A stretch of 64,000 nucleotides of DNA, taken from IMG/VR virus record IMGVR_UViG_3300028423_000861, positions 64,001-128,000 of that record, one strand, 5' to 3'. The notes under the pieces were generated by a model. It saw only the letters and a program-made list of their open reading frames with translations. It did no database searches and was not told where the DNA came from. Positions within the stretch are counted from its first letter, which is position 1; every line of letters begins with the position of its first letter. Below are positions 1 to 64,000 of the stretch, in pieces. The DNA comes from a virus. The translations under genes and the position numbers were made by a program.

Positions 1-36
1 TACCATTTGAAAGTCTTGATGTTTCATATTGTTCCT

Positions 37-576
37 TTATTTTTTTAGGAAATTTTGTATGAGCGGCACAGCTTTTTCAATATGATCAAAGCAGTGGCTG
101 CCGCCAGTAAACTTGTGAAACTCGTAACTGTCCTCAACTATGCTCTCGGTTTTATGAGCGCTTACGATATCGTCACCCATTTCAGATATAACGATACCAT
201 TCCCTTCCATGCTCATGTCAGGATATTTTTCGACAATATTATCACTAAGATAGTGATCTCGTCCTTCACGATCGGTAAAACTACCTAACCAACGCTCTAA
301 TGTTTTACTTGGTTGAGTGATAGGATTAAATGCAACGAAAGGAATATCGTATTTTTCACTCACAAAGGCAGCAATGTAACCGCCCATACTCGTTCCGATA
401 ATTAGATCAATTTCGTGTTCTTCAACACTCCAGGATACAGTTTTAAAAACATTTTCGTATCCTTTACAAAACTCTACGTCGACACCGTAAACCTTGCCCA
501 ACTGTTCTAGTTGTTTGACTTTTTCATGTTCGGGGTCGAATCGACTCCCGAATCCATGGACATATAGTATCTTCAT
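37..576 (-). CDS. YqiA/YcfP-like alpha/beta-fold esterase
   Basis: LYVHGFGS N-terminus, GTSMGG nucleophile elbow, GGSH near C-terminus. Confidence 0.85.
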   Translation of the reverse strand: MKILYVHGFGSRFDPEHEKVKQLEQLGKVYGVDVEFCKGYENVFKTVSWSVEEHEIDLIIGTSMGGYIAAFVSEKYDIPFVAFNPITQPSKTLERWLGSFTDREGRDHYLSDNIVEKYPDMSMEGNGIVISEMGDDIVSAHKTESIVEDSYEFHKFTGGSHCFDHIEKAVPLIQNFLKK

Positions 577-895
577 TATTCGTTCCGTATAATGATCTCA
601 CTACCGTCTTTGAAGCTCATCCAGGCTCCAATGTAGTAATCACATCCTCCGTCAACTTTTTCGAAGGCACCATATTCGTCTTCAAGTGCTTCATACGCAA
701 CTACCGGAATAGACGTATCATAACGTTTAGCGTTATCGGGATCAAATTCCACATACATTGCAAGATCAGCAATGGAAACTGTGTTGTCATTTTCTGTTTT
801 GGAAACTTTTACTTGAGCATTTCCCAATTCGGCAATTTTTATCATGTCACTCTCCTTTGCTTACATTATCAATATAAGCAAAAACGATTGGATTG

Positions 896-1549
896 TCAAT
901 CATCTTTTGGGCGCCGATGACCGATCTTTTTAGCCCAATCACGCATACGCTTGAACAAACGGGTAACTTGTGTTTCAGTATCGCTGCCTTCACTATTGTC
1001 AATTACATACATGTCATTGCCGAAATAATGTTGAAACTTGCCGATATTGTCTTGAACTGCATTCCACATCTTTTCAACTTCTTCGTCTGGAAGCTGACGG
1101 TTGCGCATCCTGTTTCTTTTCAATGCAGTTTCTAGATTGGTGTTGACAAAGATCATCGCGGTATCGTATCCCAACTCTTCTAGCTTTTCGGCTTGACGAG
1201 AGATCTTATCATAATCTTTACCAGTGCCATCGATTACAAGACCCAACGCACCTTTGAGATAATTCTGCATTTGCTTGTTAGTTATAGATTTGGCGTGGAC
1301 ACGTATTTCCTGTCCACGCCTGCTATAAATGTCATCTGGAGTAGTGGTTAACCCAGCGTCTTTTAAATATTTTTCAAATGCTGCATCGTTATTGACAACT
1401 TTAAATCCAAGAGATCTCAATGCCGAACGATCTACAATGTAGCTTTTTCCACTTCCAGGACCGCCTGCGAGGAAAACAGCTTTATATATGGAAGGATCGT
1501 TCGGTCCTTCCTCGAGAGTATTTTCCAGGATAATATCTTCTATCAACAT
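896..1549 (-). CDS. P-loop kinase (zeta-toxin/AAA_33-like)
   Basis: Walker A GGPGSGKS, LVIDGT, RNRMR lid motif. Confidence 0.8.
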   Translation of the reverse strand: MLIEDIILENTLEEGPNDPSIYKAVFLAGGPGSGKSYIVDRSALRSLGFKVVNNDAAFEKYLKDAGLTTTPDDIYSRRGQEIRVHAKSITNKQMQNYLKGALGLVIDGTGKDYDKISRQAEKLEELGYDTAMIFVNTNLETALKRNRMRNRQLPDEEVEKMWNAVQDNIGKFQHYFGNDMYVIDNSEGSDTETQVTRLFKRMRDWAKKIGHRRPKDD

Positions 1550-1568
1550 ACATTTATTTATTTAGATT

Positions 1569-1653
1569 TGGTAGGGATGGAGGGACTTGAACCCCCACGC
1601 CTTGCGGCATCAGAACCTAAATCTGACGTGTCTGCCTATTCCACCACATCCCC
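1569..1653 (-). tRNA. tRNA-Leu(UAG)
   Basis: cloverleaf, TCAGA-TTTAGGT-TCTGA, long V-arm, CCA. Confidence 0.93.
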
Positions 1654-1658
1654 ACATG

Positions 1659-1997
1659 TCAATTTTTATCTTTAGGGTGATCAACATGCCTAAGTTTTTT
1701 ACGTGTATTGCGAGCTGCCTTGTTCATCGCTTCTTGTTGTTTTCTTGCATGACGAAACACAATGCATGTAATAAAAATACCACCAACAATCAAGAAATGA
1801 ATCACAACCCCAGCACCAAAAGCAAAAAAACTTCCTGTAATCCAACCAAAAATTATTGCCCACATGATGCCTAGCATTTGAAACGCTGTGTGTGACTCGT
1901 GAAATCCTAGATGACGTAGAGGTGATTTTTCTACTGCCAAAAACGTTTCTAGACATTCACCTATCCAGATAAAAAACTTTTTAAAAGGCTTACGCAC
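1659..1997 (-). CDS. hypothetical membrane protein
   Basis: two hydrophobic segments, basic tail. Confidence 0.55.
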   Translation of the reverse strand: MRKPFKKFFIWIGECLETFLAVEKSPLRHLGFHESHTAFQMLGIMWAIIFGWITGSFFAFGAGVVIHFLIVGGIFITCIVFRHARKQQEAMNKAARNTRKKLRHVDHPKDKN

Positions 1998-2028
1998 AAC
2001 ATGTTTCCTGGTAGTCGTTTATTTATAT

Positions 2029-2218
2029 GATAGAACATTCTCGGTTATTGCTAAGAGGCGAGGTGAAACGCTCTTTTATCGGCTTTGCCAGCAATTCTGG
2101 CCTGCACACATTACCCCCTCTACAGTTTGGATATGAAAGGTATGAGCTTTCATAAGTAATATGTGCTTTCTGACGGCCCCGTTAAGAAGGTCCTCATCTC
2201 CTTCATAGAAGTTCTATC
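2029..2218 (-). ncRNA. unclassified structured RNA (~190 nt)
   Basis: ORF-free; closing stem GATAGAAC/GTTCTATC; internal stems GCACATATTAC/GTAATGTGTGC, TATGAAAG/CTTTCATA, GCCAG/CTGGC; promoter-like sequence upstream (~2265-2292). Confidence 0.6.
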
Positions 2219-3399
2219 TCCAAATGCCTGGGTTGATCATTCCCTGTGCACTTGATATTTCATCAATATAACAAATTTGTATATAATATCAAGACTTTAC
2301 ATGTATTGAGCTAGCATGAGTTTCGCAATAAGCAACTCATGATCGTCAAGATCAGCAACTTGATCATCAATATGTTGCAAATGCATGAGCTCAATGAGTG
2401 TATCAATTTGTTGGCGCCTGAATAGTGGTAATTGACTACGGAATTCTTCCAGTTCGGTTCTTGTATCAAATGACCAGATCATGTCGAGCATCTCGACTTG
2501 TTCAAGAGTCAGGTTTGATATTTCCATTTTCAAGATCCTCGATTGCTTGGTTAACGGCAGTAGTAAAGTTTAACGCAGCTTGACGGCGTAAAAGCAGACT
2601 ATGGTGGCGAACGCTGTTGCCGCCCCAAATAACACGCCAGGCATCTGCAAGACGCTGGTGAAACTTCCTCCAACCTTGTAGGTCTGTTTGAACATAGAAT
2701 GTTACTTCAACATCATCAATATCAGGATCTTGAGATACCTCAATCCACGCCGTGATAGAATGATCTGGATCTGAACATTCACAATCTACATTGTAAACCA
2801 TAGCATCGTGCCATGAATTACTTCTTGAAATCCCAAGTGCAGGTTTTTCAGCTTTCATATTTTTTCCTTATGCAATAATCATGCTCATTAACAGCAAAAC
2901 AACACCAGTTACACCAAAAACAGGATTGGTTTGCGCGACTTTGGTAAAAAATTCAATAAGGTTTGGCGGCGCGTTTGTAATAAAGTTTTCAACTAGTTGA
3001 TCACTGTCAACATCGCTTTCTCGCCAATTGGGCGTAAACTTTACGATCTGCCAAAACATCCACATCCAATTGAGGACCCAAATTAAAACCAATCCTGTAC
3101 CAAATTCAAAAAACATCATTGTGACATACTCCCAATGTTTTTTCCAAGTTCTTGCATTTCACGAGCATGTTGACGATTAATCTCACGAATATTTTCTCGT
3201 TGTTCTTCTGTCAAATCTTCCCAATCAGGACCTTCTCGTTGATAGAATTCTAAAGAAAGATAATATTCTTTTTTATGCCCGTCTTCTACAGCACAATTAA
3301 CGAACCTGATCTTGTCTTGTTCGGAAAGGCCCATATACCCTTCTTTCTCGAGTAATTTTTGCCATTCTTGTGATTTATAGAACGGTGTGAAAAATTTAT

Positions 3400-3930
3400 T
3401 CATGAATCTCTCCATGCAGATTTGTCTTGATAGTAACTGTTAATCGAACCAATCGTAATATTACCATCAGGACCGCGCCAGCCCGGATTCGCTCTCCACG
3501 CCCGAGAGCCTTTATGATAAACGATGAGCTCGTCTGTAATTGGTCGTCCGTTAGTCTTGAGTCGGAAAAATTTACCTGGCGCAGCTTGCATGAAACCCAG
3601 CGCAACCGAACCATCATATTTCCAAGCCTTAAGGTATTTGTGATATACATCCAATTGCTCTTCTGGTTTCATGTTGAGAACAAGCTCAGTATCAAGATTC
3701 ATACCATACACTCGATTGAGCCATTCAAGCGTAGATGGAATTAATTGAAATGCACCTGCCGCTCGTGATCCACGATTGTAGGAAGCAAAATTCCATTTAG
3801 GAACCGTCTCGCCATAAATGACGTCATAAAAATCACCGGGATTGATACCGTATTTCCTGGACATATACTCGAGTAATGATGTCCATCTTTTATTTCGTGC
3901 GAGGTCTTCTGGCGTTTGAATATTTGTCAT
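3400..3930 (-). CDS. lysozyme-fold/lytic transglycosylase-like protein
   Basis: GET...AAGAFQLIPST...EEQLD motifs. Confidence 0.7.
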   Translation of the reverse strand: MTNIQTPEDLARNKRWTSLLEYMSRKYGINPGDFYDVIYGETVPKWNFASYNRGSRAAGAFQLIPSTLEWLNRVYGMNLDTELVLNMKPEEQLDVYHKYLKAWKYDGSVALGFMQAAPGKFFRLKTNGRPITDELIVYHKGSRAWRANPGWRGPDGNITIGSINSYYQDKSAWRDS

Positions 3931-3937
3931 CTTTTTA

Positions 3938-5125
3938 TTAAACCATTTTGAGAAGCTCTTGTTTCGTGAGCTTGAATCCCGAAGTTTCCCACTCCGCCCT
4001 CAGTTGTGCCAGCTTGCGGCCCATCTCAGGACCAGGCGAATGTCCAGCAGAGATAAGATCGCTTCCGCTAAGAGGAAATTCAGGAGGTGACCAGGCCTTG
4101 AGTGCAGGAATTCGGTTCCCTTGACCAACACTGTTTAGCAATGCAAAGACATTTTCTGACTTGATTTTTGGGTCGGCAAGCATACGCTTGATGTCTTCGT
4201 CAGTGAGATCTTGATCACGATTATCGATAATAAATTTGGCGCGATTAAAGACCTCGTTGGAGAATTTCCATTTATTGCGGAGAGTCTGGAGTCCAGCGGT
4301 GTTATTTAGTGCCGCAGCAAGAGCGGCTACTGGATCGTCACCAGTGACCTGCCGCACCATACCAACACGATTATTCGGCATATCAATAGCTTCTAGAACA
4401 TCTGTTTGATCCATGCGCTTGAGAACTTCTGCACGGCTGTTAGGACGGCTGAGAATCTTTTCCATTTCCATCCAAACACGTTCTCCGCTTATATTAGCAA
4501 GTCCTTGGGCATTGCGGGCAACTGCATCCATGGTTTCTTGATCCCATGAAGGACCGTTCAAACGTCCCTGGAAACGAAAGAACCGGAGAATGCGCAAGTA
4601 ATCTTCTTGCATACGTTCATCAGGATTGCCTACAAAACGTGCAACGCCGTTTTCAAGATCTTCAACACCGTCAAAGTAATCATGCAACGTGCCATCCATT
4701 TCCATGCTCATTGCATTAAAAGTCAAATCACGACGTTCAGCATCTTTGCGCCAGTCATTTGTAAACTCTACATCGGCATGACGGCCATCGGTTTCAGAAT
4801 CGATTCTCAACGTTGTAATTTCAATAGGCTCGCCATCCAATATTGCCGTGATAGTCCCATGGTCGAGACCAGTCGGCTCGTGGCGTATTCCTGCCCGATC
4901 TAATATTTCCATCATTTGTTCAGGACGAGCGTCAGTTGCCATGTCAATGTCCTTGGGATCTTTGCCAAGAACAAGATCACGCACAGCACCACCCACAATA
5001 CGAACCTCAAAGCCAGCGGCACGGGCAGCTCGATCCAACGTTCGCACTGCCGGAGTAAGAAGATGATCAAAACGATCATGTTCAAGCTTCATTGTAGCTT
5101 CATTAAGGATATTATGTAGGCGCAT
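3938..5125 (-). CDS. cca: CCA-adding tRNA nucleotidyltransferase
   Basis: VGGAVRD, DIDMAT, EITTLR, RRDLTFNA, EDYLRILRFFRF, ERVWME. Confidence 0.95.
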   Translation of the reverse strand: MRLHNILNEATMKLEHDRFDHLLTPAVRTLDRAARAAGFEVRIVGGAVRDLVLGKDPKDIDMATDARPEQMMEILDRAGIRHEPTGLDHGTITAILDGEPIEITTLRIDSETDGRHADVEFTNDWRKDAERRDLTFNAMSMEMDGTLHDYFDGVEDLENGVARFVGNPDERMQEDYLRILRFFRFQGRLNGPSWDQETMDAVARNAQGLANISGERVWMEMEKILSRPNSRAEVLKRMDQTDVLEAIDMPNNRVGMVRQVTGDDPVAALAAALNNTAGLQTLRNKWKFSNEVFNRAKFIIDNRDQDLTDEDIKRMLADPKIKSENVFALLNSVGQGNRIPALKAWSPPEFPLSGSDLISAGHSPGPEMGRKLAQLRAEWETSGFKLTKQELLKMV

Positions 5126-5180
5126 GTGTTCTCCCTTTCTCAACCTTTATTATGGCCAAGAAACTTCGGTATGTCAAACA

Positions 5181-5579
5181 CTATTTACCAAAGGGAAAGA
5201 ACTTTGGTTCAACTTCTACATCAAAAGGATCGACCGCTTGCCAATTACGGCTATCTTTGATTAGATCATTACTATCAACAGGCTTTGCTCCTGCAGAACG
5301 ATCAATACTCACAGTGATATGATAAAAACTACCATCGTCTCGCTGTGTCGTGCCATTAACCTTTACGATAGCTGCTTGAACACGGTCATTACTAGCTACC
5401 GCAGTTACACGAACAGAGTGTGTCTCGGGCGGGAGACTCTCGTAAACCCCAAATTCGTTAGTGACATGATGTGCAATAACATCCGGGTGCACAGGATCTA
5501 TATGAGCAAGTAGATGCTCCCGACCACGGGGCGTAAGGAGGTATCCATTATACCCTTTACGGAGTTTCTTTTCATCCAT
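5181..5579 (-). CDS. 2H phosphoesterase (cyclic phosphodiesterase)
   Basis: two HxT motifs: HHVT and YHIT. Confidence 0.75.
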   Translation of the reverse strand: MDEKKLRKGYNGYLLTPRGREHLLAHIDPVHPDVIAHHVTNEFGVYESLPPETHSVRVTAVASNDRVQAAIVKVNGTTQRDDGSFYHITVSIDRSAGAKPVDSNDLIKDSRNWQAVDPFDVEVEPKFFPFGK

Positions 5580-5815
5580 GCAGATCTTCCTCCTTGACGC
5601 CTAATTGATCCAACACCTTACCGCGATAGTAAAGATGCACAAGTAATACTGGTATTCCAGGAATAGCAGTATAATCAACCCACCATGTCCAATATCCATA
5701 TACCAAATAGGAAACCGGCAAAGATAGCGCAGTGACCAATAAAAGGACCAGAAATATTAAAAAACTGGCCACAAACCATTTCTTGTCGTTTTTATTGACT
5801 CGTGACCAGTCTAGC

Positions 5816-6358
5816 TCATTCCTCTTCAAAGACAATGTCCTTCTTTTCCAGTGCCTTTGTCAGCATCCTGATGCTTTTGTCGTAACGACGATTTAGGCGC
5901 TCGGCTCTATTTCCGGGCATCTTGCTTTTATCGCCTCGACGATTGACAATGTTATCAGCAAGCTTGACCATCATAGCACCAGTGTTGTCGCTATCAATAA
6001 TACGTTGGATATTAACATGGTAATCGTCACTTGTTTTAAGTGTGAGAAGCATTACCATCTCGACAACTTCGTCGCTGTATCGCTGCGTTAGATCATTGCG
6101 TGTATACGCAGTGTCTTCTACAACATCATGGAGCAGAGCAGCGAGTGTGAGGTTGATTTGTTCAGCCGCCGTGAGCTTTGTTCCTTGTCCTGATTTAAGA
6201 ATCAGGTGGTTAACTTCCTGTGCAACTTCCACAGGATGCATAAAATACGGCATGTCATCGTATTTCTGTCCCTGGTGCGCTTCTTGGATAAAGGCAACCG
6301 TTGCTGTAATAGCAAGGTTTTTGGAGGCGGGATCATTGTATGCGTTGAGCTTCATCAT
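5816..6358 (-). CDS. HD-domain (p)ppGpp hydrolase-like protein (SpoT/Mesh1 type)
   Basis: AH.GQ, PY..HP.EVA, ALLHDVVEDT, VKLAD. Confidence 0.85.
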   Translation of the reverse strand: MMKLNAYNDPASKNLAITATVAFIQEAHQGQKYDDMPYFMHPVEVAQEVNHLILKSGQGTKLTAAEQINLTLAALLHDVVEDTAYTRNDLTQRYSDEVVEMVMLLTLKTSDDYHVNIQRIIDSDNTGAMMVKLADNIVNRRGDKSKMPGNRAERLNRRYDKSIRMLTKALEKKDIVFEEE

Positions 6359-7927
6359 ATTTTTATATTAAGCTAAATTAGTTATAGAGTCAATCACTAT
6401 CTGTCTCTTCACGTGCAAGAAAAAATCTAGGATCACGATTTCGCATAAGTTGATCAATAGTGAACTCGACTCGGTTGGTTTCAACAGTTTGAACAACTTC
6501 GTTCATCCTGCGATCAATCAGAGATACTTTGGCCATGACATGTATTCCTTTTAAAGCCTGATTAATTCATGTGGTTCAAAATTAAAACGATCGCCATTGG
6601 CGAATTCAACTCGTATGAGAATTCTATCACGCTCTCTAACAAATCCTACCACGTGTCCAGGGTTCGGATCCCAGTATTGGTCTCGTTCAGCCACGACGCG
6701 GCCCCGCCAAAATTCACCTAGTTCTTCAAGATTAAACATTACACATCTCCCTGATATATTTATTTAGAGGCTGGGATACCCTCCTAATACAAGAACAAAT
6801 GCAGCAGTGATTGCTTTAACACAAACAAGACCGCCTACAATTGCAAGAATATCCAAGATCATTTTTAACTCCAAACAACTTACTTTACGAGCGGAATGCT
6901 TCAGCAAGTGCGGCGATGCGCTTGCGTTCTTGCTCTTTGCGGAATTCTTCGGCCTCACGAGCAAGCTTTTGTTCGAGTTCTTGTGCTTTTTCAGACATAA
7001 GCGACCTCCTCAAAGTCTTCAAGTTTCATTTCCGGATAGAACACAACACCACGGGGCAGATTTGCACCCGGGCGTTTCATCCCAATATGTGTATTGTGTC
7101 GATACGGATGAGCTTCATACCAGCGACCCAAAATTTGACGTGGAGTCACGCGATAAATGGTATACAGCAAACCGTTTTTTCTGTAGCGGAAGAGTGTCAT
7201 TGTTTCACCTCTCATCAATGAAAGTGACATGTCGCGCTTTGCGATATTCTCTCGCCTGGGGATGATCCCATAGAAGATCAGGATTATCACCTGGCCCTAC
7301 CTTTTGACCATCAAGACGATACGGCTGAGCAAGAAACATCACTTCGTTTCCGATAACATTTACCAAAGTAATACGCGCCCGCCGACCTTTGAATTTTCCA
7401 TAATTCAAAATCACATCTTGTCCAAGAAGCTGAGATTCAGCTGAATCAAGAACACTCTTGTGAACTTCGGCAATTTCTTGATTGAGTTGTTCTAGAAGAT
7501 TTTTCACGGTTCAAGAACCCTATCAATTTCCCATTGCAGGTCGCGAACACCATCAATAAGATCATCAAGTTCGCGACGTTCCCACGTGCTATCTGAATTT
7601 TCCTTGATGTCTTGAAGCCTACTTATGGCTTCATCAAGAACATCACGTCCTTTTTCGAGTTTGGATTTCATCTGATTCTCCTTTACTGGATTACCGCGGT
7701 GGACTGGTGAGTGGGCTCGGGCATCACAGCCGCGTATTTGGGCTGGCCCGCTCCATCTACACCATTTTGAACAATGAGTCCTCGCCGCTTGGCAGCACGA
7801 ACCGCCGCGCTAACAGTAGCACAACCGTGACTCTGGAAAAACATAGGAATAATGTCGTTACCTTCACGGGCAAATTCAACCATGTCGTTCATACATTGTT
7901 CAGTCTTGGGATTCATGCCGTATCTCC

Positions 7928-7970
7928 TTGCTTACATGACCAATATAACCGAAGTGTCTTGGTCTGTCAA
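7928..7970 (-). promoter_or_regulatory. sigma70-type promoter/leader, identical 43-bp copy at 9067-9109
   Basis: TTGACA-17bp-TATATT...GTAAGCAA then RBS; related copies near 857-898, 20844-20886, 52076-52116. Confidence 0.8.
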
Positions 7971-9066
7971 CCAAAATTAGAGGTTAATTTGGAGATCCTT
8001 GGTAACTCCAGCACCGCCTTTGTAAAGTTCGCTACCATCCAGCAGAACACTATCACGCCGATGACCGCGGACTTCAATCGGTTGGTCCAGCATAACAGTT
8101 ACAGCAAGGTCGTTGCCGTAACGACTGCGAACTTCAGCAATGACACCGGTAAAGGGCGAATCCCAATAAGTGCCAACTACAGCTTTGCCAACACCGTTGC
8201 TGTAAAGCTTGCCCATAAAGTCGTTGAATTTCATTGCGGAGTCTTTCTATTTGATTTCGCTTGCGTATCCCTTGAGGGTGGCACTGTTGGCAACCCAATC
8301 AGGAATATTGTCGTTTTTGAGGATGTATTGCTTGGCTCGCTCAACGCCTTGTTGGATAGCTTGGGCGCGGGTTTCAGCTTCGATGATGTATTGTTTGCCA
8401 CCAAAGTAGCCCGCACGCCATTCAACAAGAACGCTAAAACGTTTCATCACGCAGTCTCCATCATTTTAGCGCGGACGAAGGCCATGATAGCTGCATCGCG
8501 GCTGTTAAAACCATCAAGCGGCTGGCGGTTATCGCCAAAGATAACAAACCAGGTCTTGTCGACCAGATTCTGGTCGATAATACCGCCATCATCGTTGGGA
8601 TTAACCAGCATCCCGTTTTCATTTTCTTTCCATTGGTTGTCAAGAAGGTCTTTCATTATACTGTCTCCAGCCTTGCAGAGGTGATATGGCGAGCTTTCAT
8701 GCAGTATCCGTAGAAGAACCCTTTGGCAGCTTTTTCAGTCTCAAAGGATTTTTCCTTCTGGATACGACCATAAACTTTCCAAGTAACCTTAAACATAGTG
8801 GAATACCTCCAGTATAGGTGTTAAACGGCTCAGGCGCGGCGGAGCTCTTCCCAGTTATCAAGCATGTATTCGGCACTGACCTTTGCTTCACGCTTGGTGG
8901 GCAGGGGATCACTATGCAAGTCAAGTATACCAACAGCTGACGCAACCCACTCAGTGCCGTAACCATAGTCGGCGCTATATACTTCAACTTCATTGATACC
9001 ATCAGTAACAATGTAATATCCAGCACAGCTCTTGTGGGTTGCGAAACGTGTCATTGTGGTCTTCCT

Positions 9067-9109
9067 TTGCTTACATGACCAATATAACCGAAGTGTCTTG
9101 GTCTGTCAA
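9067..9109 (-). repeat. second copy of 43-bp promoter repeat
   Basis: identical to 7928-7970. Confidence 0.85.
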
Positions 9110-9114
9110 GCACA

Positions 9115-9558
9115 TTATCGAATTTCTTCACGAATTTCCATAATTATCCTGCCGAGCCAATTTAAACCATTGCCATCTGTTGTAACTCCCCAGAAGCGAT
9201 CACCCCATGTATTTTCTTCAATTAGCTCTTGATCACCAGTGTCGATCAATCGTTGCTTGAGCTCCGGGTTATCCTGGCTATATTTAAATCTAGTCAAATC
9301 TTTCATGACCTCAATACGGATGTCTTCCCAGTCTGGACGCAAATCGACCATTTTCCCCACCCGCTTGATTTCAGCAGGTGTCCTCTCTAAAAACCATGTT
9401 AGGTTTTCAGAAGACAGAAGTCCTTGCAATGCCATGGGATACATTTTAGACGCCACGTATGCATGTTCGACAGTGGGCCAAACGATACCATAAGCGTCAA
9501 TTTTGGCTGGATAAAAATTCGAAAGCCAGCGATACTCGCCCTGAAATCCACTAATCAT
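9115..9558 (-). CDS. NADAR (YbiA-like) family protein
   Basis: LSNFY, TVEHAY.A.K, KY.Q, LIEENTWGDRFWG, G.N.LG.I.M. Confidence 0.9.
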   Translation of the reverse strand: MISGFQGEYRWLSNFYPAKIDAYGIVWPTVEHAYVASKMYPMALQGLLSSENLTWFLERTPAEIKRVGKMVDLRPDWEDIRIEVMKDLTRFKYSQDNPELKQRLIDTGDQELIEENTWGDRFWGVTTDGNGLNWLGRIIMEIREEIR

Positions 9559-9779
9559 GCAGGTTCCTTGATAAATCCTTCGCCAATTGAACGAGTGTGT
9601 TTGCAACGGCCATGCATTTGCATCCCAACGCAATCACAGGTAAAGCCGCGGTTAGTAAATTCCACGGTGTAAACATTGTCTTTGCTTCCAGGAACAACCC
9701 ACTGTGTTCCTACAGCCCAGTGGTCATTGAAATTGATTTCCTCAGGAGTATAATAGCGAGGTCCAAATTTACGTGCCAT
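9555..9779 (-). CDS. SWIM zinc-finger protein
   Basis: CDC...CKH. Confidence 0.75.
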   Translation of the reverse strand: MARKFGPRYYTPEEINFNDHWAVGTQWVVPGSKDNVYTVEFTNRGFTCDCVGMQMHGRCKHTRSIGEGFIKEPA

Positions 9780-9780
9780 G

Positions 9781-10443
9781 TTATACCTCTTGACTGTTGG
9801 TGTTATCGGCAGCCAATTCGTTCTGAATAATCTGTTGATGCATCCAGTGTTGGTTGGACTGAACGTGGTCAGCTCTTACGTATTTTGCAACATGTAACTC
9901 AAATTTGTCAATAGGAAATTCTCGTGTGGTTCTAACCACATAACCTTCCACGGGTTCTTCAGACTGTTCAATTTTGTCTATAACGCTTTTTGTGGTATGA
10001 AGTAGCCATGGACCGCGATATAGAACACGCGGTGTCGGATAATTAAATTGATCAAGTATTTCAACAGTTCGATCCCAGGAAAGACACATGTCGTCTTGGA
10101 ATACAGCAAACCCATAAAAATAGCTGAGCAAATTTTTGTAATGAATAGAATGCTGTGCAAACAAATTCTCGCCTACAATACGCATATTGTCAGGGAGGTT
10201 ATGTGCTTTGCTAGCCCAGTCGGCTTTTATCCATGTTCTGCTCTCATGATATTTGCTATCAGTGCTGCGAGCATGAGTATAACCATCAGGATACAGTGTG
10301 GTATTTTCGCCATCCATTTTTTCAGTGATAACAACTTCACCTATAAAAAGTTGGTGATAGACCTTCATGACACGATCATCATTGGTCAGACCCGGACTCC
10401 AATTCAAATGTGGAGTTCTTGGATATTTGTAACGATCAGTCAT
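9781..10443 (-). CDS. RNA ligase family protein
   Basis: KYPRTPHL, TEKMDGEN (motif I), EGYVVR, AKYVR. Confidence 0.88.
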   Translation of the reverse strand: MTDRYKYPRTPHLNWSPGLTNDDRVMKVYHQLFIGEVVITEKMDGENTTLYPDGYTHARSTDSKYHESRTWIKADWASKAHNLPDNMRIVGENLFAQHSIHYKNLLSYFYGFAVFQDDMCLSWDRTVEILDQFNYPTPRVLYRGPWLLHTTKSVIDKIEQSEEPVEGYVVRTTREFPIDKFELHVAKYVRADHVQSNQHWMHQQIIQNELAADNTNSQEV

Positions 10444-10932
10444 AATTTTGAAACAATTCTTCATTGCGTGAAAGGTCACTCTGGACAAATCGAACAAACC
10501 CTTCATCTTCACCACCATCGCCTAGGAACCGCTGGTAAAGTTCCCATTGATAGTTTACCCAGAGCAAATAGTCTATCACTTTTGTGTCTTCTGTGGCTTC
10601 TCGTTCAAGAAAAATATCACGCAATATTGCACCTTGGGCTTCACACTCACGCTGATACATTTTTTGTAACTCTGTCTTTACTTTAAACCAACGTTCATGC
10701 AAAGGCTTCCCGCCACGATCAAGAGTGGGTTTGAAATATTTGCTATAACGATCACGATCTAACCAGAAGAGAGGCGTTGGCCGTCTCAAATTGAGAAAGG
10801 GGACAAATGGGAAATCCACTGGTTCTGTGTGTTCAAGATATCGTTTTTTCATATGGCTATAATAGCAATACCCATAGAAAAAAGCAAGCCAAAAGGCTTG
10901 CTTTTTATAATTATAGATTGATTGATCTATTT

Positions 10933-11553
10933 TTAGAACTGAAACTCGAGTTCGATATTTGCATAAGCATCATCATTTGCAGTGTCAAATGGCTTAACAA
11001 CGCTTGGACGAATTGCAAGATTGTCATTTAGTGACACATCAACACCCAATTCTCCGTATCCGCCTGTTGCGGTAAAATCTTCACTCGCATTCCACGAGTA
11101 GCCAACTTCACCGAACATGTCAAGTTGATCAGTTACCATGAACTCAAGACCAACACGTGGCGTGACAAATACATCGCCGTTACCAAAGTCGCTTGTGTCG
11201 GCAGTATATGCAACTTGTCCAGCAAGTTCAAGGGTAGCGCCTTCACGGGTTTCTGTGTAGATGTATTCTGCACCTAGTGTTCCGACACCCTGATCGTTTA
11301 CTTCAGTGTATTCACCAAAAACAAAAACTTCGCTTGTGCCTGCTCCGAGTTCGTATTCTAGAACATAAGCACCAGCACCAAGTGTCCAAACATCACCAAT
11401 GCCGTTAAAATCACTTCCTACATTTGTTGTAGCGGTGAATTCAAGAGTTCCGTCGGTGACGGTTGTAGTGAGACGATTTGTGTCAAAATCACCTGCTGAA
11501 GCGACAGATGATAGACCAAGAGCCATAGCGGCTGAAATAACAAGTGTTTTCAT
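10933..11553 (-). CDS. outer-membrane beta-barrel (porin-like) protein
   Basis: signal peptide, amphipathic beta strands, terminal ELEFQF. Confidence 0.75.
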   Translation of the reverse strand: MKTLVISAAMALGLSSVASAGDFDTNRLTTTVTDGTLEFTATTNVGSDFNGIGDVWTLGAGAYVLEYELGAGTSEVFVFGEYTEVNDQGVGTLGAEYIYTETREGATLELAGQVAYTADTSDFGNGDVFVTPRVGLEFMVTDQLDMFGEVGYSWNASEDFTATGGYGELGVDVSLNDNLAIRPSVVKPFDTANDDAYANIELEFQF

Positions 11554-11656
11554 AATAATTAATCCTTTTATTGTTATGTTTCAATAACTTACATTAGTTA
11601 TCACTTTTTGTCTATTATCTGATGACTTATCTTGGCAATGATTTCAAAATGTTGCT

Positions 11657-12331
11657 TTAGTGCAACAAATCAAAACGCCCCTTCATCACTTTGCTACATT
11701 TTGCAGATTTGCCAGTCTGGTGGTCTTTCACTTGGTCATCCTGAAAGCGATAGGTCCTTACCTTGTCTGCTCGCATACCGGTACCCGTTAATTCGCTACG
11801 TAGAGAGCTTGTCTCTGACAGAGATCGGGTTTCATAATAATCACGAACCCGACGTTCAAGTTCATTCCAAGCTTCCGTGTAACTCTGATTTCTTTTTCGG
11901 CACTGACTTGTCGTAACAATTCCAGTAGGTAAGTGTTTTATACGACATGAATTTTGATGGCGATTGCGGTGCTGGCCTCCTTTTCCTGTGCCACTAAACC
12001 ATTCAATGGTTACATCCTCCATCAAGACGTTCACGTCTTTCGCAGCTACCGTCGCACTGGGTAGAACCGCAACGGTGACAGTAGAGGTGTGAACTCTTCC
12101 TTTTCGTTCTGTTGGGGGTATTCGTTGAATACGGTGTCCGCCCGACTCCAACTTTAACTCTGCCTCCTCCGCATGAACTACAACCTTTGCTGTTCCATCT
12201 GACTGTTCTAGACTTTGCCACTTTCAACCTTGCTTTTCAAACCATTTGATATACGCATTCATGAGTTCACCCACGAAGATTTTTGCGTCATCACCGCCTT
12301 CACCGGCACGAATTTCTATTTGATATGGCAT
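11657..12331 (-). CDS. RF1-like peptide chain release factor lacking domain 1, with in-frame TGA at codon 36 (12224-12226)
   Basis: IEIRAGEGGDDA upstream of the TGA, in frame with ESGGHRIQRIPPT..GRVHTS, GGQ and RTY downstream; AGGAG upstream of the ATG at 12331. Confidence 0.85.
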
Positions 12332-12402
12332 ATCTTTTCTCCTGGTTTGATACGTTGATATTTATCAGCTGAATAAATACATTACAATCCAAAGGACATT
12401 CT

Positions 12403-13638
12403 ATGAAAACATTTATCGTCAGAGTTGACAATCCCACCGTTCGTGACACACTTGCCAATCATGGACAAGTTGGTGATCCACAAACACTCAAAAAGATTAT
12501 TATTTTTAAAACTGATCTAACACAAGATGAGGTAGCTGATCTTCCTGGAGTATTGGAGGTTGAAGAAGAAAGTCTTGATACCCCTTTTGATATTGACGCT
12601 TATCCGTATCGAATGGATGGCGATACATCTGAAGAATCCGTTAAACAAGAACGAGAAGTTCAAGTGCAGAGTCGTCCAAGGAGTTGGTTCCTTCCCAGTG
12701 CAAGCAATACTCAGCCAGATTATACCTATACAAGAACTGGTCGTGGGATAGCAATTTATATCATGGATTCGGGCGTTCGCTTAGACCATCGAGACTTTAA
12801 TGGACGCCATATAGAAACTGTTTTTACATATGATGGTCGTGATTATGGTGGTGACGTTCGTGGCGCTGAACACGGAACCATGTGTGCTAGCTGTGCGGCA
12901 GGTAATATTTACGGTATCGCAAAAGAAGCTTCTATTTTTAATGCTCGTTATAATTGGACAAGTTCTGAAGGTATCAAAGCACTTGATACTATACTTGCGC
13001 ATCACCGCACTCATAACATGCCAAGTGTTCTTAGCATGAGCTTTAGCTCATCTAGTAACATTTATGATCAAGCTCTCACAGAATTAGCACATGATGGTGT
13101 TGTTCTTGTATCATCTGCAGGAAATTATGACGAGTCACGTCCGCGTTTCCCTGCTGTTCGTGATGATGTCATCGCTGTTGCAGCCTGTAACGAAAACTTG
13201 TATCCTAGTCGTTGGGGAGGCACTACTCCTGGAACAAACTATGGCAAAGAGGTTGATATTTGGGCTGGTGGCTCGGGTGGTCGTGCAGCAAGCATGGCAT
13301 CTACAACGTCTGAACAAAGTGCTGGGGGGACAAGTTCAGCTTGCCCATTGATTGCAGGCACCGTGGCACTCGTTCTTGAAGACAGTCCTAAACTCAAAAG
13401 CTACGCAGATGTTCTCAATGCAAAAGATATTTTGATTAAAAATTCACGCAAAGGTGTTATCAAATACAACGACGCAAAATATAATGAAACACCAAATCGT
13501 TACATTTATACTCTGATTGACGATGAAATGCCTGAACCATTACCAGTTCCAAAATCCAAGGGTGGAAATATGAAAAAAGCAGCCCTTGTTATCGGGGCTG
13601 CTCTAATACTTGGTATTGTGATATTTGGTATTTTGTAA
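12403..13638 (+). CDS. S8 subtilisin-like serine protease with C-terminal membrane anchor
   Basis: DSG, HGT, SAGN, GTSSACP. Confidence 0.92.
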   Translation: MKTFIVRVDNPTVRDTLANHGQVGDPQTLKKIIIFKTDLTQDEVADLPGVLEVEEESLDTPFDIDAYPYRMDGDTSEESVKQEREVQVQSRPRSWFLPSASNTQPDYTYTRTGRGIAIYIMDSGVRLDHRDFNGRHIETVFTYDGRDYGGDVRGAEHGTMCASCAAGNIYGIAKEASIFNARYNWTSSEGIKALDTILAHHRTHNMPSVLSMSFSSSSNIYDQALTELAHDGVVLVSSAGNYDESRPRFPAVRDDVIAVAACNENLYPSRWGGTTPGTNYGKEVDIWAGGSGGRAASMASTTSEQSAGGTSSACPLIAGTVALVLEDSPKLKSYADVLNAKDILIKNSRKGVIKYNDAKYNETPNRYIYTLIDDEMPEPLPVPKSKGGNMKKAALVIGAALILGIVIFGIL

Positions 13639-14232
13639 TTATCCCCAACGCTCTTCTGGTGATGGCGGAGTTTTTCCTGTGAATGGATTAGGCTTCATGT
13701 AGTCATCACCAGGATCTGTTCCCATATTACCAATAGCATAGTCAGCCCAAATTTGGTCTAGATAATCGTGATAATCTTTTGCATCCAAATGCTTTTTTGC
13801 AGCGCGATCAAGCCAGTCGATTAGGTTATCCATTGGAACACCAATTTTACGAGCTCTTGGTGCTACGTAATCAAATGGGTCACCATCTGGAAAGGAATTA
13901 CTGACCCCGTCCTGAATCCATCTTGCTATTTTTTCTAGTGCTATATTCACTCTTTCGCGTTTTGCATCCTGACGACTTGTATCACGACGCTTGTTGACTT
14001 TCGCCTCAACGTCTTTCATGAAATCTTTACGAGCACGTTCACTACCGCGCATTTCAACTTGGTTACCGCCATGCTTTTTGATAGCTGCTGGAAGTTCACG
14101 TTTGGTAATTCCGTCCTTGTATTCACTATTAATTTTGTCAGCAACTTGTTGAACACGATCATCATATCCTTCAGTAATTGTATTTGCTTTTTCAATTGAT
14201 TCTAAAAGATTACGCATATATTCACTTGACAT
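13639..14232 (-). CDS. hypothetical, probable virion internal protein
   Basis: MRNLLESIE...ITE N-terminus, TAAATA upstream. Confidence 0.5.
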   Translation of the reverse strand: MSSEYMRNLLESIEKANTITEGYDDRVQQVADKINSEYKDGITKRELPAAIKKHGGNQVEMRGSERARKDFMKDVEAKVNKRRDTSRQDAKRERVNIALEKIARWIQDGVSNSFPDGDPFDYVAPRARKIGVPMDNLIDWLDRAAKKHLDAKDYHDYLDQIWADYAIGNMGTDPGDDYMKPNPFTGKTPPSPEERWG

Positions 14233-14314
14233 AGAGTTTCTCCATTTTCAATTATTTATGATTTAATTAGAGAAAAAGCGCCGTGTTTCCACGGCGCTTT
14301 CTAGTGTCATTGTA

Positions 14315-14908
14315 TTACTTGTTATGTCCAGGGGCGCTGCCGCTTTTTCCACGATTGCCGCCCTTGTCATTTCCCTTGCCCTTGCCTTTGCCTCCGTGCG
14401 CAGCGGATCCTTTGCCGCTGTTGCTGTCTCCATTTGCAGTGCCGTCGGTTTGGCCTCCGCCATGGTTTTCGGCATTGTTATTTGGGCCACTGTTACCAGG
14501 ACTATCCTGGTTTCCATTGCCCCAACCGTTATTTCCTTTTGGCCCACGGTCCTTGGGAGGATCTTTCGGATCTGGGTCTTTCGGATCGGGATCTTTCGGA
14601 TCTGGGTCTTTCGGATCGGGATTATCAGGATAATCAGGATCGCCAGGACTAACCGGAGTATCCAGGACTCCATCGCCATCACTATCAATCACAACAGTCC
14701 TGGATTTCTTACAAGGACCGTCAGTATACCAATAAATTAGATCTGGATGAACTAGCCAGTGTTTGCAACGAACAGTCACAGGCCCATCTGCACCATACGG
14801 CACAACTACTGGATCTTCAAGAGCTGGATTAAAATTACCAGCTGTGGCACTGCCGGTCATTGCTACAGAAGCACCAACAAGTGCAGTAACATAAAGCATT
14901 TTACGCAT
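14315..14908 (-). CDS. secreted low-complexity protein with (PDPKD)n and Gly/Asn-rich tail
   Basis: signal peptide; 15-bp tandem repeat at ~14558-14620. Confidence 0.7.
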   Translation of the reverse strand: MRKMLYVTALVGASVAMTGSATAGNFNPALEDPVVVPYGADGPVTVRCKHWLVHPDLIYWYTDGPCKKSRTVVIDSDGDGVLDTPVSPGDPDYPDNPDPKDPDPKDPDPKDPDPKDPPKDRGPKGNNGWGNGNQDSPGNSGPNNNAENHGGGQTDGTANGDSNSGKGSAAHGGKGKGKGNDKGGNRGKSGSAPGHNK

Positions 14909-14938
14909 GATATTTCCTTAAAGGTTAAAGTTTGTTTG

Positions 14939-15030
14939 TGGCGGACAGGGTGGGATTCGAACCCACGGTTGATGTCACCACCAACGCCGGTTTTCAAGAC
15001 CGGAGCATTCGACCGCTCTGCCACCTGTCC
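14939..15030 (-). tRNA. tRNA-Ser(UGA)
   Basis: CCGGT-CTTGAAA-ACCGG, long V-arm, GCCA. Confidence 0.93.
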
Positions 15031-15057
15031 AATTTACTATTTTAAGTATATACTGTT

Positions 15058-15786
15058 TTATTCTGGATTGTCAACCTGTTTTTTTAATTTTGTGTTGATT
15101 TCATCTTGATTTAGTCGATACAAATATGCACCACCATCTTCGTGATTCGACAAATCATCTAAAAACTCAGATTCACTTTCAAACCTGAATTTATTAAGGT
15201 CTTTTTCATCATCAAACACAACATATATTCTATCATCACTGTTGCTTGCGACTGTGTGATAAAATATCATTTTCCATTCATTTTCAAACAAGTAATCAAC
15301 CATGGCTATTGTCAGTTCAACGGTTGATTGGCTAATGTCATAAAGCGAGTCGCTAACAGAATAATTTGAGAAGAATGGAAGATGGAACGCTAGAAGACCA
15401 TCAATACTAATATCCTTACTAGATAATGCTAGATATGCACATGCGCTAATGCAAGCATCTCCAGCTCTAATTTTTATTGGTATTCCATATTTGCTAATTG
15501 ATTTGGCAGGGTCACGAATTTCTACCATATTTCCACCAGGAGATGCAAGTTCTATGTGATTTAAACTCTTATGATATTTTGTAATAAATGAATCCAACGC
15601 ATATCCAGACATATATCCAATTTGACCTGAATAGCGAATAAACGTTGTTTGGTCGTCGATTTGGTATACAACAATCTGATAGGAATTCGGCATAACAATT
15701 TGTTCGATTATTTCTGGTTCATTTGCTTTTGAAATGCCAGAAGCAAATAATAGAAACAACGTAATATAGATGATGTTAATTCGCAT
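15058..15786 (-). CDS. secreted ClpP/crotonase-like fold protein
   Basis: signal peptide, LASPGG, CISAC, AFH. Confidence 0.55.
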   Translation of the reverse strand: MRINIIYITLFLLFASGISKANEPEIIEQIVMPNSYQIVVYQIDDQTTFIRYSGQIGYMSGYALDSFITKYHKSLNHIELASPGGNMVEIRDPAKSISKYGIPIKIRAGDACISACAYLALSSKDISIDGLLAFHLPFFSNYSVSDSLYDISQSTVELTIAMVDYLFENEWKMIFYHTVASNSDDRIYVVFDDEKDLNKFRFESESEFLDDLSNHEDGGAYLYRLNQDEINTKLKKQVDNPE

Positions 15787-15819
15787 ACAACTATTTATAA
15801 TATCAAAATATGGGTTTTA

Positions 15820-16025
15820 AATTCAGGCCTTCCACCTGATTGCCGGGTTTGGTGTGTATGCGCCCACACAGGTCTGATGCTGTTACCAGCTTGGTAGCCT
15901 AAAACCGGACTATTGCGTCAGAGTCTTGACCGCCCTCTAATAACTAGGAATTATGCACATGTGCGCCTAGCCGTTTCTAACAGGGTTGGCATTCGGGCTC
16001 TGAGGCTCAATGCAAATTTCAGAGT
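15820..16025 (-). ncRNA. unclassified structured RNA downstream of ectA
   Basis: intergenic, GC-richer; hairpins GCTG-GTAA-CAGC, GTGTG/CACAC, TCAGG/CCTGA. Confidence 0.45.
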
Positions 16026-16029
16026 GTTA

Positions 16030-16524
16030 TTAATCCTGTTCTTCTTCACTAAAGTAACGTTCGTGGTCGATGGGTCCTACTTTGATCATTTCTTCTGATC
16101 CATGATCGTCTGGAAAATGATCTTCTTCGAATCCATCTGTCTTCCAGAACTTGGTGTCAAACTTGTCAGCAAGACTTTCAAACAGACCAAAGCTCGCCTC
16201 ATTGACTTCTTCAATTGTTGCCTGCACATAATGAGAGCCAGTATCTTCAATCAGATGATACAGCATTTTTTGTGCAAGCTTTTCCTTGCGGTATTCTGGC
16301 TGCACAGCAATCTGCCATACAAAGAGTGTATCTGGTGCTTTCTTGAATTCGAATCCAGTGACAAAGGCAACAATTTCACCACCATCTTCTACAACCATAC
16401 ACGTTTCCGAAAACAATTCAGCCATCATGAGATAGCTATAGCTTGAATTGAGATCAAGGCTGGTTTCTTTGGCGATGCGCCACATTTCACCAGCATCTTC
16501 AATAGTCGGATGTCTAAAATCCAT
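16030..16524 (-). CDS. ectA: L-2,4-diaminobutyrate acetyltransferase
   Basis: LDLNSSYSY, FSETC, PDTLFVWQIAV, N.AS..LF, HFPD.H..E. Confidence 0.9.
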   Translation of the reverse strand: MDFRHPTIEDAGEMWRIAKETSLDLNSSYSYLMMAELFSETCMVVEDGGEIVAFVTGFEFKKAPDTLFVWQIAVQPEYRKEKLAQKMLYHLIEDTGSHYVQATIEEVNEASFGLFESLADKFDTKFWKTDGFEEDHFPDDHGSEEMIKVGPIDHERYFSEEEQD

Positions 16525-17076
16525 TAGTCTTCTATCTCCAAGTTTTCATGAAGTTTATCCATTACCTTTTGCCACCTTGTTCTTCGAGCGTGCTCGGTAA
16601 GATAGAACCGGTGACAAATTTCATAGACAACAGGGCCTTTAAAATCTTCGGGATTGTCAATATGCGCGCCAATAAAATTTTCATTACGCGGACAATATGT
16701 AGATTGGAACCATCTACAAATATAGCAGTTATCATATTCAGTTGGTTCAACAGTTGGAAAAGTTCTATTCACCAAAATCCAAACCTCGTTCTGTTTTTTC
16801 TCTGGTATCACTGGTTCCATCTAGCTTGCGCATAGTTAATATTTGCAAAGCTTCGTCTGCTTGTTCATCAGGAGTCCATTCATCACAAGCACTCATTGAA
16901 CTCCAGGGATGACAGTTGTATTTGTCCCCAGGCTCTGGTGCTTTAGGACAATCATACGTTTGAAACTTTATACAGTGACGACAGATCCGTGTCGACAAAA
17001 ACATGAGTTCATAATCGCGTTTATCATTTAGATCCATTGTATTAGTATATATGATCAATTTTGGAAGGTCAATCAT

Positions 17077-17103
17077 AAAAAAACCCTGCACGATTGGCAG
17101 GGC
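17077..17103 (-). terminator. intrinsic terminator ending the giant RNA unit
   Basis: CCCTGC-CAATCGT-GCAGGG-TTTTTT. Confidence 0.75.
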
Positions 17104-17117
17104 ATTTGTGTTGAAAA

Positions 17118-17370
17118 TTAGCAGACCATATTTCGAATTGCCCTATCCGGCCAGCACAAGTTGCTATCTTGTGCCTGGGCATGGCGGGTAACAAGTGTCT
17201 TCTGACAACCTTTATTAGCTAGATAAAAGTTATGCCTGTCAGTGCTAACCATCCGGGACAATAATAAATTTTCGACGCATTGGCCCCCTCCCGCCATGTC
17301 GTCCGACACGCTCCAAATGATCCCCAGCCCTCAGGCGGTCACCAAGTGTGGCGCTGTCTTTCCTGTGTTG
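17118..17370 (-). ncRNA. structured 3' trailer of the giant RNA precursor
   Basis: local stems CATGGCGGG/CCCGCCATG and GCACAAG/CTTGTGC; three segments complementary to 19310-19377. Confidence 0.65.
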
Positions 17371-17371
17371 G

Positions 17372-18115
17372 TTATTTTCTTCCCCGAACCCAACCATTCG
17401 GTATATCACTATCTTTCTGTATTCGTTTATTTTTAACACCATCTGTTATCCAAACAGAGCCATACGAATAATTATTTGCACCAGTCATTGCGTTCGAAAT
17501 TTTTTGCTTTGTTTCAGTAGACAATTTATTGCCTTTTCTTGATTCACTCATCTTTTGTCGGGTTGCAGTCGATTTCTTTTTACCTACCAACGCTTCTGAC
17601 AATTTCTTACGATGCTCTTGAGTAATAACCCTTGGCTTTGGCTTCACTGATTTGTTATAGTATGGAATTCCTTGGCATCTTTTTGACATATAATGTTGCT
17701 CAAATGCCGAAACACTTATCTCATTCTGACATTTTAAGCAACATATTCTGTTATGCTTTTTTCCTTTAAATCCTGATGGTCGTTGTTTAGCTTTTTTACT
17801 TATTTTATCTCGAACTTCTGTAGTAAACAAGATTCCTGTATTAATTGAATTATTGTAAAAGGTATTTCCTTCAAATATTTCTTTTTTGTGTTCAGTTAAT
17901 AACTGTCTTTCTAAATTTATTGCTTCATAAGCATTGTCAAAGACTTGAATGATCTCACGTTTCCATTTAATATCAGGATCTTTCCAGTCTTTCCAAAATT
18001 CCTCTGAGCTACTTGATGAAATATATCCATCGTCAGTAGTTCCTTTGTGATACCCTATATATCGTTTGCCTAGTGTATTAGACCATTCATACACAAAATA
18101 TTCAACACGTTTCAT
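17372..18115 (-). CDS. GIY-YIG homing endonuclease with NUMOD3-like repeats
   Basis: FVYEW..YIGYH..DDGYISSS, E..LL, FYN; ETKQKIS-type repeats. Confidence 0.85.
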   Translation of the reverse strand: MKRVEYFVYEWSNTLGKRYIGYHKGTTDDGYISSSSSEEFWKDWKDPDIKWKREIIQVFDNAYEAINLERQLLTEHKKEIFEGNTFYNNSINTGILFTTEVRDKISKKAKQRPSGFKGKKHNRICCLKCQNEISVSAFEQHYMSKRCQGIPYYNKSVKPKPRVITQEHRKKLSEALVGKKKSTATRQKMSESRKGNKLSTETKQKISNAMTGANNYSYGSVWITDGVKNKRIQKDSDIPNGWVRGRK

Positions 18116-18162
18116 AAATAAGCCTTTTAACTGTATACTTATTTATGTTAATAAGATGGAAA

Positions 18163-19040
18163 TAGTGAGATTACCTAAATTTCCGCGGTTGCCTTTGGAC
18201 CGTACCGTAAACCTTGCGAGTCTACGTTAATCCGTTATCCACTAAGCGCCTTTCAGCTGACTTAGTATCAACCAGTGCTGCCTAGTTTAAAGTGGTGGCA
18301 TTTCCACTATCGTTACACGCTACTCGTCCTTTGATCTTCCGCCTGCCTTGCGAGCAGTTCAGAGTCGCTAAACCCTTACGTCTTCTCTCCGAACAAACAC
18401 TTCCGCCTTGCGAGCTTCCATGCACGACATTCACCGTAGTGTGTCGTATTAAGCACCTTTAACGTGCAACTGAGGCAGTCTTTGCGTTTTTGCTATAATG
18501 CATCTGCAGGATTTGAACCCACACATTCAGTTCCTAAAGACTGACGCTCTACCATTGAGCTAAGTTGCTAACCTACCAAGACGTGCTGCCTCTTGTTGCT
18601 TCGCATCCTTTTGGGAAACGAAATACAACACGCCTAAATGCCTTTCTCCTTGCGGGATACTAAACGTCTTTTCAAGTATCCAGCTACCTCACTAGTCGGT
18701 AACTCTCAACTTTAAAGATAACAAGTTGCCCTCCTGCGCGAACAGTCGGACTATTTGTTTACCCGTTAACATTCTGTCTTCGCTAGATTGGAGTGCATAG
18801 CTTTGGCTCCCACCAAATTGTAACCTCGCCGGTTGGCCCTGGTTACTATCCTTTCGGGCATTTGCTCTAGCTTAGGACTTACCTCGCTCTTCACAAGGGG
18901 TGCGCTACGGCTTATAGGAATACATCCGTCTGCCACCTAGTCCGGGCTTGCGTAAATGGACCATTGCTGGCGCAAGTGCGTAGGCTTCCTTGCTTTGGCA
19001 GTGTTACCACTGTTATCCTCCTGGACGTCACGCCGCCCAT
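18163..19040 (-). ncRNA. GOLLD-like giant structured RNA
   Basis: ~880 nt without a long ORF; repeated CTCGCAAGG loops; GTGTTGTATTTCG..CCAAAAGG..GAAGCAAC, AAAGGTGCTTAA and 3' GTAATCTCA, recognised from memory of GOLLD; 5' end uncertain. Confidence 0.75.
18500..18568 (-). ncRNA. degenerate tRNA-like domain embedded in the giant RNA
   Basis: TAGCTCAATGGTAGAGC D-arm, TCAGT/ACTGA stem with 8-nt loop, GGTTCAAATCC, no CCA. Confidence 0.7.
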
Positions 19041-19375
19041 GTTCTTGTCTTAGATGATGAGTGTGCAGACATGTTGGGATTTAACCAACGAGTCGATTGC
19101 CTGGACATTTGTGTAAGCAAAGGGAAAGGAAATTGACAATCAACACCATCACCTTTGTCTGCACACACGACATCTAAGACCATTTTACAATAATCGGCTT
19201 CTATGTTTTTATATACACACCACTCGCATTTTGATATTATCTCAACGTTTTGACTGCATGGATCTTCCATCGCGGCGCAGGAAATTTCCTTTCAGGCCCG
19301 ACGCAGCGGATTGTCCCGCGATTCCATGACCAGGCAGTGTGCATGTAAAAACATAGTTGCCTATGTTGGTCTGCT

Positions 19376-19448
19376 AAATTTTTAAAGAGCGTGTTGAGCT
19401 TTGCTCAACTTGTTTTACCAATATAGTGGTTTTATTTATGTTCGTCAA
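19376..19448 (-). promoter_or_regulatory. promoter, boxB-like hairpin and boxA antitermination site
   Basis: TTGACG-17-TATATT, GTTGAGC-AAA-GCTCAAC, CGCTCTTTAAAAATTT. Confidence 0.7.
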
Positions 19449-19828
19449 CCACTTTTTTCAACTTTTTTAGTTAAGCTTGCGATTTTTGCTTTCGCCAGTC
19501 AGCTTTTCGAAAAAGAGCCCGACAAGCTCTTCATCACTCATTTCTTCAACAACATCTTCATCAAGATGGCTGAGGTCTTCAAGCATTTCGTTCAACGCTT
19601 GGAGTTCACGATCAGACATGTCATCCGGATCCAGCTTGTAAGGTTCAGCCTTTTCAAGGAGCGAACCATCATTGGCCATTTGTTCAAGCTCTGCAATGAA
19701 CTCGTCAAGTTCTTCCTGGGTGCCATCAAATTCATCAAGAGCACCCGGTGCAAACGTAATCTTTATTTTATCTTCTTTGTCATCTGTCATTGTTTAATCA
19801 ATCTATACAAAAATCTCTAAAGAGTCAA

Positions 19829-20287
19829 TTATTGTGTTTTATCCAAGACGTTTTGATTATTTTGGATATTCCATGCAGGTTGGATATAATTGATGAGGAA
19901 ATTTTCTTCAACATCAATTAAACTCATCGTCTGAGACACGGCCCCAGAAAACAAATCAATATGTCTGACCTCACTGTTACAACCATAAATCATCACTCGA
20001 TCGTTTTCAAGGGTTTCGCGCAATTTATAGGCTTTGGTAATACCTGTAACGCTGTTGCCGCGCCACCCACCACGATGTTGTTTAAACCTCTGCTCAAGTC
20101 CTTTTCCGGCCTTGCCCACATAAATTACTTCATCATGGGCTACCCAAAGATAAACCTGTGGAATCTTTTGTTTGAATTTGTCTTCTTGGATAACAAAATC
20201 AACAAGATCTCGATCATTGATAAAGATTTCACCAGCATATTCAAAATATAATTTTTTTATTATTTCAGAAGCAGATTTTTGATTCAT
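19829..20287 (-). CDS. GIY-YIG nuclease family protein
   Basis: VYLW...IYVGKA...RFKQH...EE...PAWN. Confidence 0.75.
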   Translation of the reverse strand: MNQKSASEIIKKLYFEYAGEIFINDRDLVDFVIQEDKFKQKIPQVYLWVAHDEVIYVGKAGKGLEQRFKQHRGGWRGNSVTGITKAYKLRETLENDRVMIYGCNSEVRHIDLFSGAVSQTMSLIDVEENFLINYIQPAWNIQNNQNVLDKTQ

Positions 20288-21124
20288 TTGTTTTTCAGTT
20301 TAACAACAGGAAAACTCCAACCCCGGCTGGGATTTTCGTTCATGCCAACAGCATAACCATTAGCCAATTCAACCCAGTAGTGAACATTCTTTTGCGGTCC
20401 AGGCCATGCCCGGGCATCGCCGCCAAAGAAGTTATACTGATTAATTACTTCAACATCAGCATATTTAAACGCCCGGCAATTACTATGCTCGGTGGAAAAT
20501 TCATGCGGCATGATATCAGCAAGAGTGGACATTTCAGGTTCCATTTTAGTCATAGTAGCGTTCTTCAAGGACTTCGCTCGTCTTCATATCAACAACAAGT
20601 CGAACACATGAAAAATCATAATCTTTAAAACGGAAAATAGCGCCGCCACCGATGCCCCAAAGATCACCACCAATGCCATACGGCGTGCTGGTTTTAAAAC
20701 TGTTTTCAATGTCTGAGGAGATATCACGCTGCATCACTTCGCACTCGTATGGGCTAGTCAAGGGGCCGACACGAGTTACTTCTTCTCCATTGAGTGAAAT
20801 GGCAACGAAAAAGGCAACTGTGGTCTTGAGCATTAGTATCTCCTTTGCTTACATTATCAATATAAGCAATATGCCTTGGTTTGTCAAGTGATTTCTAGGA
20901 TTGTTGTATTTTTCCTGTAATTTTTTTGGTTTCTGGTTCTGTCGTGTTTTTCCTGTGGATTTTTCTAGCATCCTTTAGCTGACCTATTGCAAAATCCAAG
21001 AGGTAACCACTTTGGTCAAGTCCTCTAGTAAAGTCTTCCTCATACAGCCGCAAATTAACTCTTGCAGCATTAATCAGATCAATAACATCGTCATCATTCT
21101 TAGGAATACTAAATTTGCCCATGA

Positions 21125-21664
21125 TTATACCTCAATTTCTGGAAATCTGCTGCGAACTTCTTCAAATTCAATCGGGCCGCAGTCTGTATGCTCGATTGAA
21201 ACGTTTTCGTATCTAGTATCACGCTCATCATTAGGCAGTCTGACCAAATTACTGTGTGTATGGCCGTGAATAATGCCGCGACACCAGACCGGAATACTTT
21301 CGGGATGCAATGGATAATGTGAGAGAATAACGTCGGCTAGCTTGTGTGTCCCGCGAATATCATCAAAATATTCAGCATAGTCTTTCATTTTAAAAATGTC
21401 GTGATTGCCCCTAATCAAGACCTTTCTTCCGTGCAATCCTTCCATGCATTTGAGGCCGCGGCGGGGGATCGCAACATCGCCAAGATGATACACCTTGTCT
21501 CCAGGCCTTACACGGGCATTCCAGGTCTCTTGCATGATCTCGTCGCCTTCTCGGGCTGATTGAGCCCAGGGGCGGATTGGTTCTCCAGTTCGAGAATCTA
21601 CAAATTTAGTATAGCAGCTTTCATGACCAAAATGCGTGTCACTTATTAACCAGGTCTTTGTCAT
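21125..21664 (-). CDS. calcineurin-like metallophosphoesterase
   Basis: SDTHFGH, LGD, GNHD, SHYP, HGHTH. Confidence 0.92.
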   Translation of the reverse strand: MTKTWLISDTHFGHESCYTKFVDSRTGEPIRPWAQSAREGDEIMQETWNARVRPGDKVYHLGDVAIPRRGLKCMEGLHGRKVLIRGNHDIFKMKDYAEYFDDIRGTHKLADVILSHYPLHPESIPVWCRGIIHGHTHSNLVRLPNDERDTRYENVSIEHTDCGPIEFEEVRSRFPEIEV

Positions 21665-22143
21665 AATAATCGATCTTTATCCCAAATTTTTCAAAATTTT
21701 CATGAACATGCTTGTTATGAATCCACTTGTGATCTGGTGCCCCGTATATAGTTCTTCGGTCTGAACCGCGTATCTTGAGAATTTCTCTAAACCTGTGCGA
21801 GTATCTTTCTTTGAATTGCAAGCGGGGATTATTTTTATAATGATGGCGTTCTTTATATGGAATATTCGAATCGACAGGCAACCATATTTTGTTATGGACA
21901 TTGCATTCAGAACATATGAATTCTGATTCTTCACATTCATAATGATAGTCACCCTCGGTGCAGCCACGAGGAGGTTCATATAGAAGTTCTTGAATGTAGA
22001 CTAGATCACAAATCTGAAGAATTTCACCACAGTGAGCACACGGAATTGTTTGTTGGCCCATCGTCTTGTTTTTTTCTTCTATTAGAAAATCTAAAACAAG
22101 ACGATGCTCTTGTATTTTTGATTCAAGCTGATCTAGTTGCTCT

Positions 22144-22518
22144 TCAATTGTCAACATCGACTTCTGTTAATCCATGCTCTCTATCAAGATACTTGTATTC
22201 AATTTTTACTGGATCAAATTGTTCAAGTTGTTTGAATACCACTTGGGGATCGAAAGGACCACAAGTATATACATCAAGTTGCATTAGACCAGGCTGTGCT
22301 TCGTCCCAGACATGAAGGGCGATATGACTGGTCTCGATAATTACGACTCCTGTGACACCACGATTTCCTGGCACTTCAACGTAATCAGCAAATGGACCTT
22401 TTAACGCTTTCATGCCAATTTGATCAACAAGATTACTGAGCCAATCCTCAACAAAAACAGTGTCTGCAGGAGGCGAATTAACTTCAGCACGAACAATCAA
22501 GTGTTTGTGAACAATCAT
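22144..22518 (-). CDS. speD: S-adenosylmethionine decarboxylase-like proenzyme
   Basis: KHL, GVTGVVIIETSHIALHVW, DVYTCG. Confidence 0.8.
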   Translation of the reverse strand: MIVHKHLIVRAEVNSPPADTVFVEDWLSNLVDQIGMKALKGPFADYVEVPGNRGVTGVVIIETSHIALHVWDEAQPGLMQLDVYTCGPFDPQVVFKQLEQFDPVKIEYKYLDREHGLTEVDVDN

Positions 22519-23090
22519 ATTTTTTCCTTTTATTTTTTGTTGTCGTGAATTTTACGAGCAGTGTTATGACTAATACGCTGGAAAACTCTTCCAAGGCTTT
22601 TGTAGGCATTATTCCAGACCCAGATGGCCGGCTTGCGTGAAACTTCCCAAGTTAAGCTAAATGGCCAGAGGCCAACCCATGTGCCTAGACGCTCTTTGTG
22701 ATCTGATGCATTGAAATCATATGCTGAACTTTCAAGAAAGGCATCAAAACTATTATCTTGATTTGAGCCGCGTTGCATTGACCATTGTTGATACGCAGAC
22801 ATAATTTTTTCCTGATTCTTGCGAATAAACTCTGGCCAGCGCCAGATCCCAGTATATGCGGCGCCAATGCCTACGTAAAAAACCAACATTCCCACCGCCC
22901 ATAATGGATTCGCTGCAATAACTGAAAAAACAGAAATTTTCAAAACAAATTCTAACAGTGCGAACCCACCAATAAATGTGAATGCAGATGCAAAAGCACT
23001 ATCGACTTCAGCTGAAATGAATCCTGCAATTAGAAACAAGATCACAGCAATAATTTCGATAAATCCAAATCCTAGCATTGTTTTAACTCC

Positions 23091-24218
23091 TTAAAATGCA
23101 TCAGGGTGGTATCTCCACCTATCAATAGGATCGTTCCGAGTGACATGCAGTTCAGCTTCCTCGCCATTTCGCTCGATACGATAAACAAAGCAATTGTTCG
23201 TTTGATCAAATTGCTTGATATGAGTAGGATTGAACACAAGGCATTCATCTCCAAACTCATTAGATCCCGCAACTTGTTCAATGGCATTCTTAACCGAATC
23301 TTCTTTGGCAAGATCTTTGGGCATGTCATCATCTGCCCAAATAAGATATTCAAAGTTATTGGGTTGGAAACGATCATAGGTACGATCGACAACAAGTTTC
23401 TTACCACCAGCAACGATTTCAACTTTGTAAGTATCAGTGCTGCGATTTTCTGGCTTGATGTTAAGAACTTCAAGAACTTCGGCAAGGCTTTCCCCATAAC
23501 GATTCATTTCTTCAACTGCGGCATTAAGCATGTCAAAATTAAAGAAACTGAATACCTTGGTATACTTGAGAATATCTTCGATCTGGCTCTGATCCTCAAG
23601 ACGATCTTCAAGAAATTCACGAATAAAATCTTGACCAAGCGTATCAAAGGAGAAGTTGTAATAGATACGGCCCGGACGATTTTGCATGAATTCTGAAACA
23701 TCACGCTCGGTATTCGTAGTCACGAGGAAAAGCTTGCGGCTAGGGAATACTCCATCAAAAAGAGTAAGAATTTTGCGTTGCGTCCCCCAATCATAAATCT
23801 TTTCAAACTCGTCAAACATCACGATTGCAGGCATGTTAATGCTCTGAATAAATGCATTAAACTCATCACCGTGCCAATCTCGATTGATTACGATGGTAGG
23901 GATCTTCATATCACGTCCGCGCACTGCAACTTGCTTCGCAAGAAGAGTTTTCCCTGCGCCCTTGATGCCGCTAAGAAGAACACCCGTGCTGCCAGAACGA
24001 TCCTCAAAGGTTTTTAGGATACGGTCGGCGTAATTATTATTCTTTCCATAGATTTTATCCGGAAGATCGAAATTTTCAATCTGTTCAAGGAAAAACTCGC
24101 CTGCACGTTCATCAAACTTTACCGTGTAAGTTTCAGGAGGCAGATGATCATACGGCTTGATTTCTCCATCGTCACGAATTCGAATCGTGTTACCGCTCTT
24201 AAGGAAAACTTTTTTCAT
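23091..24218 (-). CDS. AAA+ ATPase
   Basis: GIKGAGKT, FDEFEK, TTN, NRPGRI. Confidence 0.9.
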   Translation of the reverse strand: MKKVFLKSGNTIRIRDDGEIKPYDHLPPETYTVKFDERAGEFFLEQIENFDLPDKIYGKNNNYADRILKTFEDRSGSTGVLLSGIKGAGKTLLAKQVAVRGRDMKIPTIVINRDWHGDEFNAFIQSINMPAIVMFDEFEKIYDWGTQRKILTLFDGVFPSRKLFLVTTNTERDVSEFMQNRPGRIYYNFSFDTLGQDFIREFLEDRLEDQSQIEDILKYTKVFSFFNFDMLNAAVEEMNRYGESLAEVLEVLNIKPENRSTDTYKVEIVAGGKKLVVDRTYDRFQPNNFEYLIWADDDMPKDLAKEDSVKNAIEQVAGSNEFGDECLVFNPTHIKQFDQTNNCFVYRIERNGEEAELHVTRNDPIDRWRYHPDAF

Positions 24219-25356
24219 TATTCATTCTCGCTTTGGTTTTTAAAGTTACAAGTCCATGACTCTTTTTCAAAATACTTTGATACTTCTTGTTTGCATACAA
24301 TAGCAGGCGGTTGTTCTGAAGTCAATAACAGATAAAGATATTCTGACTCCAAGTCTTCCAGTGATCGTTGATGTTCGCCACATAGTGCCACAGCACCTTG
24401 TATTACAGTCCCGTCTTCTTTTTCGAGACCAAGAACAACTTTGCACTCATCATTAAATTTTTCAGTCTGAACATCCATTATTGCATAAAACCCGAACTGG
24501 ACAAGAATGACAACGACTGATGATACAGTAATAATTACTTGAGTAGGCATGGGAACCATTAGGTAATGATACCATCGTTCTTCTGGTTGTATCATTTTTC
24601 ATCTACCTCTAGGACAGGACAAACACGGGTTTTAATTGACACGGCATATTCTTTAATTAATTTCCAAAATCCATGTGAATTTTCTTGATTCTCGTCTCCT
24701 GTGATATTGGATTTGTTTTTGTTCGAATAACGATATTTTTCATACAATTCAACCATAATAATGAAGACAGCTACAAAAAACATGAGTAATAATATACCAC
24801 CAAATGTCCACATGATACCTATTGAACCATTCAAGCTCGCTGGCACTACTATAAGTGCAAGGTATAATCCTCCAAATGGAATAATATTGCTGATAATCGC
24901 CAATGGCCCCCAGACCAAAATAGTCCTCATATAAGGACATAGACCTATGCGTTTATTCTCGGGCTGTCCTGCATTGATATAATTATAGTCTCTTAACCAA
25001 ACTGCGAACCATTGTGACATAAAAACATAGAGTTTATAATGCCAACTGTTAGAACTAATCTGCATATTCAACTCTTTCAATTATAGGCATGTCATAGTGG
25101 ACAACTTCAAGTTTTTTAAGCCCGGCAAGTGGTAGGTAACGGTTGCGGCCTTCCACACTCACGCGGTAGTAACGCTGGCCCGGTTTGAGGTTGAGCCAAC
25201 GGCTCGTTCTGTGAGTAAACATGGCGGGATGGGCTGTAAGCATCTTGAGCTCACGCAACACACCACCGATTTTGATCGAAAACAATTTTTCTTTCTTTAC
25301 GTCCCAGAAATAACCAGGACAGTTTGGAACAGGCGTTAGGGTGTCAGGAAAATAGA

Positions 25357-25998
25357 TCATTTGAGTCTCTCGTATGTTTCAAGAACAGCTTGAGCAATAT
25401 AACTTACATCTTCACAACCACTACGAATGTCACGCCAAACGCCATATTGTAAGTCTCTTTCAATATTGTATTCAGCAACTTTATAGAATTCTTCCATGAA
25501 GTCAATAGTATTTTTTGCTGCTTGGATAAAATCAATACCATACAATTCTTTAGCTTCATCTACTATCAACCAAAAATTTTCATATCTTTGCTGTGTGTAA
25601 GAAAGATCTGTTGTATCTAGTCGAATTAGCCAAGGATCAATTTGTGGAATGTATTTGTGATTGATTGTGTTGAGAATCATCTCGTTTGCTGAGGAAACGA
25701 TGACCCCTTCAAACCATTCAGGATATTCTTGTGCAGTTTCTTTGAGTAATTCTGCAGATCTAATTTCTTTATCTGGATGCTCGTCATAAACAACATCGTG
25801 CCATAGTATAGCAAGATCAAGCTTTGAATAATACGGAATATTAAGCAGATTGGCAATCTCATATAGTCTACGAACATGATTGATATTGTGATATTTCCGT
25901 CGAGGATCATCCATGTATTCAGCTACGAACTCTCCCATTTCACTATGAAGCAATTTACTCCAACTAGCATCAATATCATGATTTTGTTCAATGTTCAT
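25357..25998 (-). CDS. HD-superfamily phosphohydrolase
   Basis: RKYHN..H, AILWHDVVY, E..SA. Confidence 0.75.
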   Translation of the reverse strand: MNIEQNHDIDASWSKLLHSEMGEFVAEYMDDPRRKYHNINHVRRLYEIANLLNIPYYSKLDLAILWHDVVYDEHPDKEIRSAELLKETAQEYPEWFEGVIVSSANEMILNTINHKYIPQIDPWLIRLDTTDLSYTQQRYENFWLIVDEAKELYGIDFIQAAKNTIDFMEEFYKVAEYNIERDLQYGVWRDIRSGCEDVSYIAQAVLETYERLK

Positions 25999-26532
25999 TC
26001 CTGAACTCCTGCATTTTCTTTCGATGCACTTCAATTTCATGAATTCTGTTTTTCCAGGCTGTAACTTTTGTTTTATCCTCATCATCAAGACGATCAAAAT
26101 CCAAAATTGAAAGGCCTAGCTTTTCATCAAATTCAAGAAGTTCAAGGCAATTGATACACAGTGTAACATCGCCAGGCTCAGGAACATGGGTCACATCTTC
26201 CAATCCTGTAGCTGCATCAAGCACATGACTACAAGCAGGGCATTTAGATTTTTTGACACGATAAGTCATTTTCCTCCAACTGAGTATCTTCTCGGGCTTC
26301 CTGGAAACTCATTTCATCGATTAGGTTAAGATCAGCATGTGTTTCAATCCAAGCACGGGCACCACAGCGCAGTTGACGTCCATCGTAGACCATTTTACTA
26401 GGGCCCAGGATTTCTACTTCACGTGCATAGCGTGTGGTGCCGTTATTCAATTTGATGGTATAAACAGGACGATTGCCGCCGTCGCTGGCATTCATACTGA
26501 TATGTTGCCTGTTTACGTGTATAATGTGAGGT

Positions 26533-27792
26533 TTATTTTTCATTTAAAATCTCAAGAACAGATTGTTCAACAATATCAAGACCATCATACAACGATGGAT
26601 ATGTAATTGTCAATGGTGCAAGAACCTTTACAACTTCGTCATCAGCACCTGATGTTTCGATAATCAAGCCCTTTTCAAAACAACGTGCGCAAATGCGTTC
26701 TGCTAGTTCTCCAGATCCTACGTCAATACCTTTCATCATATCACGACCTTTTACTTGGGCGCCAGGAATTAGGTCTGCAATTTCTTCTAGACGTTTGCCA
26801 AGTATTTCGCCTTTTCCACGAACCATTCGTGCAAACTTGTCATCAGACCAAAACTTTTCCAGTGCTACACGAGCAGTTACAAAGGCATGTGTGTTGCCGC
26901 GAAATGTTCCATTGTGTTCGGCGGGCTTCCAAATATCAAGTTTTGAATCCAGAAGAACCATAGCAAACGGAAGTCCATACCCACTTAGCGATTTTGCCAG
27001 TGTGATAATATCAGGTTGGACACCCATGTAATCAAACGAAAAGAAGTTCCCAGTTCTTCCTACGCCTGCTTGAATGTCGTCAACAATTAGCAGAGCTCCG
27101 TGCTGTTTTGCTAGCTGCTGAATACCTTGTAGCCATTCCTGTGATGCAGCGTTAAGTCCGCCTTCGCCTTGCACAGTCTCGACGATAAACGCAGCCGGAG
27201 CATCAACGCCGCTGCTGGTGTTGTCGAGCATTGCCCGAGCAACTTCAAGTTCGCCGCCGCCTAGTGCACCATCGTAAGGCAAGTGTGCGACATCACTAAA
27301 CGACACAGGTCCGGCACCACCGCGCTTGCTGGCGTTGCCTGTGAGTGCTAGCGAGCCCATTGTCATGCCGTGGAAGGCGTTGGTAAATGCAACAATGTTA
27401 CGGCGCCCTGTAACCTTGCGAGCAAGCTTTACAGCCGCTTCTACAGCATTAGTTCCAGTAGGTCCAGTCATCATAATTTTGTGATTCATACCGCGCGGTT
27501 CGAGAATCAAACGTTCGAAGGTTTCAATAAACTGGGCTTTTTGTGTAGTATACATGTCGAGCCCGTGCGCAATACCATCATTTGAAATATGTTCAACAAG
27601 CGCCGCTTTCATGTCTTTGTCATTATGACCATAATTGAGTGTTGAGCAGCCCGACAGAAAATCAAAATATTCATTGCCGTCTTCATCAAACAAAAATGTT
27701 CCATAAGCACTGGAAAAGACCTTGTCAAAATTACGGCAATAGCTGCGAACTTCTGATTCACGACTGGCAAAAATCTTTTTATCGGTTTTCAT
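26533..27792 (-). CDS. ectB: diaminobutyrate-2-oxoglutarate transaminase
   Basis: ESEVRSYCR, LNYGHN, GPTGTNAVEAA, DDIQAGVGRTG, AKSLSG, PAEHNGTFRG. Confidence 0.95.
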   Translation of the reverse strand: MKTDKKIFASRESEVRSYCRNFDKVFSSAYGTFLFDEDGNEYFDFLSGCSTLNYGHNDKDMKAALVEHISNDGIAHGLDMYTTQKAQFIETFERLILEPRGMNHKIMMTGPTGTNAVEAAVKLARKVTGRRNIVAFTNAFHGMTMGSLALTGNASKRGGAGPVSFSDVAHLPYDGALGGGELEVARAMLDNTSSGVDAPAAFIVETVQGEGGLNAASQEWLQGIQQLAKQHGALLIVDDIQAGVGRTGNFFSFDYMGVQPDIITLAKSLSGYGLPFAMVLLDSKLDIWKPAEHNGTFRGNTHAFVTARVALEKFWSDDKFARMVRGKGEILGKRLEEIADLIPGAQVKGRDMMKGIDVGSGELAERICARCFEKGLIIETSGADDEVVKVLAPLTITYPSLYDGLDIVEQSVLEILNEK

Positions 27793-28152
27793 TTCGTAAA
27801 AGTTCCTCATATTCTTTTATTTGTTGTTCTATTTCTTTGTCGCTTTCCCAACGACCTTCTTCGTAATTCCAATGCCGAACATCGTAGATATTGAAGTCAA
27901 AGAAATACCCAAACAGTTCAAGACTAATTCCTGGACCAGCGTGGTCATGTCCCCGCCAAGAGAGATCCAGATCAAATCTTAGAATGCTTGGTGTTGCTGC
28001 TTTTGATAACTGAATGCACATTGCTTTACGACGAGAAATTTTCGGTTCTCGCCAAAAGTAATCGTGCTGAACTCTCCCGGGATCTTTAGCCCAGGGGCTT
28101 TCAAACTTGAAAGAAAAATAAATCATAATTTCTTTTCGTGTTTGATGGAAAT

Positions 28153-28255
28153 TGGCGGACCGTTAGCCCGATAAGGTTGGACTCTTGTCTGTGGACCCAT
28201 GCATTGCACGACTTTTTCGGCTCTCTTGTTCTAATAGCAAACTCCGCTACGGTCC
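28153..28255 (-). ncRNA. tRNA-like RNA with perfect acceptor stem and unrecognisable body
   Basis: GGACCGT/ACGGTCC-GCCA. Confidence 0.55.
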
Positions 28256-28305
28256 TAGAGCGGTTCACCTATCAAATTATATGACAGGCTGCTGTCGAAA
28301 TTAAA

Positions 28306-28382
28306 TGGTCTCGGTGGTAGGATTCGAACCTACGGTCTCCTGGACCCAAACCAGGCGCTTTACCAGACTAAGCTACACCGAG
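28306..28382 (-). tRNA. tRNA-Pro(UGG)
   Basis: canonical cloverleaf. Confidence 0.93.
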
Positions 28383-29180
28383 TTAATTATTTATAGATCT
28401 ACTATAACACGTTTCAATCTAACAGTCGAGTCCCAGTGTCCTATTTCAAATAATTGCTCAATGTCTTTTTCAAAAGCCAAGACGTCATCTTCATTATTGG
28501 GATTGAATTGTTCACTAAATTCATCTCCACTGTCTTCGAGGGTCACTTCAAATACATAGCTCTGTGTCATGTTTGTTGTTCTCCTTCAACTAATTCCATG
28601 ATAGGAATGACACGTGGCCTCCCCAAATGATCAAAACCCATGACAACGCCTTGAACATTCTTGAGCATATGATCTGTAATGTAGCCTTCTTTTATAGACT
28701 CATAAGTGATTTCATGATTGCCTGGGTCGCGGCGTCGAATATAACGAACATGACGACCTGTAAGGCTGTTACCATTAACCTGTTCAATTTCACGAAACTT
28801 AGTGGCACTACTAGCCTTAACTTTGACGATCATTCCGGGCTTGAGATTTTCCTGGCACCACTTGGGAATAACTTGATCGCGATATTCCTTTCGTGACCGA
28901 GCGTTTTTTCGACGGGCGGCTGCTTGTGCCGCTTGAATCTCTTTTTGCTTTTGTTGCATCTGATTGTATTTTTCTTCAATCAAGGACACAACCGAAATCA
29001 ATTGCATTTGTTGTGCTGTATCAAGACTGTCAAAATTCTTACAACGATCGACGATAACATCGAAAGCTTCGTCAAGAGACATTTCTGTATTTTGATCACT
29101 CATCTTTGTAAGGCCGTTGTTCAGTGTGCATACGACTTTGCATTACACGAAGAGCTCGATAATAGACATGACGAACTTCG

Positions 29181-29408
29181 TTAGAGTCCATTCTTTCGAT
29201 CATGTCTATTAGATCTTCTCCGCTGGGTTTTGGGTTGGAGGTAGTTGCCATTTTTTACCCTTTCTGGGTCTGATAATGAGTCTAGAATAAACTTTTTTTC
29301 AGAGTCTGTCAATCGCGACCAAGCAGCGATTTCGTAAAGAGTTCTCCCACACCCAATACAGATGTCGTCTTGTATGCGACATATGTTTTGGCATGGCGAC
29401 TCAACCAC
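29181..29408 (-). CDS. DUF1289 family protein
   Basis: SPC..IC....C.GCGRT..EI..W. Confidence 0.8.
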   Translation of the reverse strand: MVESPCQNICRIQDDICIGCGRTLYEIAAWSRLTDSEKKFILDSLSDPERVKNGNYLQPKTQRRRSNRHDRKNGL

Positions 29409-29626
29409 GCTGCCGACCTTTTAAGTTGCCCAGGTTCAATCGACAGACTCCTTGTTAGACAGCCTTGCAAGTTCACGTTCAATTCGCTTTTTTTCTTGTA
29501 TAAGAACAGCGAGCTTTATACGATAACTTGGCAAGTGCTTCTTTTCCTCAAATTGAGCTAACAGTTTTGACAATTTTTTCTCTATTTGTTCCAAATATGT
29601 CATAGCTGTTACTCCTCTTTTGGCCT

Positions 29627-29824
29627 TTATTCGATTATGAAATTAAAGGACTCTAGTTCTTCTCGTAGAACAAAATCATCAGGCAACGCTCTTGGTGTTC
29701 CTTCAAGAACGTCGTCTACTATTTTTTTACTCTCTTTTAAGCCAATCCCGGAATGTTTGTTGATTGCTTGAGTAGCATCAATTTTTCTAGCGCCGGGTCG
29801 CCATCCACTGATAATCATTACCAT
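29627..29824 (-). CDS. small protein resembling the ribosomal L7/L12 C-terminal domain
   Basis: KI.A...I....GIGLKESKKIVD. Confidence 0.55.
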   Translation of the reverse strand: MVMIISGWRPGARKIDATQAINKHSGIGLKESKKIVDDVLEGTPRALPDDFVLREELESFNFIIE

Positions 29825-29870
29825 CTCCTCAAGACAAAAATACTGGCTTCATGCCAGTATTTAACGTATT

Positions 29871-29947
29871 TGGTACGGGTGGTCGGATTCGAACCGACAC
29901 TGAACAGGGTTTGAATCTGGTGCCTCTGCCAATTGGGCTACACCCGC
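29871..29947 (-). tRNA. tRNA-Leu(CAA), short V-arm, weak anticodon stem
   Basis: same scaffold as 43394-43470; loop TTCAAAC. Confidence 0.7.
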
Positions 29948-29953
29948 ATATTT

Positions 29954-30044
29954 TGGTGGTAGACCTGGGTAACGATCCCAGCCGTGCACCCTAATCTGGG
30001 GCTACAAGTTTATAAATCTCGCCTGCACACCTGTGCTATCTACC
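29954..30044 (-). tRNA. atypical tRNA-Ile(UAU) with long V-arm
   Basis: GGTAGAT/GTCTACC-ACCA, loop TTTATAA, altered T-loop. Confidence 0.65.
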
Positions 30045-30064
30045 AAATAAAAAAATTTTTAATA

Positions 30065-30152
30065 TGGCACCCCCTGGAGGAATTGAACCCCTTGGCTTCC
30101 ATCCCACTATTTTACGCCGAGAGTTTAGAAGACTCTTGTGGGGTCAGGAGGC
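30065..30152 (-). tRNA. atypical tRNA with UCU anticodon, no D-arm, 8/4 fold
   Basis: GCCTCCTG/CAGGGGGT-GCCA, AGAGT-CTTCTAA-ACTCT. Confidence 0.65.
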
Positions 30153-30827
30153 AGAAATTACTTTTTTTGCCCATCTATACCAATGACTCACAGCACCAGG
30201 ATAACCCATTTCTTTTAGTGCTGCGTTTAAGCTACCTTTCTTTTTATAGAACTCTAATAGCTCTTGCTCTCTGCCATAGTATGAGGCTGTTTTTGTTCTT
30301 CTATCTTTACATTTTTTACTACATATACGCTCGTTCTTTTGAGGTCGAAAACTACCCCCACACTCTAAACATTTTACCTTTTCTTTAGGAACGTATCTGC
30401 CTTTAATCCATCCAATTTTAATATATACTTCTAATTCAGTTTTTGCAATCTTTTTATTTTGTAGAGTTATTGGATCGTATATCCAACAAGACCCGTATTG
30501 TGAATTTCTTACACCAAAAGAGTTGATCTTTGCCGCATTCTGATGCTGACGCTTGATCCATCCATAGCGTTTATTGCTTCGAATTGCCTTACTTCCAGAC
30601 ACTGTCATCATATTAAGCGCAAAGATTAACTTGGCATTATCAGGATACATTTTAACTAACAGTTGGTGTGCTACATAATGTTCTTCTGGTGTTAGATTTA
30701 CAATATTATTTTTACTATTATCCCCTCCCAAACAACGTGGAATAATGTGATGTTTTTCAAAATATCCTTCAAGTATCCGATTTTTAGCCTTTGACATAAG
30801 GCTGTTATAGTGAAAATAATAATCCAT
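30144..30827 (-). CDS. HNH homing endonuclease
   Basis: EKHHIIPRCLGG...NIVNLTPEEHYVAH. Confidence 0.9.
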   Translation of the reverse strand: MDYYFHYNSLMSKAKNRILEGYFEKHHIIPRCLGGDNSKNNIVNLTPEEHYVAHQLLVKMYPDNAKLIFALNMMTVSGSKAIRSNKRYGWIKRQHQNAAKINSFGVRNSQYGSCWIYDPITLQNKKIAKTELEVYIKIGWIKGRYVPKEKVKCLECGGSFRPQKNERICSKKCKDRRTKTASYYGREQELLEFYKKKGSLNAALKEMGYPGAVSHWYRWAKKVISAS

Positions 30828-30854
30828 GCTTATATTTATAGAGGCATGTATTAA

Positions 30855-30944
30855 TGGCGGAGGGCCCGAGAATCGAACTCGATGCGCTTTCACGCACAAT
30901 CGGTTTAGCAAACCGTTCCAGGCACCAGCCTGATTGTACCCTCC
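30855..30944 (-). tRNA. tRNA-Ser(GCU)
   Basis: loop TTGCTAA, long V-arm. Confidence 0.88.
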
Positions 30945-30962
30945 AGGTATTCATATTTATTT

Positions 30963-31052
30963 TGGCGGATAGGGTGGGAGTCGAACCCACACGACGCTTT
31001 AAGTCCTAACTGATTTCAAATCAGCGGCCACCTCCAATTGGCTTGCCTATCC
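30963..31052 (-). tRNA. tRNA-Ser(UGA)
   Basis: GCTGA-TTTGAAA-TCAGT. Confidence 0.9.
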
Positions 31053-31062
31053 ATATGTTGTG

Positions 31063-31143
31063 CGGAAGGTGGAGTAATCGAAACCCGAACCTTTCGGTCC
31101 CCCTGGAGTTCGAATCCAGTTTGCCACCTTGACGGCACCTTCC
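31063..31143 (-). tRNA. tRNA-Ser(CGA), 8/4 fold, no encoded CCA
   Basis: GGAAGGTG/CACCTTCC-G, CTGGA-TTCGAAC-TCCAG. Confidence 0.75.
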
Positions 31144-32127
31144 CCATATTCAAAATGCTGGTAGTCATACATGCATTCTCTTAGCTTGCCCGCCCTATGT
31201 CTTTGTATTTGACTTTGGCAAGTGCCAGCAATTTTATGGTCTCGGGATTGAAAATTGAACATCTTGAATGTTCTTGATGTCTTGGATTATCTGGTTACGC
31301 TCCATAGGTGTAGTTGTGGCAAAGAAACCTATTACCACACCAGCAACAACAATATAAGGAATCATTCCAATCATTCCAATCTCCTTACTGTATGTTGGCA
31401 ATATACACTACTGCCAACATTGTTGTCAACGGAAACGTCGATGCAAATAATTTTTTCGTCGAATCTGTATACATCAATACCTCCTTATATGTGCATTTTT
31501 GAACGTATATTACTCACCCATTGACTTACGATCCACTCATCTGGGTCATCTTCATACCAGTCATCTTCGTCAATGTAACTTTCTTCTCGATGTTTGAATT
31601 TCTCATACATCTTATAATATTCTTCATTGGGCTTGAGCTCACGAAGATCATTTGCAGTGCAGCGAAGCTTGAACATTGTAAATTCTTCATCACTATTAAA
31701 TTCAGTAATGTAGAAGGTTGTGCTACATGCGCCGCCCACCGTTTTAATGCCTACATGTTTTAATCCATCACATGCCTCTCGTAGCTGTTTTCCATAAATT
31801 GTGATAACACGGATAACAACTTCTGGTTTATCAAGCCGTTGCTTGATTTCAGGCGTAAGTTCATTCAAGTGTGCAACATTATCATCATCAATTACGAGAT
31901 GACAATTCTTGATCTTGATGCTGCCTTTTGTGTGTGAATTTTTCGGGGTTTCCTTTGTAGACCATGGAACACTACATTCAACGTGTTCGACATAATAGCT
32001 TTCGCCTTTGGCCTTGATAACCCACATAGGAATCGTGGGGTCTTCCAAATGTTTTTTATTGAAGTGGAAAACTGCTTCTTTACATGCTAATTCAAAGTTC
32101 TAAGACATAATTAACTCCTTGATTGTC

Positions 32128-32532
32128 TTATGGAATATACTGCATATCGACTCCATTGTCAATATCATTATCGTTAGATTCAATTTCGAATCCTAACTTT
32201 TGATACCAGTTGACAAGTTGCTCAGTGCTCATCATGTCATCACGATATGCTTTTGCTGTGAGTTTAAGAGTGACACCATGTTCTTTTGCGAGCTTTTGTA
32301 GCAACCTCATTGCTGCTGATGCATGTCCTTTTCGTGGATCAAGTGAAGTAATATCACTTATTCTTACGTTGCCGCCTTGGCGACTTGCTTCAACGGCAGC
32401 GCCTCCAATAATACGAACACGATCATTGAAAGGGTGCTCTTCACTCATATCCAAGAAATCTTCCAAAAAGTCCTCAGCTGGACCTTTGTTAACACTTCCT
32501 AGTTTGACACGGGCTACTTCTTTAACTCTCAT
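32128..32532 (-). CDS. GNAT acetyltransferase
   Basis: PRKGHASAAM, L.LTA, LVNWYQKLGF. Confidence 0.8.
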   Translation of the reverse strand: MRVKEVARVKLGSVNKGPAEDFLEDFLDMSEEHPFNDRVRIIGGAAVEASRQGGNVRISDITSLDPRKGHASAAMRLLQKLAKEHGVTLKLTAKAYRDDMMSTEQLVNWYQKLGFEIESNDNDIDNGVDMQYIP

Positions 32533-32545
32533 AAAAATATTTATC

Positions 32546-32624
32546 TGGTAGCCCCAGCGGGGTTCGAACCCGCACCCTCTGGCTTGAGAGGCCAGCGTCC
32601 AGATGCCACTTAGACCGTGGGGCC
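32546..32624 (-). tRNA. tRNA-Glu(CUC)
   Basis: CTGGC-CTCTCAA-GCCAG. Confidence 0.9.
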
Positions 32625-32732
32625 ATTCGACATGAAAATTTTTTCATGTCTTATACAGGACTGTTTGTCCATCTGATGCACTGTTGGAGTCACCGGAGTG
32701 AACACGCTCGCTCGTTGCTCTCGTGGGGAAAT

Positions 32733-32812
32733 TGGTCGGCCAAGCCAGGACGCCACTTCCTGCATCTCACCCCCTTTCACCGGGGCTACTCGCGATTTTG
32801 AGTTATTGGCCT
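32733..32812 (-). ncRNA. tRNA-shaped RNA with non-canonical loops
   Basis: GGCCAA/TTGGCC, three hairpin arms, ACCA. Confidence 0.55.
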
Positions 32813-32851
32813 CTCTAATGCCTACGTATGGTAGCTACGTGGCAAGCTTTT

Positions 32852-32937
32852 TGGTAGGGCAAACTGGTATCCACCCAGTATCTACGGGCCCAGCGCCCGG
32901 TGTCCTGATTTTCTAAAGTTTATTAGACGATCGCCCC
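32852..32937 (-). ncRNA. degenerate tRNA-like RNA (possible CUG anticodon)
   Basis: acceptor stem and ACCA, enlarged D-loop, T-loop GTGGATA. Confidence 0.55.
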
Positions 32938-32943
32938 GAAATT

Positions 32944-33020
32944 TGGTGCCCAGGAGAGGACTCGAACCTCCAACACCTACGCCCTCAACGTAGTGCGTCT
33001 GCCAATTGCGCCACCTGGGC
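32944..33020 (-). tRNA. tRNA-Leu(GAG), short V-arm
   Basis: CTACG-TTGAGGG-CGTAG. Confidence 0.88.
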
Positions 33021-33316
33021 ATAAACACTTAACTTCATCCCTGGATTCATAGTCCAGGCCGGCTCCAAGACCGCATTCTGATTTAGATACTTCGTTATTG
33101 TGTTTGTTTACATTCAATCTTTATTTCAAGAACATCTGGGGAAATATACCTATATTCCTGAAATGGAAAAATTTGATTTAAAGTAGTTCTTCCACTCAAA
33201 TAGCAACCAGTTAGGGATCTAAAAGTATAGTTATCAACTTCAATACGTTGAGCCCTTTGTTCTCCAGATTGCATTGTAAGAATGAGGATGATTGCTAATT
33301 TGAACATGTATATCCT

Positions 33317-33391
33317 TGGTGGGCAAGGAGGGATTCGAACCCCCAACCTAATGCGTGTAAAGCACCCGCGCTACCGTTGCGCCACTCGCCC
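33317..33391 (-). tRNA. tRNA-Val(UAC)
   Basis: loop TTTACAC. Confidence 0.88.
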
Positions 33392-33570
33392 TTTTAATAA
33401 TCTTCATCAATATCAAAAATATGAACTAAAGGAATCTTTTTAACTGGATAGTCTTTGCCACGAAAAATACAATAAAGAGGCCCTTTCGTGTATGTTGACA
33501 CTACGTTGTCAAATTCAAGTGCTTGGCTGTTTTCATATAACCTTACTTTGACTTTCATTGTGTATCCTTT

Positions 33571-33645
33571 TGGTGGGTCCTACTAGGATCGAACTAGTGA
33601 CCTCCACGATGTCAACGTGATGCTCTACCTCTGAGCTAAGGACCC
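33571..33645 (-). tRNA. tRNA-Val(GAC)
   Basis: canonical cloverleaf. Confidence 0.92.
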
Positions 33646-33652
33646 AAAAACA

Positions 33653-33728
33653 TGGAGGCGTAGGAAGGACTCGAACCTTCATAAAACCGGGTTGCAGCCG
33701 GTGACGTCGCCGTTCCGCCCACTACGCC
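33653..33728 (-). tRNA. tRNA-Cys(GCA)
   Basis: ACCGG-CTGCAAC-CCGGT, U73. Confidence 0.9.
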
Positions 33729-33738
33729 AATAATTTTA

Positions 33739-33813
33739 TGGAGCGGGCGAGGAGGGTCGAACTCCCGACCTTCTGGATGGCAACCAGACGCTCTACCACT
33801 GAGCTACACCCGC
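33739..33813 (-). tRNA. tRNA-Gly(GCC)
   Basis: canonical, U73. Confidence 0.93.
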
Positions 33814-33845
33814 ATTATAAATATTTATATAGGAGTTTTTATTTA

Positions 33846-34649
33846 ATGTTCAAATATATTACTATAATTTTGCTATTTCTGTCAACCAGTGTTTATGCTG
33901 GTGACCCAAGTATTTTACGTGTTGATGATCACCGCGGACCTTGGATGGATACAATTGACGAAGATGCAAGAGACTATGCATATCAACGTGTCAATAATCA
34001 TACATATCGTGGACCAACTGCACTTCGTTTTGAATTGCGCGATGGTGATTGCTACACTGCATATCCAGAATCGCCTTCAAGTGGCTGGGATGATTGCACC
34101 CGTGACCGTGAAAGATCTGAAGTGCGCGAGCGTTGGTCTGCACCACTAGATACTAGCATGTGGTATCAAATCAGCATGTTTATTCCTGAAGATTATGAAC
34201 CAATGTATCCCAAGCAAATCTTTTGGCAATGGCACAATGGTGACTGGGGACCAAATCTATATTTCCATTTAAACGAAAATAAATTTCATATCGACATCCT
34301 AACAAGACGTCATCAAACAACTACACAATATACCTTTGGGCGTGAGATTTTAAAATTGGGCTATTGGCATGAAATCACAGTAAATGCTGTATGGTCTGCA
34401 GATCCTGAACGTGGACGTCTGTTGGTTTTCGTAGACAACCAACTAATAGTTGAACATTTTGGACCAACGCTTGATCTAGAAACATATTTTTCAGGAACAG
34501 GACCACATGTAAAATATGGAATATACCGCAGTCACTTATACCGTTATAATGAGCCAGGCCCACATCCTACACATGTATTATTCTTTGATGAGTATCGTCG
34601 TGGATTTGATTTTGAATCAGTAGATGTTGGAAATTATCCAGGAGATTAA
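33846..34649 (+). CDS. secreted polysaccharide lyase-like protein
   Basis: signal peptide, RFELRDGD, RERSE, QWH, KYGIYR. Confidence 0.7.
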   Translation: MFKYITIILLFLSTSVYAGDPSILRVDDHRGPWMDTIDEDARDYAYQRVNNHTYRGPTALRFELRDGDCYTAYPESPSSGWDDCTRDRERSEVRERWSAPLDTSMWYQISMFIPEDYEPMYPKQIFWQWHNGDWGPNLYFHLNENKFHIDILTRRHQTTTQYTFGREILKLGYWHEITVNAVWSADPERGRLLVFVDNQLIVEHFGPTLDLETYFSGTGPHVKYGIYRSHLYRYNEPGPHPTHVLFFDEYRRGFDFESVDVGNYPGD

Positions 34650-35086
34650 TTTTTTCTTGAATCATAGAATGCTGATCGTGTTTCCCACAACCAACCACCA
34701 TAACAGTCGTGGTAAACAAATGCCTTGCTGTCTTCAATTACTAATCTTGGGTCTTCAATGTTTACAGCTAGCCTATTGAATTCATGATAACCTTCATCAC
34801 GAATTTCAGGTTTATCTTCAAAACGGGCAAGGACAGGAACACGTTCTACTTCCGTGGCTGGATCTAAAATGAACCATTCAATTCCTTTATAAACACAATT
34901 TCTTTTCTTGTGAAAAGATCCACTAAGATGAAGCCAACCTGAAGTTCTTTCATCATGAATTCTAATATCATTCTGTTCAATTTTTGCTATCTCAGTGACC
35001 GGGAATACCTTGCCATCATAACGATAAGCAAGCGCGGTTAGAATTAATAGCAACCATGGCAGGACAAAAAACAAAAAATATCTCAT
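34646..35086 (-). CDS. membrane-anchored hypothetical, paralog of 35675-36196
   Basis: shared G.F.K.RNC...I.W and A.VYH.C.G.WLW.T.S.FY.S. Confidence 0.65.
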   Translation of the reverse strand: MRYFLFFVLPWLLLILTALAYRYDGKVFPVTEIAKIEQNDIRIHDERTSGWLHLSGSFHKKRNCVYKGIEWFILDPATEVERVPVLARFEDKPEIRDEGYHEFNRLAVNIEDPRLVIEDSKAFVYHDCYGGWLWETRSAFYDSRKN

Positions 35087-35116
35087 ATGCTTATTTATAT
35101 AACTGTCAAATGATCA

Positions 35117-35204
35117 TGGCGGATAGCGGGTGAATCGAACACCACGGATTTCTCCGCGCACCGCTTTCCAGGCGGCCGTCTGCACCAGCTAGACATCACT
35201 ATCC
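35117..35204 (-). tRNA. tRNA-Ser(GGA), 8/4 fold
   Basis: GGATAGTG/CGCTATCC, 4-bp T stem. Confidence 0.82.
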
Positions 35205-35678
35205 ACAACTTTTATACCCGTGACTTTTTACAAGGTCTTTTCCTGAAAGTATGGCCCATTGATCTTCCTGTGTATCTCGCCATACTTTTTCAAACCATTC
35301 AGCAAGTGAGTCACTGTAATGACTCTTCAGGGTATATACTGCAAACAGCTTGGTAACATAAAGTTCTGGCACTTTTGAATCTTTTGCTTTTCTCGGTGCG
35401 TGAAAATAAAAATCAACACCAGGATCCACACACTCTGCAACCTTCAAATACATCGTGCAGGCACTATAACATGTCTGATCTAAAATAATGGTTTCGTTGT
35501 TTTCCTGCATTTTTGATATATTTGCACGGTGTGAATAAATTTCACCACCAAACCAAGAAAATTTTGCCGGATCAACCATGATATCGGATCCCGAATAAAT
35601 CATAAACATCGTTGTAAGAAAGGTTATTGCTGGCGAAGCAGCCAGAGCCAATAACACTATTCTTAAAATTTTAATCAC
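35199..35678 (-). CDS. membrane-anchored ClpP/crotonase-like protein
   Basis: GG, CYSACT, FH; resembles 15058-15786. Confidence 0.5.
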   Translation of the reverse strand: MIKILRIVLLALAASPAITFLTTMFMIYSGSDIMVDPAKFSWFGGEIYSHRANISKMQENNETIILDQTCYSACTMYLKVAECVDPGVDFYFHAPRKAKDSKVPELYVTKLFAVYTLKSHYSDSLAEWFEKVWRDTQEDQWAILSGKDLVKSHGYKSCG

Positions 35679-36196
35679 GGGTGTGGATTCCTGGTTTTCT
35701 TTAACCTCGTTTTTTGTATCTCACTGCTATAAAACAGGCTCTTCGTTTTCCACAGCCATTCCCCATGGCATTTGTGATACACATATGCGTAACTTTCAGT
35801 TACAATTAAATCTGGACTTAACCTTACTCTTAAGTAACTAGATTTTTGGTGGCCTGGTTCACGTACAATTGGCATTTTTTCTTTTAAAGATGGATCTGGA
35901 CCAAGTAAAACCGGAACATTTACTGAATCAAGTTTTGAAAAAGATCTGCGCGTTCCATAATACCATCTTATTTCTTCTAATGAACAATTCCTGAGCTTAT
36001 CAAACTCACCTACAACTCTTGTCCAATCGTCAGTTCGATCTAGTCGCATCGACGTTATTTCTGGAGGTGTGACTACAGGATTTAATCTACCATCAAGCAA
36101 TGCATATAGCATGGTTCCGATAGTTAATGACCAGACCAAAATGCCAAGATAGATAGCATTTTTGAATCTGTTCAATTTTTTTTCATTCCATGCCAT
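35675..36196 (-). CDS. membrane-anchored hypothetical, paralog of 34646-35086
   Basis: motifs shared with 34646-35086. Confidence 0.65.
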   Translation of the reverse strand: MAWNEKKLNRFKNAIYLGILVWSLTIGTMLYALLDGRLNPVVTPPEITSMRLDRTDDWTRVVGEFDKLRNCSLEEIRWYYGTRRSFSKLDSVNVPVLLGPDPSLKEKMPIVREPGHQKSSYLRVRLSPDLIVTESYAYVYHKCHGEWLWKTKSLFYSSEIQKTRLKKTRNPHP

Positions 36197-36304
36197 GACA
36201 ATCTCCTTAATGAATATTTATTCATACTGGAGATTTTTTTATGTAGCATGTTAATAAAATTGTTACCCCTGATCGTATTCAAACCGACACTGGAAAAGTA
36301 ACTT

Positions 36305-36387
36305 TGGTGGGCACGGCGGGACTCGAACCCGCAAGCCGAAGCAGAAGATTTTAAGTCTCCCGTGTATACCAATTCCACCACGTGCCC
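36305..36387 (-). tRNA. tRNA-Leu(UAA)
   Basis: loop CTTAAAA. Confidence 0.92.
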
Positions 36388-36835
36388 AAATTTCTAAATT
36401 ATGTTATTTCGTCAAAGTCTACGCTTCATAAAATATCCCATACTGGTTATGCCAGCAAGATATGCCCTAAACAGTGCTTCTTCGGCATCGGTTTTTAATA
36501 GTTCAGCAAGTTCGTCTTGATTCTCGCGGAACCAGGCCTTCCAAGTTGTGTCGTCGTCAGTCATGTGTCGGATATACCCTTGTTATTTTCCAGTCACTGA
36601 ATTCGTGATATAAGTTGTGCTTAGATTTACACTGCTTCAATACTACTAGTATAGACTCAAAATCTTCTCCGGACAATATTGCCGGCACTTCGCGGCAATC
36701 CTGATAATGCAACATTTGAAAATGTCTTCCATCATCAGTATGAAAATTGATCACTGTTCGATCAATATTAAAATTAACATCTTCCAATGTCATGCCAATT
36801 AAATCAGAAACATGTGTCATTTTTTCACTTTAATT

Positions 36836-36922
36836 TGGTGCTAGCTGAAGGATTCGAACCTTCGACGGGCAATCGCCAACGGCTTACAAGACCGTTCCCT
36901 TCGTCCACTCGGGCAAGCTAGC
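36836..36922 (-). tRNA. tRNA-Thr(UGU), long V-arm
   Basis: ACGGT-CTTGTAA-GCCGT. Confidence 0.85.
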
Positions 36923-36939
36923 ATATATATTCAAACAGT

Positions 36940-37025
36940 ATTTACGACGGGACTCGAACCCGCACCTCCGGATTTCCAAAACGCTGCAATGCTGTTCCGG
37001 TGAACTACCACTTATTCTACGCGCC
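36940..37025 (-). pseudogene. tRNA relic with expanded anticodon loop
   Basis: D- and T-arms present, 3' acceptor strand lost. Confidence 0.55.
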
Positions 37026-37261
37026 TACTGCTCGGTCCGCTCCTACGTCAAGTTCTTATAGCATCGTCTCCCTGTAGTGTCAACACTTCTGATCAGTTTT
37101 CACTTCGCTTTCGCATTGTGCCTGTCTGGCCCTTCCCCAGCTCACGGTTTTTATAGCTTTGCAACGTGTTACACAATGTTTCCGCTCCGTTTCCACATCA
37201 CCTCCGTGATGTCTTACAGTTTGGCTCAACTATCGCCCCGTGACGCGGTGGCTTGCGATTC

Positions 37262-37348
37262 TGGTGCTAACTGAAGGATTTGAACCTTCGATGGGCTTGT
37301 GCCAACGGCTTACGAAACCGTTCCCTTCGTCCGCTCGGGCAAGCTAGC
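37262..37348 (-). tRNA. tRNA-Thr(CGU), long V-arm, duplicate of 36836-36922
   Basis: near-identical body, loop TTCGTAA. Confidence 0.85.
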
Positions 37349-37354
37349 AATTTT

Positions 37355-37430
37355 TGGTGGAACCCCGCGGAATCGAACCGCAGTCTCCTGGGCTTCAACC
37401 AGGCGTGAGCACCAGCCTCACCAGAGTTCC
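37355..37430 (-). tRNA. tRNA-Phe(GAA)
   Basis: CCTGG-TTGAAGC-CCAGG. Confidence 0.88.
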
Positions 37431-37801
37431 AATTGTTCAAAATCTAGGTTCTCAACTATCAAGAACCTTTTATCTGTATGTTGATTGATAACAGCATTCA
37501 TTTTCTGTCTGTCATTACCCCCTGTCGCTCTACCAGTGATCTACAGAAGCGTTATTCTTACTCGCCTGGATCCTGGTCTCCTGGAAAATCCCAAGAAGGC
37601 AAATCTCCGATTTCTTTTAGTGTAACCGTTGCTTCATGAAGATCAATTACTTCAATTCCTGACTCATTATCAAAAATATCCGGACGATCTCGTCTTGCTG
37701 AACGTTCTGCATGTGCAGGATTTTCTGCAACAATTACAAACTGTTGATCATAATAATTTTCGGTTTGAACTAAAAATATTTTCATCTTACACCTAAAATC
37801 T

Positions 37802-37877
37802 TGGTGGCCTATCATGGACTCGAACCATGTAACCCTTCCTTATGAGAGAAGTGCGTGAACCCTTTCGCCTATAGGCC
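37802..37877 (-). tRNA. tRNA-CAU (Met or Ile2)
   Basis: loop CTCATAA. Confidence 0.85.
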
Positions 37878-38053
37878 GTAAATCTTTACTATCAAAAATA
37901 CCTTTTCGTATCTTGTTTATTTCTTCTTCAGTAATAATGCAGATATTGTCCTTTACAGTAATCCATTTAGCAATATCTCGTTCTTGTATATAACCTTTTA
38001 CTTCAACATACATTCCATTTGTTATAGAATGACATATTTTGTCATAATGTCAA

Positions 38054-38127
38054 TGGTGGAGCACCGGGGAATCGAACCCCGTGACGCCGATCTTGCAAGG
38101 ATCAGCCGTGACCCATCAACGTGCCCC
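38054..38127 (-). tRNA. tRNA-Ala(UGC)
   Basis: G3:U70, loop CTTGCAA. Confidence 0.88.
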
Positions 38128-38342
38128 AAAAATCTTGTTAGGCAGTTTAACAACAACAATTCTGAATGCCTAGGTTGGGCGTGTTAAGAGCTCGTCCCCT
38201 TCTCACATACAGTATTTAACGTTTCGCTTTCAACGTTTGGGGATGCATGTTCACCCGCTGCCTATTTCTGCCCGCCTGGGATTCGAACCCATATTCATTT
38301 TTTCTAAGGCGCAGACCACGCTACCGGCCAGCAGATTAACTT

Positions 38343-38462
38343 TGGTGGGCTGTCCAGGATTCGAACCCGTTTTCTAAAGACTCACGCTATTCCACTCATT
38401 GACTACGGGGTGTGTAGTATGTTGGACGTGTAGCAGCATAACCAATACCACAAAAACAGCCC
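38343..38462 (-). ncRNA. 120-nt tRNA-like RNA (acceptor stem and T-arm, novel body)
   Basis: GGGCTGT/ACAGCCC-ACCA, GGTTCGAATCC. Confidence 0.6.
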
Positions 38463-39020
38463 GAAAAAATTTGATACTATCGCTTGCCTTACCGGTGTAT
38501 CAAACCGGCGCCAGTTTAAGGTACGGCGCTGCATACCACGTGCCTTTTCTCACGCTATCGTGGAGTTACCTATCAGTTAGTTGTATAGTTTATGAACCAT
38601 TTCTAACAATTCTTGGTTATCATCTATACATCCGGTATAAATTTCATCAACCTCACAGTCTGTGCAATCAAGACTGTCGATAATAAACTGTGCTGGAATT
38701 TTGCGATCATTACAAAACTCTTCGAATTCCGCAGTAGCAAGTTCGCCACCACTATCACTCACAACAACCAATTTTTTATTATCAACATCAAAAACGTTTG
38801 TTATGGTTCCTGATTCACAGTATTCATCTACATCTGGTTCCATGCAGATAGATTCAAATTGTTTGACCCATTCATTGAGTTGTTCATCATTCATGACAGC
38901 AACAACACTATCGCAACATTCAAGCAGCGATTCGGCTGTGCTATAATCATCAAAAACAAAATATTTAGAATAGCTTGGTTGGATTTTCATTCTATTACCA
39001 TGTTAAGTTAAAATTAATTT

Positions 39021-39088
39021 TGGCAGGGGGTAAAGGAGTCGAACCTTTTATGTTCTGATTTGGACCCAGCCCATTTGACAACCCCCCT
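39021..39088 (-). tRNA. tRNA-Trp(CCA), 68 nt, truncated D-arm
   Basis: AGGGGG/CCCCCT-GCCA, loop GTCCAAA. Confidence 0.65.
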
Positions 39089-39094
39089 ATATTC

Positions 39095-39168
39095 TGGCGA
39101 CCCATGGGAGAATCGAACTCCCGACCTCGGATAGACAATCCGGTATGATACCACTTCATCAATGGGCC
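39095..39168 (-). tRNA. tRNA-Asp(GUC)
   Basis: loop TTGTCTA, G73. Confidence 0.88.
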
Positions 39169-39174
39169 ATAATC

Positions 39175-39250
39175 TGGTCCTGCGCTGAGGAATCGAACCT
39201 CATCCTCCCGGGCCACAACCGAGCGTGACAACCTTTTTCACCTACGCAGG
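39175..39250 (-). tRNA. tRNA-His(GUG), A73, no G-1
   Basis: loop TTGTGGC. Confidence 0.88.
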
Positions 39251-39408
39251 ATATTCGTATAACCTGAAGACATCTGGATATTTTTTTATCCTCTCACTCG
39301 TCATTTAATAAAACATGCTTCTTTGAAAGGTGGACTCCATCATCAAGATAATTTACAATATCTTACCGCTACTGAAAACAGAGCCAAAGGTGATAAATTA
39401 ATTTAGCT

Positions 39409-39484
39409 TGGCGGTTTTATCTTGACTTGAACAAGAAACTCTGGTTTAGGAGACCAGTGTGATATCCAGTTTCACCATAAAACC
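39409..39484 (-). tRNA. tRNA-Arg(CCU)
   Basis: CTGGT-CTCCTAA-ACCAG. Confidence 0.85.
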
Positions 39485-39659
39485 AATCCAGTCGGACAGG
39501 ACATTTATTCTCGTGGTTCTTGTGGTGCTGTCCACTACCACCATCGGCTCCTGATACTTTTTACGGAGGTTGTGTCCCTCGGACAAATTTAACCACGGCG
39601 ATCTTTTAAAGTTGAGTATTTTATACTACAAATCTCTAAACGTAGATCGCACAACGTAT

Positions 39660-39734
39660 TGGCGCCCCTAGTAGGATTCGAACCCACAACACACGGTTTC
39701 GAAGACCGTTGCTCTTCCGTTGAGCTATAGAGGC
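39660..39734 (-). tRNA. tRNA-Arg(UCG)
   Basis: ACGGT-CTTCGAA-ACCGT. Confidence 0.9.
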
Positions 39735-39765
39735 ATATATGGACCTCCGGGTTGGGTTCGAACCT

Positions 39766-40476
39766 TTAAAAGTTGGATGCGCGACTAGGACTCGAACCTA
39801 GATTAGCTGGCTCAGAACCAGTTTTCCTACCATTAGAAGACCGCGCAGCATTTGTTTTGCAATTATCAAAATGCCATCTTTTCATGTTATTCGGAGACCC
39901 TTCTTTCTCGCAATGCGGACATGTTATCTTAGGTTTAGGCTTTCCTTTTGGCCAGCCACCTTCATTGGAATTAAGGGCATAATATTCTTTCATCACTTTA
40001 GAATGATTTTGTTTATATTTTTCGCTCTTCTCTCTTCCTTTAAGAGCTGCAGAACGCTTCTTTCTTTCTACATCAGGCATAGGGCCGATTAACTTACCTT
40101 TATTCCAAGGAGTGCGACTAGATGTCGCTATACCAATTTTTTCTTTTGCCTCTGGTGAATGTTGTCTTCCGAGAAACGCCGTTTTTGCTTTAACCGGATC
40201 CCAACCGCCATTGCCACCAACACAAAGGTTGTAATTGGTTTCTTGCAGCACAAATTCTTCAGTTACTAATTCAGCTTCTTTAGCATTCATGTCATCTTCA
40301 TTATCAAATATGTGTAGTATTTCCTTTTGAAAATTCTCTATACCATATTTGTTAATTGCGCGTTGAATCAATAATCCTGATCCTAAATATCCGTCATCTA
40401 AATTTGAAGTTTTATGCTTACCAATATAAATCATATTGGTAATTTGGTTAGTAATTTTATAAACAGTGTGAAACAT
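39766..40476 (-). CDS. GIY-YIG (Seg-like) homing endonuclease
   Basis: VYKITN...IYIGKH...DDGYLGSG, YNL..GG.GG, C-terminal CPHC...WHFDNCK. Confidence 0.9.
   Translation of the reverse strand: MFHTVYKITNQITNMIYIGKHKTSNLDDGYLGSGLLIQRAINKYGIENFQKEILHIFDNEDDMNAKEAELVTEEFVLQETNYNLCVGGNGGWDPVKAKTAFLGRQHSPEAKEKIGIATSSRTPWNKGKLIGPMPDVERKKRSAALKGREKSEKYKQNHSKVMKEYYALNSNEGGWPKGKPKPKITCPHCEKEGSPNNMKRWHFDNCKTNAARSSNGRKTGSEPANLGSSPSRASNF
39774..39847 (-). tRNA. tRNA-Gln(CUG), inside the 3' end of the endonuclease ORF
   Basis: loop TTCTGAG, TCCA. Confidence 0.88.
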
Positions 40477-40525
40477 ATTCTTATTTATCAGACGTCCAAC
40501 CAATTAGACCGCCGGAGGATTATTC

Positions 40526-40600
40526 TGGTGCTCCCAAGAGGAATCGAACCTCTAACTGATCCGTACCAAGGATCTGTGTTCCCGTTATCACCATAGGAGC
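40526..40600 (-). tRNA. tRNA-Thr(GGU)
   Basis: GATCC-TTGGTAC-GGATC. Confidence 0.9.
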
Positions 40601-40602
40601 AA

Positions 40603-40685
40603 TGGAGCGGATAGGCGGAATCGAACCGCTTGCTCACAGCTTGGAAGGCTGCTGATAACACCAGTTACCATGAAGCTCTACCCGC
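40603..40685 (-). tRNA. tRNA-Gly(UCC), altered D region
   Basis: loop CTTCCAA, U73. Confidence 0.8.
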
Positions 40686-41476
40686 TCAGTTATAAATGTA
40701 GACAATACGAGATGTATAACCAAACTCATTGTCTAGTATTCTTTGCATGAGTTCTGCTTTTTGTGTTGCAGCTTGCTCTGTTCTAGCATCAACATAATCT
40801 CGCCCTAGCGAGAAGCTCTTAAGCAGCCTCTGACGTAATTTAGTTAGTATTTGATCACTGTAACTACGACGGACTTCATATCTTATACGATACTTTTCGT
40901 TCTCGCCCTGTGCGTATATAATAAAATCTGTATCTGCTGTAACAACCATGATTATCTGCTTACATAAAAGCCCGCACCGCCCCAGGATGTGCCACTAACT
41001 TTACCGTAAAATACTCGAACACCATCGCTGGTCATGAAAGAATGACTGTCTGTGACGTCTATTTGTCCATCCGTATATACGCTTATTGTTTCTTCAAAAT
41101 CACTGATAATATCACGACGTGTGCTGAGATCAATATCTGATCCGATCTTGAGAAAAGCAATATAACGACGATCGAATTGTCCTTGAGGAATGTCGATATT
41201 GTATTCTGGTTCGATCATGCTATAGCTACGAGCGATGAATTTTCCAGTATCCGGGCCACTTGGACGTTCTTTATAGCCGGCTCCAGCTTCGCTTTCCCAA
41301 GTTCGAGCAACGTCCGCCGTTACTCTCATTAAACGACTTTCAAGACTGTCAAAGTTCATGTCGATTTCTTGTATATTATTCACAGCCTCAATCAATGACA
41401 TGATCTCTCTCATCTCTCGCCCATCTGACATTATCAATACTCCTACATTATCAGTATTTATATGTCAACATAATAA

Positions 41477-41551
41477 TGGAGGACCGTCTGGGGTTCGAAC
41501 CCAGGACACGAGGATTAAAAGTCCCCTGCTCTACCACTGAGCTAACGGTCC
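41477..41551 (-). tRNA. tRNA-Lys(UUU)
   Basis: loop CTTTTAA. Confidence 0.92.
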
Positions 41552-41569
41552 ACCGTTGTTTCATGATAT

Positions 41570-41647
41570 TGGTAGACCGGGTGGGGTTCGAACCCACGTT
41601 GACAGGGATTAAGAGTCCCTCGCTAAACCAAACTCAGCTACCGGTCC
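41570..41647 (-). tRNA. tRNA-Lys(CUU)
   Basis: loop CTCTTAA. Confidence 0.92.
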
Positions 41648-41667
41648 ACGAATATCACGAAAGTATA

Positions 41668-41755
41668 TGGAGGACCGGGTGGGATTCGAACCCACGATGG
41701 GCTTGCGCCACTGGATTAAAAGTCCAGTCTCTTCGACCGCTCGAGTCACCGGTCC
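41668..41755 (-). tRNA. tRNA-Lys(UUU), long V-arm
   Basis: CTGGA-CTTTTAA-TCCAG, V-arm TGGCGCAAGCCCAT. Confidence 0.87.
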
Positions 41756-41812
41756 AGGTGAAATGCAACTATATTGTCATCCCATCCTGGACCGCTGCGT
41801 TGTCCAGGACAG

Positions 41813-41839
41813 TTAGGTTTTCTTGGCCTTGCGTTTCAT
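41813..41839 (-). CDS. Lys-rich leader peptide MKRKAKKT upstream of three tRNA-Lys genes
   Basis: AAGGA RBS, ATG AAA CGC AAG GCC AAG AAA ACC TAA, hairpin 41782-41812 follows. Confidence 0.6.
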   Translation of the reverse strand: MKRKAKKT

Positions 41840-41861
41840 TGCTCTGTCCTTTCTGTTTCAA

Positions 41862-42578
41862 TTAGAGCTGAACCTTACTGGTTCGATTAATCATAAAAGC
41901 GGCTTCGCCGTTTTCTTCAAGTAGTTTGCCCATGTCTTCAAATGTGATATAGCAATCTCCATCTATACCCCATGTTCGACCCCATGAATTGCGCAATGTA
42001 AAGTATCCTTTCTTTACATTCACCGCGCGGGCCAGGAGTGCATGGCCTCCCATAATACTTCCAGATGGTTGGATAAATCCATTTTCATCTGGCTTATACA
42101 TTCCTTCATACCATCTAACACCCAACACTGCTGGACCGTTGTAACCTACACCCAAAACTAGATCTTCAAGTCCAAATGCCCAGCGATATGATTTAAAGAA
42201 CCCAATCTTTTTCATAACTTTGATCCCAGCCAGAACACTTGTTCCTTCATACTGTGGATCTCCGCCTGGATAAACGCCACCTGGCCACGGGTCTATTTTT
42301 TGAGCTTCATGGTATACATTTTCAACCAAATAGTCAAATGTTAAACCTTTAAATTCAGCTGGTCTTGACGCTGCCTCATGTCCAAGTGCAAATCCAACAC
42401 ATGCGCCCTCGCGGCCTTGGTCAAACCATTCATTGCAACGCCAGGTATATGATCTTGGAAACTTATCAGAAACAAGTTCACTAATTGGATATTCACGGCT
42501 TCTTTCATCGAAGTTTTCTAGTCTTGTCAGTCGTGAATCCTGTGTTACGGTGCCATTTTTTAATTTTACGGATGTCAT
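41862..42578 (-). CDS. papain-like (C1A) cysteine peptidase
   Basis: DQGREGACVGFA, GGHA, RNSWG..WG..G. Confidence 0.9.
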   Translation of the reverse strand: MTSVKLKNGTVTQDSRLTRLENFDERSREYPISELVSDKFPRSYTWRCNEWFDQGREGACVGFALGHEAASRPAEFKGLTFDYLVENVYHEAQKIDPWPGGVYPGGDPQYEGTSVLAGIKVMKKIGFFKSYRWAFGLEDLVLGVGYNGPAVLGVRWYEGMYKPDENGFIQPSGSIMGGHALLARAVNVKKGYFTLRNSWGRTWGIDGDCYITFEDMGKLLEENGEAAFMINRTSKVQL

Positions 42579-42606
42579 ATCAAATCTCCCTTTACGGAGA
42601 TATTTA

Positions 42607-42682
42607 TGGTCAGGGTGGAGGGTCTCGAACCCCCGTTCTCCTGGCTCCAAACCAGGCGACTTACCAACTAGCCCACACCCTG
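42607..42682 (-). tRNA. tRNA-Pro(UGG)
   Basis: loop TTTGGAG. Confidence 0.9.
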
Positions 42683-42688
42683 AAAAAC

Positions 42689-42743
42689 TGGAGCAAAGAT
42701 TCGGACTGTTTACCGCCAGACAATTCTGATTAATACTCTTTGC
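42689..42743 (-). ncRNA. 55-nt minihelix ending in UCCA
   Basis: GCAAAGA/TCTTTGC-TCCA. Confidence 0.45.
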
Positions 42744-42766
42744 CAATATTATCTGGATATTATATT

Positions 42767-42843
42767 TGGTAGGCGGTGGCGGAATTGAACCCCAAACCGA
42801 CGCGATCTTGTAAGGATCGCCGACTACACCATAGCTGCCGCCT
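42767..42843 (-). tRNA. tRNA-Val(UAC), atypical
   Basis: GCGATC-CTTACAA-GATCGC. Confidence 0.75.
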
Positions 42844-42852
42844 ATAAAAACT

Positions 42853-42928
42853 TGGTCTGGATGGCTGGATTCGAACCAGCGTTCAATCCTTCCGAGGGAT
42901 TGCGATGCGTCCACTCTCTTACACCCAG
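42853..42928 (-). tRNA. tRNA-Pro(CGG)
   Basis: AATCC-CTCGGAA-GGATT. Confidence 0.82.
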
Positions 42929-42933
42929 TAATA

Positions 42934-43010
42934 TGGTGGGCCTCCTTGGATTCGAACCAAGACTCTCAACCGTTATGAGCGGCGCGTGTTAACCGTTACA
43001 CCAGAAGCCC
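42934..43010 (-). tRNA. tRNA-CAU (probably Ile2)
   Basis: GGGCTT acceptor, loop CTCATAA. Confidence 0.85.
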
Positions 43011-43024
43011 GAAAACATTCATAT

Positions 43025-43099
43025 TGGATCTCCCTGCTGGATTCGAACCCGCAACTCCGGAACCAAACTCCGACGTCCTGCCAATTAGACCAAGGGAGA
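43025..43099 (-). tRNA. tRNA-Gln(UUG)
   Basis: loop GTTTGGT. Confidence 0.85.
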
Positions 43100-43193
43100 A
43101 CAAATTATTAACATAGCTAGCCCCTCCACTCCTTCCGGCACCCCGTGTGCGCTGCTATGTTGAACGACTTTCTCGTTCTTAACCACGGATCTT

Positions 43194-43281
43194 TGGTTGG
43201 GGAGGTGGGATTCGAACCCACTCACCGTTTCCGGAACGGGGTTACAGCCCGCCGCAGCTCTCCAAACTCTACCGCTCCCCA
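43194..43281 (-). tRNA. tRNA-Tyr(GUA)
   Basis: loop CTGTAAC, long V-arm. Confidence 0.88.
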
Positions 43282-43303
43282 ATGAAACTTTATATTTGAC
43301 TTT

Positions 43304-43383
43304 TGGTGGAGATAGGGAAGGCGTGTAGTCTCTCCTAGGCGGCCCCAACTGGCCCCGCAGTTATACACTCTGCGCATATCCCC
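43304..43383 (-). ncRNA. tRNA mimic with Ala-type acceptor stem
   Basis: GGGGATA/TATCTCC-ACCA with G3:U70, three non-canonical arms. Confidence 0.65.
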
Positions 43384-43393
43384 ATACTTGATT

Positions 43394-43470
43394 TGGTATC
43401 CGAGGTGAGATTCGAACTCACACTGTATAGGTTCTAAGCCTACTGCCTCTGCCAGTTGGGCTACTCGGAC
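43394..43470 (-). tRNA. tRNA-Leu(UAG), short V-arm
   Basis: GTAGG-CTTAGAA-CCTAT. Confidence 0.88.
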
Positions 43471-43476
43471 ACATAT

Positions 43477-43552
43477 TGGTAGCGGGTGCCGGATTCGAAC
43501 CGACGACCTAGTGGTTATGAGCCACTCGAGCTGCCCACTGCTCCAACCCGCA
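43477..43552 (-). tRNA. tRNA-Met(CAU), initiator-like
   Basis: 1:72 mismatch, GCGGG acceptor. Confidence 0.88.
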
Positions 43553-43639
43553 ACTGTTTGCTGGACTCTTTGTAAGGTTGCGAACCTTTTATTTGTTTAC
43601 GCATCTATCATAACAACCCAGATGCAACCAGCTAATTCA

Positions 43640-43724
43640 TGGTGGGAGAGTGTGGAATCGAACCACGCGCTTTTACACTCCAGTTTTACAGACCTTCTGT
43701 AGGGACCACCTACTGAACTCTCCC
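43640..43724 (-). tRNA. tRNA-Tyr(GUA), 8/4 fold, weak anticodon stem
   Basis: GGGAGAGT/ACTCTCCC, loop CTGTAAA. Confidence 0.7.
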
Positions 43725-43733
43725 ATGTATTTT

Positions 43734-43810
43734 TGGTAGTCGAGGAAGGAATCGAACCTTCATAAGACGGTTATCGGCCGCCCGCAATTGACCAACTCTG
43801 CCACACGACT
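43734..43810 (-). tRNA. tRNA-Ile(GAU)
   Basis: loop CCGATAA. Confidence 0.82.
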
Positions 43811-43816
43811 ATATTC

Positions 43817-43895
43817 TGGTGCCTCTGGGAAGAGTCGAACTTCCGACAGACAAGCCTTATCAGGACTCCGCTCTAACCAACTGAGCTACAGAGGC
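43817..43895 (-). tRNA. tRNA-Ile(GAU)
   Basis: loop CTGATAA. Confidence 0.9.
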
Positions 43896-43901
43896 AAATA
43901 T

Positions 43902-43979
43902 TGGTAGCGGGAGTGGGATTTGCACCCACGTCGATCGGCTTATGAGACCGATGCTGGCAACTACTCCAGTCCATCCCGA
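43902..43979 (-). tRNA. tRNA-Met(CAU), atypical
   Basis: loop CTCATAA, T-loop TGCAAAT. Confidence 0.75.
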
Positions 43980-44090
43980 CATGATTCTTTAAAACGGGCA
44001 GCGAGGGGATTTGCACCAGGTCCCTAAACCCTCTCCTCTTTTTCACTGACTAGGGAATCAGCTACTCTAGCGCCTTGCACTGCCACTAAC

Positions 44091-44166
44091 TGGCGGATGT
44101 GAAGGGATTCGAACCCTCGCATGGCGGATCGACAATCCGCTGTGTTAACCACTTCACCACACATCC
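44091..44166 (-). tRNA. tRNA-Asp(GUC)
   Basis: GCGGA-TTGTCGA-TCCGC. Confidence 0.92.
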
Positions 44167-44188
44167 AAATCTTCTTGCTCAACGACAA

Positions 44189-44259
44189 TTTACATACAGG
44201 AATCGAACCTGTGTCCCCCGGTTTTTGGCCGGGCGGCATATCCACTAGCCCAATGTAGC
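44189..44259 (-). pseudogene. tRNA relic (AAA at anticodon position, frayed acceptor, no CCA)
   Basis: intact D and T arms. Confidence 0.6.
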
Positions 44260-44438
44260 ACAAACATGTTCCGTGTTGCAGAACAGAACACATAAGGGTC
44301 TTTGAGCAAAGGTGCTGCAACACACCTATTCAAATTCAGCCGGAAGTTTCTTTTAACGTGCTGCCGGATCAGACACACAATTGCAATGGATGTGTAGTAT
44401 TCGTTGGCGCCCCACCCATCTTATTGCAAAATGGTATT

Positions 44439-44511
44439 TGGCACCCTCGAGAAGAATCGAACTTCTGTAAGCTGGCTTCGTAGACCTGCCACCGGATCCA
44501 CCGGCGAGGGT
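44439..44511 (-). tRNA. tRNA-Arg(ACG)
   Basis: loop CTACGAA. Confidence 0.8.
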
Positions 44512-44701
44512 GTTATAGTAATTCTTTACTCTGGAATATTTCGTAATTTACTTGTTCATCTAAACGATCACTCACTAAATTTTTAGGTTGGTTACGCTCG
44601 GCCTCTTCCCGCGTTTCGAACGGGCCATGAACTCGACTGTAATACCATCCGTTTTCTTTTACATACCACAACATCAAGCTCTCCTTTCTTTATAAAATTT
44701 T

Positions 44702-44778
44702 TGGCAAGGGTGGAGGGAATCGAACCCCCGTCGCAAGGTTTTGGAGACCCGCAGCTTATCCAATTAGAACACACCCCC
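44702..44778 (-). tRNA. tRNA-Trp(CCA)
   Basis: loop CTCCAAA, G73. Confidence 0.85.
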
Positions 44779-44785
44779 ATTATTT

Positions 44786-44863
44786 TGGCTGGCAGAGTGG
44801 GACTCGAACCCACCTTATTCTCGGTTAACAGCCGAGCGCGATCACCTGGATTGCTTTCTGCCA
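44786..44863 (-). tRNA. tRNA-Asn(GUU)
   Basis: CTCGG-CTGTTAA-CCGAG. Confidence 0.85.
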
Positions 44864-44977
44864 ATAATCTCTAGGTCCAGTATGGCCGTTACCACGTGGG
44901 TCTGCCGCCACTTGAATACTGGACTTCTGGCCCTTGCAGAACAAGCTATCCACTAGAGGGCATGTTGGTTTATAATT

Positions 44978-45074
44978 TGGCTGAGCCTAGCCCGGATTCG
45001 AACCGTGCTTCCTATGCTCGAGATACTGTGCACCTCTCTCAAGTTTGCTTTACCCTGTCTAAGCTATAAGCCCA
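44978..45074 (-). ncRNA. tRNA-like RNA with elongated anticodon arm
   Basis: acceptor stem, D-arm, T-loop and GCCA present; CTTGAGA/TCTCGAG extended arm. Confidence 0.65.
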
Positions 45075-45154
45075 TAATTATTATGTGATTGGCTCTTGAC
45101 CCTTCATCGGGCGACTTAGCCTTGCGGTGTCTTATAGACTACAAGGCACCATGT

Positions 45155-45229
45155 TGGCTGCGCAGGTAGGATTCGAACCTACGACCAAGTGATTAACAGT
45201 CACCTGCTCTGCCACTGAGCTACTGCGCA
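45155..45229 (-). tRNA. tRNA-Asn(GUU)
   Basis: canonical cloverleaf. Confidence 0.93.
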
Positions 45230-45269
45230 ATAATTTCTTGCGACTTACGGGTTCTTCACCCTGCGCTAG

Positions 45270-45765
45270 TATTCTGATCACAACTGCTATAAAGTGCTCT
45301 GCCTGGTTTCGAACCTTCGGCCAGCATCAGGCCTACAACCTACCGCACTGCTGTATGGGAAGCAGGAGATTTATAGCATGTGAAATCAGAATAGCTTTTT
45401 AGTTAATGTATAAGATATCATCGCCGTTTTGTCTCTGTACAGGCGTAATCCTGCACAGAGGAACTTAGATATCTTATACAATAACCAACTCTACTTTCAG
45501 CTGCACTATTTGTCAAAGGCGGTCTCGAACCGTCCCGACAACAGTGACAATCTGCCATCGGTGCTCCATATGCAATCCTATAGTGCATGTGAAAGTAAAC
45601 TCTACTTTCATCTGCTGATACATGATGGAGTCGAACCATCTCGGCGGGCCGTCGCCCTATTCGCTACACCGCGTATAAAGAAGGAATCGAACCTTCGCAC
45701 AGTCACCAAGACCCTAGTCCGGAATCGAACCGGATTACCTTACCACGTGCATCAGCATATGAAAA
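45270..45765 (-). ncRNA. three tandem long-stem RNAs with T-loop hairpins (45270-45393, 45493-45596, 45604-45765)
   Basis: each closed by a long stem with TTCAYATGC/GCAGNTG; 1, 1 and 3 GGTTCGA hairpins inside. Confidence 0.65.
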
Positions 45766-46013
45766 CAGAATCAGTCTTCACTACCATTCGGTCTTCTGCG
45801 GGCATTTCAGCCGACATTCTCTCGTGCTAGAAGGAAGTCCTGGGCAACTGGGCCCTCTAGCAGTTGAAAGGAGCACTCCCGGGGTGGTTAGTCCCATTAT
45901 GGCGAGCTGATATGTCGCTACTTGGCGACGCTCCTGTGTTTCGTAACAACCAACTGTGTCGCTTGCTACATGTTCTAAAGTAAGACATCTTGGTTTAAAT
46001 GTCAACTACTTTT

Positions 46014-46181
46014 TTAAAAAATTTCTTCTTTTTTTGAAACTTTATAAAACAGTAGTTTGGTATCCCCGACTGGATTCGAACCAGCACCCTCCAGAGTGAA
46101 AATCTGGCGTCCAAGACCATTTAGACCGCGGGGACATCTTTCTTCGTCTTCTTCGTCTTCTTCTTCGTGTTCGTCTTCCAT
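46014..46181 (-). CDS. Glu(GAA)-rich leader ORF reading through tRNA-Glu(UUC)
   Basis: AGGAG 7 nt before ATG; MEDEHEEEDEEDEER...; 55 codons. Confidence 0.6.
   Translation of the reverse strand: MEDEHEEEDEEDEERCPRGLNGLGRQIFTLEGAGSNPVGDTKLLFYKVSKKEEIF
46058..46135 (-). tRNA. tRNA-Glu(UUC)
   Basis: CCAGA-TTTTCAC-TCTGG. Confidence 0.92.
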
Positions 46182-46198
46182 TACATTGCTCCTAGACT

Positions 46199-46232
46199 AA
46201 AAAACCCTCCTAAGCTTTTTGCTTGGAGGGTT
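46199..46232 (-). terminator. intrinsic terminator of putative attenuator
   Basis: AACCCTCC-AAGC-AAAAA-GCTT-A-GGAGGG-TTTTTT. Confidence 0.85.
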
Positions 46233-46261
46233 GCTTGAGTATACTATCTGATCTAGTTCAG

Positions 46262-46411
46262 CTAGTCTCTTGCACCCTCCCCAATAGGCTCAAAGCGATC
46301 TCCATCGAGGCGTGACTGCATAATGCCATAATTCAACGCCCAGCTTTGTTCGCTGGTATTCAGACCTTTGACGGCCTTGTTGAATATGATATGTGACATT
46401 GTTGTTTGCAT
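46262..46411 (-). CDS. 49-aa attenuator leader peptide
   Basis: ATG..TAG between promoter (TTGACG-17-TATGTT, 46471-46499) and terminator; last codons GGAGGGTGC complementary to the terminator 5' arm. Confidence 0.7.
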   Translation of the reverse strand: MQTTMSHIIFNKAVKGLNTSEQSWALNYGIMQSRLDGDRFEPIGEGARD

Positions 46412-46605
46412 TACTATCTCTGTTTGATGTAGCAGCTTTTGCTGTTACGTTTATTTATCTCTTGTTAATCAACATACGCTAAAAAATCTAACTCGTCAAC
46501 AACTTTTTTTGTTTTTTTTGACGGCAACATGTCGTCGCCGCCATGTTCTTCAATATAGTGCTTGGTGACACAAAGGTCAAGAACTTTTTTAAAATAATTT
46601 TTGCT

Positions 46606-47757
46606 TCACATATAATTGCTGTTAATCATTTTACGAACACGCTCGGAATCAATGGGTTGTGTCTCGCACAGGCCATCAATGATCCGCACACACGATGTTT
46701 TCCACATAGTGTTGTAATCTACTCCCTGCCGCCGCCAGTCATGATAACCTTCTTTCCTAGCAGCTTCCATCGCTAGATCGTTTTGTTTGATAAATTCTTG
46801 GAGTGGGTACAGAACACCGTTTTGATCATAGTATCTTGCTGAGTCGGGACCCACAAGAAAATATTTGTCTTTGCCGATCTTGGGTAGTGATTCCCCCCTT
46901 GCAATGATTTTTTTCACTTGCATCTTGCTTTTACGGAAATCAATTTCATTATCAACATTAACATATTTTGCAAATCTCTCTTCAAGACTCACTTGTTTGT
47001 AGATATGCATTGGTCCTACGTTTCGGCCTTCGAGATGATCCGGAACAATCTTATAAAATTCACGTTCAACATGTTTCTCAAAATCTTCAGGATTATCCGA
47101 GAAAAAACTAAGGAAACCATTACGCGGAACGCTTATTGTGCCGCGTTCGGCCGTTAGTTTTTCGTCAATTACACGCTCACCAATTGGAATGATATATTCA
47201 ACATTATAATATCCAATATACAACCAATCTCCCCACGTATTGGAAACCACATCACCAGGTTGATGATCTAGTGTGGTTTTTTGCTTTTTCTTGTCATGTT
47301 TTTTGACTTCACTCTTGGCTTTTTCAAATGCTTTATCTGCTGAACGAATCAAACGGTTATTCGCACCATCTCGAATCCAGACCAATTCGTCTTTGATTTT
47401 TCCGTGATTGATTTCACAGTTAAGAATTAGATCAACAAGATTGGGAATATAAATTTCCAGTTCAAACCCACGAGGATCAACTACTCTTACAACTTTATTA
47501 TCAGTTACATAACGACCAGACCACCCAACAATTTCAAACCCGGTCATAGGCTTGTTATCATAAACCTTTCCTTCTCGTCCAGCCCAACGACGAGCCGTAG
47601 CTTTTCTTTTCTTAGCACCGCTATCGTCACCATCTGGGACAGCAAATGCTAGAGGTTTTCCACTACAGGTATCTGATTTACCGGTAGTGATATAATATTT
47701 GTCAAAATATTTAGGATTCGAGAGCTTCATCACCAGACTCCAGGTCTTTGTTGCCAT
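46606..47757 (-). CDS. hypothetical phage protein
   Basis: long ORF, DPRGFELEI motif. Confidence 0.7.
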   Translation of the reverse strand: MATKTWSLVMKLSNPKYFDKYYITTGKSDTCSGKPLAFAVPDGDDSGAKKRKATARRWAGREGKVYDNKPMTGFEIVGWSGRYVTDNKVVRVVDPRGFELEIYIPNLVDLILNCEINHGKIKDELVWIRDGANNRLIRSADKAFEKAKSEVKKHDKKKQKTTLDHQPGDVVSNTWGDWLYIGYYNVEYIIPIGERVIDEKLTAERGTISVPRNGFLSFFSDNPEDFEKHVEREFYKIVPDHLEGRNVGPMHIYKQVSLEERFAKYVNVDNEIDFRKSKMQVKKIIARGESLPKIGKDKYFLVGPDSARYYDQNGVLYPLQEFIKQNDLAMEAARKEGYHDWRRQGVDYNTMWKTSCVRIIDGLCETQPIDSERVRKMINSNYM

Positions 47758-48062
47758 TCAATCTATCTTGAATTTCTGATACTGGAACAATACTATGAGC
47801 ACTGTGCACTGATGATTGCTGTTGCTCATAAAGCCACTCGGTAACCTTGTGGGTGGGCCAGAGTGCTATTTGTCCAATCGTGTCTGCAACATGAACAATG
47901 CCGATCATAATCAAACCAAACAGCACGAATGGTAAGAACAAAACAAATGTCATGATCGAAGCCAATTTGATTAGATAAACTTGTCTAACATATTGACGAA
48001 TTTCAGGACATTTACGATAAACTTCGATGTCTTTAAATATTTTTTTCATGATATACCTGCAA

Positions 48063-48148
48063 TGGAGTTGCGGGCGAGAGTCGAACTCGCTAGGTGTTAG
48101 CCTGCCTTGGATTTGCAATCCAGCCCCTTACCGTCCGGGCCCCGCAAC
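48063..48148 (-). tRNA. tRNA-Cys(GCA), long V-arm
   Basis: loop TTGCAAA, U73. Confidence 0.85.
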
Positions 48149-48184
48149 ATCTGCCAGGAGTTAAAACTCCTGGCATTTGGGTGT

Positions 48185-48301
48185 TTAACCGCCCCAACCT
48201 TCAATGGCGCTTTCGCGACATGAACAGTCAGGACCACATTTGCATGATTCACCACATGGGCAAACATCAAGCAAACTGTCTCTATAACCTTCTCTAAACA
48301 T
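48185..48301 (-). CDS. 38-aa Cys-rich (metallothionein-like or leader) peptide upstream of tRNA-Cys
   Basis: AGGAG RBS, CPCGESCKCGPDCSC, hairpin 48152-48175 before the tRNA. Confidence 0.7.
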   Translation of the reverse strand: MFREGYRDSLLDVCPCGESCKCGPDCSCRESAIEGWGG

Positions 48302-49103
48302 GTTAGTCTCCTGTTGCTGGCTATTTATCAGCAACATCATTATGATGCATTTTGATATGATGCATTTTGATAAAGAATTTGTCAACTGTTATTTGTTATA
48401 CTCGGTAAGTTCTTGATCACCAAATGCTAGCTTGAACATAGTGGCATGTTCAGGGTTGCTAAATCCCAAGGTAAAATCATTACCGAACTTGCTGAAAATT
48501 TGATATTCATGGCTACTGGTATTATCTTGTAACCATTCAATGGTCTTTGCAAAATTAAGTTCATTCAACAAAAACAAATCTCTAGGAACGCGAGTCCAGA
48601 GTATTTGTTTTGCAATGCGACGCGGGTTGAGTGAACTAATATTTTTAAGCCCCAAGGCATGTTTTTCGATTTTAGTTGCTGTCATGTATCCAAGAGACTG
48701 CGACTTACATTTAACTTCAATAACATATTTGGATAAACATTTGTTCGTCGGAGACAAAGGACTCGGTTTAAAAACGACCTTGATACTAGGAACACTTTCC
48801 GAAAAATCAAATGGATTATCAGTCAGTCCATACATATCACAATACATTTTTTCGATAAACCGTGATGTTTTTTTATAATACATTTTGAGTGGTGGATAAC
48901 CACTACCAAAAATAGAATCTAGGCGTTTTGTAGGAATCCGGATTTCATAAGACATGTTATTATCAGATGTTACTCTTTTTCTTGGATTTCGCTTTTTCGG
49001 AAAATTTTTCTTTTTTATACTAGAGGACCTTGTAAAAAGATCCTCTAGTTGTTTTTCACGCTCACGTGCTCTTTTGAGAGCGTTGTGAACCCACTGTTTT
49101 CGA

Positions 49104-49592
49104 TTAGCTTCGTTCAAACCGACCATGCGCTGCCGCATCTGCTCCAAAACTAGCTGCAAAACTTTCAGGCTTGAGCTTGATCTGTTCTTCAGGAAGACCT
49201 GTTACACCAAGAACATATCCAGCCGCTTCGCTAGCAGCACAGTTTGAACCGTGCTTGGGATCAGTGTTGATATCCAAGTGAACTTCGATATCAAACTCAT
49301 CAATAAATGGAATTAGCTGTGTGTAAAGTTCACATACCTTTTGAACTTCTTTCATCATCCGCATCTTGGGACGGTTGATTTTAAGATCATAATCGGGTTC
49401 TGTGCTGATGTGACTGAACAAGCGGCATCCATTCTTTCCATTCATATGGATAATGAATACTGTCGCATAGTTTGCATACCAGCGACCATTCTTGCGTGTT
49501 CTCACACTGTCACAACCGAAATATATTTTGGTGTTTGTATCTAACGTAGACAGCAATTCTACGATTTCTTCAACTTGATCCTGACTGAACAT
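49104..49592 (-). CDS. RNase H-like YkuK family protein
   Basis: IYFGCDS, YATV, RM..EV, EVHLDIN, KP.SFAAS..AD. Confidence 0.85.
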   Translation of the reverse strand: MFSQDQVEEIVELLSTLDTNTKIYFGCDSVRTRKNGRWYANYATVFIIHMNGKNGCRLFSHISTEPDYDLKINRPKMRMMKEVQKVCELYTQLIPFIDEFDIEVHLDINTDPKHGSNCAASEAAGYVLGVTGLPEEQIKLKPESFAASFGADAAAHGRFERS

Positions 49593-50991
49593 TTTCTATC
49601 TCATTTCTACTTTTCCTGTTGTGCGTTTTAGAAAATAATTTTACAATTGTTACATACTCTGAATGTTTGTCAACACATTTTTATTTAGTGTGTAATCCCA
49701 AGGTTATCTAAAGAATGTTGTTTTTTATAAACTCTCGCTCGTCTTCAGTGAGAACTACGTAACAATATGTTTGGAGACGTTGTGGTGTTTGCCACCATTT
49801 ATCAGGATAGGTATAATCCCCAAGTGGCAACGCGCCAATTTTTCCATTACCTTCATGTCCGTCAAACTTCCCAATGTTCTTTGGTCCGATACTTGCATTG
49901 TGTGACCAAGACCAAATCCAGTCATCCGTTGCAAGATTGTCAGGAGGTAAAGTATCCCAAACGAGACGTTCGCGCATGGTGTCACGATATTCTTTTGACC
50001 ACATCCACTTCCCGTCTTTACGTTGTGTAAATTTTTCCATTAGTAGATCTTGACCTTATTTGGTTTAAATTTACGATCAAAGCGGTTGGTGGTTCCCATG
50101 AGGGCAAAGTGATCATTCTCATCAACTGCATAGACCATTGCTGCTCTGACACGTGGAAGATGTTGATCATCATACACGGTCTCAGCAAAATTTACAACTT
50201 CTTCAAAATTTTCGTTAGAATAGTAAACACGGCTGTTCTTTTGAGGAACGTGCAAAACCACATTGTAATACACTGCGTTCTTACGAACTACCTCGTCAGC
50301 TGCATCTTGATCACTCATCTGTCCTTTGCGCGGCATGGCTCAAGTTCTCCCTATGGAATTTGTTTGCACACTCAACACCACAAAAATAAACATCAGCATT
50401 CATGGGCTCTGTTGGTTTTGCACCAAAATAGTATAGTGGCCATTCGCCCAGGAATTCTCCTTTATGTCCGATATAACTTCCTGTTTCACGGATGTCAAGT
50501 GTTCCGCACTGTGCACATTGAATATCTCTCATAACCATCTCAATTTAAAAATCACTGCATCTTCTTGATCTCTGAATGCAAAAACATCTCCTGCCCAGCT
50601 ATAATTGTCGATACCAATTTTTTCACGACACCATCTATGAATTTCCTGCCATGATGACTGTTTGCGGCTCATGTCCAAATTAACAAGATAACACAGATTC
50701 CTACTCCAGAAAACGGCAGATGCAGGATGACCAAGATTGAATCTTTTTACATCGTTGTTGTATTGTTCTCTTGTTATCATTATCTCGTTGTATTAAATAC
50801 CAAGAATACGCGAGACACGCTCATCGAGCCCTTTCTCTGGGTGTCTTTGGAGGTGTTCAGCTAACTGTTCGAAATAAAACGCGGCTGACTCGTCGCCGCC
50901 TTCTTCTAGTAGACGAGCGGCTTCTGATGCAAACTCTTTCAGCCTTTGAACGTTGATTGATCCTTCACCAGGCATTGCCGCACGGTATGTC

Positions 50992-51195
50992 TTAGCTGGA
51001 CGTTGATTCATTACAGTTTCCTTTGTATCTCATATTCCATTGTTTGCCGTGATCAAATGTTTCACCGGTTTCTAGAATGCACCCACACCAGAGGCAAGCA
51101 TATATCGTGCTTTGACGTCTGTCGCCATATCGTTGGATTTCGGCCTCACCACCACAGAAAGGACAAGGGTCAAGTTCTATCACGACGTTCACCAA
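50992..51195 (-). CDS. Lar-family restriction alleviation-like zinc finger
   Basis: L.PCPFCGGEA...C..C...WN.R. Confidence 0.75.
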   Translation of the reverse strand: MVNVVIELDPCPFCGGEAEIQRYGDRRQSTIYACLWCGCILETGETFDHGKQWNMRYKGNCNESTSS

Positions 51196-52097
51196 CTAGT
51201 ATCTTGGCTTGTTCTTGCCAGGAAAAACAAGAAATTGGGTGACATGGGTCAATCAAATGCTGTGCTTGCTTGACAAGATCTTCAAGCAAGAAAATCCTGA
51301 ATTTTAATTCTTCAAGATCGTCTTCTGCACTTACCGGTTCTTCCTTAGCCATTCTGGCACATCCTCATGTGTTCCATTCAACATACGTTCAAGGTCACTT
51401 TCTGGGCGACTATTGAATTCATTGAGTTTGCTAATAAAGAATTCTTGCCTATTGCTGTTTACTGCGTCAATAGCTTCAGACGAAAGCTTTGCCAGACGAA
51501 TATAAGCAGCGGCCCTGACAGGGTCACTGTCCTTATAACGTCCAGCCATATAAGCTTGTTTAAATCCAAAAAGCATTAGTCTTGCTTTTTGGAACGGGAC
51601 TTTGCGTAACTTCATTCTACCTCCTATGCGGCGTATTCATTCAGCCCATATTCTTCACACACAAGGACAAGGAAACGCTCGTATTCCGACATGGGGATTT
51701 CCTGCTTCCACAGGTAAAACTCGATCTCTTGCTTGGCAGTGCCATACTCCGCAAGGGCTTTCTGGACATCTACATCGAAAGATTCCATGTCCCAGCGAAG
51801 AGCAGTAGCAAGCGAGATTCCATATTCTTCAACCATGCCATTTAGGCGGGCTTCGAATTCCTCAAGTGCAATGTTCTCGTAACGCTGACGACGGGCTTCA
51901 CGATCCTCAAGCTCTTCGCAAAGGTTATTCCAGGTTTCTTGCTTCTGGGCTTGGGTCATATCATGGAACATCATCATGAAACCCTCGGTCGGCTTGACAC
52001 CGCGAGCGTCTTTGTGAAGTTCGGAAATAAGTTCAAAACCACGAGCCATTGCTGAATCCTTTCATCAAAGCGTCTTGCTTACAATATCAATATAGTA

Positions 52098-52802
52098 TTA
52101 ATGATGCTGTTTGTCAACGTTTGATTGATATTTTTCCGAGGCTCTGAGGAAATTCTTTCCAATTGAATGTATAAGATCTGTGCTCATTACAATTTCATAG
52201 TGGGTAGCTTGAATATATTTGGTATATAGGTCTTTGCGGGCAGTCATGCTAGATACAGTGAGAACACAGTCATTGTTTTCTCCCATTCCTGGAGCACCGC
52301 CTCGTGTGCTTACATAATTGGTCCATCGACCTGGAAGATCAAATGTTCTTGCTGCTTGGATAATTTCTGATCGGGTTCCCACTTCACGGTATAGCCTATG
52401 ATTCGGAACCATATATTTGGCCCAGTCTGCTGCTTTGCTCCCGCCCCAAGGCGAAGCAATGGTTGCTCCCCCAATACACTCAACCATTTGTGACATGTGT
52501 GCAGCATAAATCCCGCCCATGCTATGACCGACAATATAAAGTGGCCCGCGCTTTTTAACCGCTGAAACCATTTCTTCAAGGTTATTGTGGAATCCTCCAT
52601 CAACACTCCATTCGATATTGATATATTCAAATCCTGGCAAAGCATGACGGAGATATTCAAATGTAACGTTTGACTGGTAGGCACCGTGTATTAGGACAAT
52701 ACTAGGAAGCGGCGCATGTTCTTCATGGACATGCGGGTGATCAATTTCGACCTGAACCGGGGCTCTGTTGAACCATTTCCAAGGACGCAAGTTCATATAC
52801 AT
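52098..52802 (-). CDS. alpha/beta hydrolase
   Basis: VLIHG, GHSMGG, SPWGGS, ND, HYE. Confidence 0.85.
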   Translation of the reverse strand: MYMNLRPWKWFNRAPVQVEIDHPHVHEEHAPLPSIVLIHGAYQSNVTFEYLRHALPGFEYINIEWSVDGGFHNNLEEMVSAVKKRGPLYIVGHSMGGIYAAHMSQMVECIGGATIASPWGGSKAADWAKYMVPNHRLYREVGTRSEIIQAARTFDLPGRWTNYVSTRGGAPGMGENNDCVLTVSSMTARKDLYTKYIQATHYEIVMSTDLIHSIGKNFLRASEKYQSNVDKQHH

Positions 52803-52864
52803 ACCATCATTATTTATAGTTGTATTGGACTAACCATGGTCCAATACGGAGTTATTTCTGGCTC

Positions 52865-53263
52865 TCACCCCCCTCTAATATCCTGTAACAATTCATGCGA
52901 CTGTATTACAGGTATTTCTCTTTTTTCTGCTTGTTCACACATGTTAGCAGTTCCGTCGCCTCCAGGAAATGCTAGAACCAGGTCGACAACTAACAAATCA
53001 ATCATCAATTGATTGCGTATAGGACCGGCTGCCCGATTGTATTTTGTCCAGTTGGCAGGTATTTTAACTTGGTCTATTCCTACTTCTTTACAAACTTTAT
53101 TGGCTGTGGTGTCTGCGCCTGGTGCATCACCATGAACTACAACCAAGTGATCGTATTCAGTATCAAGATACACGAGACAGTCAAAAACCGATGCAACATC
53201 ACAGAATGTTCTACCCCCGGTCACCAGAACTATAGTCGAGGAGTTGTGCGATTTCCTGTGCAA
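52865..53263 (-). CDS. SLOG family (DUF2493/YspA-like) protein
   Basis: VLVTGGR, HGDAPGAD, AGPIRN..M, AFPGG.GT. Confidence 0.85.
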   Translation of the reverse strand: MHRKSHNSSTIVLVTGGRTFCDVASVFDCLVYLDTEYDHLVVVHGDAPGADTTANKVCKEVGIDQVKIPANWTKYNRAAGPIRNQLMIDLLVVDLVLAFPGGDGTANMCEQAEKREIPVIQSHELLQDIRGG

Positions 53264-53698
53264 GTATCTGTCTCACTTCTTGTGGTGTAATGTGTGTCTG
53301 GAAATCATTAATTCTTCGAAAGAGTTTTAATTTCAATTCTTTCAAATCATCGTCAATCCAAACAAAAAATCTGGCATTTTCATTATCTTGCCATGTCATT
53401 GATATGGTGTATTCAACACCATCCACTTCAACGCGCATATATCACCCGCTAATGTAAGGACCTGATTTGGGTCTATACCAAGATTTTTGGTTATGAAGAC
53501 GACCCAGGAGTTCATTTAACTCCTGGATCTCTTGGTCAATTTCTTTCACACGAGGAAGATCACTAACAGGTTTTATAGTGCTTTCCACATGTGTTAGACG
53601 CAATTTAGATAGACGACTTACTTTGTCGTGAAGTGCATTTTCTATGAGTTCGATGTCTTTAATGTCTAATTCGAAATTCTTATTATAGCTCATTTACA

Positions 53699-54091
53699 CT
53701 AGTGTTTCCATCTGTTGCGTTTTTGCCAGTATTGTTTCCATTTACGATAACCACCTTTGCGATCGAAAGAAAGATTGTATTCTGCTTTTTTAATACGCTC
53801 TTCCAGTCTGTCTATCGCATCTTTTATCAGTTGTTGTTCATACGAAACTTCTGGCTTGTAGGCGAGTTTACTACCTTTTTTATTGTTACATTCAAAACAT
53901 GCTACAACACAATTACTTGATGTATGATATCCACTTGTATGACTTCGAGGTATCACATGATCCATTGTAGCTGTTTTTTTAGTAAGTAGGCGTTTACAAT
54001 AGTAACACCTATAATTTTGTTTTTGGAGAATTCGTTCTCGATCTAGTTTATAAAAAGCTCTAGCGAGTCTTTTCTTGTTTTTTCTTTTCAT
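53699..54091 (-). CDS. HNH endonuclease
   Basis: CYYC, TMDHVIPRS, NCVVACFECNNKKG. Confidence 0.88.
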   Translation of the reverse strand: MKRKNKKRLARAFYKLDRERILQKQNYRCYYCKRLLTKKTATMDHVIPRSHTSGYHTSSNCVVACFECNNKKGSKLAYKPEVSYEQQLIKDAIDRLEERIKKAEYNLSFDRKGGYRKWKQYWQKRNRWKH

Positions 54092-54138
54092 GAAAGGTGT
54101 CCTTCTGTTTCGAGGACTGCCCCAATTTTTATTGTTAT

Positions 54139-54425
54139 TATGGAGGGATTCTGTTTCTAGGCTCCCTCCGGGCCCAGCTGATTATGCCGCTAGGGCAACC
54201 TCAGCAGGTGCTGCGTTTGTGTTTGCAGTTATTAAGATGCGACTATTTCGCGTTCGCCTCCGACTAACTCCACTTCCCTACAACGTGCATCGATCCTATG
54301 TCGCCCCCATCAAAACATTACTTGCTGTTACACTATGGCCATTAACCTATTTGGTCACAAGTAACGTTATGGTGGAGGCGTCCGGTACTGCCCCGGAGTC
54401 TACTACGCTTTCAAGTTGCTTCCTC
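54139..54425 (-). ncRNA. ssrA: circularly permuted two-piece tmRNA; tag ANTNAAPAEVALAA (54182-54226)
   Basis: acceptor piece ends CGCCTCCACCA at 54370; hairpin spacer; coding piece starts GGGGGCGA at 54308. Confidence 0.92.
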
Positions 54426-54750
54426 GTTAGCATGTTTATTTATACAGAAATCCCAGGGCATTGTCAACTGATTTGCAAACGGAAGTAGACAAGAACCACA
54501 GTCATAATCATCTTGTACAAGTCTTTCAAGTAATTCCTCTTCAGTTGCATAATCTTTTGTGCTAATGCCCCTGCATTGACATATTATCATTTATTGAATC
54601 CATTCAACTTCAACGTTAGTGCTGCCACCACCACGCAAAAATCTCTCACTGCTTGATCCGGTCGCATAAAATTCAGGTTTATAAGGAAGTCTAGAAATAA
54701 CGTTGGCACCCATGCCATTAATTCTCCGTTATTGTTGTATTTATATGGTT

Positions 54751-55626
54751 TCAAGCAATCCATTCAACTTCAAAAGTGGTGTTACTGTAACCACTGTTCA
54801 GTGTTCTGTCACCACTGTCACCGTTCGCATACCATTCAGATACCATGCTAGCAACACCATCAAGAGGAAAGACGTTGCTTGTTTTGCACGACTGCCAGCG
54901 GTTATCGCCATTGTTAACCCAGGACTGGTGTTCGTATCTAATAAGAGTTCCACCGCTGTCATACAGGGCGACACGGGCTCTACCGAGCGTCGTCTGTCGG
55001 TTAGGACAATCTCCACTTGTTCTCACAACTGCGGCGTTTGCATCAGCTGGAACGTCTACACGTTTGGTTGTTGAATTGTATGCACTCAGTGTATCAAAAT
55101 CAACGTCCCAATTTGGTAGTTCAGTCCAAGTGCTTGAAGGCACAGTATATCTAGATGATAGATGTATATGCAAGAAGCCTATGCGTCCTAATGTTGCAAA
55201 GCCAAGTGATGTATAATCCGGATCCCATTGCATATCCGAACCGAATGTTCTACGACTTGTCATAAAGATTTCGTCACCCAAATTTGCTATAAAAGGACGT
55301 GTTCTGAATCCAAATGCGGCGCGGCCATCGTAACGGTCAAACGTTCCTTCTAGCATTTCAACTCCGCTTCCGTCCGTTGGATCACGTTTAACCTGTATGT
55401 CATAATCCACAGAATAGTTTGAGGAATTGAAAAATGTAGTCCCAAATACCTGTATGGGTTTTCCGTCTGCTGATGGAGGGAGAACCATTCTTGTCCCTCC
55501 AGCATCCAAAATAGCATTACTGTTAATGTTTGAAGAAGATCCAAAATATCTCCATGCAAGTTCTTGTGTGGAGGTTGTATGTGTGTTTAATGGTGAATTT
55601 TGTGCTCTAAGATATGCCCAGGTCAT
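54751..55626 (-). CDS. beta-rich putative virion/tail-associated protein
   Basis: composition; cluster of four similar genes. Confidence 0.5.
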   Translation of the reverse strand: MTWAYLRAQNSPLNTHTTSTQELAWRYFGSSSNINSNAILDAGGTRMVLPPSADGKPIQVFGTTFFNSSNYSVDYDIQVKRDPTDGSGVEMLEGTFDRYDGRAAFGFRTRPFIANLGDEIFMTSRRTFGSDMQWDPDYTSLGFATLGRIGFLHIHLSSRYTVPSSTWTELPNWDVDFDTLSAYNSTTKRVDVPADANAAVVRTSGDCPNRQTTLGRARVALYDSGGTLIRYEHQSWVNNGDNRWQSCKTSNVFPLDGVASMVSEWYANGDSGDRTLNSGYSNTTFEVEWIA

Positions 55627-55635
55627 GTTTTGTCC

Positions 55636-56133
55636 TTATGAATAGTCGTAACCCACTGCGCTCATGAATGTGTTGCTCAATCCGGGTTGCACGTATTTGG
55701 TTCTTGCATGATAAATTCTTATCTCAAGATAGTCATCTTGTACAACAGGTATGATGTTGGTCGTTCCCACAGCACCTTTTTCTTCCTTGTATTCACCAGG
55801 CTGGTCAGCAACAATGCCACCTGACCTAAAGATCTGTAGGCGGTGATATCCATCGCCCGTGTAGTTACTCGGAAACATAGCCCATGTTAAAGTAACATAG
55901 TTAATACCCGAAGGAACGTATAGTCGTCTTGAACTGAGATCTGGACGGAACCAGGGTTCTGTCGACGAAGTGTCTTCATGCAATGTATTAAAAGCTAGCC
56001 ATGTGTATGCACGACCACTTAATGTTTGTGAGCTTCCGGAACGATAAATTGTTGCATATGAAACAACATTTATTGAATCACTAAACTGACTTCCACTTCC
56101 ACTAGCAATTGAACCAGGTATAGGCATGATCAT
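55636..56133 (-). CDS. beta-rich putative virion protein
   Basis: MPIPGSIASG N-terminus; context. Confidence 0.45.
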   Translation of the reverse strand: MIMPIPGSIASGSGSQFSDSINVVSYATIYRSGSSQTLSGRAYTWLAFNTLHEDTSSTEPWFRPDLSSRRLYVPSGINYVTLTWAMFPSNYTGDGYHRLQIFRSGGIVADQPGEYKEEKGAVGTTNIIPVVQDDYLEIRIYHARTKYVQPGLSNTFMSAVGYDYS

Positions 56134-56145
56134 GGTGGATTCTCC

Positions 56146-57138
56146 TTATGACGACTCTACGCCAATTTCGGCCGCTTTGGCTTCTGCTACTGTCCATGCT
56201 ACACCAGTTGCTGGATTTACGTCCCAATAATCACGAAATTGTTGATATGCAATTGTTAGCGTATTTGAAGTTTTTACATCATCAGTGGTGCCAGAACGGA
56301 TCATTAGACTTATGCTTTGGACTGGTTCTGCTGCTTTTTTCGCTCTGACCGATAGACCATAACCAATTACGTCCCAGCCAGTATCAAAGTCGGTTGTAAG
56401 AGTTGCCGGTGTAAAAGTTGCCTTGTTTCCAGCACTCTGGGTTTCAATAGTGTCAGTATCATTACGTCCATTTTCATCTACATCTGTATAAGCGCCGGTC
56501 CATGCTGTATAATTTCCAGCGCCGCCGGGTTTTGTTTGGACATATTCCATTGAAGTAGTAAGTTCATCACAAACAAAAACTCCTGAAAATGTTGTTTGTT
56601 TATCAAAAAATCTTCTTCCACCTAAACGAAATGATTTAATCTGACTTCCTGTTCGAAAAATAGTATCGCCACTGTAAGTATAAACAGAAACGCCGTCCTT
56701 CCAAAATTCAATTGAACCACTTACATCATCCAAAACAAATTTCATGTCCCAGCGATTTTTTATGCCTGAGCCTGTAAATTCAAAAGTACTTCCTGCTTGT
56801 ATCCAAGATGTTCCATCATTATACTCGACAGTGGTTGTATTGTCATCTTGTGGTTTATTAACACGCCATATTGCTTCGTCATTTTCATTATAAAGCAAAA
56901 CAGTATTTGCTGAGTTCATATCCCAGTTATCCAAGTAAACATTAAAAGCCAAATATATAGTTGCTGAGGGAGTTGCGAGGTCAAGAATGTCTGTCAATCC
57001 ATCTACCCCAGCACCCTCCGTAACATAAGGTGCAATTTCACTTGCGGCTGTAACAGAAGAACTTTCACTTGATGGTGTACCTTCCCAAAAGTCGTTGATA
57101 GATGTTCCTGTAAAAAGCAAAGCCATTTTTATCTCCAT
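56146..57138 (-). CDS. putative virion/tail protein
   Basis: C-terminal NPATGVAWT..E....EIG; Thr/Gly rich. Confidence 0.55.
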   Translation of the reverse strand: MEIKMALLFTGTSINDFWEGTPSSESSSVTAASEIAPYVTEGAGVDGLTDILDLATPSATIYLAFNVYLDNWDMNSANTVLLYNENDEAIWRVNKPQDDNTTTVEYNDGTSWIQAGSTFEFTGSGIKNRWDMKFVLDDVSGSIEFWKDGVSVYTYSGDTIFRTGSQIKSFRLGGRRFFDKQTTFSGVFVCDELTTSMEYVQTKPGGAGNYTAWTGAYTDVDENGRNDTDTIETQSAGNKATFTPATLTTDFDTGWDVIGYGLSVRAKKAAEPVQSISLMIRSGTTDDVKTSNTLTIAYQQFRDYWDVNPATGVAWTVAEAKAAEIGVESS

Positions 57139-57150
57139 TAAATTTTAAAT

Positions 57151-57585
57151 TTATGCAAGCCCACCAACCAAAGTATAGGTATCAGACCCCTTGGGTACCA
57201 CAGTAGCAACTGAATACTGGTCTGTTAGTGTTAGAACACCATTCCTTGCATTTACTGTTGATGTGCCATCACCTTGGAAAGTTACAACATTTGATCCTGT
57301 ATTTTCGAAAGATGGTGGAATTCCGTCAAGGCCAACGGGCACAGTAATTGTGATATTACCACCACTTGTGTCAACATCTTTGTAAACACCACCCGCAAAG
57401 TCTGCTGAAGTAAGTGTATAATTTGAGCTTATGGTAGTGCCGCGAGTGAACAGTGTATCGTTTGTTGCCCCTGATTCAATACCTGATAATTTGGTTTTTT
57501 CTGCATCAGTGTAGGCGTTTGTATCTGATTCACCCTCGTATGCAGTTTTAATTACTGAACCTAATGTGCTTAGTTCTACGCTCAT
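57151..57585 (-). CDS. tail-fibre-like domain protein
   Basis: AEKTKLSGIESGA repeat; YTL...D, ITITVP, QYS.A C-terminal module. Confidence 0.65.
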   Translation of the reverse strand: MSVELSTLGSVIKTAYEGESDTNAYTDAEKTKLSGIESGATNDTLFTRGTTISSNYTLTSADFAGGVYKDVDTSGGNITITVPVGLDGIPPSFENTGSNVVTFQGDGTSTVNARNGVLTLTDQYSVATVVPKGSDTYTLVGGLA

Positions 57586-58838
57586 TATCCTATTCCAATC
57601 CTGTTTAGCGATATGCTATTTTAATTTACAGTATTTATAGGATTTTAGGAGTGATCGTCAAAATCACCCAAGCGCATTTCAAGAACAAAATTGGCTACCA
57701 CGAGATTAATCGCAGTAGCCAACAGAATAAGTTCTCGAGACTCGCTCGAATCAGATGACTGAATGCGTTCTAAAACACTCATAGCAAGCATGTTATAAAC
57801 AGCATCACGGTCAAGATTAAGACCATCCCATTTGATTGGATCGTCTTTTTCAATCTCTTTTGCTAGATCTATAAGTTGTTTTGAATCTATCATTATTTGA
57901 AAATGTCAAGCGCCTGGAGTATTACAATTCCGAAAACCAAGAATACTGCTCCAACCGCAATCAACCCAGCCAATGTCAACCGAGCCAACTCCTATGCAAA
58001 AAGGGCCAATCCTGTTAGCAATATACCAAACACGATGGCCCAAAATATCAATTGCCCAAGCTCATGCTTGAGTTTTTTGTATGTGCCTGGTTTAGGCATC
58101 GCTGCCTTTAAACCAGCTCACTACACGATCATAAATTGCTTTGACCCAAGCTGGTTGTGGAAGTAGATTCCAACCAATAATGAGTCCTACACCAATCCAA
58201 AATAAAATGTCCAACATGATACATCTCCTTTATGTCTTTAAGACTGAGTATTTATCATGCTTTTCTGAAACCACGTTTCTAGATCAGCCTGAAAAACCTG
58301 CTTAACTTTTTCTTGATTCAATTTTTGATCATGAACTCTTGTTCTATCTTTAACATATATTATTTTATTTTTTTCAAGTCTCACGATTATGTTTGCAGAA
58401 ATTATTAATTCAAACGGTAAAGTTTTATTTCTTGAGCGGGTGCTGAGTAAAACAAGATTTTCAGATTTACAAAAATTAGCACTCAAACGCAATGATTCAC
58501 ATCTATCAATAAGAAGCTTTCGCGGTCGTGTGTCTTGGTTAACAAAGGTTTTATAAAATTCATCTTGATACATCAAGATAACAAAATCTGGTTGCCAGGG
58601 AATATATCCTCCATATTCCCTGGCTAGAACCAACTCTTTATTATGCAATGGCATCTTCAACCATTTCATTAATTTCTACATATTGTGTGTTTTCTTCTTT
58701 TCGCGCACGGAAGAAGATGCACTCTGCCTGCATTTCACTCAATGCATCATATGTTTCTGTAGTTCCGTCAGATTTGATAATAACAACTTCAAACATCATT
58801 TCCTCCTTGTTAATTGAAAACGACATGTAACATGCTGT

Positions 58839-59387
58839 TTATAAACTGTCAACTGTATCTAAAAGCTTATCTGTTTTATGCTGTGCGGCAAGATGTATTG
58901 CAAATTCCCAATAAGCTTCACGATCAAGTTCTTGAAAAAGGAAATCACTCTCGAAATCCACAACAGTCCACATGCCGGCTTTGACTTCTTTTTTCAATTG
59001 TCCTGGCTGCCATGAACAATATCCAGTTACTAATAGATATTGATTGGGACCAACACCACGATTGATGTCACTTACAATATATTTTCCACCTGTATAAGCA
59101 ATACTGTCATTCAAAACAATGCTAGTTTCTCTTGCATAGTCAGCGGTGTGAAGAACATACCCAAGGTGGCGATCAACAGGACCTCCCATGTGAATACGCT
59201 CTGGATACGGCCATCCAATTTCTTCAGACCACTTACTAGCAATATCATAATCCATTGGAACATTCAAAATAACACCAATTGCACCAGCGGTGTCATCTGT
59301 GTGAACATAGATCACTGTTTGCCGAAATGTATCTGTATTCAGTTTGGGCGTTGCGATTAAAATCTGGCCCTCAATATTATTTGACAT
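58839..59387 (-). CDS. YqgE/AlgH family protein
   Basis: LIATP, GVILN.P, GGPV, GYCSWQPGQL..E...G.W. Confidence 0.9.
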   Translation of the reverse strand: MSNNIEGQILIATPKLNTDTFRQTVIYVHTDDTAGAIGVILNVPMDYDIASKWSEEIGWPYPERIHMGGPVDRHLGYVLHTADYARETSIVLNDSIAYTGGKYIVSDINRGVGPNQYLLVTGYCSWQPGQLKKEVKAGMWTVVDFESDFLFQELDREAYWEFAIHLAAQHKTDKLLDTVDSL

Positions 59388-59436
59388 ACCATCCTCGTTT
59401 GTTACGACAAATATACTTATCTATTTGAGGTTTGTC

Positions 59437-59467
59437 AAAAAAAGAGTGAGCAATTAACGCTCACTCT
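59437..59467 (-). terminator. intrinsic terminator
   Basis: AGAGTGAGC-loop-GCTCACTCT-TTTTTT. Confidence 0.8.
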
Positions 59468-59700
59468 CTAGTTCTTTTGCTTGCTTATATAAAGTATCAG
59501 CTAGGTCGGGGTAGCCCATTCGCTGCATTTCGCTTGCGGCGCGCAAGTAGCCCAAGCGTTCAAAAGTTTTCAAAATGATTTTCATTATATCACTCCTGCT
59601 TGTTTTAGTTCTTTGATGCGTTTTTGGATCTCATCAGGATCTCTAACGCCTTCAAGATAACGTGAAGCAGTAACAGCATTTGAAAATGCACTGACAATGT

Positions 59701-59868
59701 TTACCATTTGAAATATCCCATGCGCTCTAGTTCACGTTCACGACGCTCTAGATCGCAACGATCGACACTCTGCGCGAGATAATCTTCAATTTCTCGCTGG
59801 CGTCGAGTCATAATACGTTGGTTATCTTTATCATTGAAGTTGAAAAAATCAACTACTGAATTAAACAT
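59701..59868 (-). CDS. DUF3563-like small protein (55 aa), missed by the ORF track
   Basis: EDYLAQSVDRCDLERREREL. Confidence 0.6.
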   Translation of the reverse strand: MFNSVVDFFNFNDKDNQRIMTRRQREIEDYLAQSVDRCDLERRERELERMGYFKW

Positions 59869-60131
59869 ATTGATCATAGTCCTGCCTCCTTGAGTAGGCG
59901 ATCATAAGCCTGTTCACGGTCTTCGATCCCATATTCCATTTCTACATAACGACGTAGACCTTTACGGTATTCGTTTCTATAAAATAAATTTTTAATAAAT
60001 TTTTTCATTACAAAGCCCTCTCGAATCAAGAAAAATGCAGGTACTTGCTGCACCTGCACAATAATATTTACAATATTTCGGGGCTGATCACAACTGCATT
60101 CTACGTAATCACGTCATGCATTGAATGCATA

Positions 60132-61517
60132 TCATTTTTCCATTTTGAAACCAATGCGTCCTTTGTTGCCGGTTGCAAAATAAGTTTTGTTATAGACAAA
60201 TGGTTTGTTGTTGTCTGGAAGTTTTGCATAATATGTGAACGTTACATTATTACCCTGCAAACCAACTTTGGTCAAGATTTGTATGTAACCAGTTTCGCGC
60301 AGTGTTGCATTAATAACATCTACAAATTCTTCCTCTGCATTGATTCGTGCCACCAAACGGTTGATAATAGCACTGAGCAAATGATTATGAAGTGAATATT
60401 CAGGTCTTTCAAGTGTTCCTTGATCAACGTTCTGATTTGTGATTAATTGTTTTAAGTTATCGCTTTTAAGAACTTCAGGATTCTGTTCGTTACGATCCAG
60501 TGATTCCATCTCTTCAATATCTTGCTGGTTGATAATTTTCATTCTTCTTGCAAGAACTACTGGGCCGAGTTCGCCTGCTCGTCTGGGATCACTGGAATAC
60601 GCAGGAAGAGTTGCTAGGTCTTTGACAATAGTTGCACCCTTGGGATAACGACGTGCTACATCCTGGGGCATTTCTTTGTAGATACCAAGCAAACTACTTG
60701 CTGCGCCACCTGCTTTATACATCTTGCTTGAAACACCAATGCGATTGTCTTCTGGAGTTACTACGTAACTATCAACCAACATAGCTGCTGTGTCTTGTGG
60801 GAAAATCACCTTGCTTCTTGACAAATCACTCGTATTGTATCTTTCCTGGATTTCTTCAATGTTGATATTTTGAATGTTGTCACTCATCAAAGCAATTACG
60901 CCAGCATATTCACCTGCGTATTTGGCAATAATACCTGCTTGAGATCTTTTTTCAAAATGAATTGGTTCGTTATTTCCAGCGGCGGACTGTATAACCTGCT
61001 CGATAAGTTCGCCTACGTGTTCATATTGCGTGCCTTCAAGAGATTTTGATAGATTGCTATGTATTGTTTTGATCAGTTCTTGGATCGTTCTTGGGTTTTC
61101 ATCTGGAATGAGGTCGCTGGGTTTGATTGGCAGGCTCTCTGATTCAATGGCAGCTTGGAATTTATAACCGTCAAAGGTCTTCCATTTATTATGGATTCCT
61201 TTAAGATCTTGAACGTAGCGAACCCAGTATTCTCTTTTGCCACGTGAAGTTTCAACTTCTGCGACAATTGCTGCTCGGCTTGCTGATGTTGGAGTATTAT
61301 CTTCTATGCGACGACCTATCTTGGGAATTACTTGATCAAGAGCAAGTTGCAATTCTTCAAGGTTGTCAAAGGCATAATCGTCTTGTGGACGAACAAATTT
61401 AATATCAATAATGGTGAGAGTATCTTCTGGATTGTTTACACTAACATAAACATCACCAGGTTGACGGGCGCTAACGCCTCTTGATTCATTCAAAAAGATT
61501 AATTCATTGGCTCGCAT
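60132..61517 (-). CDS. hypothetical, probable virion internal protein
   Basis: MRANELIFLNE N-terminus, TAAATA upstream. Confidence 0.6.
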   Translation of the reverse strand: MRANELIFLNESRGVSARQPGDVYVSVNNPEDTLTIIDIKFVRPQDDYAFDNLEELQLALDQVIPKIGRRIEDNTPTSASRAAIVAEVETSRGKREYWVRYVQDLKGIHNKWKTFDGYKFQAAIESESLPIKPSDLIPDENPRTIQELIKTIHSNLSKSLEGTQYEHVGELIEQVIQSAAGNNEPIHFEKRSQAGIIAKYAGEYAGVIALMSDNIQNINIEEIQERYNTSDLSRSKVIFPQDTAAMLVDSYVVTPEDNRIGVSSKMYKAGGAASSLLGIYKEMPQDVARRYPKGATIVKDLATLPAYSSDPRRAGELGPVVLARRMKIINQQDIEEMESLDRNEQNPEVLKSDNLKQLITNQNVDQGTLERPEYSLHNHLLSAIINRLVARINAEEEFVDVINATLRETGYIQILTKVGLQGNNVTFTYYAKLPDNNKPFVYNKTYFATGNKGRIGFKMEK

Positions 61518-61538
61518 AGTAATATTTATGCGATTAAA

Positions 61539-61838
61539 TTATTCTTCTTCAAGCGTGATCTTTAGTGCCATTCCAGACAACCGTATAAGAACTTGTGCTT
61601 CGGAAAATTTTTGTTCGGCAATTTCGTAAGGATAAACACCTGCAATGCCTTTGCCTTGAAAATGCACAAGCATCGTGATCTCTGTAGCTTCTTCCTGGCT
61701 CTTTCCAAAAACATAATGAAGCAATTCAATTACAAAGTCCATTGGCGTTACATCGTCATTGTGCAACACCACAGCCCATTTTTTAGGCTCTTTGATTTCA
61801 ACTTCTTCTTTTTCGATTGTATCTGGGTTTGTAGACAT
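61539..61838 (-). CDS. clpS: Clp protease adaptor ClpS
   Basis: VVLHNDDVTPMDFV, VH..GKG, EIAEQK. Confidence 0.93.
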   Translation of the reverse strand: MSTNPDTIEKEEVEIKEPKKWAVVLHNDDVTPMDFVIELLHYVFGKSQEEATEITMLVHFQGKGIAGVYPYEIAEQKFSEAQVLIRLSGMALKITLEEE

Positions 61839-61883
61839 GAAATCCTCTTGTAATAAGGGAGGGTAACCCCTCCCTTATTTTCT

Positions 61884-62324
61884 TTAGCTTTGTGTGATTT
61901 CGATCTTTTTGGGCTGTAGTTCTTCAGGAACCACGTTTACACACTTGATAGAAAGCATACCTTGCTTCAAGGATACACCTTCGACCTCAACGGTGTCAGC
62001 AAGTGTAAACTTGCGTTCAAAGTTGCGTGTTGCAATGCCTTTATAAAGATAATGTGTGTTGTCATCTGATTCACCGATGTCTGCACGAACAGTGAGAATA
62101 CCTTTGTGCAGTTCGATTTCAAAATCATCTTCATCAAAACCGGCAACAGCAATTTCAATCATGAACGTGTTGTCGTCGAGTTTGATAATATTGTATGGGG
62201 GATAACCGTGCGATGTTGTATTCTGAAAAACCTGTTCCATATCTTTGAACAGTCTGTCAAAACCGATTCCACGCTCGGTAAGAAATGTAGGTAGATTTGT
62301 TGTGTTAATTGTGCTTTTGTTCAT
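61884..62324 (-). CDS. small heat-shock protein Hsp20 (IbpA-like)
   Basis: GFDRLF, YPPYNI, IEIAVAGF, GIA.R.F.R.F.LA. Confidence 0.95.
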   Translation of the reverse strand: MNKSTINTTNLPTFLTERGIGFDRLFKDMEQVFQNTTSHGYPPYNIIKLDDNTFMIEIAVAGFDEDDFEIELHKGILTVRADIGESDDNTHYLYKGIATRNFERKFTLADTVEVEGVSLKQGMLSIKCVNVVPEELQPKKIEITQS

Positions 62325-62392
62325 TTTGATCTCCTTTTAAAGCAAGATTAATGTGGATCCCGTTATGGCAATCCACTCCTATTTATGACAAC

Positions 62393-62629
62393 TCAATCAA
62401 GATTTTTAGACTTGTCTTTGAGATGTCTCTTACGTGCCGCCGCTTTTGCCTTTTTGCGTTTTTCGCTAGGCTTTTCATAATAGCGACGTTCACGCAATTC
62501 CTTGAACACGCCTTCGCCCTGCATGATTTTCTTTAGGCGGCGCATTGCTTGATTCACATTGTTATCTCTAACTTCTACTCGTGTGCCACGAGGTCCTTCT
62601 TTTTTCTCGTTAGGGTTCTTACGAGCCAT
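62393..62629 (-). CDS. rpsU: 30S ribosomal protein S21
   Basis: [25 protein letters not shown]. Confidence 0.92.
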
Positions 62630-63140
62630 CTTTTTTACCTCTTAAATTTGCTGTAATTCGGTTGCCACTGAACTGTGGCTTGCCGTCAAGTTCAGACATT
62701 TCAACAGTATCAAGAACACGATTTATAATATCATATCCGATATCTGTATGCTGCCTCTCACGTCCGCGAAACTGGACTAGAATTTTAACCTTGTTTCCTT
62801 TTTTTAGAAAACGTTCAATATTTCGGCATTTGGTTTCAAAGTCATGATCGTCAATATTGGGCTTGAACTGAACTTCCTTTGTCGTTACACGGCTTTCTCT
62901 TTGTGCACGTTCGGCTTCTTTTTGTTTTTGTTTTTGCTCATAACGATATTTGCCGAGCTCTAAAATTTTACAAATAGGAGGATCAGTTTGCTCATTGATC
63001 ATGACCAAATCTAATCCAGCCGCTTCTGCTTGATCCAATGCCTTTTTTGTAGGAAGCACCGAAGCCCCTGATTCAGTTACAAGACGCACATTTGGATGGC
63101 GTATGTCCTGATTGGCCAAAATACGTGACCCTTTTTTCAT
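62619..63140 (-). CDS. infC: translation initiation factor IF3
   Basis: NQDIR..VRLV, GLDLV, PPICKI, KEVQF.P.I..HD, FRGRE. Confidence 0.95.
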
Positions 63141-64000
63141 GCTGATATGTTTGAACCTTTCATGTGGATATATTTAGTCAATATATTATGATTTTTCAAG
63201 TTCGTCAACCAAGAATTTTTCAATACTTTCAAGTGAATCAAATATCTGTATTTGATAACTGTTAAGCAAAGAAATCATAGCAGTGCAGTTTTTGCTTTCT
63301 GATACCCAGAACACAAGAGAACGATTGTTGTATTCAACTTGCATTGCAAGAAACACCTCCTCAATGGTAACACGATCAAGATTAACAATAACCGTGCTGG
63401 CAATATCAGTCACAGCTCTATACCAAGCCGCATCTGGTTCAGTAAACCCATTTTCACCAACAAAGAATGTAATTTCCACTTCAGGAAAAAGTTTTTCATA
63501 CATATCAATGTAATGTTCAGAATCTTCCAATCCCATTCCAAGTAGTAAAACACTCGGTCCGATCGTGGTAAGTCGCAGGTCAGGCGGAGTGACCGTGTAA
63601 ACAGTGTTTTTGTCTGTCATTCAATAACCTTTAAGAATTGTTTTTTCCTGGGCGGCGGCCAGGAATTGTTGCAACACCAGCTGCCGGTCGTTGAACAGGC
63701 TGTTCTGTTTTGTCTTCGGTGTTATCAGAAATTTCTTTTTCTACAGTTATATCATCCGAATCATCATCGGATGAGTTTTCGGGCTCAACTGCATCGGTCT
63801 CTTCAACCGTCTGATCTTTGCTAATTGTTTGTTCATTATGAGTATTTTCATCTTGATTGTCAACGTTTTCTTCACAATGCAACAGACGAATACCTGCAAG
63901 AACTAGAACAACAGCAAGCGGATCAAACACAAACACGAGAATGATAATAACCCAACGAACTGCCTTTTCAAGCAATTCAGTATTGGTTTCACCATATACA

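Follow-up and report, generated by a model that had tools for sequence, protein, structure and literature searches.

The function of the giant phage RNA GOLLD has been open since 2009, and although its structure has been solved as a 14-mer RNA nanocage by cryo-EM (bioRxiv 10.1101/2024.12.08.627333), how the cage is made in the cell is open as well. The Rfam family of this RNA (RF02032) models its 3' half only. A second relevant system is the antitermination leader of bacterial rrn operons, which has the order boxB-boxA-boxC and works with the rrnTAC complex (NusA, NusB, NusE, NusG, SuhB and S4); in the rrn model, the leader strand is held close to the channel by which RNA leaves the polymerase, and 16S needs a leader-trailer helix of >17 bp (PMC10250234). 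Elements of the boxA type also occur outside rrn operons, e.g., in lambda nut, where boxA stands before boxB and the N protein is needed, in the suhB leader (PMC5725501) and, judging from the titles of papers, in association with CRISPR arrays. In our literature search, no paper connected boxA to GOLLD or to the tRNA arrays of phages.

The window analysed here, 64,000 nt of a 142-kb viral contig (IMG/VR record IMGVR_UViG_3300028423_000861), carries on its minus strand, in this order, a promoter, a 7-bp hairpin, a boxA, a 331-nt leader, a GOLLD, an endonuclease gene, a 268-nt trailer and a terminator (table below). All of these elements, including the promoter and the terminator, lie on the minus strand where the original prediction had placed them. 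We consider it likely that together they form a self-contained transcription unit for non-coding RNA in a large phage rich in tRNAs, with GOLLD as the product, a hairpin-boxA head for antitermination, and an endonuclease cassette on the same transcript. The predicted terminator is followed directly by the next gene's own promoter (17072-17044).

Features of the GOLLD unit, in order of transcription (positions in the window; folds and transcript ends are predicted)
Feature	Position	Strand	Basis or remark
Sigma-70-type promoter, TTGACG-17-TATATT	19448-19420 (entry 19420..19470 including upstream stretch)	-	10/12 consensus positions
Hairpin at boxB position, GUUGAGC-AAA-GCUCAAC (DNA GTTGAGC-AAA-GCTCAAC)	19393..19409	-	7-bp stem, separated from boxA by 2 nt
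boxA, AC-GCUCUUUAAAAA-UU	19377..19392 (core 19390-19379, DNA GCTCTTTAAAAA)	-	11/12 positions as in E. coli rrnB
5' arm of helix 1, UUAGCAGACCA	19367..19377	-	can be lengthened by three A-U pairs (19379-19381)
Small hairpin, ACAUAG-GCAA-CUAUGU	19351..19366	-	counterpart in relatives
Leader domain A, bipartite long stem 19356-19334 with 19224-19201, ~110 nt enclosed	19201..19356	-	fold prediction
Leader domain B, ~24-bp stem 19181-19157 with 19070-19047	19047..19181	-	fold prediction; ends 6 nt before GOLLD core
GOLLD 5' domain, beyond Rfam model	18637..19045	-	alignment with nine other GOLLD loci from ...AUGGGCGG... on
GOLLD 3' part	18162..18636	-	RF02032, full model 1-416
tRNA-like insert in GOLLD linker	18498..18569	-	Rfam tRNA, 50.1 bits
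10-bp hairpin over endonuclease start codon, CAUAAAUAAG/CUUAUUUAUG	18113..18147	-	perfect 10-mer, span 34
Free-standing homing endonuclease, 247 aa, GIY-YIG-like N-terminus + NUMOD3	17372..18115	-	PHROG 314, NUMOD3
Trailer, 268 nt, 45-50% GC	17104..17371	-	3' arms 17128-17118, 17184-17172, 17262-17254
Intrinsic terminator, GCCCUGC-CAAUCGU-GCAGGGU + U7	17103-17083 (element 17077..17103)	-	hairpin plus T-run

The core, described beforehand as GOLLD-like, is a genuine, full-length GOLLD. That is, the check that had been proposed, a search with the Rfam covariance model, gave a match along the whole of RF02032 (18636-18162) that scores 181.9 bits, where the gathering score is 150 (E 1.6e-49), and upstream of it lies a 5' domain that shares 68-74% identity with relatives in its first ~115 nt (19051-18937; blastn). 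One relative, G015, aligns with 65% identity over 19037-18320 (blastn), and nhmmer sets the start of the core at 19043. Because this canonical 5' domain aligns with relatives, we take GOLLD proper to span about 19045-18162 and, on sequence grounds, to be a bona fide two-domain RNA. The suggestion that the RNA is much larger than the Rfam model turns out to be trivial, since RF02032 covers the 3' half only. As in other GOLLDs, the context is a phage rich in tRNA genes (43 tRNA or tRNA-like genes in the contig) and a tRNA-like element sits in the variable linker; in relatives, assorted tRNAs occupy this position, some of them with odd loops too. Here the element has an 8-nt anticodon loop (CUUUAGGA; the anticodon given by ARAGORN is 'ttag'). 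The locus differs from the described GOLLDs in this embedded element, in forming its own unit at least 2 kb from the nearest tRNA, in the length of its leader (331 nt vs. 130-220 nt in relatives) and in having a homing endonuclease and a trailer between the GOLLD 3' hairpin and the terminator.

The head of the unit resembles that of bacterial rrn operons. A boxA has the sequence GCUCUUUAACAA or a natural variant of it and is placed on the nascent RNA shortly downstream of the promoter. The boxA core found here is identical to that of E. coli rrnB (GCTCTTTAACAA, read from L014) at 11 of 12 positions and lies ~22-33 nt after the predicted transcription start; a 17-mer containing it is found identically in bacterial rrn leaders in which boxC follows, and the boxA equals that of some proteobacterial rrn operons. 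The claim of an rrn-type boxA, preceded by a hairpin in rrn order, is thus borne out by the sequence, and this hairpin-boxA module is the only one of its kind in the contig. As in rrn operons, hairpin and boxA come just past the promoter and precede a long, untranslated and structured RNA. In contrast to the rrn leaders, and to the bacterial matches with the same boxA, which do carry a boxC (UGUGUGGG, ~18-19 nt after boxA), no boxC is present in the leader sequence (no GUGUGGG), and the strongest stems of the phage unit are local leader hairpins. Compared with lambda nut, the order is reversed (hairpin, then boxA). At nut and in the suhB leader, boxA serves to recruit Nus factors outside rrn operons; in the phages considered here, the RNA it would act on is a giant ncRNA or a tRNA array. 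The contig (~60% complete) encodes neither NusB nor RNase III, which rules out phage-encoded versions of these proteins for the contig, and host Nus factors must consequently be assumed.

The same head recurs in other phages, before both GOLLD and tRNA arrays. A promoter, a hairpin and a boxA stand ~140-220 nt before the GOLLD core in five loci (G023, G015, G016, G012 and L117), a variant of this arrangement is found in G006, and in six further cases (G013, MD18, MAL1, X1, XacN1 and CM1) the hairpin-boxA head starts an operon of tRNAs plus GOLLD. The hairpins of G023, G015, G016, G012, G013, MD18, MAL1 and L117 differ in sequence while their pairing is kept, i.e., the stems carry compensatory changes. 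In a sample of 24 GOLLD loci chosen independently of boxA, 13 have a boxA 17-187 nt upstream, where ~0.002 per locus would be expected by chance. Four of the cases are independent of our pattern search, since the boxA of G023 and G016 (GAUAA) falls outside the scan pattern and it was similarity to GOLLD that led to MD18 and MAL1. At the same time, boxA is not universal for GOLLD: it is absent within 600 nt in the remaining 11 of the 24 loci, as well as in phiCbK and Phosso. Within 4 kb downstream of the 114 viral boxA matches, 249 tRNAs lie on the same strand vs. 7 on the opposite strand, and a hairpin abuts boxA in 47 of the 114, five times more often than in shuffled sequences (9.6). Taken at the level of sequence, the hairpin-boxA head is a design common to GOLLD and tRNA clusters in many phages, and we suggest hairpin plus boxA as a simple sequence signature for finding phage non-coding operons.

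Alternatively, the boxA-like 12-mer might be another promoter-proximal element, e.g., the site of a phage factor, instead of a Nus site. The Nus site is predicted from sequence, boxC is absent, and part of the promoter and of an A-rich, UP-like stretch upstream of it (AAAAAAGTTGAAAAAAGT) is shared by a few GOLLD loci as well: G012 has almost identical 26 nt ahead of its GOLLD promoter, and similar stretches are found in G013 and phage Phosso. This UP-like motif is single-copy in the 142-kb contig and occurs in 0 of 20 other GOLLD loci, which rules it out as a general GOLLD feature. However, the boxA sequence is identical to that of bacterial rrn operons, its variants follow host groups (GUUCUUUAA in Xanthomonas and Stenotrophomonas phages vs. 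GCUCUUUGACAA in roseobacter phages), and in the viral matches it is always on the transcribed strand, 3' of the -10 element and ahead of untranslated RNA genes. A site for something other than Nus factors is, in our view, improbable.

We favor a model in which rrn-type antitermination drives GOLLD synthesis. Transcription would start at the strong sigma-70-type promoter, and the nascent RNA would display hairpin and boxA, in the bacterial order, within about 35 nt. Host NusB-NusE, with NusA, NusG and possibly SuhB, would bind boxA and turn RNA polymerase into a termination-resistant, fast and RNA-chaperoning complex, which would take the enzyme across about 1.25 kb of RNA that is untranslated and highly structured and that Rho could otherwise reach, with transcription ending at the intrinsic terminator. 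Under this model, the yield of GOLLD is expected to depend on NusB, NusE and SuhB of the host as well as on Rho, and the polymerase complex, a chaperone of rRNA folding, may have this role in the assembly of the cage too.

The leader that would emerge next (boxA to GOLLD 5' core) was expected to be structured and is so by prediction, with a minimum free energy of -123.7 kcal/mol (z -7.45). It appears to be built from modules common to the leaders of phage tRNA operons, namely the small hairpin, stem A and stem B. The small hairpin has a counterpart in L097 and L053 (ACAGAA-GAAA-UUCUGU), whose changes are compensatory; its 3' strand doubles as the beginning of the long stem of domain A, and the two pairings are mutually alternative. 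Domain A is a member of a recurrent leader stem, UGUUUU(C/U)ACAU...GAAAACAG, the upper part of which covaries; in related phages, this stem is found 1-6 nt upstream of tRNAs. Domain B takes the place of the self-closed leader domain of relatives (ACUGU.../...ACAGU-AAG-AUGGGCGG). An 80-aa gene at 19270-19028 (minus strand) was rejected: this ORF lies inside the leader RNA stems and matches no family. The local leader stems, of 20-24 bp, are candidate processing sites and would more likely be the folding guides, or the sites at which mature GOLLD is freed, than any pairing between leader and trailer.

Such pairing was a central element of the original prediction, which joined leader and trailer by three nested helices. 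Their complementarity is exactly as had been described, with 11/11 pairs in helix 1 (19367-19377/17118-17128), 12/13 in helix 2 (19324-19336/17172-17184) and 9/9 in helix 3 (19310-19318/17254-17262), all nested, but only helix 1 survives competition with the local folds (partition-function ensemble probabilities of 0.93, 0 and 0, respectively). We evaluated the pairing with exact-stem, chaining, cofold and partition-function tests; RNAduplex on the 200 x 300-nt flanks was uninformative, returning very long spurious duplexes. A perfect 11-bp match between leader and trailer has P 0.012-0.041; for the helices taken as a co-linear chain, P is 0.008-0.016 when shuffles serve as the control and 0.02 when natural sequence of the same window does. 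The gain from cofolding leader and trailer is -18.5 kcal/mol, vs. -6.6 +/- 2.7 kcal/mol for shuffled trailers, none of 100 being as good. Hence, helix 1 can probably form, as far as folding models tell, and any rRNA-like pairing of the ends would depend on this one predicted helix, in which the segment after boxA may pair (11-14 bp) with the segment just before the terminator.

In its full form, the original prediction was a 2.3-kb precursor resembling an rRNA operon, with the three nested helices serving as an RNase III stem or as a Nus-held chaperone stem and with GOLLD and the endonuclease looped out. The helices do exist and form a chain that is uncommon by chance; helix 1, well populated in the ensemble, runs from right after boxA to 14 nt before the terminator, which is the geometry of the rrn model (PMC10250234), where likewise the strand following boxA can pair with one near the 3' end; and the trailer is RNA-like in GC content, unlike the endonuclease gene. 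On the other hand, helices 2 and 3 have their 5' arms inside the strong and conserved domain A, the 9-bp helix 3 by itself is at chance level, and helix 1, at 11-14 bp, would be a short substrate for RNase III and falls below the >17 bp of 16S. Nor is the pairing conserved: in the boxA-led relatives G023, G015 and G016 the leader is closed on itself, with no gain from leader-trailer pairing (P 0.28-0.78), and in Phosso the terminator follows directly after GOLLD and leader and 3' end share a match of 6 bp only. We thus regard the full precursor as unlikely; what stands of a Nus-antiterminated precursor with processing or chaperone stems is the hairpin-boxA head and the structured leader.

The other possibility is that the leader-trailer complementarity has no function in RNA, being either chance or a relic at the DNA level, namely a 16-nt imperfect inverted repeat dating from the rearrangement by which endonuclease, trailer and terminator arrived. 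About 0.5 perfect complements of at least 11 bp (0.53) are expected in the whole 2.3-kb transcript, and an AT-rich 12-mer complement between leader and endonuclease ORF, evidently due to chance, is present as well; further, a P of ~0.01 is not rare because many windows were scanned. The 5' arm of helix 1 replaces an A-rich, apparently unpaired spacer of the relatives and is unique to the phage under study, and the relatives have no trailer at all. Against a merely fortuitous match, the arms occupy the two outermost positions of the unit, one by boxA and the other by the terminator, which shrinks the search space to roughly 1e-3, and three matches are co-linear (P about 0.01-0.02); against a relic at the DNA level, there is no target-site duplication and no transposase, and a transposon-like element with terminal inverted repeats was rejected for the same two reasons. 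We give an absence of RNA function nearly even chances. Helix 1 appears, by sequence comparison, to be specific to the phage under study, with any function putative. In searches for close homologues of leader and trailer, as covariation would require, blastn against 50,697 phage records matched the GOLLD core only, exact-pattern scans for boxA plus the arm or for the window's 5' core gave chance matches or nothing, and the flanking proteins ORF107 and ORF108 have distant or no relatives in IMG/VR, none of them with GOLLD, as is also the case for the 12 ORF107 loci in JGI metagenomes (45-60% identity).

If the end-to-end helix is real, the leader-trailer principle of rRNA would extend to a phage RNA. 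It is conceivable, although somewhat doubtful, that GOLLD genes and phage tRNA arrays are Nus/boxA-dependent units in general, with rrnTAC-like protection from Rho and chaperoning of folding, perhaps including 14-mer assembly, and that, in addition, the strand anchored at boxA captures a trailer strand 2.26 kb downstream and loops out GOLLD and endonuclease in the manner of 16S.

Alternative local folds had been proposed for both flanks, and they are predicted for the leader (domains A and B), whereas the trailer alone, described earlier as structured, is not significantly so (z -0.74). No trailer-like sequence occurs in any fetched locus or phage record. Since homing endonucleases often lie in group I intron loops, and the ends of the unit pair, leader and trailer could in principle be the halves of a larger outer RNA (intron-like or split) holding GOLLD and endonuclease in its loop. 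Such an RNA is very improbable given that GOLLD and tRNA are the sole Rfam families with a match in 16900-19600, even when E values up to 5 are allowed (a group I intron was rejected on this basis, as was any other Rfam family), that the leader modules are homologous to those of ordinary tRNA-operon leaders with no 3' partner, that the trailer is unstructured, and that the endonuclease follows, and does not interrupt, any conserved fold. The endonuclease is an AT-rich cassette (28-36% GC vs. 44-55% in its flanks) inserted after the GOLLD 3'-terminal hairpin, outside the GOLLD fold and not in one of its loops as had been thought. Relatives have no gene at this position, and the relatives of the endonuclease itself (16 loci, 25-61% identity) share no trailer DNA.

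Finally, the protein is clearly a homing endonuclease (PHROG 314 at 1.8e-17; NUMOD3 with 46.7 bits, 3e-12), while its assignment to GIY-YIG is weaker: the match to PF01541 covers positions 2-74 of the 78 in the profile at 17.1 bits (E 0.0069), below the Pfam cut-off of 22.6, and no PDB sequence match was obtained. Free-standing GIY-YIG endonucleases of T4-like phages (Seg; I-TevI-type NUMOD3 linker) are ~245 aa long, combine a GIY-YIG-like N-terminus with NUMOD3, and occur as AT-rich intergenic insertions with the start codon in a hairpin, all features matched by the endonuclease in the window. It is unlike them in its sub-threshold catalytic domain and in its location, 3' of a gene for a non-coding RNA, where theirs is between protein genes or in an intron. 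The cassette would be carried on the same antiterminated transcript as GOLLD, with its start codon buried in the predicted hairpin.

The hairpin-boxA head placed before the GOLLD gene by the original prediction, in the order of rrn operons, is present here and recurs before the GOLLD and tRNA arrays of other phages; it is the well-supported part of our findings. It is apparently undescribed, and no paper linking boxA with GOLLD or phage tRNA arrays was found in the literature searched. In the IMG/VR scan, the boxA 17-mer gave 114 matches, with a hairpin adjoining boxA in 47 of them (vs. 9.6 in shuffles), 249 same-strand vs. 7 opposite-strand tRNAs in the 4 kb 3' of the matches, at least three tRNAs downstream in 25/114, and GOLLD found seven times in the same records. 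Further, a boxA-like 12-mer lies 17-187 nt upstream of the core in 13 of 24 GOLLD loci drawn without regard to boxA and having sufficient upstream sequence (expected, ~0.002 per locus). The sequences of the hairpin stems vary between phages, while their pairing is kept. Phage DSS3_MAL1, located solely via GOLLD similarity, heads its tRNA-GOLLD-tmRNA operon with GGAACC-TCG-GGTTCC followed by A-CGCTCTTTGACAATTTGG, phage MD18 shows the same design, and the operon-head boxA of Xanthomonas and Stenotrophomonas phages reads GTTCTTTAA(A/C)AA. The complete promoter-hairpin-boxA head was found ~140-220 nt upstream of the core at five comparison loci (G023, G015, G016, G012 and L117; the boxA of G023 and G016, with GAUAA, is outside the reach of the scan pattern), and no boxA was found at the GOLLD of phages phiCbK and Phosso. 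Two further viral contig groups (L035, L075, L076, L081, L103, L107; and L038, L046, L055, L065, L073) carry hairpin-boxA but lack any tRNA in the following 4 kb (e.g., GGGGA-GGGCAAA-TCCCC then ACGCTCTTTGACAATTTAATCAACTACGG; ACATTG-AAAT-TAATGT then ACGCTCTTTAAAAATTTGTGTAGAATGTC).

The window's boxA, CGCTCTTTAAAAATTTAGCAGAC compared with TGCTCTTTAACAATTTATCAGAC in E. coli rrnB (K-12 record), has 121 identical 17-mer matches in bacterial genomes, 15 of which are followed by boxC (GTGTGGG), as in the rrn leaders of Oceanospirillum, Vibrio, and beta- and gammaproteobacterial MAGs; the window's own leader has no boxC. The module occurs once in the 142-kb IMG/VR viral contig (estimated ~60% complete), which encodes no NusB or RNase III gene; the contig's 43 tRNA or tRNA-like genes all lie on its minus strand, as does a two-piece tmRNA. 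Judged from its sequence, the GOLLD gene here is a bona fide, autonomous unit with a predicted rrn-type antiterminator. A 26-nt stretch at its promoter (A-rich UP-like element plus -35 box, 19444-19469, minus strand) is identical in a 330-kb phage (G012, L158:7054-7079), closely matched in G013 and Sinorhizobium phage Phosso (one of these at L173:3530-3556), and absent from 20 other GOLLD loci.

Features of the GOLLD unit and loci of the recurrent leader stem
Feature	Position	Strand	Remark
Promoter TTGACG-17-TATATT	19448-19420	-	consensus scan
Hairpin GTTGAGC-AAA-GCTCAAC	19409-19393	-	two bases before boxA
boxA GCTCTTTAAAAA	19390-19379	-	two bases 3' of hairpin
Small hairpin before domain A	19366-19351	-	homologous to recurrent leader element of related phages
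Leader domain A	19356-19201	-	homologous to recurrent leader element of related phages
Leader domain B	19181-19047	-	ends just 5' of core; counterpart of relatives' self-closed leader domain
tRNA-like insert in GOLLD linker	18569-18498	-	Rfam
Intrinsic terminator	17103-17083	-	consensus scan; own promoter of next gene directly after
Recurrent leader stem	L097:95, L097:477, L053:606, L053:806, L121, L349:2470, L050, L037:9243, L037:10218, L145:2135; window 19201-19356		

The core is a real GOLLD, with a full-length Rfam match at 18636-18162 (minus strand; 181.9 bits, with the gathering score at 150; E 1.6e-49). The RNA is indeed larger than the Rfam model, as proposed, but this is expected, since RF02032 models the 3' part only, published GOLLD comprises a 5' region of ~420 nt plus a 3' region, and GOLLD proper spans about 884 nt here; aligning what lies upstream to the same region of nine further GOLLD loci places the start of the conserved 5' domain at ...AUGGGCGG..., ~19045.

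The 331 nt from boxA to the core are a true leader, and its predicted structure is borne out (-123.7 kcal/mol folded alone, z -7.45; local stems with three perfect complements of 10-11 bp). Domain A, the small hairpin and domain B have counterparts in related phages, and thus the leader is assembled, mosaic-like, from modules of ordinary ncRNA-operon leaders; we rejected the view that it is part of an outer RNA because its modules match such leaders. The recurrent element combines a lower stem (UUCUGUUUUCA/UGAAAACAGAA or GCUGAAAACAGAA), a small internal loop of 2 nt and a covarying 7-9-bp upper stem, usually 1-6 nt upstream of a tRNA gene (often initiator-like Met) and sometimes directly 3' of boxA plus a small alternative hairpin. 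Domain A matches no Rfam family. An 80-aa ORF (19270-19028), inside the leader stems and with no family match, was dismissed. An extra 11-bp perfect complement, GAAAGGAAAUU/AAUUUCCUUUC (19293-19283 with 19134-19124, minus strand), joins the interiors of domains A and B and may form a pseudoknot or kissing contact; it overlaps the palindrome GGAAAUUUCC and is not in the MFE fold. At G013 (L154 ~4750-4790), a segment 3' of GOLLD (..AAACGCTTCCGACAATAGCTTGGGAT..) is similar to a portion of the leader domain seen in G016 and G023, and the module may have been reused or duplicated there.

Of the three long-range helices proposed between leader and trailer, all are complementary and nested (11/11, 12/13 and 9/9 pairs), but only helix 1 (19367-19377/17118-17128) is favoured, with probability 0.93 in both the full 2330-nt transcript and a 1540-nt version lacking the endonuclease; domain A takes up the 5' arms of helices 2 and 3, which therefore come out at probability 0 in both. 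The chance probability is 0.012-0.041 for a perfect 11-mer joining the two flanks; for the co-linear stem chain it is 0.008-0.016 with shuffles as background and 0.02 with natural sequence. Folding the leader together with the trailer brings a gain of -18.5 kcal/mol vs. -6.6 +/- 2.7 for shuffled trailers; about 0.5 11-mer complements are expected across the whole transcript, which also holds a chance AT-rich 12-mer. The trailer, described as structured, reaches a z of only -0.74 on its own. No leader-trailer gain was seen in G023, G015 and G016 (P 0.28-0.78), the helix-1 arm position is an A-rich spacer in relatives, the Phosso terminator directly follows the 3' hairpin of its GOLLD, and no homologue of this leader or trailer turned up in the collections searched. 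An rRNA-like end closure would rest on one plausible, lineage-specific helix, shorter than the >17 bp that the 16S rRNA leader-trailer helix needs. If the transcript is processed at all, the long local stems of the leader are the likelier sites.

The gene between core and trailer encodes a 247-aa homing endonuclease (PHROG 314 at 1.8e-17, plus NUMOD3), although the GIY-YIG assignment itself is sub-threshold, its N-terminal match being under the cut-off. Rather than sitting in a loop, it is an inserted cassette past GOLLD's 3'-terminal hairpin; its GC is 28-36% vs. 44-55% on either flank, no relative has a gene at this position, and its start codon is buried in a 10-bp hairpin. Another small gene of endonuclease-like character (19829-20287, minus strand; PHROG 1111 at 3.8e-12, weak GIY-YIG Pfam matches) lies one gene upstream of the unit.

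In the tRNA-like element of the GOLLD linker, the anticodon loop is 8 nt long, CUUUAGGA ('ttag' by ARAGORN), and allows a reading either as UUA or as the quadruplet UUAG. Unusual loops ('tatg', 'at') also occur in two further tRNAs embedded in GOLLD (G012, L158:7729-7802, and L117:5757-5829), whereas the tRNAs that the remaining relatives have here are normal ones for Arg, Ser or Leu. Suppressor-type tRNAs seem to be frequent among these phages and may point to stop-codon recoding: Rfam matches a tRNA-Sec at 30859-30944 (minus strand; 53.4 bits, gathering score 47), CUA-anticodon ('Pyl') tRNAs are called by ARAGORN in three relatives (G013, G015, G016; L154, L153, L155), and a tRNA-Sup is annotated in phage XacN1.

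Follow-up and report, generated by a model that had tools for sequence, protein, structure and literature searches.

Introduction

Homing endonucleases usually spare their host by residing in self-splicing introns or inteins, or by sitting between genes. The T4 nucleases SegF and SegG spread by intronless homing, in which a nuclease that adjoins a resistant target allele is inherited through co-conversion. Other homing endonucleases reside in group I introns that interrupt the anticodon loop of a tRNA, e.g., in the cyanobacterial tRNA-fMet intron with I-Ssp6803I. Paquin, Laforest and Lang reportedly described in 1994 a hybrid atp6 gene in Allomyces, in which a GIY-YIG ORF had been inserted together with a foreign 3′ end and the old end remained downstream. 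As for regulation, I-TevI represses itself at its own late promoter.

According to PMC2330249, the GIY-YIG nuclease SegB of the T4 tRNA cluster cuts inside tRNA genes and drives the inheritance of itself and the neighbouring tRNA genes. GGTTCRANTCC, a T-loop motif, is part of the 27-bp SegB site (PMC2330249; PMC13096335), and SegB homologs are widely associated with tRNAs (PMC13096335).

Here we describe a locus from the tRNA array of an uncultured giant phage, in which a nuclease gene and a complete tRNA-Gln(CUG) lie between two pieces of another tRNA-Gln. The window, i.e., the whole stretch of DNA analysed, is 64,000 nt long. The best reading of the locus appears to be a variant of the T4 SegB theme, namely Seg-type homing of a free-standing nuclease in which a resistant allele is co-converted. 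Like SegB, the nuclease is a GIY-YIG gene in a phage tRNA array, which is a likeness in the presumed mode of action and not membership in SegB. In contrast to SegB, which is located between tRNA genes, the cassette is inside a tRNA gene and has left both remnants of it. Further differences from SegB are the junction near nt 31, which recurs across the nuclease clade, and the isoacceptor replacement tRNA within the ORF.

With SegF/SegG, the locus shares a free-standing nuclease beside a diverged copy of its presumed target and a putative spread by double-strand-break repair that carries flanking DNA along. However, the presumed target encodes a tRNA and not a protein, and the old allele is left as two flanking fragments. 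As in the tRNA-intron systems, a mobile nuclease is found near the anticodon region and the element would neutralise its own damage; unlike them, the insert contains no ribozyme, and the rescue would come from a second complete tRNA gene instead of splicing. The resemblance to the reported Allomyces case is that the nuclease brings along a substitute for the displaced part and that the displaced piece is kept as a remnant, but there a mitochondrial protein gene is said to be partially replaced in frame, whereas here a whole tRNA gene is supplied. The likeness to I-TevI (a GIY-YIG nuclease with a T4-type late promoter, here a putative one, beside a target-like sequence) is one of juxtaposition alone. 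In the literature searched, no description was found of a nuclease and tRNA cassette nested in a tRNA gene.

Organization of the locus

The source record is an IMG/VR viral contig of 141,983 bp (142 kb) with an estimated completeness of about 60%, and the window corresponds to its bases 64001–128000. At the DNA level, megablast found no isolate phage that matches the region, and blastn against isolate phages returned matches limited to the N-terminal region of the nuclease gene and to individual tRNAs. Based on ARAGORN, the window contains 43 tRNA genes, every one of them on the minus strand and with an encoded CCA. The features of the locus, given in window coordinates, are as follows.

ends at 40526, minus strand: tRNA-Thr(GGU), followed by a 7-nt spacer and the 5′ remnant
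40488–40518, minus strand: 5′ remnant, nt 1–31 of the resident tRNA-Gln, read from the sequence
40481–40489, minus strand: promoter-like motif GATAAATAA, 4–5 nt before the nuclease ATG
39766–40476, minus strand: ORF of a Seg-like GIY-YIG homing endonuclease, 236 codons plus TAA
39774–39847, minus strand: intact cassette tRNA-Gln(CUG) with encoded CCA, found by ARAGORN and Rfam
39765–39773, minus strand: 9-nt spacer after the CCA of this tRNA, containing the ORF stop TAA (39768–39766), read from the sequence
39740–39764, minus strand: 3′ remnant, the last 25 nt of the resident tRNA-Gln, read from the sequence
begins 5 nt past the 3′ remnant, minus strand: tRNA-Arg(UCG)
43025–43099, minus strand: intact paralog tRNA-Gln(UUG), the closest relative of both remnants, with the same D-arm (GGTCTAATTGG..GGACG) and U73

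The gaps flanking the remnants (7 nt on the Thr side and 5 nt on the Arg side) have the usual spacing of the array, and TAAATAAGAAT lies between the 5′ remnant and the ATG at 40476. The original prediction, made from the DNA letters, of split tRNA halves bracketing an insert with a promoter-like motif, a GIY-YIG ORF and an intact tRNA was thus confirmed to the base on the minus strand. It had also placed the intact tRNA-Gln(CUG) inside the ORF as the source of the C-terminal residues; indeed, 39847–39774 supplies the last 27 codons.

The tRNA-Gln remnants

The 5′ remnant (CCTCCGG CG GTCT AATTGGTT GGAC G TCTGA) comprises the acceptor strand, the D-arm and the 5′ strand of the anticodon stem, of which the last three nucleotides, TGA, may be part of the cassette. 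The 3′ remnant consists of GG, the T-loop TTCGAAC, the T-stem strand CCAAC, the acceptor strand CCGGAGG, U73 and CCA. Its first 13 nt (GGTTCGAACCCAA) are identical in a second copy of the cassette on contig L043 (see below), and judging from this identity they may travel with the cassette.

The two halves are partners from one gene. Their acceptor strands form 7/7 Watson–Crick pairs. As a control, the 5′ strand of each of 119 CCA-ending tRNAs from this phage and three relatives was combined with the 3′ strand of every other tRNA, and only 2 of the 14,012 mismatched combinations paired 7/7. Moreover, each remnant independently gave its best score with the tRNA-Gln(UUG) of its own genome (43099–43025) when 128 tRNAs were compared. 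The broken gene is therefore tRNA-Gln-like, as had been proposed from the D-arm and U73 that it shares with this paralog. A derivation of the halves from unrelated tRNAs, the outcome that was to speak against the original prediction, is ruled out by the pairing and the common best match, and a chance pair by the comparison with the control. The intact cassette tRNA-Gln(CUG) aligned with the remnants at a low score of 14, against 32 for tRNA-Gln(UUG).

Compared with the old tRNA, the two remnants are short of about 20 nt, which comprise the anticodon loop and the 3′ strand of its stem, the variable loop, and three nucleotides from the T stem. Splicing would therefore be unable to restore a tRNA, and the halves joined in silico gave no tRNA call. 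This bears on the reading in which the insert is excised, as an intron or otherwise, and the halves are rejoined, or assembled in trans, into a working tRNA. The perfect acceptor complementarity found in three independent split pairs would agree with it. However, the whole anticodon loop is among the missing nucleotides, and no group I/II intron or other ribozyme family was matched at E ≤ 1 in 36000–47000. In addition, one related locus (L049) retains only 17 nt of the 3′ end, and two others (L051 and L052) have decaying 5′ fragments without partners. We consider the probability of such an intron virtually negligible; excision by splicing, the other outcome named against the original prediction, thus finds no support in either the intron search or the anatomy.

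It should be noted that TTCGAACCC forms the T-loop part of all 3′ remnants, in contrast to TTCGAATCC in intact Gln genes. Some of the 3′ half may therefore derive from the cassette and not from the resident gene. Alternatively, TTCGAACCC in the remnants may be the signature of a T-loop target variant that is immune.

No uninterrupted allele of the split gene of the window itself (CCTCCGG..CCGGAGG) was found, including by a gapped-pattern search with the same acceptor stem, and exact searches of IMG/VR with both halves and with the D-arm returned nothing. Searches of IMG/VR with the left-junction pattern also found nothing; the only metagenome match to that pattern, L055, proved to be a chance match in a bacterial gene without a tRNA and was discarded. 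Closer relatives were also sought through the neighbouring proteins. ORF161 gave none, ORF87 gave matches of merely 52–58% identity on contigs shorter than 700 bp, and ORF137 gave matches of at most 58% identity, of which one examined locus lay outside any tRNA array.

In G001 and L049, the two relatives that have this part of the array, tRNA-Thr(GGU) and tRNA-Arg(UCG) are directly adjacent. Hence, this location of a tRNA-Gln is lineage-specific and does not go back to the ancestor of the group. As a point against the homing reading proposed below, the whole unit, halves included, could have been acquired in one piece.

The nuclease gene

The ORF product matched the Pfam family SegE_GIY-YIG with 33.4 bits (cut-off 25) and phrog_314, annotated as "homing endonuclease", with an E-value of 5e-52 over residues 7–225 of the TTG-start frame. 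Of the C-terminal DNA-binding modules expected for this type, NUMOD3 scored 19.0 bits, slightly under its cut-off of 20.4. All 36 family-invariant residues (36/36) are present, including Y6, Y17, G19, E67/E69 and N83. The family profile aligned to the catalytic domain of I-TevI (1MK0) with an E-value of 0.002; phmmer of the nuclease against PDB sequences gave no match, so that I-TevI was reached by the family profile alone. The Cys/His element CPHC..RWHFDNC is invariant in the nuclease family, and its matches to PDB zinc fingers are weak (E > 0.3).

Based on the catalytic-domain residues and on the presence or absence of the gene at homologous sites, the nuclease is assigned to the GIY-YIG homing endonucleases of Seg type, in agreement with the predicted GIY-YIG ORF. 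The closest annotated DNA and protein matches are SegD/SegH-annotated or "Seg-like" genes, those from isolates having about 40% identity. The gene also follows a free-standing pattern: the nucleases in L043 and L049 are 89% and 75% identical to that of the window, respectively, while the proteins flanking them have no homolog or are 42% identical.

Codons 1–209 (40476–39850) correspond to the conserved protein, which ends in CPHC..RWHFDNCK, and codons 210–236 are a read-through across the tRNA. A protein search yielded 2044 homologs. Most of them cover only about 88% of the query, so the 27-residue tail is not part of the family, and it is missing in nearly all of the homologs. A start at TTG 40503 was also considered and rejected as an extension of the ORF caller into the 5′ remnant, since the relatives begin at ATG.

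The promoter-like motif

A T4-type late promoter would be expected to have TATAAATA roughly 6 nt ahead of the point where transcription begins, preceding genes on their coding strand. Across the 142-kb record, the coding strand has 13 copies of TATAAATA and the opposite strand a single one; for ATAAATA, the counts are 47 and 4, respectively. Such sites are found 5 nt before the ATG of three other ORFs and directly before several tRNAs. The site of the nuclease, GATAAATA, matches TATAAATA at 7/8 positions and has the same spacing to the ATG, and the nuclease start has no Shine–Dalgarno sequence. Taken together, the spacing and the missing Shine–Dalgarno sequence make a leaderless or near-leaderless late transcript plausible.

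The motif is kept before the nuclease in L043, L056, L057, L052, L051 and L058. The TAAATA motif of the original prediction is thus present, strand-biased and conserved in relatives, and its proposed role as a promoter, here as a putative T4-type late promoter, is plausible from the sequence context.

The cassette tRNA-Gln(CUG)

The intact tRNA scored 48.5 bits with the Rfam tRNA model RF00005 (gathering score 29), was called Gln(ctg) by ARAGORN, and is the sole Gln tRNA with a CUG anticodon found in the 142-kb record. Its copies in the window and in L043 are identical at 74/74 positions, whereas the nucleases of these two copies differ with a dS of about 0.59 and a dN/dS of 0.095. The low dN/dS means that the nuclease protein has been kept. 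Because the tRNA has 0/74 changes and the protein tail that it encodes is not conserved, it is the function of the tRNA and not the tail that explains the conservation. Thus, both the nuclease and the cassette tRNA are under purifying selection. In comparison with L049, the tRNA has three compensated stem changes (4:69, 29:41 and 30:40) and zero pair-breaking ones, and a 27:43 mismatch is common to both copies.

A search for the cassette tRNA in IMG/VR did not find it, nor did a search of JGI metagenome contigs in which degenerate positions were allowed.

The same cassette in an unrelated backbone

A nuclease 89% identical to that of the window and of the same length of 236 aa (P0001) was found on seven short assemblies (L042–L048). 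The gene order in L043 is tRNA-Lys(CUU), a 5′ half, TAAATAAGCGT-ATG, the nuclease, a tRNA-Gln(CUG) inside the ORF, TAA and a 3′ half; the spacer after the tRNA is equivalent to that of the window and also holds the TAA. The 5′ half is TCAGCCC TC GTCT ATCTGGTA GGAC G CTTGA, and the 3′ half is GGTTCGAACCCAAG GGGCTGA T CCA. These halves (TCAGCCC../..GGGCTGA) again pair 7/7, and their acceptor strands differ from those of the window at 6/7 positions.

The identity between the window and L043 spans from TGATAAATAAG to GGTTCGAACCCAA, which marks the extent of the shared unit. The ORFs flanking the cassette in L042 and L043 have no homolog in the 142-kb record. The cassette is therefore mobile between unrelated backbones.

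We also considered a local duplication, by which a SegB-type amplification or microhomology would have copied a tRNA-Gln of the phage beside the nuclease, with subsequent divergence. A tandem amplification of a tRNA and segB via microhomology is documented in T6 (PMC13096335). However, the cassette tRNA is unlike the remnants (score 14 versus 32 for the tRNA-Gln(UUG) of the same genome) and 100% identical to the copy in the unrelated backbone of L043, where the junctions are the same despite the different halves. Such a duplication is hardly credible here.

Filled and empty sites

The nuclease P0002 (209 aa) is 75% identical to that of the window and was found on contigs of up to 346 kb, the largest being L049. 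Here, an ORF of 184 aa (ORF184) is followed after 5 nt by the nuclease with its own TGA and, after another 5 nt, by a cassette-type tRNA-Gln(CUG) and AATAA. Then come a 17-nt 3′ remnant, CCCAAGGGGCTGATCCA, and conserved downstream DNA; a 5′ fragment is absent. In G001, the closest relative found for the window phage (ATPase 73% identical), an intact resident tRNA-Gln(CUG) with the acceptor strands TCAACCC/GGGTTGA lies between the counterparts of this 184-aa ORF and of the conserved downstream DNA. L049 and G001 are thus a filled and empty site pair. Compared with the window, a backbone protein of L049 is 42% identical and the nuclease 75%.

The original prediction had proposed to look for an uninterrupted allele in relatives; the syntenic empty site in G001 (against the filled one in L049) provides it for this pair, but none was obtained for the split gene of the window itself. 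Its central statement, that a homing endonuclease cassette split a tRNA-Gln and carries a replacement, is borne out by the different complementary halves in L043, by the L049/G001 pair and by a tRNA that is 74/74 identical against a dS of about 0.59 in the nuclease.

Proposed mechanism

Based on the above results, we suggest, with a probability of roughly 85%, an intronless homing of a nuclease and replacement-tRNA cassette (putative late-type promoter, GIY-YIG gene and tRNA-Gln(CUG)) into a resident tRNA-Gln. In a mixed infection, the nuclease would cut resident-type tRNA-Gln genes in phages without the cassette. The broken ends would be trimmed back to the flanks that match the donor remnants, and synthesis would copy the cassette. 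As a result, the break would be repaired from the cassette-bearing genome and the middle of the resident gene (from about nt 29/32 to 51) replaced, while the outer ends of the recipient would persist as dead remnants. The divergent cassette tRNA-Gln(CUG) would restore the lost decoding, and the insertion would therefore cost little. In the copies of the window and L043, a small deletion has removed the nuclease's own stop, so that the ORF reads through the tRNA to the TAA before the 3′ remnant.

In such a scheme, the recipient keeps its own distal ends, because of which the junctions would be constant and the acceptor stems different yet complementary. The cassette tRNA presumably contains no target, since nt 32–51 are absent from the split allele and the sequence of the cassette tRNA is very different. 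In addition to this immunity and to the cleavage specificity, we infer how the break is repaired and whether the overlap between the ORF and the tRNA has any influence on regulation. A difficulty for the homing reading is that the cassette copies are not recent (dS 0.59), and the perfect pairing of supposedly dead halves therefore needs either recent homing or some constraint. That no uninterrupted allele of the window's own split gene turned up, and that all 3′ remnants have one and the same T-loop part, also count against it.

The locus could be regarded as a natural cut-and-rescue drive. Together with its relatives, it would represent a third way of sparing the host, in this case for RNA genes, namely landing inside a tRNA gene with a complete spare tRNA. 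It also suggests one route by which the tRNA arrays of giant phages may be reshuffled and foreign isoacceptors gained.

More distant relatives and the 5′ fragments

Seven further relatives of the nuclease, 46–58% identical, were examined (L051, L052, L053, L056, L057, L058 and L059). In five of them (L051, L052, L056, L057 and L058; 53–58%), a 5′ tRNA-Gln-like fragment reaching to about nt 31 is followed by TATAAATA or a TAAATAA motif and the ATG. L056 has a split pair, TGCCCGT/ACGGGCA, with 7/7 pairing, but its replacement tRNA is absent. The recurring junction near nt 31 of tRNA-Gln points to target specificity and would give tRNA-gene-specific GIY-YIG nucleases. L051, L052 and L057 have related backbones with a near-identical upstream flank, while their fragments have diverged, with numerous substitutions, one indel and a disrupted pair in the D-stem. 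These differences fit decaying remnants or repeated replacement.

It could be supposed that the retained 5′ half-tRNA is a working part of the element, either as an operator at which the nuclease would bind half of its target and repress its own late promoter, by analogy with I-TevI, or as an RNA processing signal. Indeed, a Gln-like fragment to about nt 31 abuts a TATAAATA-type motif at seven loci with 53–89% nuclease identity, and five of these seven loci have no 3′ partner within the locus examined. However, the fragments of L051, L052 and L057 have diverged beside their near-identical upstream flank, and L049 has no fragment, although its nuclease is still conserved. In the window, L043 and L056, the fragments pair 7/7 with a downstream partner, and the 5′ fragment is therefore target-derived. 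A working role of the half-tRNA is very unlikely on this comparison, and the homing reading, with the fragment as a remnant of the target, is retained.

The end of the nuclease ORF

The position of the nuclease stop relative to the downstream tRNA varies among the relatives. It is found at +5 in L049, at +1 in L052 and L057, inside the next tRNA in L051 and L059, and past the whole tRNA in the window and L043. In L056, the last conserved codons are GAT AAC TG, and the ORF continues through the T-loop of the remnant into the next gene, reaching 321 aa. Judging from these sequences, the coding sequence of the nuclease typically reaches the edge of the element, and the stop often comes from the following sequence (L051, L059 and L056).

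The overlap of the ORF and the tRNA might instead be an evolved limiter of the nuclease, as the original prediction suggested for a nonstop mRNA left by tRNA processing. RNase P would excise the tRNA and thereby remove the stop and the 3′ end of the nuclease mRNA; ribosomes would stall, tmRNA would tag the product and the nuclease would stay low, while translation would delay the maturation of the tRNA. Consistent with this, the entire tRNA lies in frame within the ORF, the sole stop is located after it, and the stops of other family members are inside the downstream tRNA or 1–5 nt from it. Furthermore, the fused form is also found in L043 between different halves, which suggests that it spread after the fusion and is hence tolerated; the tailed or truncated nuclease accordingly seems to remain competent, as far as its distribution indicates. 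Against a limiter, the 27-codon tail is the exception among the 2044 homologs, and in L049, the most closely related form without the fusion, the nuclease ends at a TGA of its own, 5 nt short of the tRNA. The fusion is explained by the loss of about 6 nt that the window and L043 share relative to L049, and read-through also occurs without a tRNA, as in L056. We therefore regard an evolved limiter as unlikely; the pattern suggests that the stop is commonly lost as a side effect of the extreme compactness of the element.

Distinctly unlikely is an extended version in which the overlap acts as a switch, yielding either a mature tRNA-Gln and a tmRNA-tagged product of a stop-less nuclease mRNA or a full-length nuclease, with the half-tRNA operator as a second layer. 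If it were true, the selfish nuclease would be held in check by the maturation of the same tRNA that compensates for its insertion.

The association with tRNAs extends beyond Gln in this family. The nucleases of L059 and L053 (46–49% identity) follow 5′ fragments of other tRNAs, that of L059 being Gly(GCC)-like, and in both loci a whole Gly tRNA overlaps the end of the ORF.

Nuclease Relatives at Other tRNA Genes

The T-loop segment TTCGAACCC was present in every 3′ remnant of a split tRNA gene, despite the differing acceptor strands. Besides the window, these remnants were in two phage loci with a related nuclease and a cassette-type tRNA-Gln(CUG) (L043 and L049) and in the locus of a more distant nuclease relative (L056):

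Window 39756-39764, TTCGAACCC in the 3′ remnant
L043 1766-1778, the same
L056 786-794, the same
L049 about 4715, the same

At one position the segment carries C, whereas T is found there in the intact Gln genes used for comparison (Gln(CUG) of G001, the closest relative found, and Gln(UUG) of the window). TTCGAACCC may be flanking sequence that moves with the cassette, or else an immune version of a T-loop target.

Nucleases of the same family were located in a tRNA-Gln gene (L056) and with other tRNAs (L059, L053 and L057):

L056 102-810, nuclease-only insertion in a tRNA-Gln gene, halves TGCCCGT/ACGGGCA
L059 1423-2207, Gly(GCC)-like 5′ fragment, whole Gly tRNA at the ORF end
L053 319-1100, 5′ tRNA fragment, whole Gly tRNA at the ORF end
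L057 1071-1145, locus with a downstream Gly tRNA

The L056 insertion contains no replacement tRNA, and its nuclease ORF, having no stop of its own, runs via the remnant T-loop into the next gene to give a 321-aa fused product. In both L059 and L053, the whole Gly tRNA overlaps or abuts the ORF end. T4 SegB (PMC2330249) recognises the motif GGTTCRANTCC. The downstream Gly tRNAs of L057, L053 and L059 would lack this motif, because TTCGAAT is replaced in their T-loops by AGCGTTA (L057 and L053) or TTAGATT (L059).

The genome of G001 encodes a paralog of the window's nuclease:

L016 1135-1785 (−), paralogous nuclease, catalytic half 77% identical in DNA to the window's
L016 about 1835-1905, degenerate tRNA-Pro(UGG)-like sequence

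The latter lies, together with CATAAATAAG, 5′ of the paralog, and tRNA-Lys is 5 nt downstream. The C-terminal DNA-binding half, ending in ..WITNGFENRKI..GWYAGRKL, is unrelated to that of the window's nuclease, which looks like domain shuffling among tRNA-cluster nucleases.

tRNA Array and Putative Late Promoters

Two tRNA-like genes received no ARAGORN call:

Window 40607-40685 (−), anticodon loop CTTCCAA (Gly, UCC), enlarged D region
L021 1430-1500 (−), Arg(UCG)-like tRNA of G001 (CCCCCCTG..CAGGGGGTCCA), immediately after tRNA-Thr(GGU)

In Rfam, the former matched tRNA-Sec only, at 37.6 bits, which falls short of the gathering score (47). Its location suggests that it corresponds to the 85-nt tRNA-Gly(UCC) of G001 (L021 1668-1752).

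The motif TATAAATA showed a strand bias of 13 to 1:

Window 35099, 30840 and 15799 (−), each exactly 5 nt upstream of an ORF's ATG
Window 33829 and 28395 (−), immediately 5′ of tRNA genes

The spacing to ATG, the absence of a Shine-Dalgarno sequence in these three ORFs and the position directly 5′ of tRNAs suggest that the sites are T4-late-type promoters, which would yield leaderless mRNAs and tRNA transcripts.

Other genes of the record included:

Window 41862-42914 (−), 350-aa ORF
Window 17372-18115 (−), second nuclease-like ORF (NUMOD3, E 3e-12)
Window 18498-18569 (−), adjoining tRNA-like gene whose anticodon loop (ttag) has 8 nt

The first third of the 350-aa ORF overlaps three tRNA genes (42607-42928), and translation probably begins downstream of position 42607; a weak papain-like match (E 0.0055) lies close to the C-terminus. 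A CUA-anticodon suppressor tRNA is encoded in the same record, outside the window (44210-44285 of the whole record, G000).

Follow-up and report, generated by a model that had tools for sequence, protein, structure and literature searches.

An eight-codon, lysine-rich open reading frame ahead of a phage tRNA-Lys triplet looks more like a worn-down gene than a lysine-sensing switch

In the 106-nt spacer that precedes the only cluster of tRNA-Lys genes of a giant phage, an eight-codon open reading frame (mini-ORF) containing four Lys codons is followed at once by a stable hairpin. Both features are real and individually uncommon, and the mini-ORF resembles the eroded remainder of a small gene more than it does a lysine-sensing switch. 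The best reading of the spacer, which is held here with about even confidence, is that it consists of a decayed copy of a P0002-family gene and a gene-end hairpin of a kind that is common in this phage. Taken alone, the unit would then be an ordinary spacer with a gene remnant and a gene-end hairpin. The family itself may matter more than the mini-ORF: it is a family of 50-residue proteins whose genes are linked to tRNA-Lys(UUU) in many phage lineages and usually end inside the tRNA.

The window, that is, the whole 64,000-nt stretch of DNA that was analyzed, comprises bases 64001-128000 of a 141,983-bp IMG/VR virus record with an estimated completeness of ~60%. This record has a G+C content of 41.6% and contains 46 tRNA genes, every one of which lies on the minus strand. 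The phage also encodes a CCA-adding enzyme and homing endonucleases, and GIY-YIG genes occur within its tRNA array. The Lys triplet is its sole Lys tRNA cluster. The features of this region are given below from 5' to 3' along the minus strand.

41862-42578, minus strand: C1A-type peptidase-like gene P0001, 238 aa (phrog_16701 'peptidase', E 1.8e-62)
41847-41851, minus strand: AAGGA, a Shine-Dalgarno-like site read from the sequence, 7 nt before the ATG
41813-41839, minus strand: mini-ORF MKRKAKKT, eight sense codons and TAA (ATG 41839-41837, TAA 41815-41813)
41782-41812, minus strand: hairpin of 11 bp including two G-U pairs, with a 9-nt loop; -16.3 kcal/mol when folded alone
41756-41781, minus strand: 26-nt linker from the hairpin to the tRNA-Lys 5' end, with no promoter-like site in its sequence
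41668-41755, minus strand: tRNA-Lys(UUU), first of the triplet, 88 nt with a long variable arm (ARAGORN; Rfam RF00005, 54.5 bits)
41570-41647, minus strand: tRNA-Lys(CUU) (ARAGORN and Rfam), 80% identical to the tRNA-Lys(CUU) of the relative G002
41477-41551, minus strand: tRNA-Lys(UUU) of canonical length, last of the triplet (ARAGORN and Rfam)

The peptidase-like gene occupies the interval that separates tRNA-Pro from the Lys tRNAs. Its start lies 28 nt past tRNA-Pro(UGG), and its stop is found 22 nt upstream of the mini-ORF ATG, in a different frame. Based on this close spacing behind tRNA-Pro, and on a site scan that lists no promoter- or terminator-like site in the spacer (41756-41861), the peptidase gene, the spacer, and the Lys tRNAs are assigned to one transcript. 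The 106-nt spacer would accordingly form the 3' untranslated tail of the peptidase mRNA and, at the same time, the 5' leader of the precursor to tRNA-Lys. Some homologs of the peptidase-like gene carry PF00112, and among the homologs found in IMG/VR and the four closest by protein search, none has a tRNA or a similar spacer behind it. The gene was not found in five relatives of the phage. It is also without a promoter of its own.

As described in the original prediction, which was made from the sequence alone, a hairpin of ~11 bp that lacks a U-tract abuts the stop codon of the mini-ORF, and both the sequence and its folding verify this description. The hairpin begins 1 nt past the stop, is built from a 5' arm at 41812-41802 and a 3' arm at 41792-41782, and is followed by ten bases of which two are U. 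Compared with the other gene-downstream windows of the phage, the hairpin window ranks 13th of 167, and its energy falls between the 1st (-19.6) and 5th (-16.3) percentiles of the coding controls. Strong hairpins, with energies of -15 to -25 kcal/mol over 45 nt, are present behind many genes, and approximately half of the strongest are without a U-tract. The gene-end hairpins suggest a factor-dependent terminator, or a processing or stability signal, that is typical of this phage, and the hairpin studied here would be one of the many strong stem-loops behind its genes. Because no promoter is present between the hairpin and the tRNAs, this hairpin cannot be an efficient terminator. Assignment as an intrinsic (Rho-independent) terminator was rejected on account of the missing U run, the absence of the hairpin from the terminator scan, and the lack of a promoter belonging to the tRNAs themselves. 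Assignment as a Rho-dependent terminator is likewise unsupported: the 57 nt after the stop, which make up the hairpin and linker, are composed of 15 G, 14 C, 14 A, and 14 T, are largely folded, and hold no long C-rich, G-poor site.

Stem-loops of the REP type, located at mRNA 3' ends, guard bacterial and phage mRNAs against 3'-to-5' exonucleases. Like these stabilizing elements, the hairpin is stable, G+C-rich, and devoid of a U-tract, and it closely follows a stop codon within a transcript that continues or is processed. The recurrence of hairpins at gene ends in the same genome also fits this class. In contrast, REP-type stabilizers form a repeated family, whereas the hairpin in the window is present in a single copy and its protective role is putative. 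The simplest role that can be proposed from general knowledge of stem-loops is that of a barrier to 3' exonucleases. Once RNase P cuts the transcript at the 5' end of the tRNA, the hairpin would block such exonucleases, and this block would in turn stabilize the upstream mRNA. A repeat search of the genome revealed no second copy of the spacer and hairpin element, and no Rfam family was found for the spacer, permissive E-values returning tRNAs and sub-threshold noise.

The mini-ORF was also found where it had been predicted, on the minus strand ahead of tRNA-Lys genes with the anticodons UUU, CUU, and UUU. Its four Lys codons are AAA (codon 2), AAG (codon 4), AAG (codon 6), and AAA (codon 7), and only codons 6 and 7 are adjacent. 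The context of its start lies at the 62nd percentile of the real gene starts of the phage and at the 95th percentile of 484 non-coding ATGs. At the local AAA plus AAG frequency of 6.7%, the binomial probability of at least four Lys residues in seven codons is 6e-4. Of the 191 ORFs of 5-30 codons that lie wholly in non-coding DNA of this strand, three are composed to at least one half of a single amino acid, and the mini-ORF is the sole Lys-rich one. A search for ATG ORFs in 27 tRNA-upstream spacers identified two that are rich in codons cognate to the tRNA that follows, the Lys mini-ORF and a Glu-rich ORF, and shuffling of the tRNA labels reproduces this Lys and Glu pair in 0.5% of trials (p=0.005). 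Together, the rarity of Lys-rich ORFs and the label-permutation result point to a non-random association that needs explanation. The association originally drawn between the mini-ORF and the Lys tRNAs is therefore probably not due to chance, but a role of the ORF in sensing Lys-tRNA and controlling the tRNA genes is unsupported. The Glu-rich ORF (window 46136-46176, minus strand) has AGGAG ahead of it, contains nine GAA Glu codons among its first 14, and reads into and through tRNA-Glu(UUC) at 46135-46058; it is located just after a strong terminator at ~46232-46197.

No close relative of the phage is present in the collections searched (IMG/VR and metagenome contigs). An exact search of both with a 25-nt piece of the long-arm tRNA-Lys gave 0 matches, the exact mini-ORF gave 0 matches in IMG/VR, and no relatives of the 161-aa gene downstream of the Lys triplet were detected in IMG/VR or metagenomes. 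Distant relatives, which carry large tRNA arrays, were reached through the ATPase gene (73% to 43% identity). Conservation, the test by which the original prediction had offered to be judged, was not found: none of the four distant relatives that were read has an 8-codon leader before tRNA-Lys, and the collections hold no closer relative. The closest relative found, G001, has no P0002-family gene, and the ORF of a GIY-YIG endonuclease ends 8 nt before its tRNA-Lys(UUU). Nothing comparable is located ahead of tRNA-Lys in G003. Upstream of the 131 tRNAs of these four relatives, one marginal cognate-rich ORF is observed, which is from G003 and has three Ile residues in a 10-residue ORF placed 136 nt before tRNA-Ile. 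No Glu-rich ORF precedes a tRNA-Glu in any of the four.

A different picture is seen in the relative G002, where the ORF directly before a Lys(UUU)-Lys(CUU) pair encodes P0002, a 50-residue basic protein (L020:1731-1883, minus strand). The N-terminal pattern of the mini-ORF recurs at the start of P0002, whose final codons and stop fall within the tRNA gene. The protein belongs to a conserved family of 70 clusters (E<=0.01) with common N-terminal and core motifs (alignment A1). In each of the seven tRNA-array contigs that were read, the family ORF extends 14-23 nt into tRNA-Lys(UUU) at its 5' end. At 50 family loci from IMG/VR, the next tRNA is Lys(UUU) at 32, Lys(CUU) at one, and Gln at one, with none nearby at the remaining 16. 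The family loci are as follows.

L020:1731-1883, minus strand: P0002-family gene
L039:1501-1650: P0002-family gene
L043:1501-1647: P0002-family gene
L044:1201-1353: P0002-family gene
L046:1201-1347: P0002-family gene
L047:1201-1359: P0002-family gene
L048:355-513: P0002-family gene
L049-L098: P0002-family loci

The family ORF commonly ends 10-24 nt inside the tRNA gene, and cutting by RNase P would thus leave a message without a stop codon. Members without an adjacent tRNA have longer C-terminal ends, several of which finish in two alanines, and they keep the same Lys-rich N-terminus, which indicates that this start is a trait of the protein. The tight pairing of P0002 with tRNA-Lys involves a tRNA that is targeted by host defence nucleases, which phage tRNAs neutralize (PMC11464382). 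Searches with P0002 gave no match in Pfam, NCBIfam, or the PDB and one weak match in PHROGs (E 0.029); the only Atlas match, to DUF7230 at 0.86, is a lead. Identification as an ArfA-like ribosome-rescue factor was considered and is unsupported by Pfam, NCBIfam, PHROG, and the PDB. No homolog of P0002 was found elsewhere in the genome of the phage, a match near window position 49000 falling inside a 256-aa ORF. Most family members fold locally in the middle of the ORF. A conserved mid-ORF hairpin homologous to that in the spacer is nevertheless unsupported, since RNAalifold gives no common structure and the z-scores are no better than those of control ORF parts.

By descent from this family, the mini-ORF would be the surviving start (RBS, ATG, and first codons) of a decayed gene, and its Lys-rich beginning would be inherited and not a sensor. 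Residues 1-4 and 6 of the mini-ORF match the consensus of alignment A1, and the family N-terminal pattern is present at only 2 of the 4552 ATG ORF starts in the genome. Like a P0002-family gene, the mini-ORF has a similar RBS and start region, and it holds the family's place, with its ATG 84 nt before tRNA-Lys(UUU) and with tRNA-Lys(CUU) next. In contrast to the family gene, it has eight codons in place of ~50 and lacks the conserved core, its ATG is 84 nt away from the tRNA in place of 133-139 nt, and the zero-frame stop occurs before the tRNA instead of inside it. Because a family with the same N-terminus precedes tRNA-Lys(UUU) in many phages, ancestry explains the Lys-rich start at least as well as sensing does.

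To compare the entire spacer with the family, a DNA profile was built from 29 distinct family genes and the spacer was aligned to it globally. The spacer scores 37.2, a value that none of 200 dinucleotide shuffles reaches (24.8 +/- 4.0) and that exceeds the best score in either set of real sequences, 30.4 among the 108 real gene starts and 30.1 among 45 stretches upstream of other tRNAs. The 29-nt head of the spacer (-20 to +9) by itself outscores all 108 real starts. The 75-nt body (+9 to the tRNA) is above every real control, but has p=0.15 relative to composition-matched shuffles. Most of the signal is thus in the start region, and the similarity is weak past the first three codons. Genome-wide searches with the family models (nhmmer and hmmsearch) did not pick out the spacer, and no match to the family core was obtained in any frame of the spacer by hmmsearch (0.4 bits for the zero-frame piece, -2.0 bits for that in the +1 frame). 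A by-eye alignment of the +1 frame to the core was set aside, as hmmsearch does not support it, and a plain local DNA alignment between the spacer and G002 is not significant (p=0.32). The absence of a family gene from G001, the nearest relative found, counts against descent, as does the second cognate case, the Glu-rich ORF, which descent does not explain. From these sequence comparisons, common descent of the spacer with the family gene is about as likely as not.

By chance, an A-rich non-coding stretch could have come to hold an RBS, an ATG, and four Lys codons, the hairpin being the gene-end stem-loop of the peptidase gene and neither element having a relation to the tRNA or to P0002. This account is unlikely, although it retains appreciable weight. 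Mini-ORFs that have both an RBS and an ATG are not rare, with 24 found on the transcribed strand over 22 kb of non-coding DNA (~1.1 per kb), a start context of equal quality is seen at 5% of non-coding ATGs, AAA is the commonest second codon among the real genes of the phage, and the unbiased nhmmer and hmmsearch searches do not tie the spacer to the family. Furthermore, very many windows were scanned, so that rare coincidences are to be expected. What speaks against chance is that the sole Lys-rich mini-ORF of the 191 non-coding ones sits in the 106-nt spacer before the only Lys tRNA cluster, that the profile alignment of this spacer is above all three control sets, and that the N-terminal pattern is restricted to two ORF starts. 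A further reading of the hairpin region, as a recombination scar, is highly improbable. In that case, the arrival of the peptidase gene or the action of a homing endonuclease would have left behind an incomplete copy of the 5' part of the neighboring tRNA-Lys, which then decayed. In favor of this, two 7-nt blocks recur in the same order in the 5' end and D arm of the tRNA, alignment to this tRNA alone reaches p=0.047 with the whole spacer and p=0.042 when restricted to the hairpin region, and GIY-YIG genes are present in the array. With all 46 tRNAs as partners, however, the alignment is not significant and 258 of 300 shuffles score as well; moreover, the region has neither a T-loop nor any other feature of a tRNA, and Rfam gives no match.

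As first proposed, the unit would be a leader peptide that controls tRNA genes, and the evidence is insufficient for such a claim here. To our knowledge, no leader peptide of this kind has been published, and the literature search returned nothing relevant on leader peptides before tRNA genes or on ORFs that overlap or end inside phage tRNAs. In this proposal, the speed of translation over the four Lys codons decides whether the hairpin forms and, through it, the processing, stability, or read-through of the tRNA-Lys precursor. The good start context (62nd percentile of real starts), the four of seven codons that are cognate to the downstream tRNAs (nominal P 6e-4), and the second cognate case before tRNA-Glu (p=0.005 for the pair) are all favorable to a sensor. 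Likewise, the stop abuts the hairpin, and in ribosome-footprint-masked folding the position of the ribosome governs hairpin formation. Phage tRNA-Lys counters the PARIS nuclease, which cuts host tRNA-Lys (PMC11464382), and phage tRNAs evade other anticodon nucleases (PMC10264068). With tRNA-Lys a target of host nucleases, a Lys-specific sensor would be biologically sensible. The masked folding, however, also shows that the hairpin survives while a ribosome is stalled at Lys codon 2 or 4 and is melted by one that occupies codons 6-7 or the stop. A shortage of Lys-tRNA would thus preserve the hairpin and, if the hairpin hinders expression, lower the output of tRNA, the opposite of what a homeostatic terminator or pause would require. 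The anatomy of the spacer is also unfavorable. The spacer offers no terminator, no promoter, no usable alternative pairing, and no C-rich, unstructured stretch for the loading of Rho, one of the two routes (processing or Rho) that had been suggested. Positions 41844-41850, which include the AGGA of the RBS, are exactly complementary to 41806-41812, the first 7 nt of the 5' arm, and the RBS is predicted to be paired before the 3' arm of the hairpin is transcribed; this 7-nt complementarity is of the length expected by chance. The resulting 7-bp helix is the only alternative structure that masked folding yields, and it provides no usable antiterminator.

Comparison with leader-peptide attenuators (trpL, hisL, pheL, thrL, and pheM of pheST) leads to a similar result. 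The description of this class follows established knowledge and PMC1183508. The unit shares with these systems a short, cognate-rich ORF that has its own RBS and is followed by a stem-loop. Unlike them, it is without the two defining features, a U-tract terminator and a mutually exclusive antiterminator. In addition, attenuators regulate enzyme operons, whereas a tRNA gene would be under control here; of the four Lys codons, no more than two stand side by side, and no conservation was detected. A separate candidate for a codon-matched attenuator of tRNA genes may lie at the head of the array (~46200-46580). The lack of matches in the exact searches of IMG/VR and metagenome contigs, the lack of a cognate-rich ORF before any Lys or Glu tRNA among the 131 tRNAs of four relatives, and the family N-terminus, which accounts for the Lys-rich start and is the same in members without an adjacent tRNA, all argue against a sensor. 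Neither anatomy nor conservation lends support to the regulatory reading, and a Lys-tRNA sensor is judged improbable. A further, speculative proposal, which is distinctly improbable, is that the small ORFs before tRNA-Lys(UUU), both the P0002 genes and the 8-codon stump with its hairpin, couple translation to the maturation of that tRNA. Ribosomes that reach the end of the ORF would unfold the tRNA precursor or the hairpin that guards it, and ribosomes stalled at Lys codons would permit processing. If this were true, more tRNA-Lys would be made when it is depleted, for example by host anticodon nucleases, and the Glu-rich ORF that reads into tRNA-Glu(UUC), within the same array, would represent another unit of this type. 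The preferred reading remains a decayed P0002-family gene with a gene-end hairpin.

Near-identical fragments of the phage were located in a single public run, a saltern metagenome (DNA), which contains a small share of the sequence words; no RNA run was listed among the matches. Contigs from this run match 41391-41552 and 42364-42589 without change, and the spacer falls outside of their coverage. At the place in G001 that matches the first tRNA of the triplet, tRNA-Lys(UUU) (L021:1565-1648, minus strand) is ~84 nt in length with an enlarged D region, of which ARAGORN calls only 76 nt. Two Thr tRNAs of the window, at 36836 and 37262, are also long, at 87 nt. ARAGORN additionally calls a tRNA with a four-base anticodon (ttag) at window 18498-18569 on the minus strand. 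Finally, a tRNA with a CUA anticodon, which reads amber codons, is found in the phage outside of the window (G000:C1:44210-44285, minus strand) and in the distant relative G003 (L035:3045-3118). TAG suppression or recoding is possible.

Follow-up and report, generated by a model that had tools for sequence, protein, structure and literature searches.

Leader ORFs in the tRNA array

The window, that is, the whole stretch of 64,000 nucleotides analysed here, originates from a group of uncultured giant phages and contains 43 tRNA genes according to ARAGORN. A tmRNA is also encoded by the phage (54139-54488). All leader features are located on the minus strand in the same orientation. The earlier note had described three mini-ORFs with a ribosome binding site (RBS), each placed before a tRNA gene for the amino acid in which its peptide is rich, as well as a codon-diverse leader with an attenuator at the head of the array. 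The Glu, Lys and Cys mini-ORFs are all present, each enriched in the cognate codons it would sense, and the array is indeed headed by a 49-codon ORF with unbiased codons, followed by a terminator. The features of the array head and of the Glu unit are:

46471-46580 (46580-46552 and 46499-46471), minus strand: tandem pair of promoter-like sites ahead of the 49-codon ORF, from a consensus scan
46262-46411, minus strand: 49-codon ORF, whose final codons include a copy of the terminator 3' arm, GGAGGGUG (46280-46273)
46199-46232, minus strand: intrinsic terminator, whose 5' arm can pair instead with GGAGGGUG of the ORF (antiterminator)
46136-46193, minus strand: Glu leader, with AGGAG (46193-46189), a spacing of 7 nt, ATG at 46181 and no stop before the tRNA
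46135-46058, minus strand: tRNA-Glu(UUC), from the tRNA gene call

The Glu peptide starts with MEDEHEEEDEEDEE; GAA accounts for 9 of 14 codons, and the frame continues through tRNA-Glu(UUC) as far as 46014. No attenuator comes after this ORF; the terminator sits upstream of it. The Lys unit comprises a very short ORF, four RNA segments defined by folding and three tRNA genes:

41844-41851, minus strand: segment 1, the RBS region AAGGACAG, complementary to segment 2
41813-41839, minus strand: Lys mini-ORF MKRKAKKT with AAGGA, ATG at 41839 and TAA at 41815-41813
41802-41812, minus strand: segment 2, CUGUCCUGGAC, beginning immediately after the stop codon
41782-41794, minus strand: segment 3, CGGUCCAGGAUGG, with segment 2 or the tRNA 5' end as partner
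41750-41781, minus strand: self-complementary spacer and segment 4 (CCUGGACCG, tRNA positions -3 to +6)
41477-41755, minus strand: three tRNA-Lys genes from the tRNA gene calls, UUU (88 nt, long arm; 41755-41668), CUU and UUU

The tRNA of the Cys unit, with anticodon GCA (48148-48063), was missed by ARAGORN and found with the Rfam tRNA model. It is preceded by a promoter-like site, an ORF and a hairpin:

48357-48385, minus strand: promoter-like site (TTGACA-17-CATCAT) preceding the Cys-rich ORF, a sequence match in a consensus scan
48185-48301, minus strand: Cys-rich ORF of 38 codons with 6 Cys, AGGAG at 48312-48308, ATG at 48301 and TAA at 48187-48185
48153-48174, minus strand: perfect hairpin of 8-9 bp between ORF and tRNA, from folding, with no U tract in the genome under study (G000)
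48063-48148, minus strand: tRNA with anticodon GCA, a long variable arm, U73 and an encoded CCA (Rfam RF00005, 39.9 bits)

The short ORFs, with RBS and start codon, lie immediately upstream of their tRNA, and in nearly all members AGGAG, GGAG or AAGGA is located 5-8 nt before the ATG. Leaders are positioned solely where the tRNA is directly preceded by a terminator, by a gene or by a gap, and never within tight arrays.

Cognate codons and their conservation

Only 14 RBS-bearing ORFs have a start codon at most 150 nt upstream of one of the 45 typed tRNAs, and the top two by amino-acid bias are cognate (label permutation for both being cognate, P = 0.002-0.003). At a distance of 200 nt the Cys ORF joins them, and the observed count, in which the Lys ORF was counted for two tRNAs, was reached in 0 of 5000 permutations. 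Each of the three most biased RBS-bearing ORFs adjoining tRNAs in G000 is cognate (P about 0.003 or less by label permutation), and no RBS-bearing ORF adjoining a non-cognate tRNA had a comparable bias. Shuffles of each ORF's own letters gave P values for the in-frame cognate counts of 5e-5 for Glu, about 1e-3 to 5e-5 for Cys and 0.01-0.06 for Lys. The cognate match in G000 is above both label permutation and own-letter shuffles.

Conservation of this enrichment holds among closer relatives taken from metagenomes (lineages and loci designated L0xx), which do carry leader units: the Lys unit is kept in 7 lineages, the Glu unit in 3 (G000, L093 and L094) and the Cys unit in 7, with richness in the cognate residue retained as other residues change. 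It does not extend to the more distant relatives G001, G002, G003 and G005, in which none of the units was found; five relatives found via an ATPase lack them. The relatives with conserved mini-ORFs are themselves diverged, the neighbouring 383-aa protein having an identity of just 36-52%. The 49-codon ORF and its terminator are kept in 9 loci, where the ATG is preceded by a conserved AAAGAGA motif, and the ORF is represented by 17 protein clusters in a large database.

The Glu homologue of L093, MEREHEEIEEAEE, has a stop 2 nt before the tRNA. Between G000 and L093, 8 of 9 GAA codons are kept and 4 of 5 non-Glu codons are changed (one-sided Fisher 0.023, computed by hand). The leader of L094 (MEPEEPEERE...) differs in sequence, is Glu-rich once more with alternating Glu and Pro, and enters the tRNA without a stop. 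In 12 other loci with tRNA-Glu(UUC), the Glu leader was not found before this gene. Within codons 1-4 of the Lys ORF all changes across the 7 lineages are synonymous, Arg being encoded by CGC, CGT or CGG and Lys-4 by AAG or AAA; codons 3-4 carry three substitutions, all at the third position, and the ORF shows two indels, both multiples of three. In-frame indels result in a length of 7, 8 or 9 codons, and TAA abuts segment 2 in every case. This ORF is also Arg-rich.

Homologues of the Cys ORF are present in L059, L089, L090, L091, L095 and L096, and those of tRNA-Cys in L058, L059, L062, L090, L091, L095 and L096. Five Cys are invariant across six ORFs, in an alignment without L096. The peptides retain the pattern CxCGxxCxCGxxCxC with conserved Gly, which would suit a reading of all these ORFs as genes for small functional peptides (metal-binding for Cys, acidic or basic), with a cognate placement due to inherited gene order and coincidence or to co-expression for codon demand. 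We consider this reading rather unlikely. The sole database hints for the Cys peptides are metallothioneins, below threshold in Pfam (Metallothio_6, E 0.013; Metallothio_2, E 0.24); a PDB search returned 1qjl at E 4, and the G000 peptide itself has no match at E 0.1. A promoter precedes tRNA-Cys in L058, L062 and L096 and in the latter separates the Cys ORF from the tRNA; moreover, G002 has a Lys-rich 50-aa ORF before tRNA-Lys, and the homologue of this ORF in G003 lies away from tRNA-Lys. Functional peptides would nevertheless leave three cognate matches to chance, at about 1e-4 from the tRNA frequencies (2/45, 3/45 and 2/45), and the Glu and Lys peptides keep their composition despite varying sequence and length. 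A functional product of 7-9 residues with a variable middle is improbable, L091 holds its six Cys at another spacing, and a search of 5.8 billion proteins returned no homologue of the Cys peptide. The Cys case is the weakest of the units, owing to the metallothionein-like peptide, the promoter before the tRNA in three lineages and the lack of a detected antiterminator.

Predicted switches in the leader RNAs

The ORFs, their RBS, their conservation and the alternative helices are seen in the sequence; from these we infer a regulatory logic in which the ribosome position on the leader ORF decides whether the matching downstream tRNA is made, a proposal on which we are evenly divided. Its net effect would be a negative feedback, with phage tRNA raised when its own codons are decoded slowly.

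At the array head, folding gives the antiterminator in 8 of 8 lineages as the minimum free energy (MFE) structure as long as the 3' arm has not been transcribed, and predicts its loss with a ribosome on the stop codon. The core cells of terminator and antiterminator are 94% paired, with one compensatory pair. A ribosome completing the 49-codon ORF would cover GGAGGGUG, and the terminator would form; with the ribosome delayed upstream, or absent, GGAGGGUG would pair with the terminator 5' arm and permit read-through into the tRNAs.

The Lys leader is predicted to be a trp-like four-segment switch, the last helix of which sequesters the 5' acceptor strand of the tRNA. Its 11-bp hairpin (41812-41782) abuts the stop of the mini-ORF. 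The MFE structure combines helices 1:2 and 3:4 in all six sequences folded, and folding of the growing transcript passes from 1:2 to 2:3 and then to 1:2 plus 3:4. The two states differ by 4-8 kcal/mol in the three sequences G000, L059 and L090, native sequences fold more stably than shuffled ones (z -1.4 to -3.2), and RNAalifold chooses 3:4. As the stems are invariant, column covariation is almost nil, and since RNAfold predicts pairing between leader and acceptor strand in 9 of the 47 tRNAs of the window, the background for that prediction is high. A ribosome stalled at Lys codons 2 and 4, which are invariant, would mask segment 1 and leave segment 2 open for hairpin 2:3; the acceptor 5' strand would then be free, the tRNA could fold and RNase P could cut. 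With a ribosome at the stop codon, segment 2 would be masked, and segment 3 would pair with the tRNA 5' end in an anti-acceptor helix of roughly 20 bp, blocking maturation. Helix 3:4 has no U tract, includes the tRNA 5' strand and is not an intrinsic terminator; the output of the switch would be tRNA folding and processing, not termination. At about 85 nt, this leader is small enough for direct tests and could possibly be developed into a synthetic sensor for decoding capacity.

The nucleotide-level conservation of the Lys leader extends across hairpin and spacer, and its apparent RBS doubles as helix strand (segment 1), which renders the conservation of this motif ambiguous; the hairpin before tRNA-Cys, furthermore, has a fixed distance in most lineages. 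Such traits would be expected of RNA-only elements, i.e. signals for pre-tRNA processing, stability or folding with merely incidental frames. We judge this unlikely, given that the Lys start, frame and stop are kept with the third-position substitutions and multiple-of-three indels described above, and that the Cys and Glu ORFs stay open across lineages with a good RBS spacing. It would also leave unexplained why cognate codons lie in the ATG frame, when the other frames of the Glu and Lys ORFs hold 0-1 of them.

For the Glu unit no alternative helices were found on folding, only a steric overlap with the tRNA. The end of the GAA run lies 4 nt upstream of the tRNA. Under the proposed control by ribosome position, the 5' strand of the tRNA would be covered or unfolded by a ribosome that runs through, and left alone by one stalled at early GAA codons. 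Ribosomes are reportedly destabilised by acidic and acidic-Pro runs (Chadani et al. 2017). The units might be coupled to translation with no sensing of the cognate tRNA, either by acidic N-terminal runs (MEDEHEEE..., MEPEEPEE...) that abort translation as in MgtL or by non-stop mRNAs that arise from RNase P cleavage and feed the phage tmRNA. The open Glu ORFs of G000 and L094, the Glu/Pro alternation in the latter and the encoded tmRNA would fit this scenario, which is very unlikely all the same: it accounts neither for the Lys and Cys units nor for the overall cognate pattern, and in L093 the ORF ends ahead of the tRNA.

In the Cys unit, similar control may act through the hairpin or a terminator. 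An equivalent of the hairpin is followed by a U tract in L059, L089, L090 and L091 (4 of 7 lineages); no antiterminator or alternative pairing was found, and no ribosome mask removed the terminator.

Combined, the units might form a layered, ribosome-read circuit for tRNA supply, in which the attenuator at the array head opens when translation slows and codon-specific leaders release single tRNAs via an anti-acceptor switch on pre-tRNA folding or RNase P access. The structurally odd tRNAs released first (long-arm Lys, Cys) would be possible back-ups for normal tRNAs depleted by nucleases of the host defence. This extended scheme is doubtful, and any involvement of PrrC or other anticodon nucleases is speculative. 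That low-complexity sequence came to lie beside tRNAs purely by chance is extremely improbable, even though the Glu tract of G000 is in part a 9-nt tandem repeat and very many windows were screened before this locus was picked out: independent lineages share the units and selectively keep the cognate codons, and the permutation tests favour the cognate match.

Relation to known leader systems

The usual view of tRNA genes is one of constitutive expression and passive processing, and our literature search found no paper on codon-matched leader-ORF control of tRNA genes. If true, a codon-specific, ribosome-gated tRNA maturation would mean that leader-peptide sensing has an output of a new type. 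It would account for the way in which tRNA-rich phages adjust the dose of dozens of tRNAs, and it would connect phage tRNAs in a testable manner with host defences that target tRNAs.

Leader-peptide attenuators comprise pheM of the E. coli pheST operon, trpL, hisL, pheL, thrL and leuL, among which pheM controls a gene of the translation apparatus. An account is available for the pheL leader attenuator (PMC3082878). Like the phage units, systems of the pheM/trpL type possess a short RBS-bearing ORF rich in the gauged codons, and the exclusive helices of their four RNA segments are set by ribosome position, as is predicted for the phage Lys leader. They control biosynthetic or aminoacyl-tRNA synthetase genes, whereas the phage units precede tRNAs. 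Their helix 3:4 is a terminator; in the phage Lys leader, it would instead sequester the 5' acceptor strand, and the Glu unit has no alternative helices at all. The phage 49-codon ORF has a terminator and antiterminator but no enriched codon, and its untranslated state is predicted to result in read-through, not termination. The suggestion in the earlier note that leader-peptide logic is applied to tRNA genes themselves thus stands in part: it agrees with the conserved cognate ORFs and the position-dependent helices of the Lys unit and the 49-codon ORF, but an intrinsic-terminator helix with an antiterminator, as in classical attenuation, is predicted only with the 49-codon ORF, and no alternative helices were found for Glu or Cys.

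MgtL-type leaders are short acidic ORFs in which the outcome of translation sets the fate of the downstream RNA, and ArfA-type ORFs are truncated by RNA processing. Both resemble the phage Glu unit in kind, with no sequence relationship. An ORF of G002 suspected of being ArfA-like has no Pfam match. T-box riboswitches, similar to the proposed function of the phage units, gauge one specific tRNA and control translation-related genes; they bind the tRNA directly, whereas phage sensing would proceed through ribosomes. An Rfam search of 41400-48500 returned no T-box or leader match at E up to 1, and no specifier loop or T-box sequence was present.

Polycysteine short ORFs of mycobacteria are leaderless and control the translation of Cys-metabolism genes, with stalled ribosomes remodelling the downstream RNA according to Cys supply, as tested by mutation (Canestrari et al., bioRxiv 10.1101/834739). 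Compared with the ORFs as described there, the phage Cys ORF differs in its RBS, its location before tRNA-Cys, the lack of a detected alternative pairing and its metallothionein-like pattern; both are short and Cys-rich.

Cognate-rich ORFs ahead of tRNA genes

The source record comprises 141,983 bp (the window being its bases 64001-128000) at an estimated completeness of 60%, and therefore represents a jumbo phage. ARAGORN assigned 43 tRNA genes to the window, every one on the minus strand, and 46 to the record overall, among them an amber suppressor. Rfam added a GOLLD RNA, a permuted alpha-type tmRNA, a tRNA-Sec-like gene and several tRNAs missed by ARAGORN; T-box and other known leader families had no match in 41400-48500 at E-values up to 1. 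According to the earlier note, mini-ORFs rich in Glu, Lys or Cys codons directly precede the cognate tRNA genes, and a leader with an attenuator heads the array. Every element was found when the minus strand was read.

Leader units in the window
46411-46262, minus strand: 49-codon ORF of the array head, with two promoter-like sites
46232-46199, minus strand: strong terminator of the array head
ATG at 46181, minus strand: Glu leader, nine GAA in 14 codons, AGGAG 7 nt ahead
ATG at 41839, minus strand: Lys mini-ORF MKRKAKKT followed by TAA (sequence reading)
ATG at 48301, minus strand: Cys ORF of 38 codons with six Cys, followed by a perfect hairpin and the GCA tRNA
48063-48148, minus strand: long-arm tRNA with anticodon GCA (Rfam match at 48148-48066; missed by ARAGORN)

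No stop codon separates the Glu ORF from tRNA-Glu(UUC), whose first base is 46135. An 11-bp hairpin begins at the base next to the Lys TAA, and the first of three tRNA-Lys genes starts at 41755.

For the 45 typed tRNAs, 14 ORFs had a ribosome-binding site and began no more than 150 nt ahead of the tRNA. Each ORF was scored by binomial enrichment per amino acid and compared with permuted tRNA labels. The Glu and Lys ORFs were the two most biased of the 14, both for the cognate amino acid (P = 0.002-0.003). A 200-nt window takes in the Cys ORF, and none of 5000 permutations then reached the observed count, for which the Lys ORF was entered for two neighbouring tRNAs. Shuffles of each ORF's own letters rarely matched the in-frame cognate codon counts, and the other two frames of the Glu and Lys ORFs hold 0-1 cognate codons.

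Relatives found through an ATPase (30-73% identity) encode 27-41 tRNAs each and have no cognate-rich leader ahead of tRNA-Glu(UUC), tRNA-Lys or tRNA-Cys. The 383-aa protein encoded between the Cys and Glu units had no relative in IMG/VR; homologues with 36-52% identity led to syntenic metagenomic contigs. Three further loci came from a motif scan of metagenome contigs and another via the family of the 49-codon ORF. An exact 28-mer of the tRNA-Glu retrieved no match, and DNA-motif scans of IMG/VR and species genomes gave unrelated matches or none. A chance origin of the leaders, first rated as probable from their absence in four more distant phages (G001, G002, G003 and G005), was dropped once the syntenic contigs were found. 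Conservation in relatives is confirmed for the Lys (seven lineages), Glu (three) and Cys (seven) mini-ORFs; the leader units are evolutionarily conserved.

A Lys-rich 50-codon ORF of G002 overlaps tRNA-Lys(UUU), its stop codon sitting 10 nt inside the tRNA gene. Since its homologue in G003 lies away from tRNA-Lys, the ORF probably encodes a small basic protein of an ordinary kind; the homologue also shows that such a protein is real. An ArfA-like identity was considered, but the ORF has no Pfam match. The conserved small protein (50-58 aa, start MK[RN]K, no Pfam family) lies at L053 8024-8176 and L054 8416-8590.

Predicted switches of the Lys leader and the array head

The Lys unit occurs in the genome under study (G000) and in the metagenomic lineages L059, L090, L089, L071/L078, L080 and L096, with the peptides MKRKAKKT, MKRKVYKKR, MKRKVNKKR and MKRKHKR. 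Codons 1-4 vary only as CGC/CGT/CGG and AAG/AAA, and length differences are whole codons. In every lineage the hairpin adjoins the TAA, and a tRNA-Lys gene comes next. In G000 alone, a papain-like (C1) peptidase gene (window 41862-42578, PHROG 16701, E 2e-62) separates tRNA-Pro(UGG) from the Lys leader, which comes directly behind tRNA-Pro in the relatives. Relatives of the peptidase itself had no tRNA array nearby.

Folding covered six Lys leaders, L096 having been found later. Their common minimum-energy fold pairs the ribosome-binding region (segment 1) with the sequence just past the stop (segment 2), and the following sequence with the spacer (segment 3) with tRNA positions -3 to +6 (segment 4). 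The latter helix, of about 20 bp, is predicted to sequester the acceptor 5' strand of the tRNA; the hairpin described in the earlier note is the alternative pairing 2:3. In growing transcripts, the predicted order was 1:2, then 2:3 when segment 3 is made, then 1:2 plus 3:4 when the tRNA 5' end is made. The state combining 2:3 with the normal cloverleaf was less favourable by only 4-8 kcal/mol in the three sequences computed. Native leaders were more stable than shuffles in helix 1:2 (z -2.1 to -3.2) as well as in helix 3:4 (z -1.4 to -2.8), and the RNAalifold consensus selects 3:4. Column-wise covariation was absent from the Lys helices because their stems are invariant. Pairing of a leader with an acceptor strand was predicted by RNAfold for 9 of 47 tRNAs of G000, a high background for a prediction of this kind.

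A ribosome held at Lys codon 2 or 4 would mask segment 1 and leave segment 2 available for 2:3, so that the tRNA could fold, and one at the stop codon would mask segment 2 and favour the anti-acceptor helix. The topology is that of the trp attenuator, but the output differs. Leader control of the Lys unit thus modelled has a strong case in silico.

The 49-codon ORF with its terminator was present at nine loci, and the ORF formed 17 clusters in the protein database; in G000 it terminates in TAG. The candidate antiterminator strand lies in its last codons (GGAGGGUG). In each of the eight lineages tested, the GGAGGG(UG) of the ORF is predicted to pair with the terminator 5' arm as long as the 3' arm has yet to be made, and in two of them the antiterminator still has the lowest energy when the complete sequence is folded. 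Two lineages have U-A instead of G-C at one pair of the core helix, in which 94% of cells are paired. The predicted antiterminator was lost when the positions covered by a ribosome at the stop codon were masked; termination would therefore be favoured when the ORF is translated to its end, and read-through when its translation is delayed. These predictions argue strongly, in silico, for an attenuator at the array head.

The Glu and Cys units and known leader systems

Three lineages carry the Glu unit (G000 and the loci L093 and L094). The L093 leader, MEREHEEIEEAEE, stops 2 nt ahead of a near-identical tRNA-Glu(UUC). Relative to G000, it keeps eight of nine GAA codons, has four of five other codons changed and shows an in-frame deletion of one codon (GAA retention versus other codons, one-sided Fisher 0.023, calculated by hand). 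The L094 leader differs in sequence, is again Glu-rich (MEPEEPEERE...) and enters its tRNA-Glu(UUC); it sits behind the 49-codon ORF and terminator, in the order of G000. In twelve other loci tRNA-Glu(UUC) has no leader and is packed behind another tRNA or gene. Folding predicted no alternative pairing between the GAA tract and tRNA-Glu. The geometry suggests that a ribosome crossing the last GAA codons would occupy the tRNA 5' strand, and RNase P cleavage in G000 and L094 would leave a non-stop message from the Glu ORF. The phage tmRNA is possibly relevant, as several ORFs enter tRNAs and would turn non-stop upon such cleavage. Leader control of the Glu unit is plausible on this model.

In seven lineages a Cys-rich ORF of 32-41 codons with 6-8 Cys precedes tRNA-Cys. 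Five Cys are invariant across an alignment of six ORFs, and the Cys spacing differs in L091; L058 retains a 12-codon remnant without Cys, and L062 has no Cys ORF. No terminator-based attenuator was found for this unit: the hairpin or terminator persists under every ribosome mask. The peptide pattern is CxCGxxCxCGxxCxC, with metallothionein matches all below threshold, and a word search of a large protein database returned no homologue. A promoter lies ahead of tRNA-Cys in L058, L062 and L096. Given the metallothionein-like pattern, the persistent hairpin and these promoters, the Cys ORF may encode a small metal-binding protein that owes its place beside tRNA-Cys to inheritance. A role as leader is conceivable but lacks support, and the case for leader control is weak here.

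A small hairpin spans the stop codon at the end of every Cys ORF, ahead of the larger hairpin/terminator (window 48153-48190, with equivalents of different sequence in L059, L089, L090 and L091). At the usual site of the Cys unit, L058 (5360-5450) and L060 (9755-9850) share a conserved non-coding sequence, possibly a structured RNA.

The units share their logic with leader-peptide attenuation (trpL, hisL, pheM) and with the mycobacterial polycysteine ORFs (10.1101/834739). In contrast to leader-peptide attenuation, the genes controlled here would be tRNAs and the last helix of the Lys unit is no terminator; on these two defining features the units fall outside that class. No description of leader peptides ahead of phage tRNA genes was found in the open-access literature. 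The proposal that the phage applies this logic to tRNA genes is partly supported: predicted folds favour it for the Lys unit and the array head, it is plausible for Glu, and it is weak for Cys.

Other RNA elements of the phage group

Further elements in the window and in related loci
18162-18636: GOLLD RNA (Rfam, 181.9 bits)
54139-54488: permuted two-piece alpha-type tmRNA, phage-encoded
41668-41755, 36836-36922, 37262-37348 and 48063-48148: odd-form tRNAs
L053 6427-6511; L054 9801-9885; L056 6408-6494 and 7246-7339: odd-form tRNAs in relatives
L058-L060, L089 and L090: odd-form 84-nt tRNA-Asn
30859-30944; genome base 44210-44285 (outside the window); L050 1168-1240; L090 7975-8055; L059 11827-11907: tRNA-Sec-like or suppressor tRNAs

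The GOLLD RNA contains a tRNA-like element (18498-18569) and adjoins a homing-endonuclease-like gene (17372-18115). A tmRNA is also present in L062 (4701-5106). Several GGTTCGA T-loop-like hairpins, none called as tRNA by any tool, lie in a stretch of about 750 nt without ORFs (window 45240-45800), which begins past a promoter-like site near 46010. A CCA-adding enzyme (tRNA nucleotidyltransferase) is encoded at window 3938-5143, yet CCA is encoded in most tRNAs here. The odd-form tRNAs combine an enlarged D region or a long variable arm with anticodons that short-arm tRNAs normally bear (Lys, Thr, Cys, Ile, Asn, Gly). Such forms are found repeatedly in the phage group and often come first behind the Lys and Cys leaders. 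Besides the tRNA-Sec-like gene, the group also carries suppressor tRNAs, which read TAG, TGA or TAA depending on the lineage; this hints at stop-codon recoding.

Follow-up and report, generated by a model that had tools for sequence, protein, structure and literature searches.

A conserved leader ORF and terminator module ahead of phage tRNA genes: a possible ribosome-mediated transcription attenuator

How might a phage adjust the transcription of its tRNA genes? Arrays of such genes are common in phages, and their regulation is largely obscure. The question is raised here by a stretch of viral DNA of 64,000 nucleotides (IMGVR_UViG_3300028423_000861:64001-128000, hereafter the window) which belongs to a viral record of 142 kb, estimated to be ~60% complete. 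The minus strand carries the genes of the window as well as all 43 tRNAs that ARAGORN detects; there are also a GOLLD RNA and a tmRNA. For the head of the tRNA array, an earlier note made from the sequence alone had proposed a ribosome-coupled attenuator with a leader that samples many different codons and would thereby act as a general sensor of tRNA shortage. The attenuator architecture of this proposal is supported by covariation, by a constraint on a GGAGGG element that acts at the RNA level, by the similar energies of two alternative RNA forms, by a model of ribosome masking and by the tRNA context, but codon sampling had to be given up. We lean, if only slightly, towards a leader-peptide (ribosome-mediated) transcription attenuator which would represent a new family ahead of phage tRNA genes. 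Its position suggests that transcription of tRNA genes may be adjusted to translation performance in these phages.

The order of promoter, 49-codon ORF, terminator and tRNA-Glu given in the earlier note is correct, with every element in place on the minus strand, to which all following coordinates refer. Reading downwards from 46620, the end of a gene for a 383-aa protein is followed by a promoter, a box containing the motif GATAAATAA, a 5′-UTR hairpin, a ribosome binding site, the leader ORF, a 31-nt spacer, the terminator, an AGGAG with a mini-ORF, tRNA-Glu and a further promoter-like site. The first promoter is of the sigma70 type (TTGACG-17-TATGTT, 46471-46499, 9/12 matches in a promoter scan) with an A-tract before it; in homologs of the same class as the window (class A, see below) AAAAAAGTTGTTGACA-17-T(A/G)T(T/A)GT is kept at an equal distance. 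The GATAAATAA motif at 46451-46459 contains ATAAATA, resembles the late promoters of T4, for which the consensus is TATAAATA, and stands at a fixed distance in 35/38 modules. In the phage's own genome ATAAATA is found 47 times on the coding strand versus 4 times on the other strand, and for 28 of these 47 occurrences a long ORF follows within 80 nt. Such strand bias and placement fit a T4-type late promoter, and the box, present in 1-3 tandem copies in class B modules, is presumably a promoter of the late type. The 5′-UTR hairpin (GUAACAGC-AAAA-GCUGCUAC, 46427-46449) was read from the sequence; by the same kind of reading, class A homologs have a hairpin at this site whose base, GUAAC/GUUAC, is conserved while its top varies.

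The leader ORF (46262-46411, 49 codons and TAG), identified by ORF calling and by its homologs, encodes a class A peptide. It is preceded by a weak Shine–Dalgarno-like AGAGA (46417-46421) with the ATG 5 nt further on. Weak sites of the AAGAGA or GGAA type are kept across the module family, and a strong 4-mer Shine–Dalgarno (SD) sequence is found in 72/162 long ORFs of the genome. The intrinsic terminator (CCCUCCAAGC-AAAAA-GCUU-A-GGAGGG and U6, 46199-46232) is recognized by its fold energy and by its homologs; its hairpin reaches −17.6 kcal/mol (z = −4.8), and a simple terminator scan of the window omits this 46232-46199 hairpin. Beyond it lie an AGGAG and a Glu-rich mini-ORF (MEDEHEEEDEEDEE...) which extends through tRNA-Glu and would be the first product of read-through (46014-46193). 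The tRNA-Glu(UUC) itself, at 46058-46135, is the first of the 43-tRNA array (ARAGORN; 55 bits with the Rfam tRNA model). The two caveats of the earlier note, the weak AGAGA and a second promoter-like site TTGACA-17-TACTTT at 46005-45977, are both confirmed. The latter site (45977-46005) was read from the sequence and is below the threshold of the promoter scan; it is identical in one related locus (L007) and nearly so in three others (L002, L004 and L062), and it probably drives the remainder of the tRNA array.

Does this arrangement occur elsewhere? No related locus emerged from searches with a single protein, be it the 383-aa neighbour or the 49-aa ORF, and a word-index protein search with the leader ORF alone matched only the ORF itself. 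An exhaustive HMMER search with the leader ORF produced one full-length homolog, P0026 (51 aa, 53% identity). Its 1.2 kb contig shows the same order of promoter, GATAAATAA, ORF, terminator, Glu-rich mini-ORF, tRNA-Glu and next promoter. A repeat-protein match (P0025) had low identity to a repeated segment of a long protein and was taken as spurious. Public collections were then scanned for the terminator hairpin alone, which yielded 8 viral, 41 metagenomic and 5 genome-collection stretches. Two of the matches (L028 and L040) are cut off upstream. All matches with enough upstream sequence carry the module apart from five non-module occurrences, namely four contigs from the genome collection, three of which are metagenome-assembled bins, and L046, a metagenome stretch resembling one of these four (L073). 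The four bacterial contigs contain the hairpin, but no upstream GGAGGG, no ORF and no GATAAATAA motif, and therefore serve as negative controls. The hairpin scan thus defines 38 distinct module copies, to which seven were added independently of the terminator pattern, five by a peptide profile and two by a covariance model; the CCCUCC/GGAGGG lower stem is present in all but one of these seven.

The result is a conserved module in ~45 distinct copies on contigs of uncultured T4-like jumbo phages. It consists of the GATAAATAA motif, a short ORF, a GGAGGG 10 or 13 nt before the stop codon, a variable hairpin and a CCCUCC...GGAGGG-U6 terminator. A 330-kb relative that is 93% complete encodes a T4-type major capsid protein (Gp23) and has two modules, each of which heads a tRNA sub-cluster. 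The class A peptide alignment contained no stretch sufficiently conserved for a locus scan, and a scan with the class B alignment recovered already known contigs only. Neither the region nor a class B module had a real match by blastn among 50,697 phage records, and tblastn of the neighbour gene gave remote partial matches only. Besides the tRNA, an Rfam scan of 45200-46650 listed, at gathering score or E <= 1, just two weak matches, which are on the plus strand and fall far short of their gathering scores; no T-box, other riboswitch or Trp, His, Leu or Thr leader model matches. Attenuators at phage tRNA genes were not found in a literature search.

The leader peptides fall into three classes. 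Class A peptides have 45-53 aa and the pattern MQ..QHITKL..SWALNY..LGGDRFEPT.EGARD (in shorter form MQ..H..SWALNY..GDRFEP..EGARD), class B peptides have 29-31 aa and the pattern M.LSLAISLAWTPGQSNPGVDLCLEGARD, and class C peptides have 23-31 aa and the pattern M..MFKHMFIKSIRECCEYRFGVSEGYGG. Features common to the classes are chiefly those of the RNA, such as the GATAAATAA box, a weak purine-rich ribosome binding site and the GGAGGG ahead of the stop codon. A search with the peptide profile detected 22 homologous proteins, and the frame is kept in 37 unique ORFs. The median dN/dS of the leader peptide is 0.47, with values <1 in 96% of pairs; the medians for the three classes are 0.47, 0.60 and 0.53. 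The peptide thus shows signs of purifying selection, and given the maintained frame and these dN/dS values we infer that the leader ORF is translated. Part of the peptide conservation reflects RNA structure within the ORF. The peptide belongs to no Pfam or PHROG family and has no match in the ESM Atlas, and in the window and its homologs the leaders contain no enriched amino acid or codon and no run of cognate regulatory codons. Programmed frameshifting of the dnaX or prfB kind (SD-like site, spacer, hairpin) was considered and set aside, as no slippery heptamer was seen before the stop codon when the sequences were read.

A peptide conserved in three classes with dN/dS below 1 is more than a pure leader needs. 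It speaks for an alternative that sees in the ORF an ordinary small gene of the phage, equipped with its own terminator, and in the structured RNA around its stop codon a 3′-UTR element serving stability, RNase III-type processing away from the tRNA precursors or the gene's own translation termination, with no effect on read-through. The absence of a cognate-codon run would also be expected in this case.

According to the earlier note, the last codons of the ORF can pair with the 5′ arm of the terminator. For the window segment 46280-46225 this pairing is indeed the minimum free energy (MFE) fold, with −23.8 kcal/mol compared to −14.3 for interior shuffles (z = −3.5). The predicted antiterminator hairpin (46225-46280) comprises P1, in which GGAGGGU (46280-46274) pairs with ACCCUCC (46231-46225), and the inner helices P2 and P3 around the stop codon. 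Because the pairing recurs with covariation in ~45 homologous modules, it goes beyond chance. P1 (GGAGGG:CCCUCC) is part of the MFE structure of 37/38 modules, forming with P2 and P3 a rod that encloses the stop codon. In the interior-shuffle control the mean z is −2.8, with 30/38 modules below −2, and in a chimera control the native 5′ and 3′ halves fold with −20.7 kcal/mol versus −16.6 for chimeras within the family, a difference of ~4. When 39 modules were aligned as guided by the model, 89% of the cells were paired compared to 43-56% with the partners slid; changes on both sides were seen in 4/4 pairs of P2 and 6/6 pairs of P3, so that the inner helices covary in 10/10 pairs, and the covariation score was 0.336 versus 0.135 for shuffled (0/500 reach 0.336) and <=0.071 for slid alignments. 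The values from this pair-count alignment, which is fitted to the structure, are somewhat inflated, whereas the shuffle and chimera tests are alignment-free. The covarying P2 and P3 are compatible with both conformers, a point that the small-gene explanation can claim as well.

Since P1 is invariant, covariation is unable to show its pairing. Its conservation could equally be explained by pairing with the anti-SD sequence of the ribosome. The codons used at this site are nevertheless informative. In 34/38 modules GGAGGG precedes the stop codon by 10 or 13 nt (10 nt in the window). The codon preceding GAG ends in G in 33/34 unique ORFs and does so for nine different amino acids (L, S, R, K, M, Q, G, W, V); where it encodes Ser it is TCG in 7/7 cases, compared to 7% of Ser codons in the long ORFs of the phage, and GAG itself is used in 33/34 cases versus a background of 24%. 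Judging from this codon choice, it is as RNA that the 5′ arm GGAGGG is constrained. Variants that lack the Glu-Gly pair (L021, L034, L045 and L004) either keep a complementary arm or have an extended P2 beside a shortened P1. Complementarity of the RNA-constrained 5′ GGAGGG to the terminator arm in ~44/45 modules, including those with changed C-termini, and a stop codon at a fixed distance within the 5′ strand are difficult to account for with a small gene that merely carries its own terminator.

The terminator side is consistent with this picture. The hairpin is always followed by U6-7 in the modules. Class A homologs obtained independently of the terminator pattern all have an identical lower stem, whereas the upper stem varies (AAGC/GCUU, AAAGC/GCUUU, AGUA/UACU). 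An invariant lower stem next to a variable upper stem would be expected of a strand that alternates between two partners. It could also mean that the sequence as such is required, GGAGG being an SD and CCUCC an anti-SD sequence. Variants of the lower stem are GCCUCC/GGAGGC in the second module of L014, where P1 is down to 5 bp, and AGAGGG in L061.

If read-through matters, what lies behind the terminator should be telling. A tRNA gene on the same strand is found <=1 kb downstream in 35/36 loci with enough sequence. No promoter-like site was detected between terminator and tRNA-Glu in the promoter scan of the window, and an SD, the Glu-rich mini-ORF and tRNA-Glu come after the terminator, with no recognizable promoter in between, both here and at no fewer than 9 further class A loci. 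A tRNA-Glu that lacks its own promoter behind a terminator again argues against the small-gene explanation. On the other hand, a strong promoter of the TTGACA-17-TATAAC type directly follows the terminator at most class B and about half of the class A loci, as this explanation would have it. At such loci read-through would add little, unless the promoter is shut off late in infection. Weighing also the energies described below, which place the two RNA forms close together family-wide, we consider it unlikely that the module is just a small gene with a 3′-UTR element.

The 3′ arm of the terminator offers a different possibility. An ATG is found 7-9 nt after the terminator GGAGGG in 13/38 modules, and 11 of these 13 open a longer ORF, which in L011 and L051 continues in frame into the Glu-rich ORF. 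For the ORF following the L019 module a resemblance to ArfA was considered and dropped; this ORF has no Pfam match. The module could thus be mainly a translational switch, with the 3′ GGAGGG as SD of the next ORF, masked by CCCUCC and unmasked by the upstream GGAGGG depending on ribosome occupancy of the leader end. The invariant CCUCC/GGAGG lower stem beneath a covarying upper stem, as if the sequence itself matters, would agree with this. Against it, the window and about two thirds of the modules have no start codon at SD distance; the interval 5-11 nt after the 3′ GGAGGG contains no ATG in the window, whose next ORF, the mini-ORF, has its own AGGAG. The invariable U6-7 after the hairpin moreover makes it a full intrinsic terminator. 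A mainly translational switch is for these reasons quite improbable in our view, more so than the small gene. The two modes could act jointly, a translational switch on top of attenuation. In the 13/38 modules where the 3′ arm doubles as SD, read-through RNA locked in the antiterminator form would therefore expose that SD.

Folding of both conformers, with either P1 or the terminator stem enforced, gave a family-wide E(T) minus E(AT) of +1.3 ± 2.4 kcal/mol, and the terminator and antiterminator forms are thus predicted to be nearly isoenergetic. A ribosome was then modelled as an unpaired stretch of 30 nt which was moved along the whole leader (thermodynamic masking). In the window with no ribosome, E(T)-E(AT) was −4.5 kcal/mol in favour of the terminator, with the upstream CCUCGAUGG pairing with the GGAGGG region. 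The terminator was likewise favoured with the A site at codons 1-29 (−2.4 to −6.1 kcal/mol), while the antiterminator prevailed once the A site had reached codons 30-39 (+0.4 to +2.4 kcal/mol). With the A site in the last ten codons an energy difference is not applicable, as the terminator is the only form. The modelled profile for the window leader is accordingly terminate, read-through, terminate, similar to that of trp.

The candidate upstream competitor, segment 1 (CCUCGAUGG, 46302-46310), is a putative anti-antiterminator that, in folds, can pair with the GGAGGG region. In a 335-nt fold of the window it pairs with 46270-46283, and most class A homologs show pairing of segments 1 and 2 when the leader is folded alone; a conserved helix is not found there by RNAalifold. 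The class B modules have a hairpin within the ORF that is 75% paired compared to <=41% with the partners slid, with few compensatory changes. In the masking model L003, L013 and L051 resemble the window, and in the class B modules L014 and L022 the antiterminator is favoured, by up to 10 kcal/mol, with the ribosome in the first two thirds of the ORF. In L012, L019, L038 and L010 the terminator is favoured at every modelled ribosome position. As the differences between members are within the error of the model, the masking profile is supportive but not decisive.

These data can be assembled into the following scheme for the attenuator. The host RNA polymerase would start at the sigma70-type promoter, and probably also at the ATAAATA box, and transcribe the short, weakly initiated ORF. 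Two alternative forms would then be open to the RNA. In the antiterminator rod, CCCUCC is paired with the GGAGGG located 10 nt ahead of the stop codon; in the terminator it is paired instead with the second GGAGGG, followed by U6. A ribosome within the last ~ten codons would cover the first GGAGGG, leading to formation of the terminator and arrest of transcription. A ribosome that lags or is stalled ~11-20 codons before the stop would leave GGAGGG free and remove the competing segment 1, so that the antiterminator could form and allow the polymerase to proceed into the Glu-rich mini-ORF and tRNA-Glu, or, in relatives, into other tRNA genes or an ORF. A choice of hairpin that depends on the position of the ribosome would thus result in higher transcription of the tRNA genes when elongation is slow. 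That termination depends on ribosome position is inferred from sequence, conservation and folding models, as is the physiological signal.

A more elaborate version of this scheme ascribes a direct role to the ribosome's own RNA. The GGAGGG/CCCUCC/GGAGGG triple would be a ribosome-competition switch, with the anti-SD sequence competing with its CCCUCC mimic and the nascent peptide tuning the dwell time; in this way the phage would gauge translational capacity, as affected for example by tRNA loss through host anticodon nucleases, and turn on its tRNA clusters. When a ribosome terminates, the distance from its P-site codon upstream to the first GGAGGG is indeed one Shine–Dalgarno spacing (7 or 10 nt). 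We consider this version unlikely.

What could the leader be measuring? The codon counts in the earlier note are accurate: the leader uses 37 distinct codons for 19 amino acids, including all Ile and Gly codons and both codons for Lys, Asn, Gln, Glu, Asp and Phe. The note took this as expected of a general sensor of tRNA shortage, for which a leader would be selected for maximal codon variety so that any tRNA shortage stalls the ribosome. At first sight the numbers agree, since 49-codon windows from the long ORFs of the phage contain 29.3 distinct codons on average and the leader's 37/49 places it in the top 0.2%; the modelled stall zone, codons 30-39, has 8 different codons. However, the high count relative to long ORFs is explained by the varied amino acids of the peptide together with unbiased third positions (GC3 of 0.51 compared to 0.35 in long ORFs). 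Given the amino acid sequence, the diversity is unremarkable (P = 0.03 with genome synonymous usage, 0.12 with uniform synonyms), nor is it conserved among homologs: the mean excess over the uniform-synonym expectation in 37 homologous ORFs is 0.05 codons, codon-poor homologs exist (18/30 and 24/43 distinct codons), and leaders of only 23-31 codons carry the same switch. Together with the purifying selection on the peptide, these results lead us to reject codon sampling as a selected feature, and a sensor built on it is the least probable of the explanations weighed here, below the translational switch. For a leader without regulatory codons, sensing of the general speed of elongation is the most natural reading.

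If the attenuator is real, it would, as far as we have found, be the first leader-peptide attenuator reported in a phage or ahead of tRNA genes. It would respond to the general speed of translation instead of one amino acid and provide feedback from translational stress to phage tRNAs. It would in addition bear on the debate over codon compensation versus counter-defence as the role of phage tRNAs, a theme to which PMC10264068 is related. The module would add a family of cis-regulatory RNAs of ~85 nt with ~45 members that is absent from Rfam.

The proposed mechanism has its closest parallels in the attenuators of amino acid operons such as E. coli trp, his, leu, thr, pheA and ilv. As in these, there is a short ORF, an antiterminator and a terminator that share one strand, and a stop codon placed in such a way that a ribosome at the end of the ORF would mask the 5′ strand of the antiterminator. 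A candidate upstream competitor, segment 1, would be a further parallel, and the modelled profile runs through termination, read-through and termination. Unlike them, the phage module has no cognate codon run, its peptide is conserved and no Rfam leader model matches it. It is furthermore phage-borne, has tRNA genes as targets instead of biosynthetic enzymes and contains the invariant SD/anti-SD-like triple.

With pyrBI and pyrE the module would share the principle of sensing the distance between RNA polymerase and the leading ribosome and not the supply of one amino acid. However, the leader ORF of pyrBI/pyrE ends in or next to the hairpin and the ribosome blocks the terminator, while the stop codon of the module lies upstream of the terminator (31 nt in the window, 25-33 nt across the family) and a separate antiterminator is present. 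In E. coli, a ribosome at a stop codon ceases to hinder a terminator at a distance of >27 nt (PMC4824070). The gap of 25-33 nt is at or beyond this limit and argues against a direct block of the pyrBI type. With an upstream stop codon and a separate antiterminator, the logic is therefore probably the inverse of pyrBI, a close ribosome giving termination.

A conserved leader peptide is also a property of tnaC, SecM and ErmCL, and the invariant W, NY or NPG, D and E-G of the phage peptides would sit in the exit tunnel when the stop codon is occupied by the ribosome. Arrest is putative in the phage leaders, and in contrast to tnaC and other arrest leaders, conservation in the module is in part due to RNA structure; tnaC moreover works via Rho whereas the module has an intrinsic terminator. 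In its proposed function, the module recalls the T-box, where a shortage of charged tRNA raises translation-related transcription by a choice between antiterminator and terminator. T-boxes, unlike the module, contain no leader ORF and are controlled by uncharged tRNA that they bind directly. The mechanism is thus probably of a known kind, a ribosome-mediated attenuator, and it would be the setting, the targets and the SD/anti-SD-like triple that are new.

Directly 3′ of the class A terminator, a Shine–Dalgarno sequence and a Glu-rich mini-ORF (window 46014-46193, minus strand) continue into the tRNA-Glu gene. In the window and its class A relatives this mini-ORF is 13-17 codons long and rich in Glu codons (GAA/GAG), with His and Asp codons also present. 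It is kept in at least 10 loci despite their differing nucleotide sequences, namely the window and the module-bearing loci L007, L011, L013, L016, L030, L051, L056, L060 and L061, and in several of them it starts at an ATG located 7 nt 3′ of the terminator's GGAGGG. The 9-mer GGAGGGUGC of the leader's P1 arm, the strand that pairs with CCCUCC, occurs again within tRNA-Glu (window 46084-46092, minus strand). Since GGAGGGUGC was absent when looked for in the tRNA-Glu of L007, its repetition in the two window sequences is probably a coincidence.

Sequence comparison of the same two phages revealed a block of ~270 nt 3′ of tRNA-Glu (window about 45790-46057, minus strand; L007:480-750) that is about 97% identical, while the adjoining ORF and tRNA share only 60-75% identity. 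The block contains TTGACA-17-TACTTT, and one of its pairs has undergone a compensatory change, from GUCGC/GCGAC to GCCGC/GCGGC. A search against Rfam gave no match. The block may form a structured RNA, or it may be an element exchanged in the recent past.

A second unit related to the leader module can be read from the sequence at window 48063-48385 (minus strand), with TTGACA-17-CATCAT followed by GATAAATA, a Shine–Dalgarno sequence and a 38-aa Cys-rich ORF whose C-terminal end, EGWGG, is that of peptides of the leader family. The ORF is followed by a perfect 11-bp hairpin lacking a U tract and then by a tRNA-Cys-like sequence, which ARAGORN did not call. Downstream of class C leaders, which contain Cys, lies a conserved element, GAAAUGCGGAACGAGACUGCG...AUGGGCG (loci L008, L021, L038, L053 and L068), and tRNA-Cys usually comes next. 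The window also encodes, on the minus strand, a GOLLD RNA (18162-18636, 182 bits), inside which lies a tRNA-like gene whose anticodon was called as 4 bases. A tmRNA of the permuted alpha type (54139-54488, 106 bits) is encoded on the same strand.

The 2.8-kb contig L071 (PWGS01000159.1), binned in a Desulfonatronospira MAG, carries a class B module with eight tRNAs downstream of it. The contig resembles phage DNA and is probably mis-binned, and therefore offers no reliable clue to the host. No close cultured relative of the clade was present in the phage collection searched. The 330-kb relative G001 encodes a T4-type Gp23 (G001:C1:141476-142453), and throughout the whole record of the window phage ATAAATA shows a strong strand bias (47 versus 4), the sites being located 5′ of ORFs, an arrangement that resembles the late promoters of T4.
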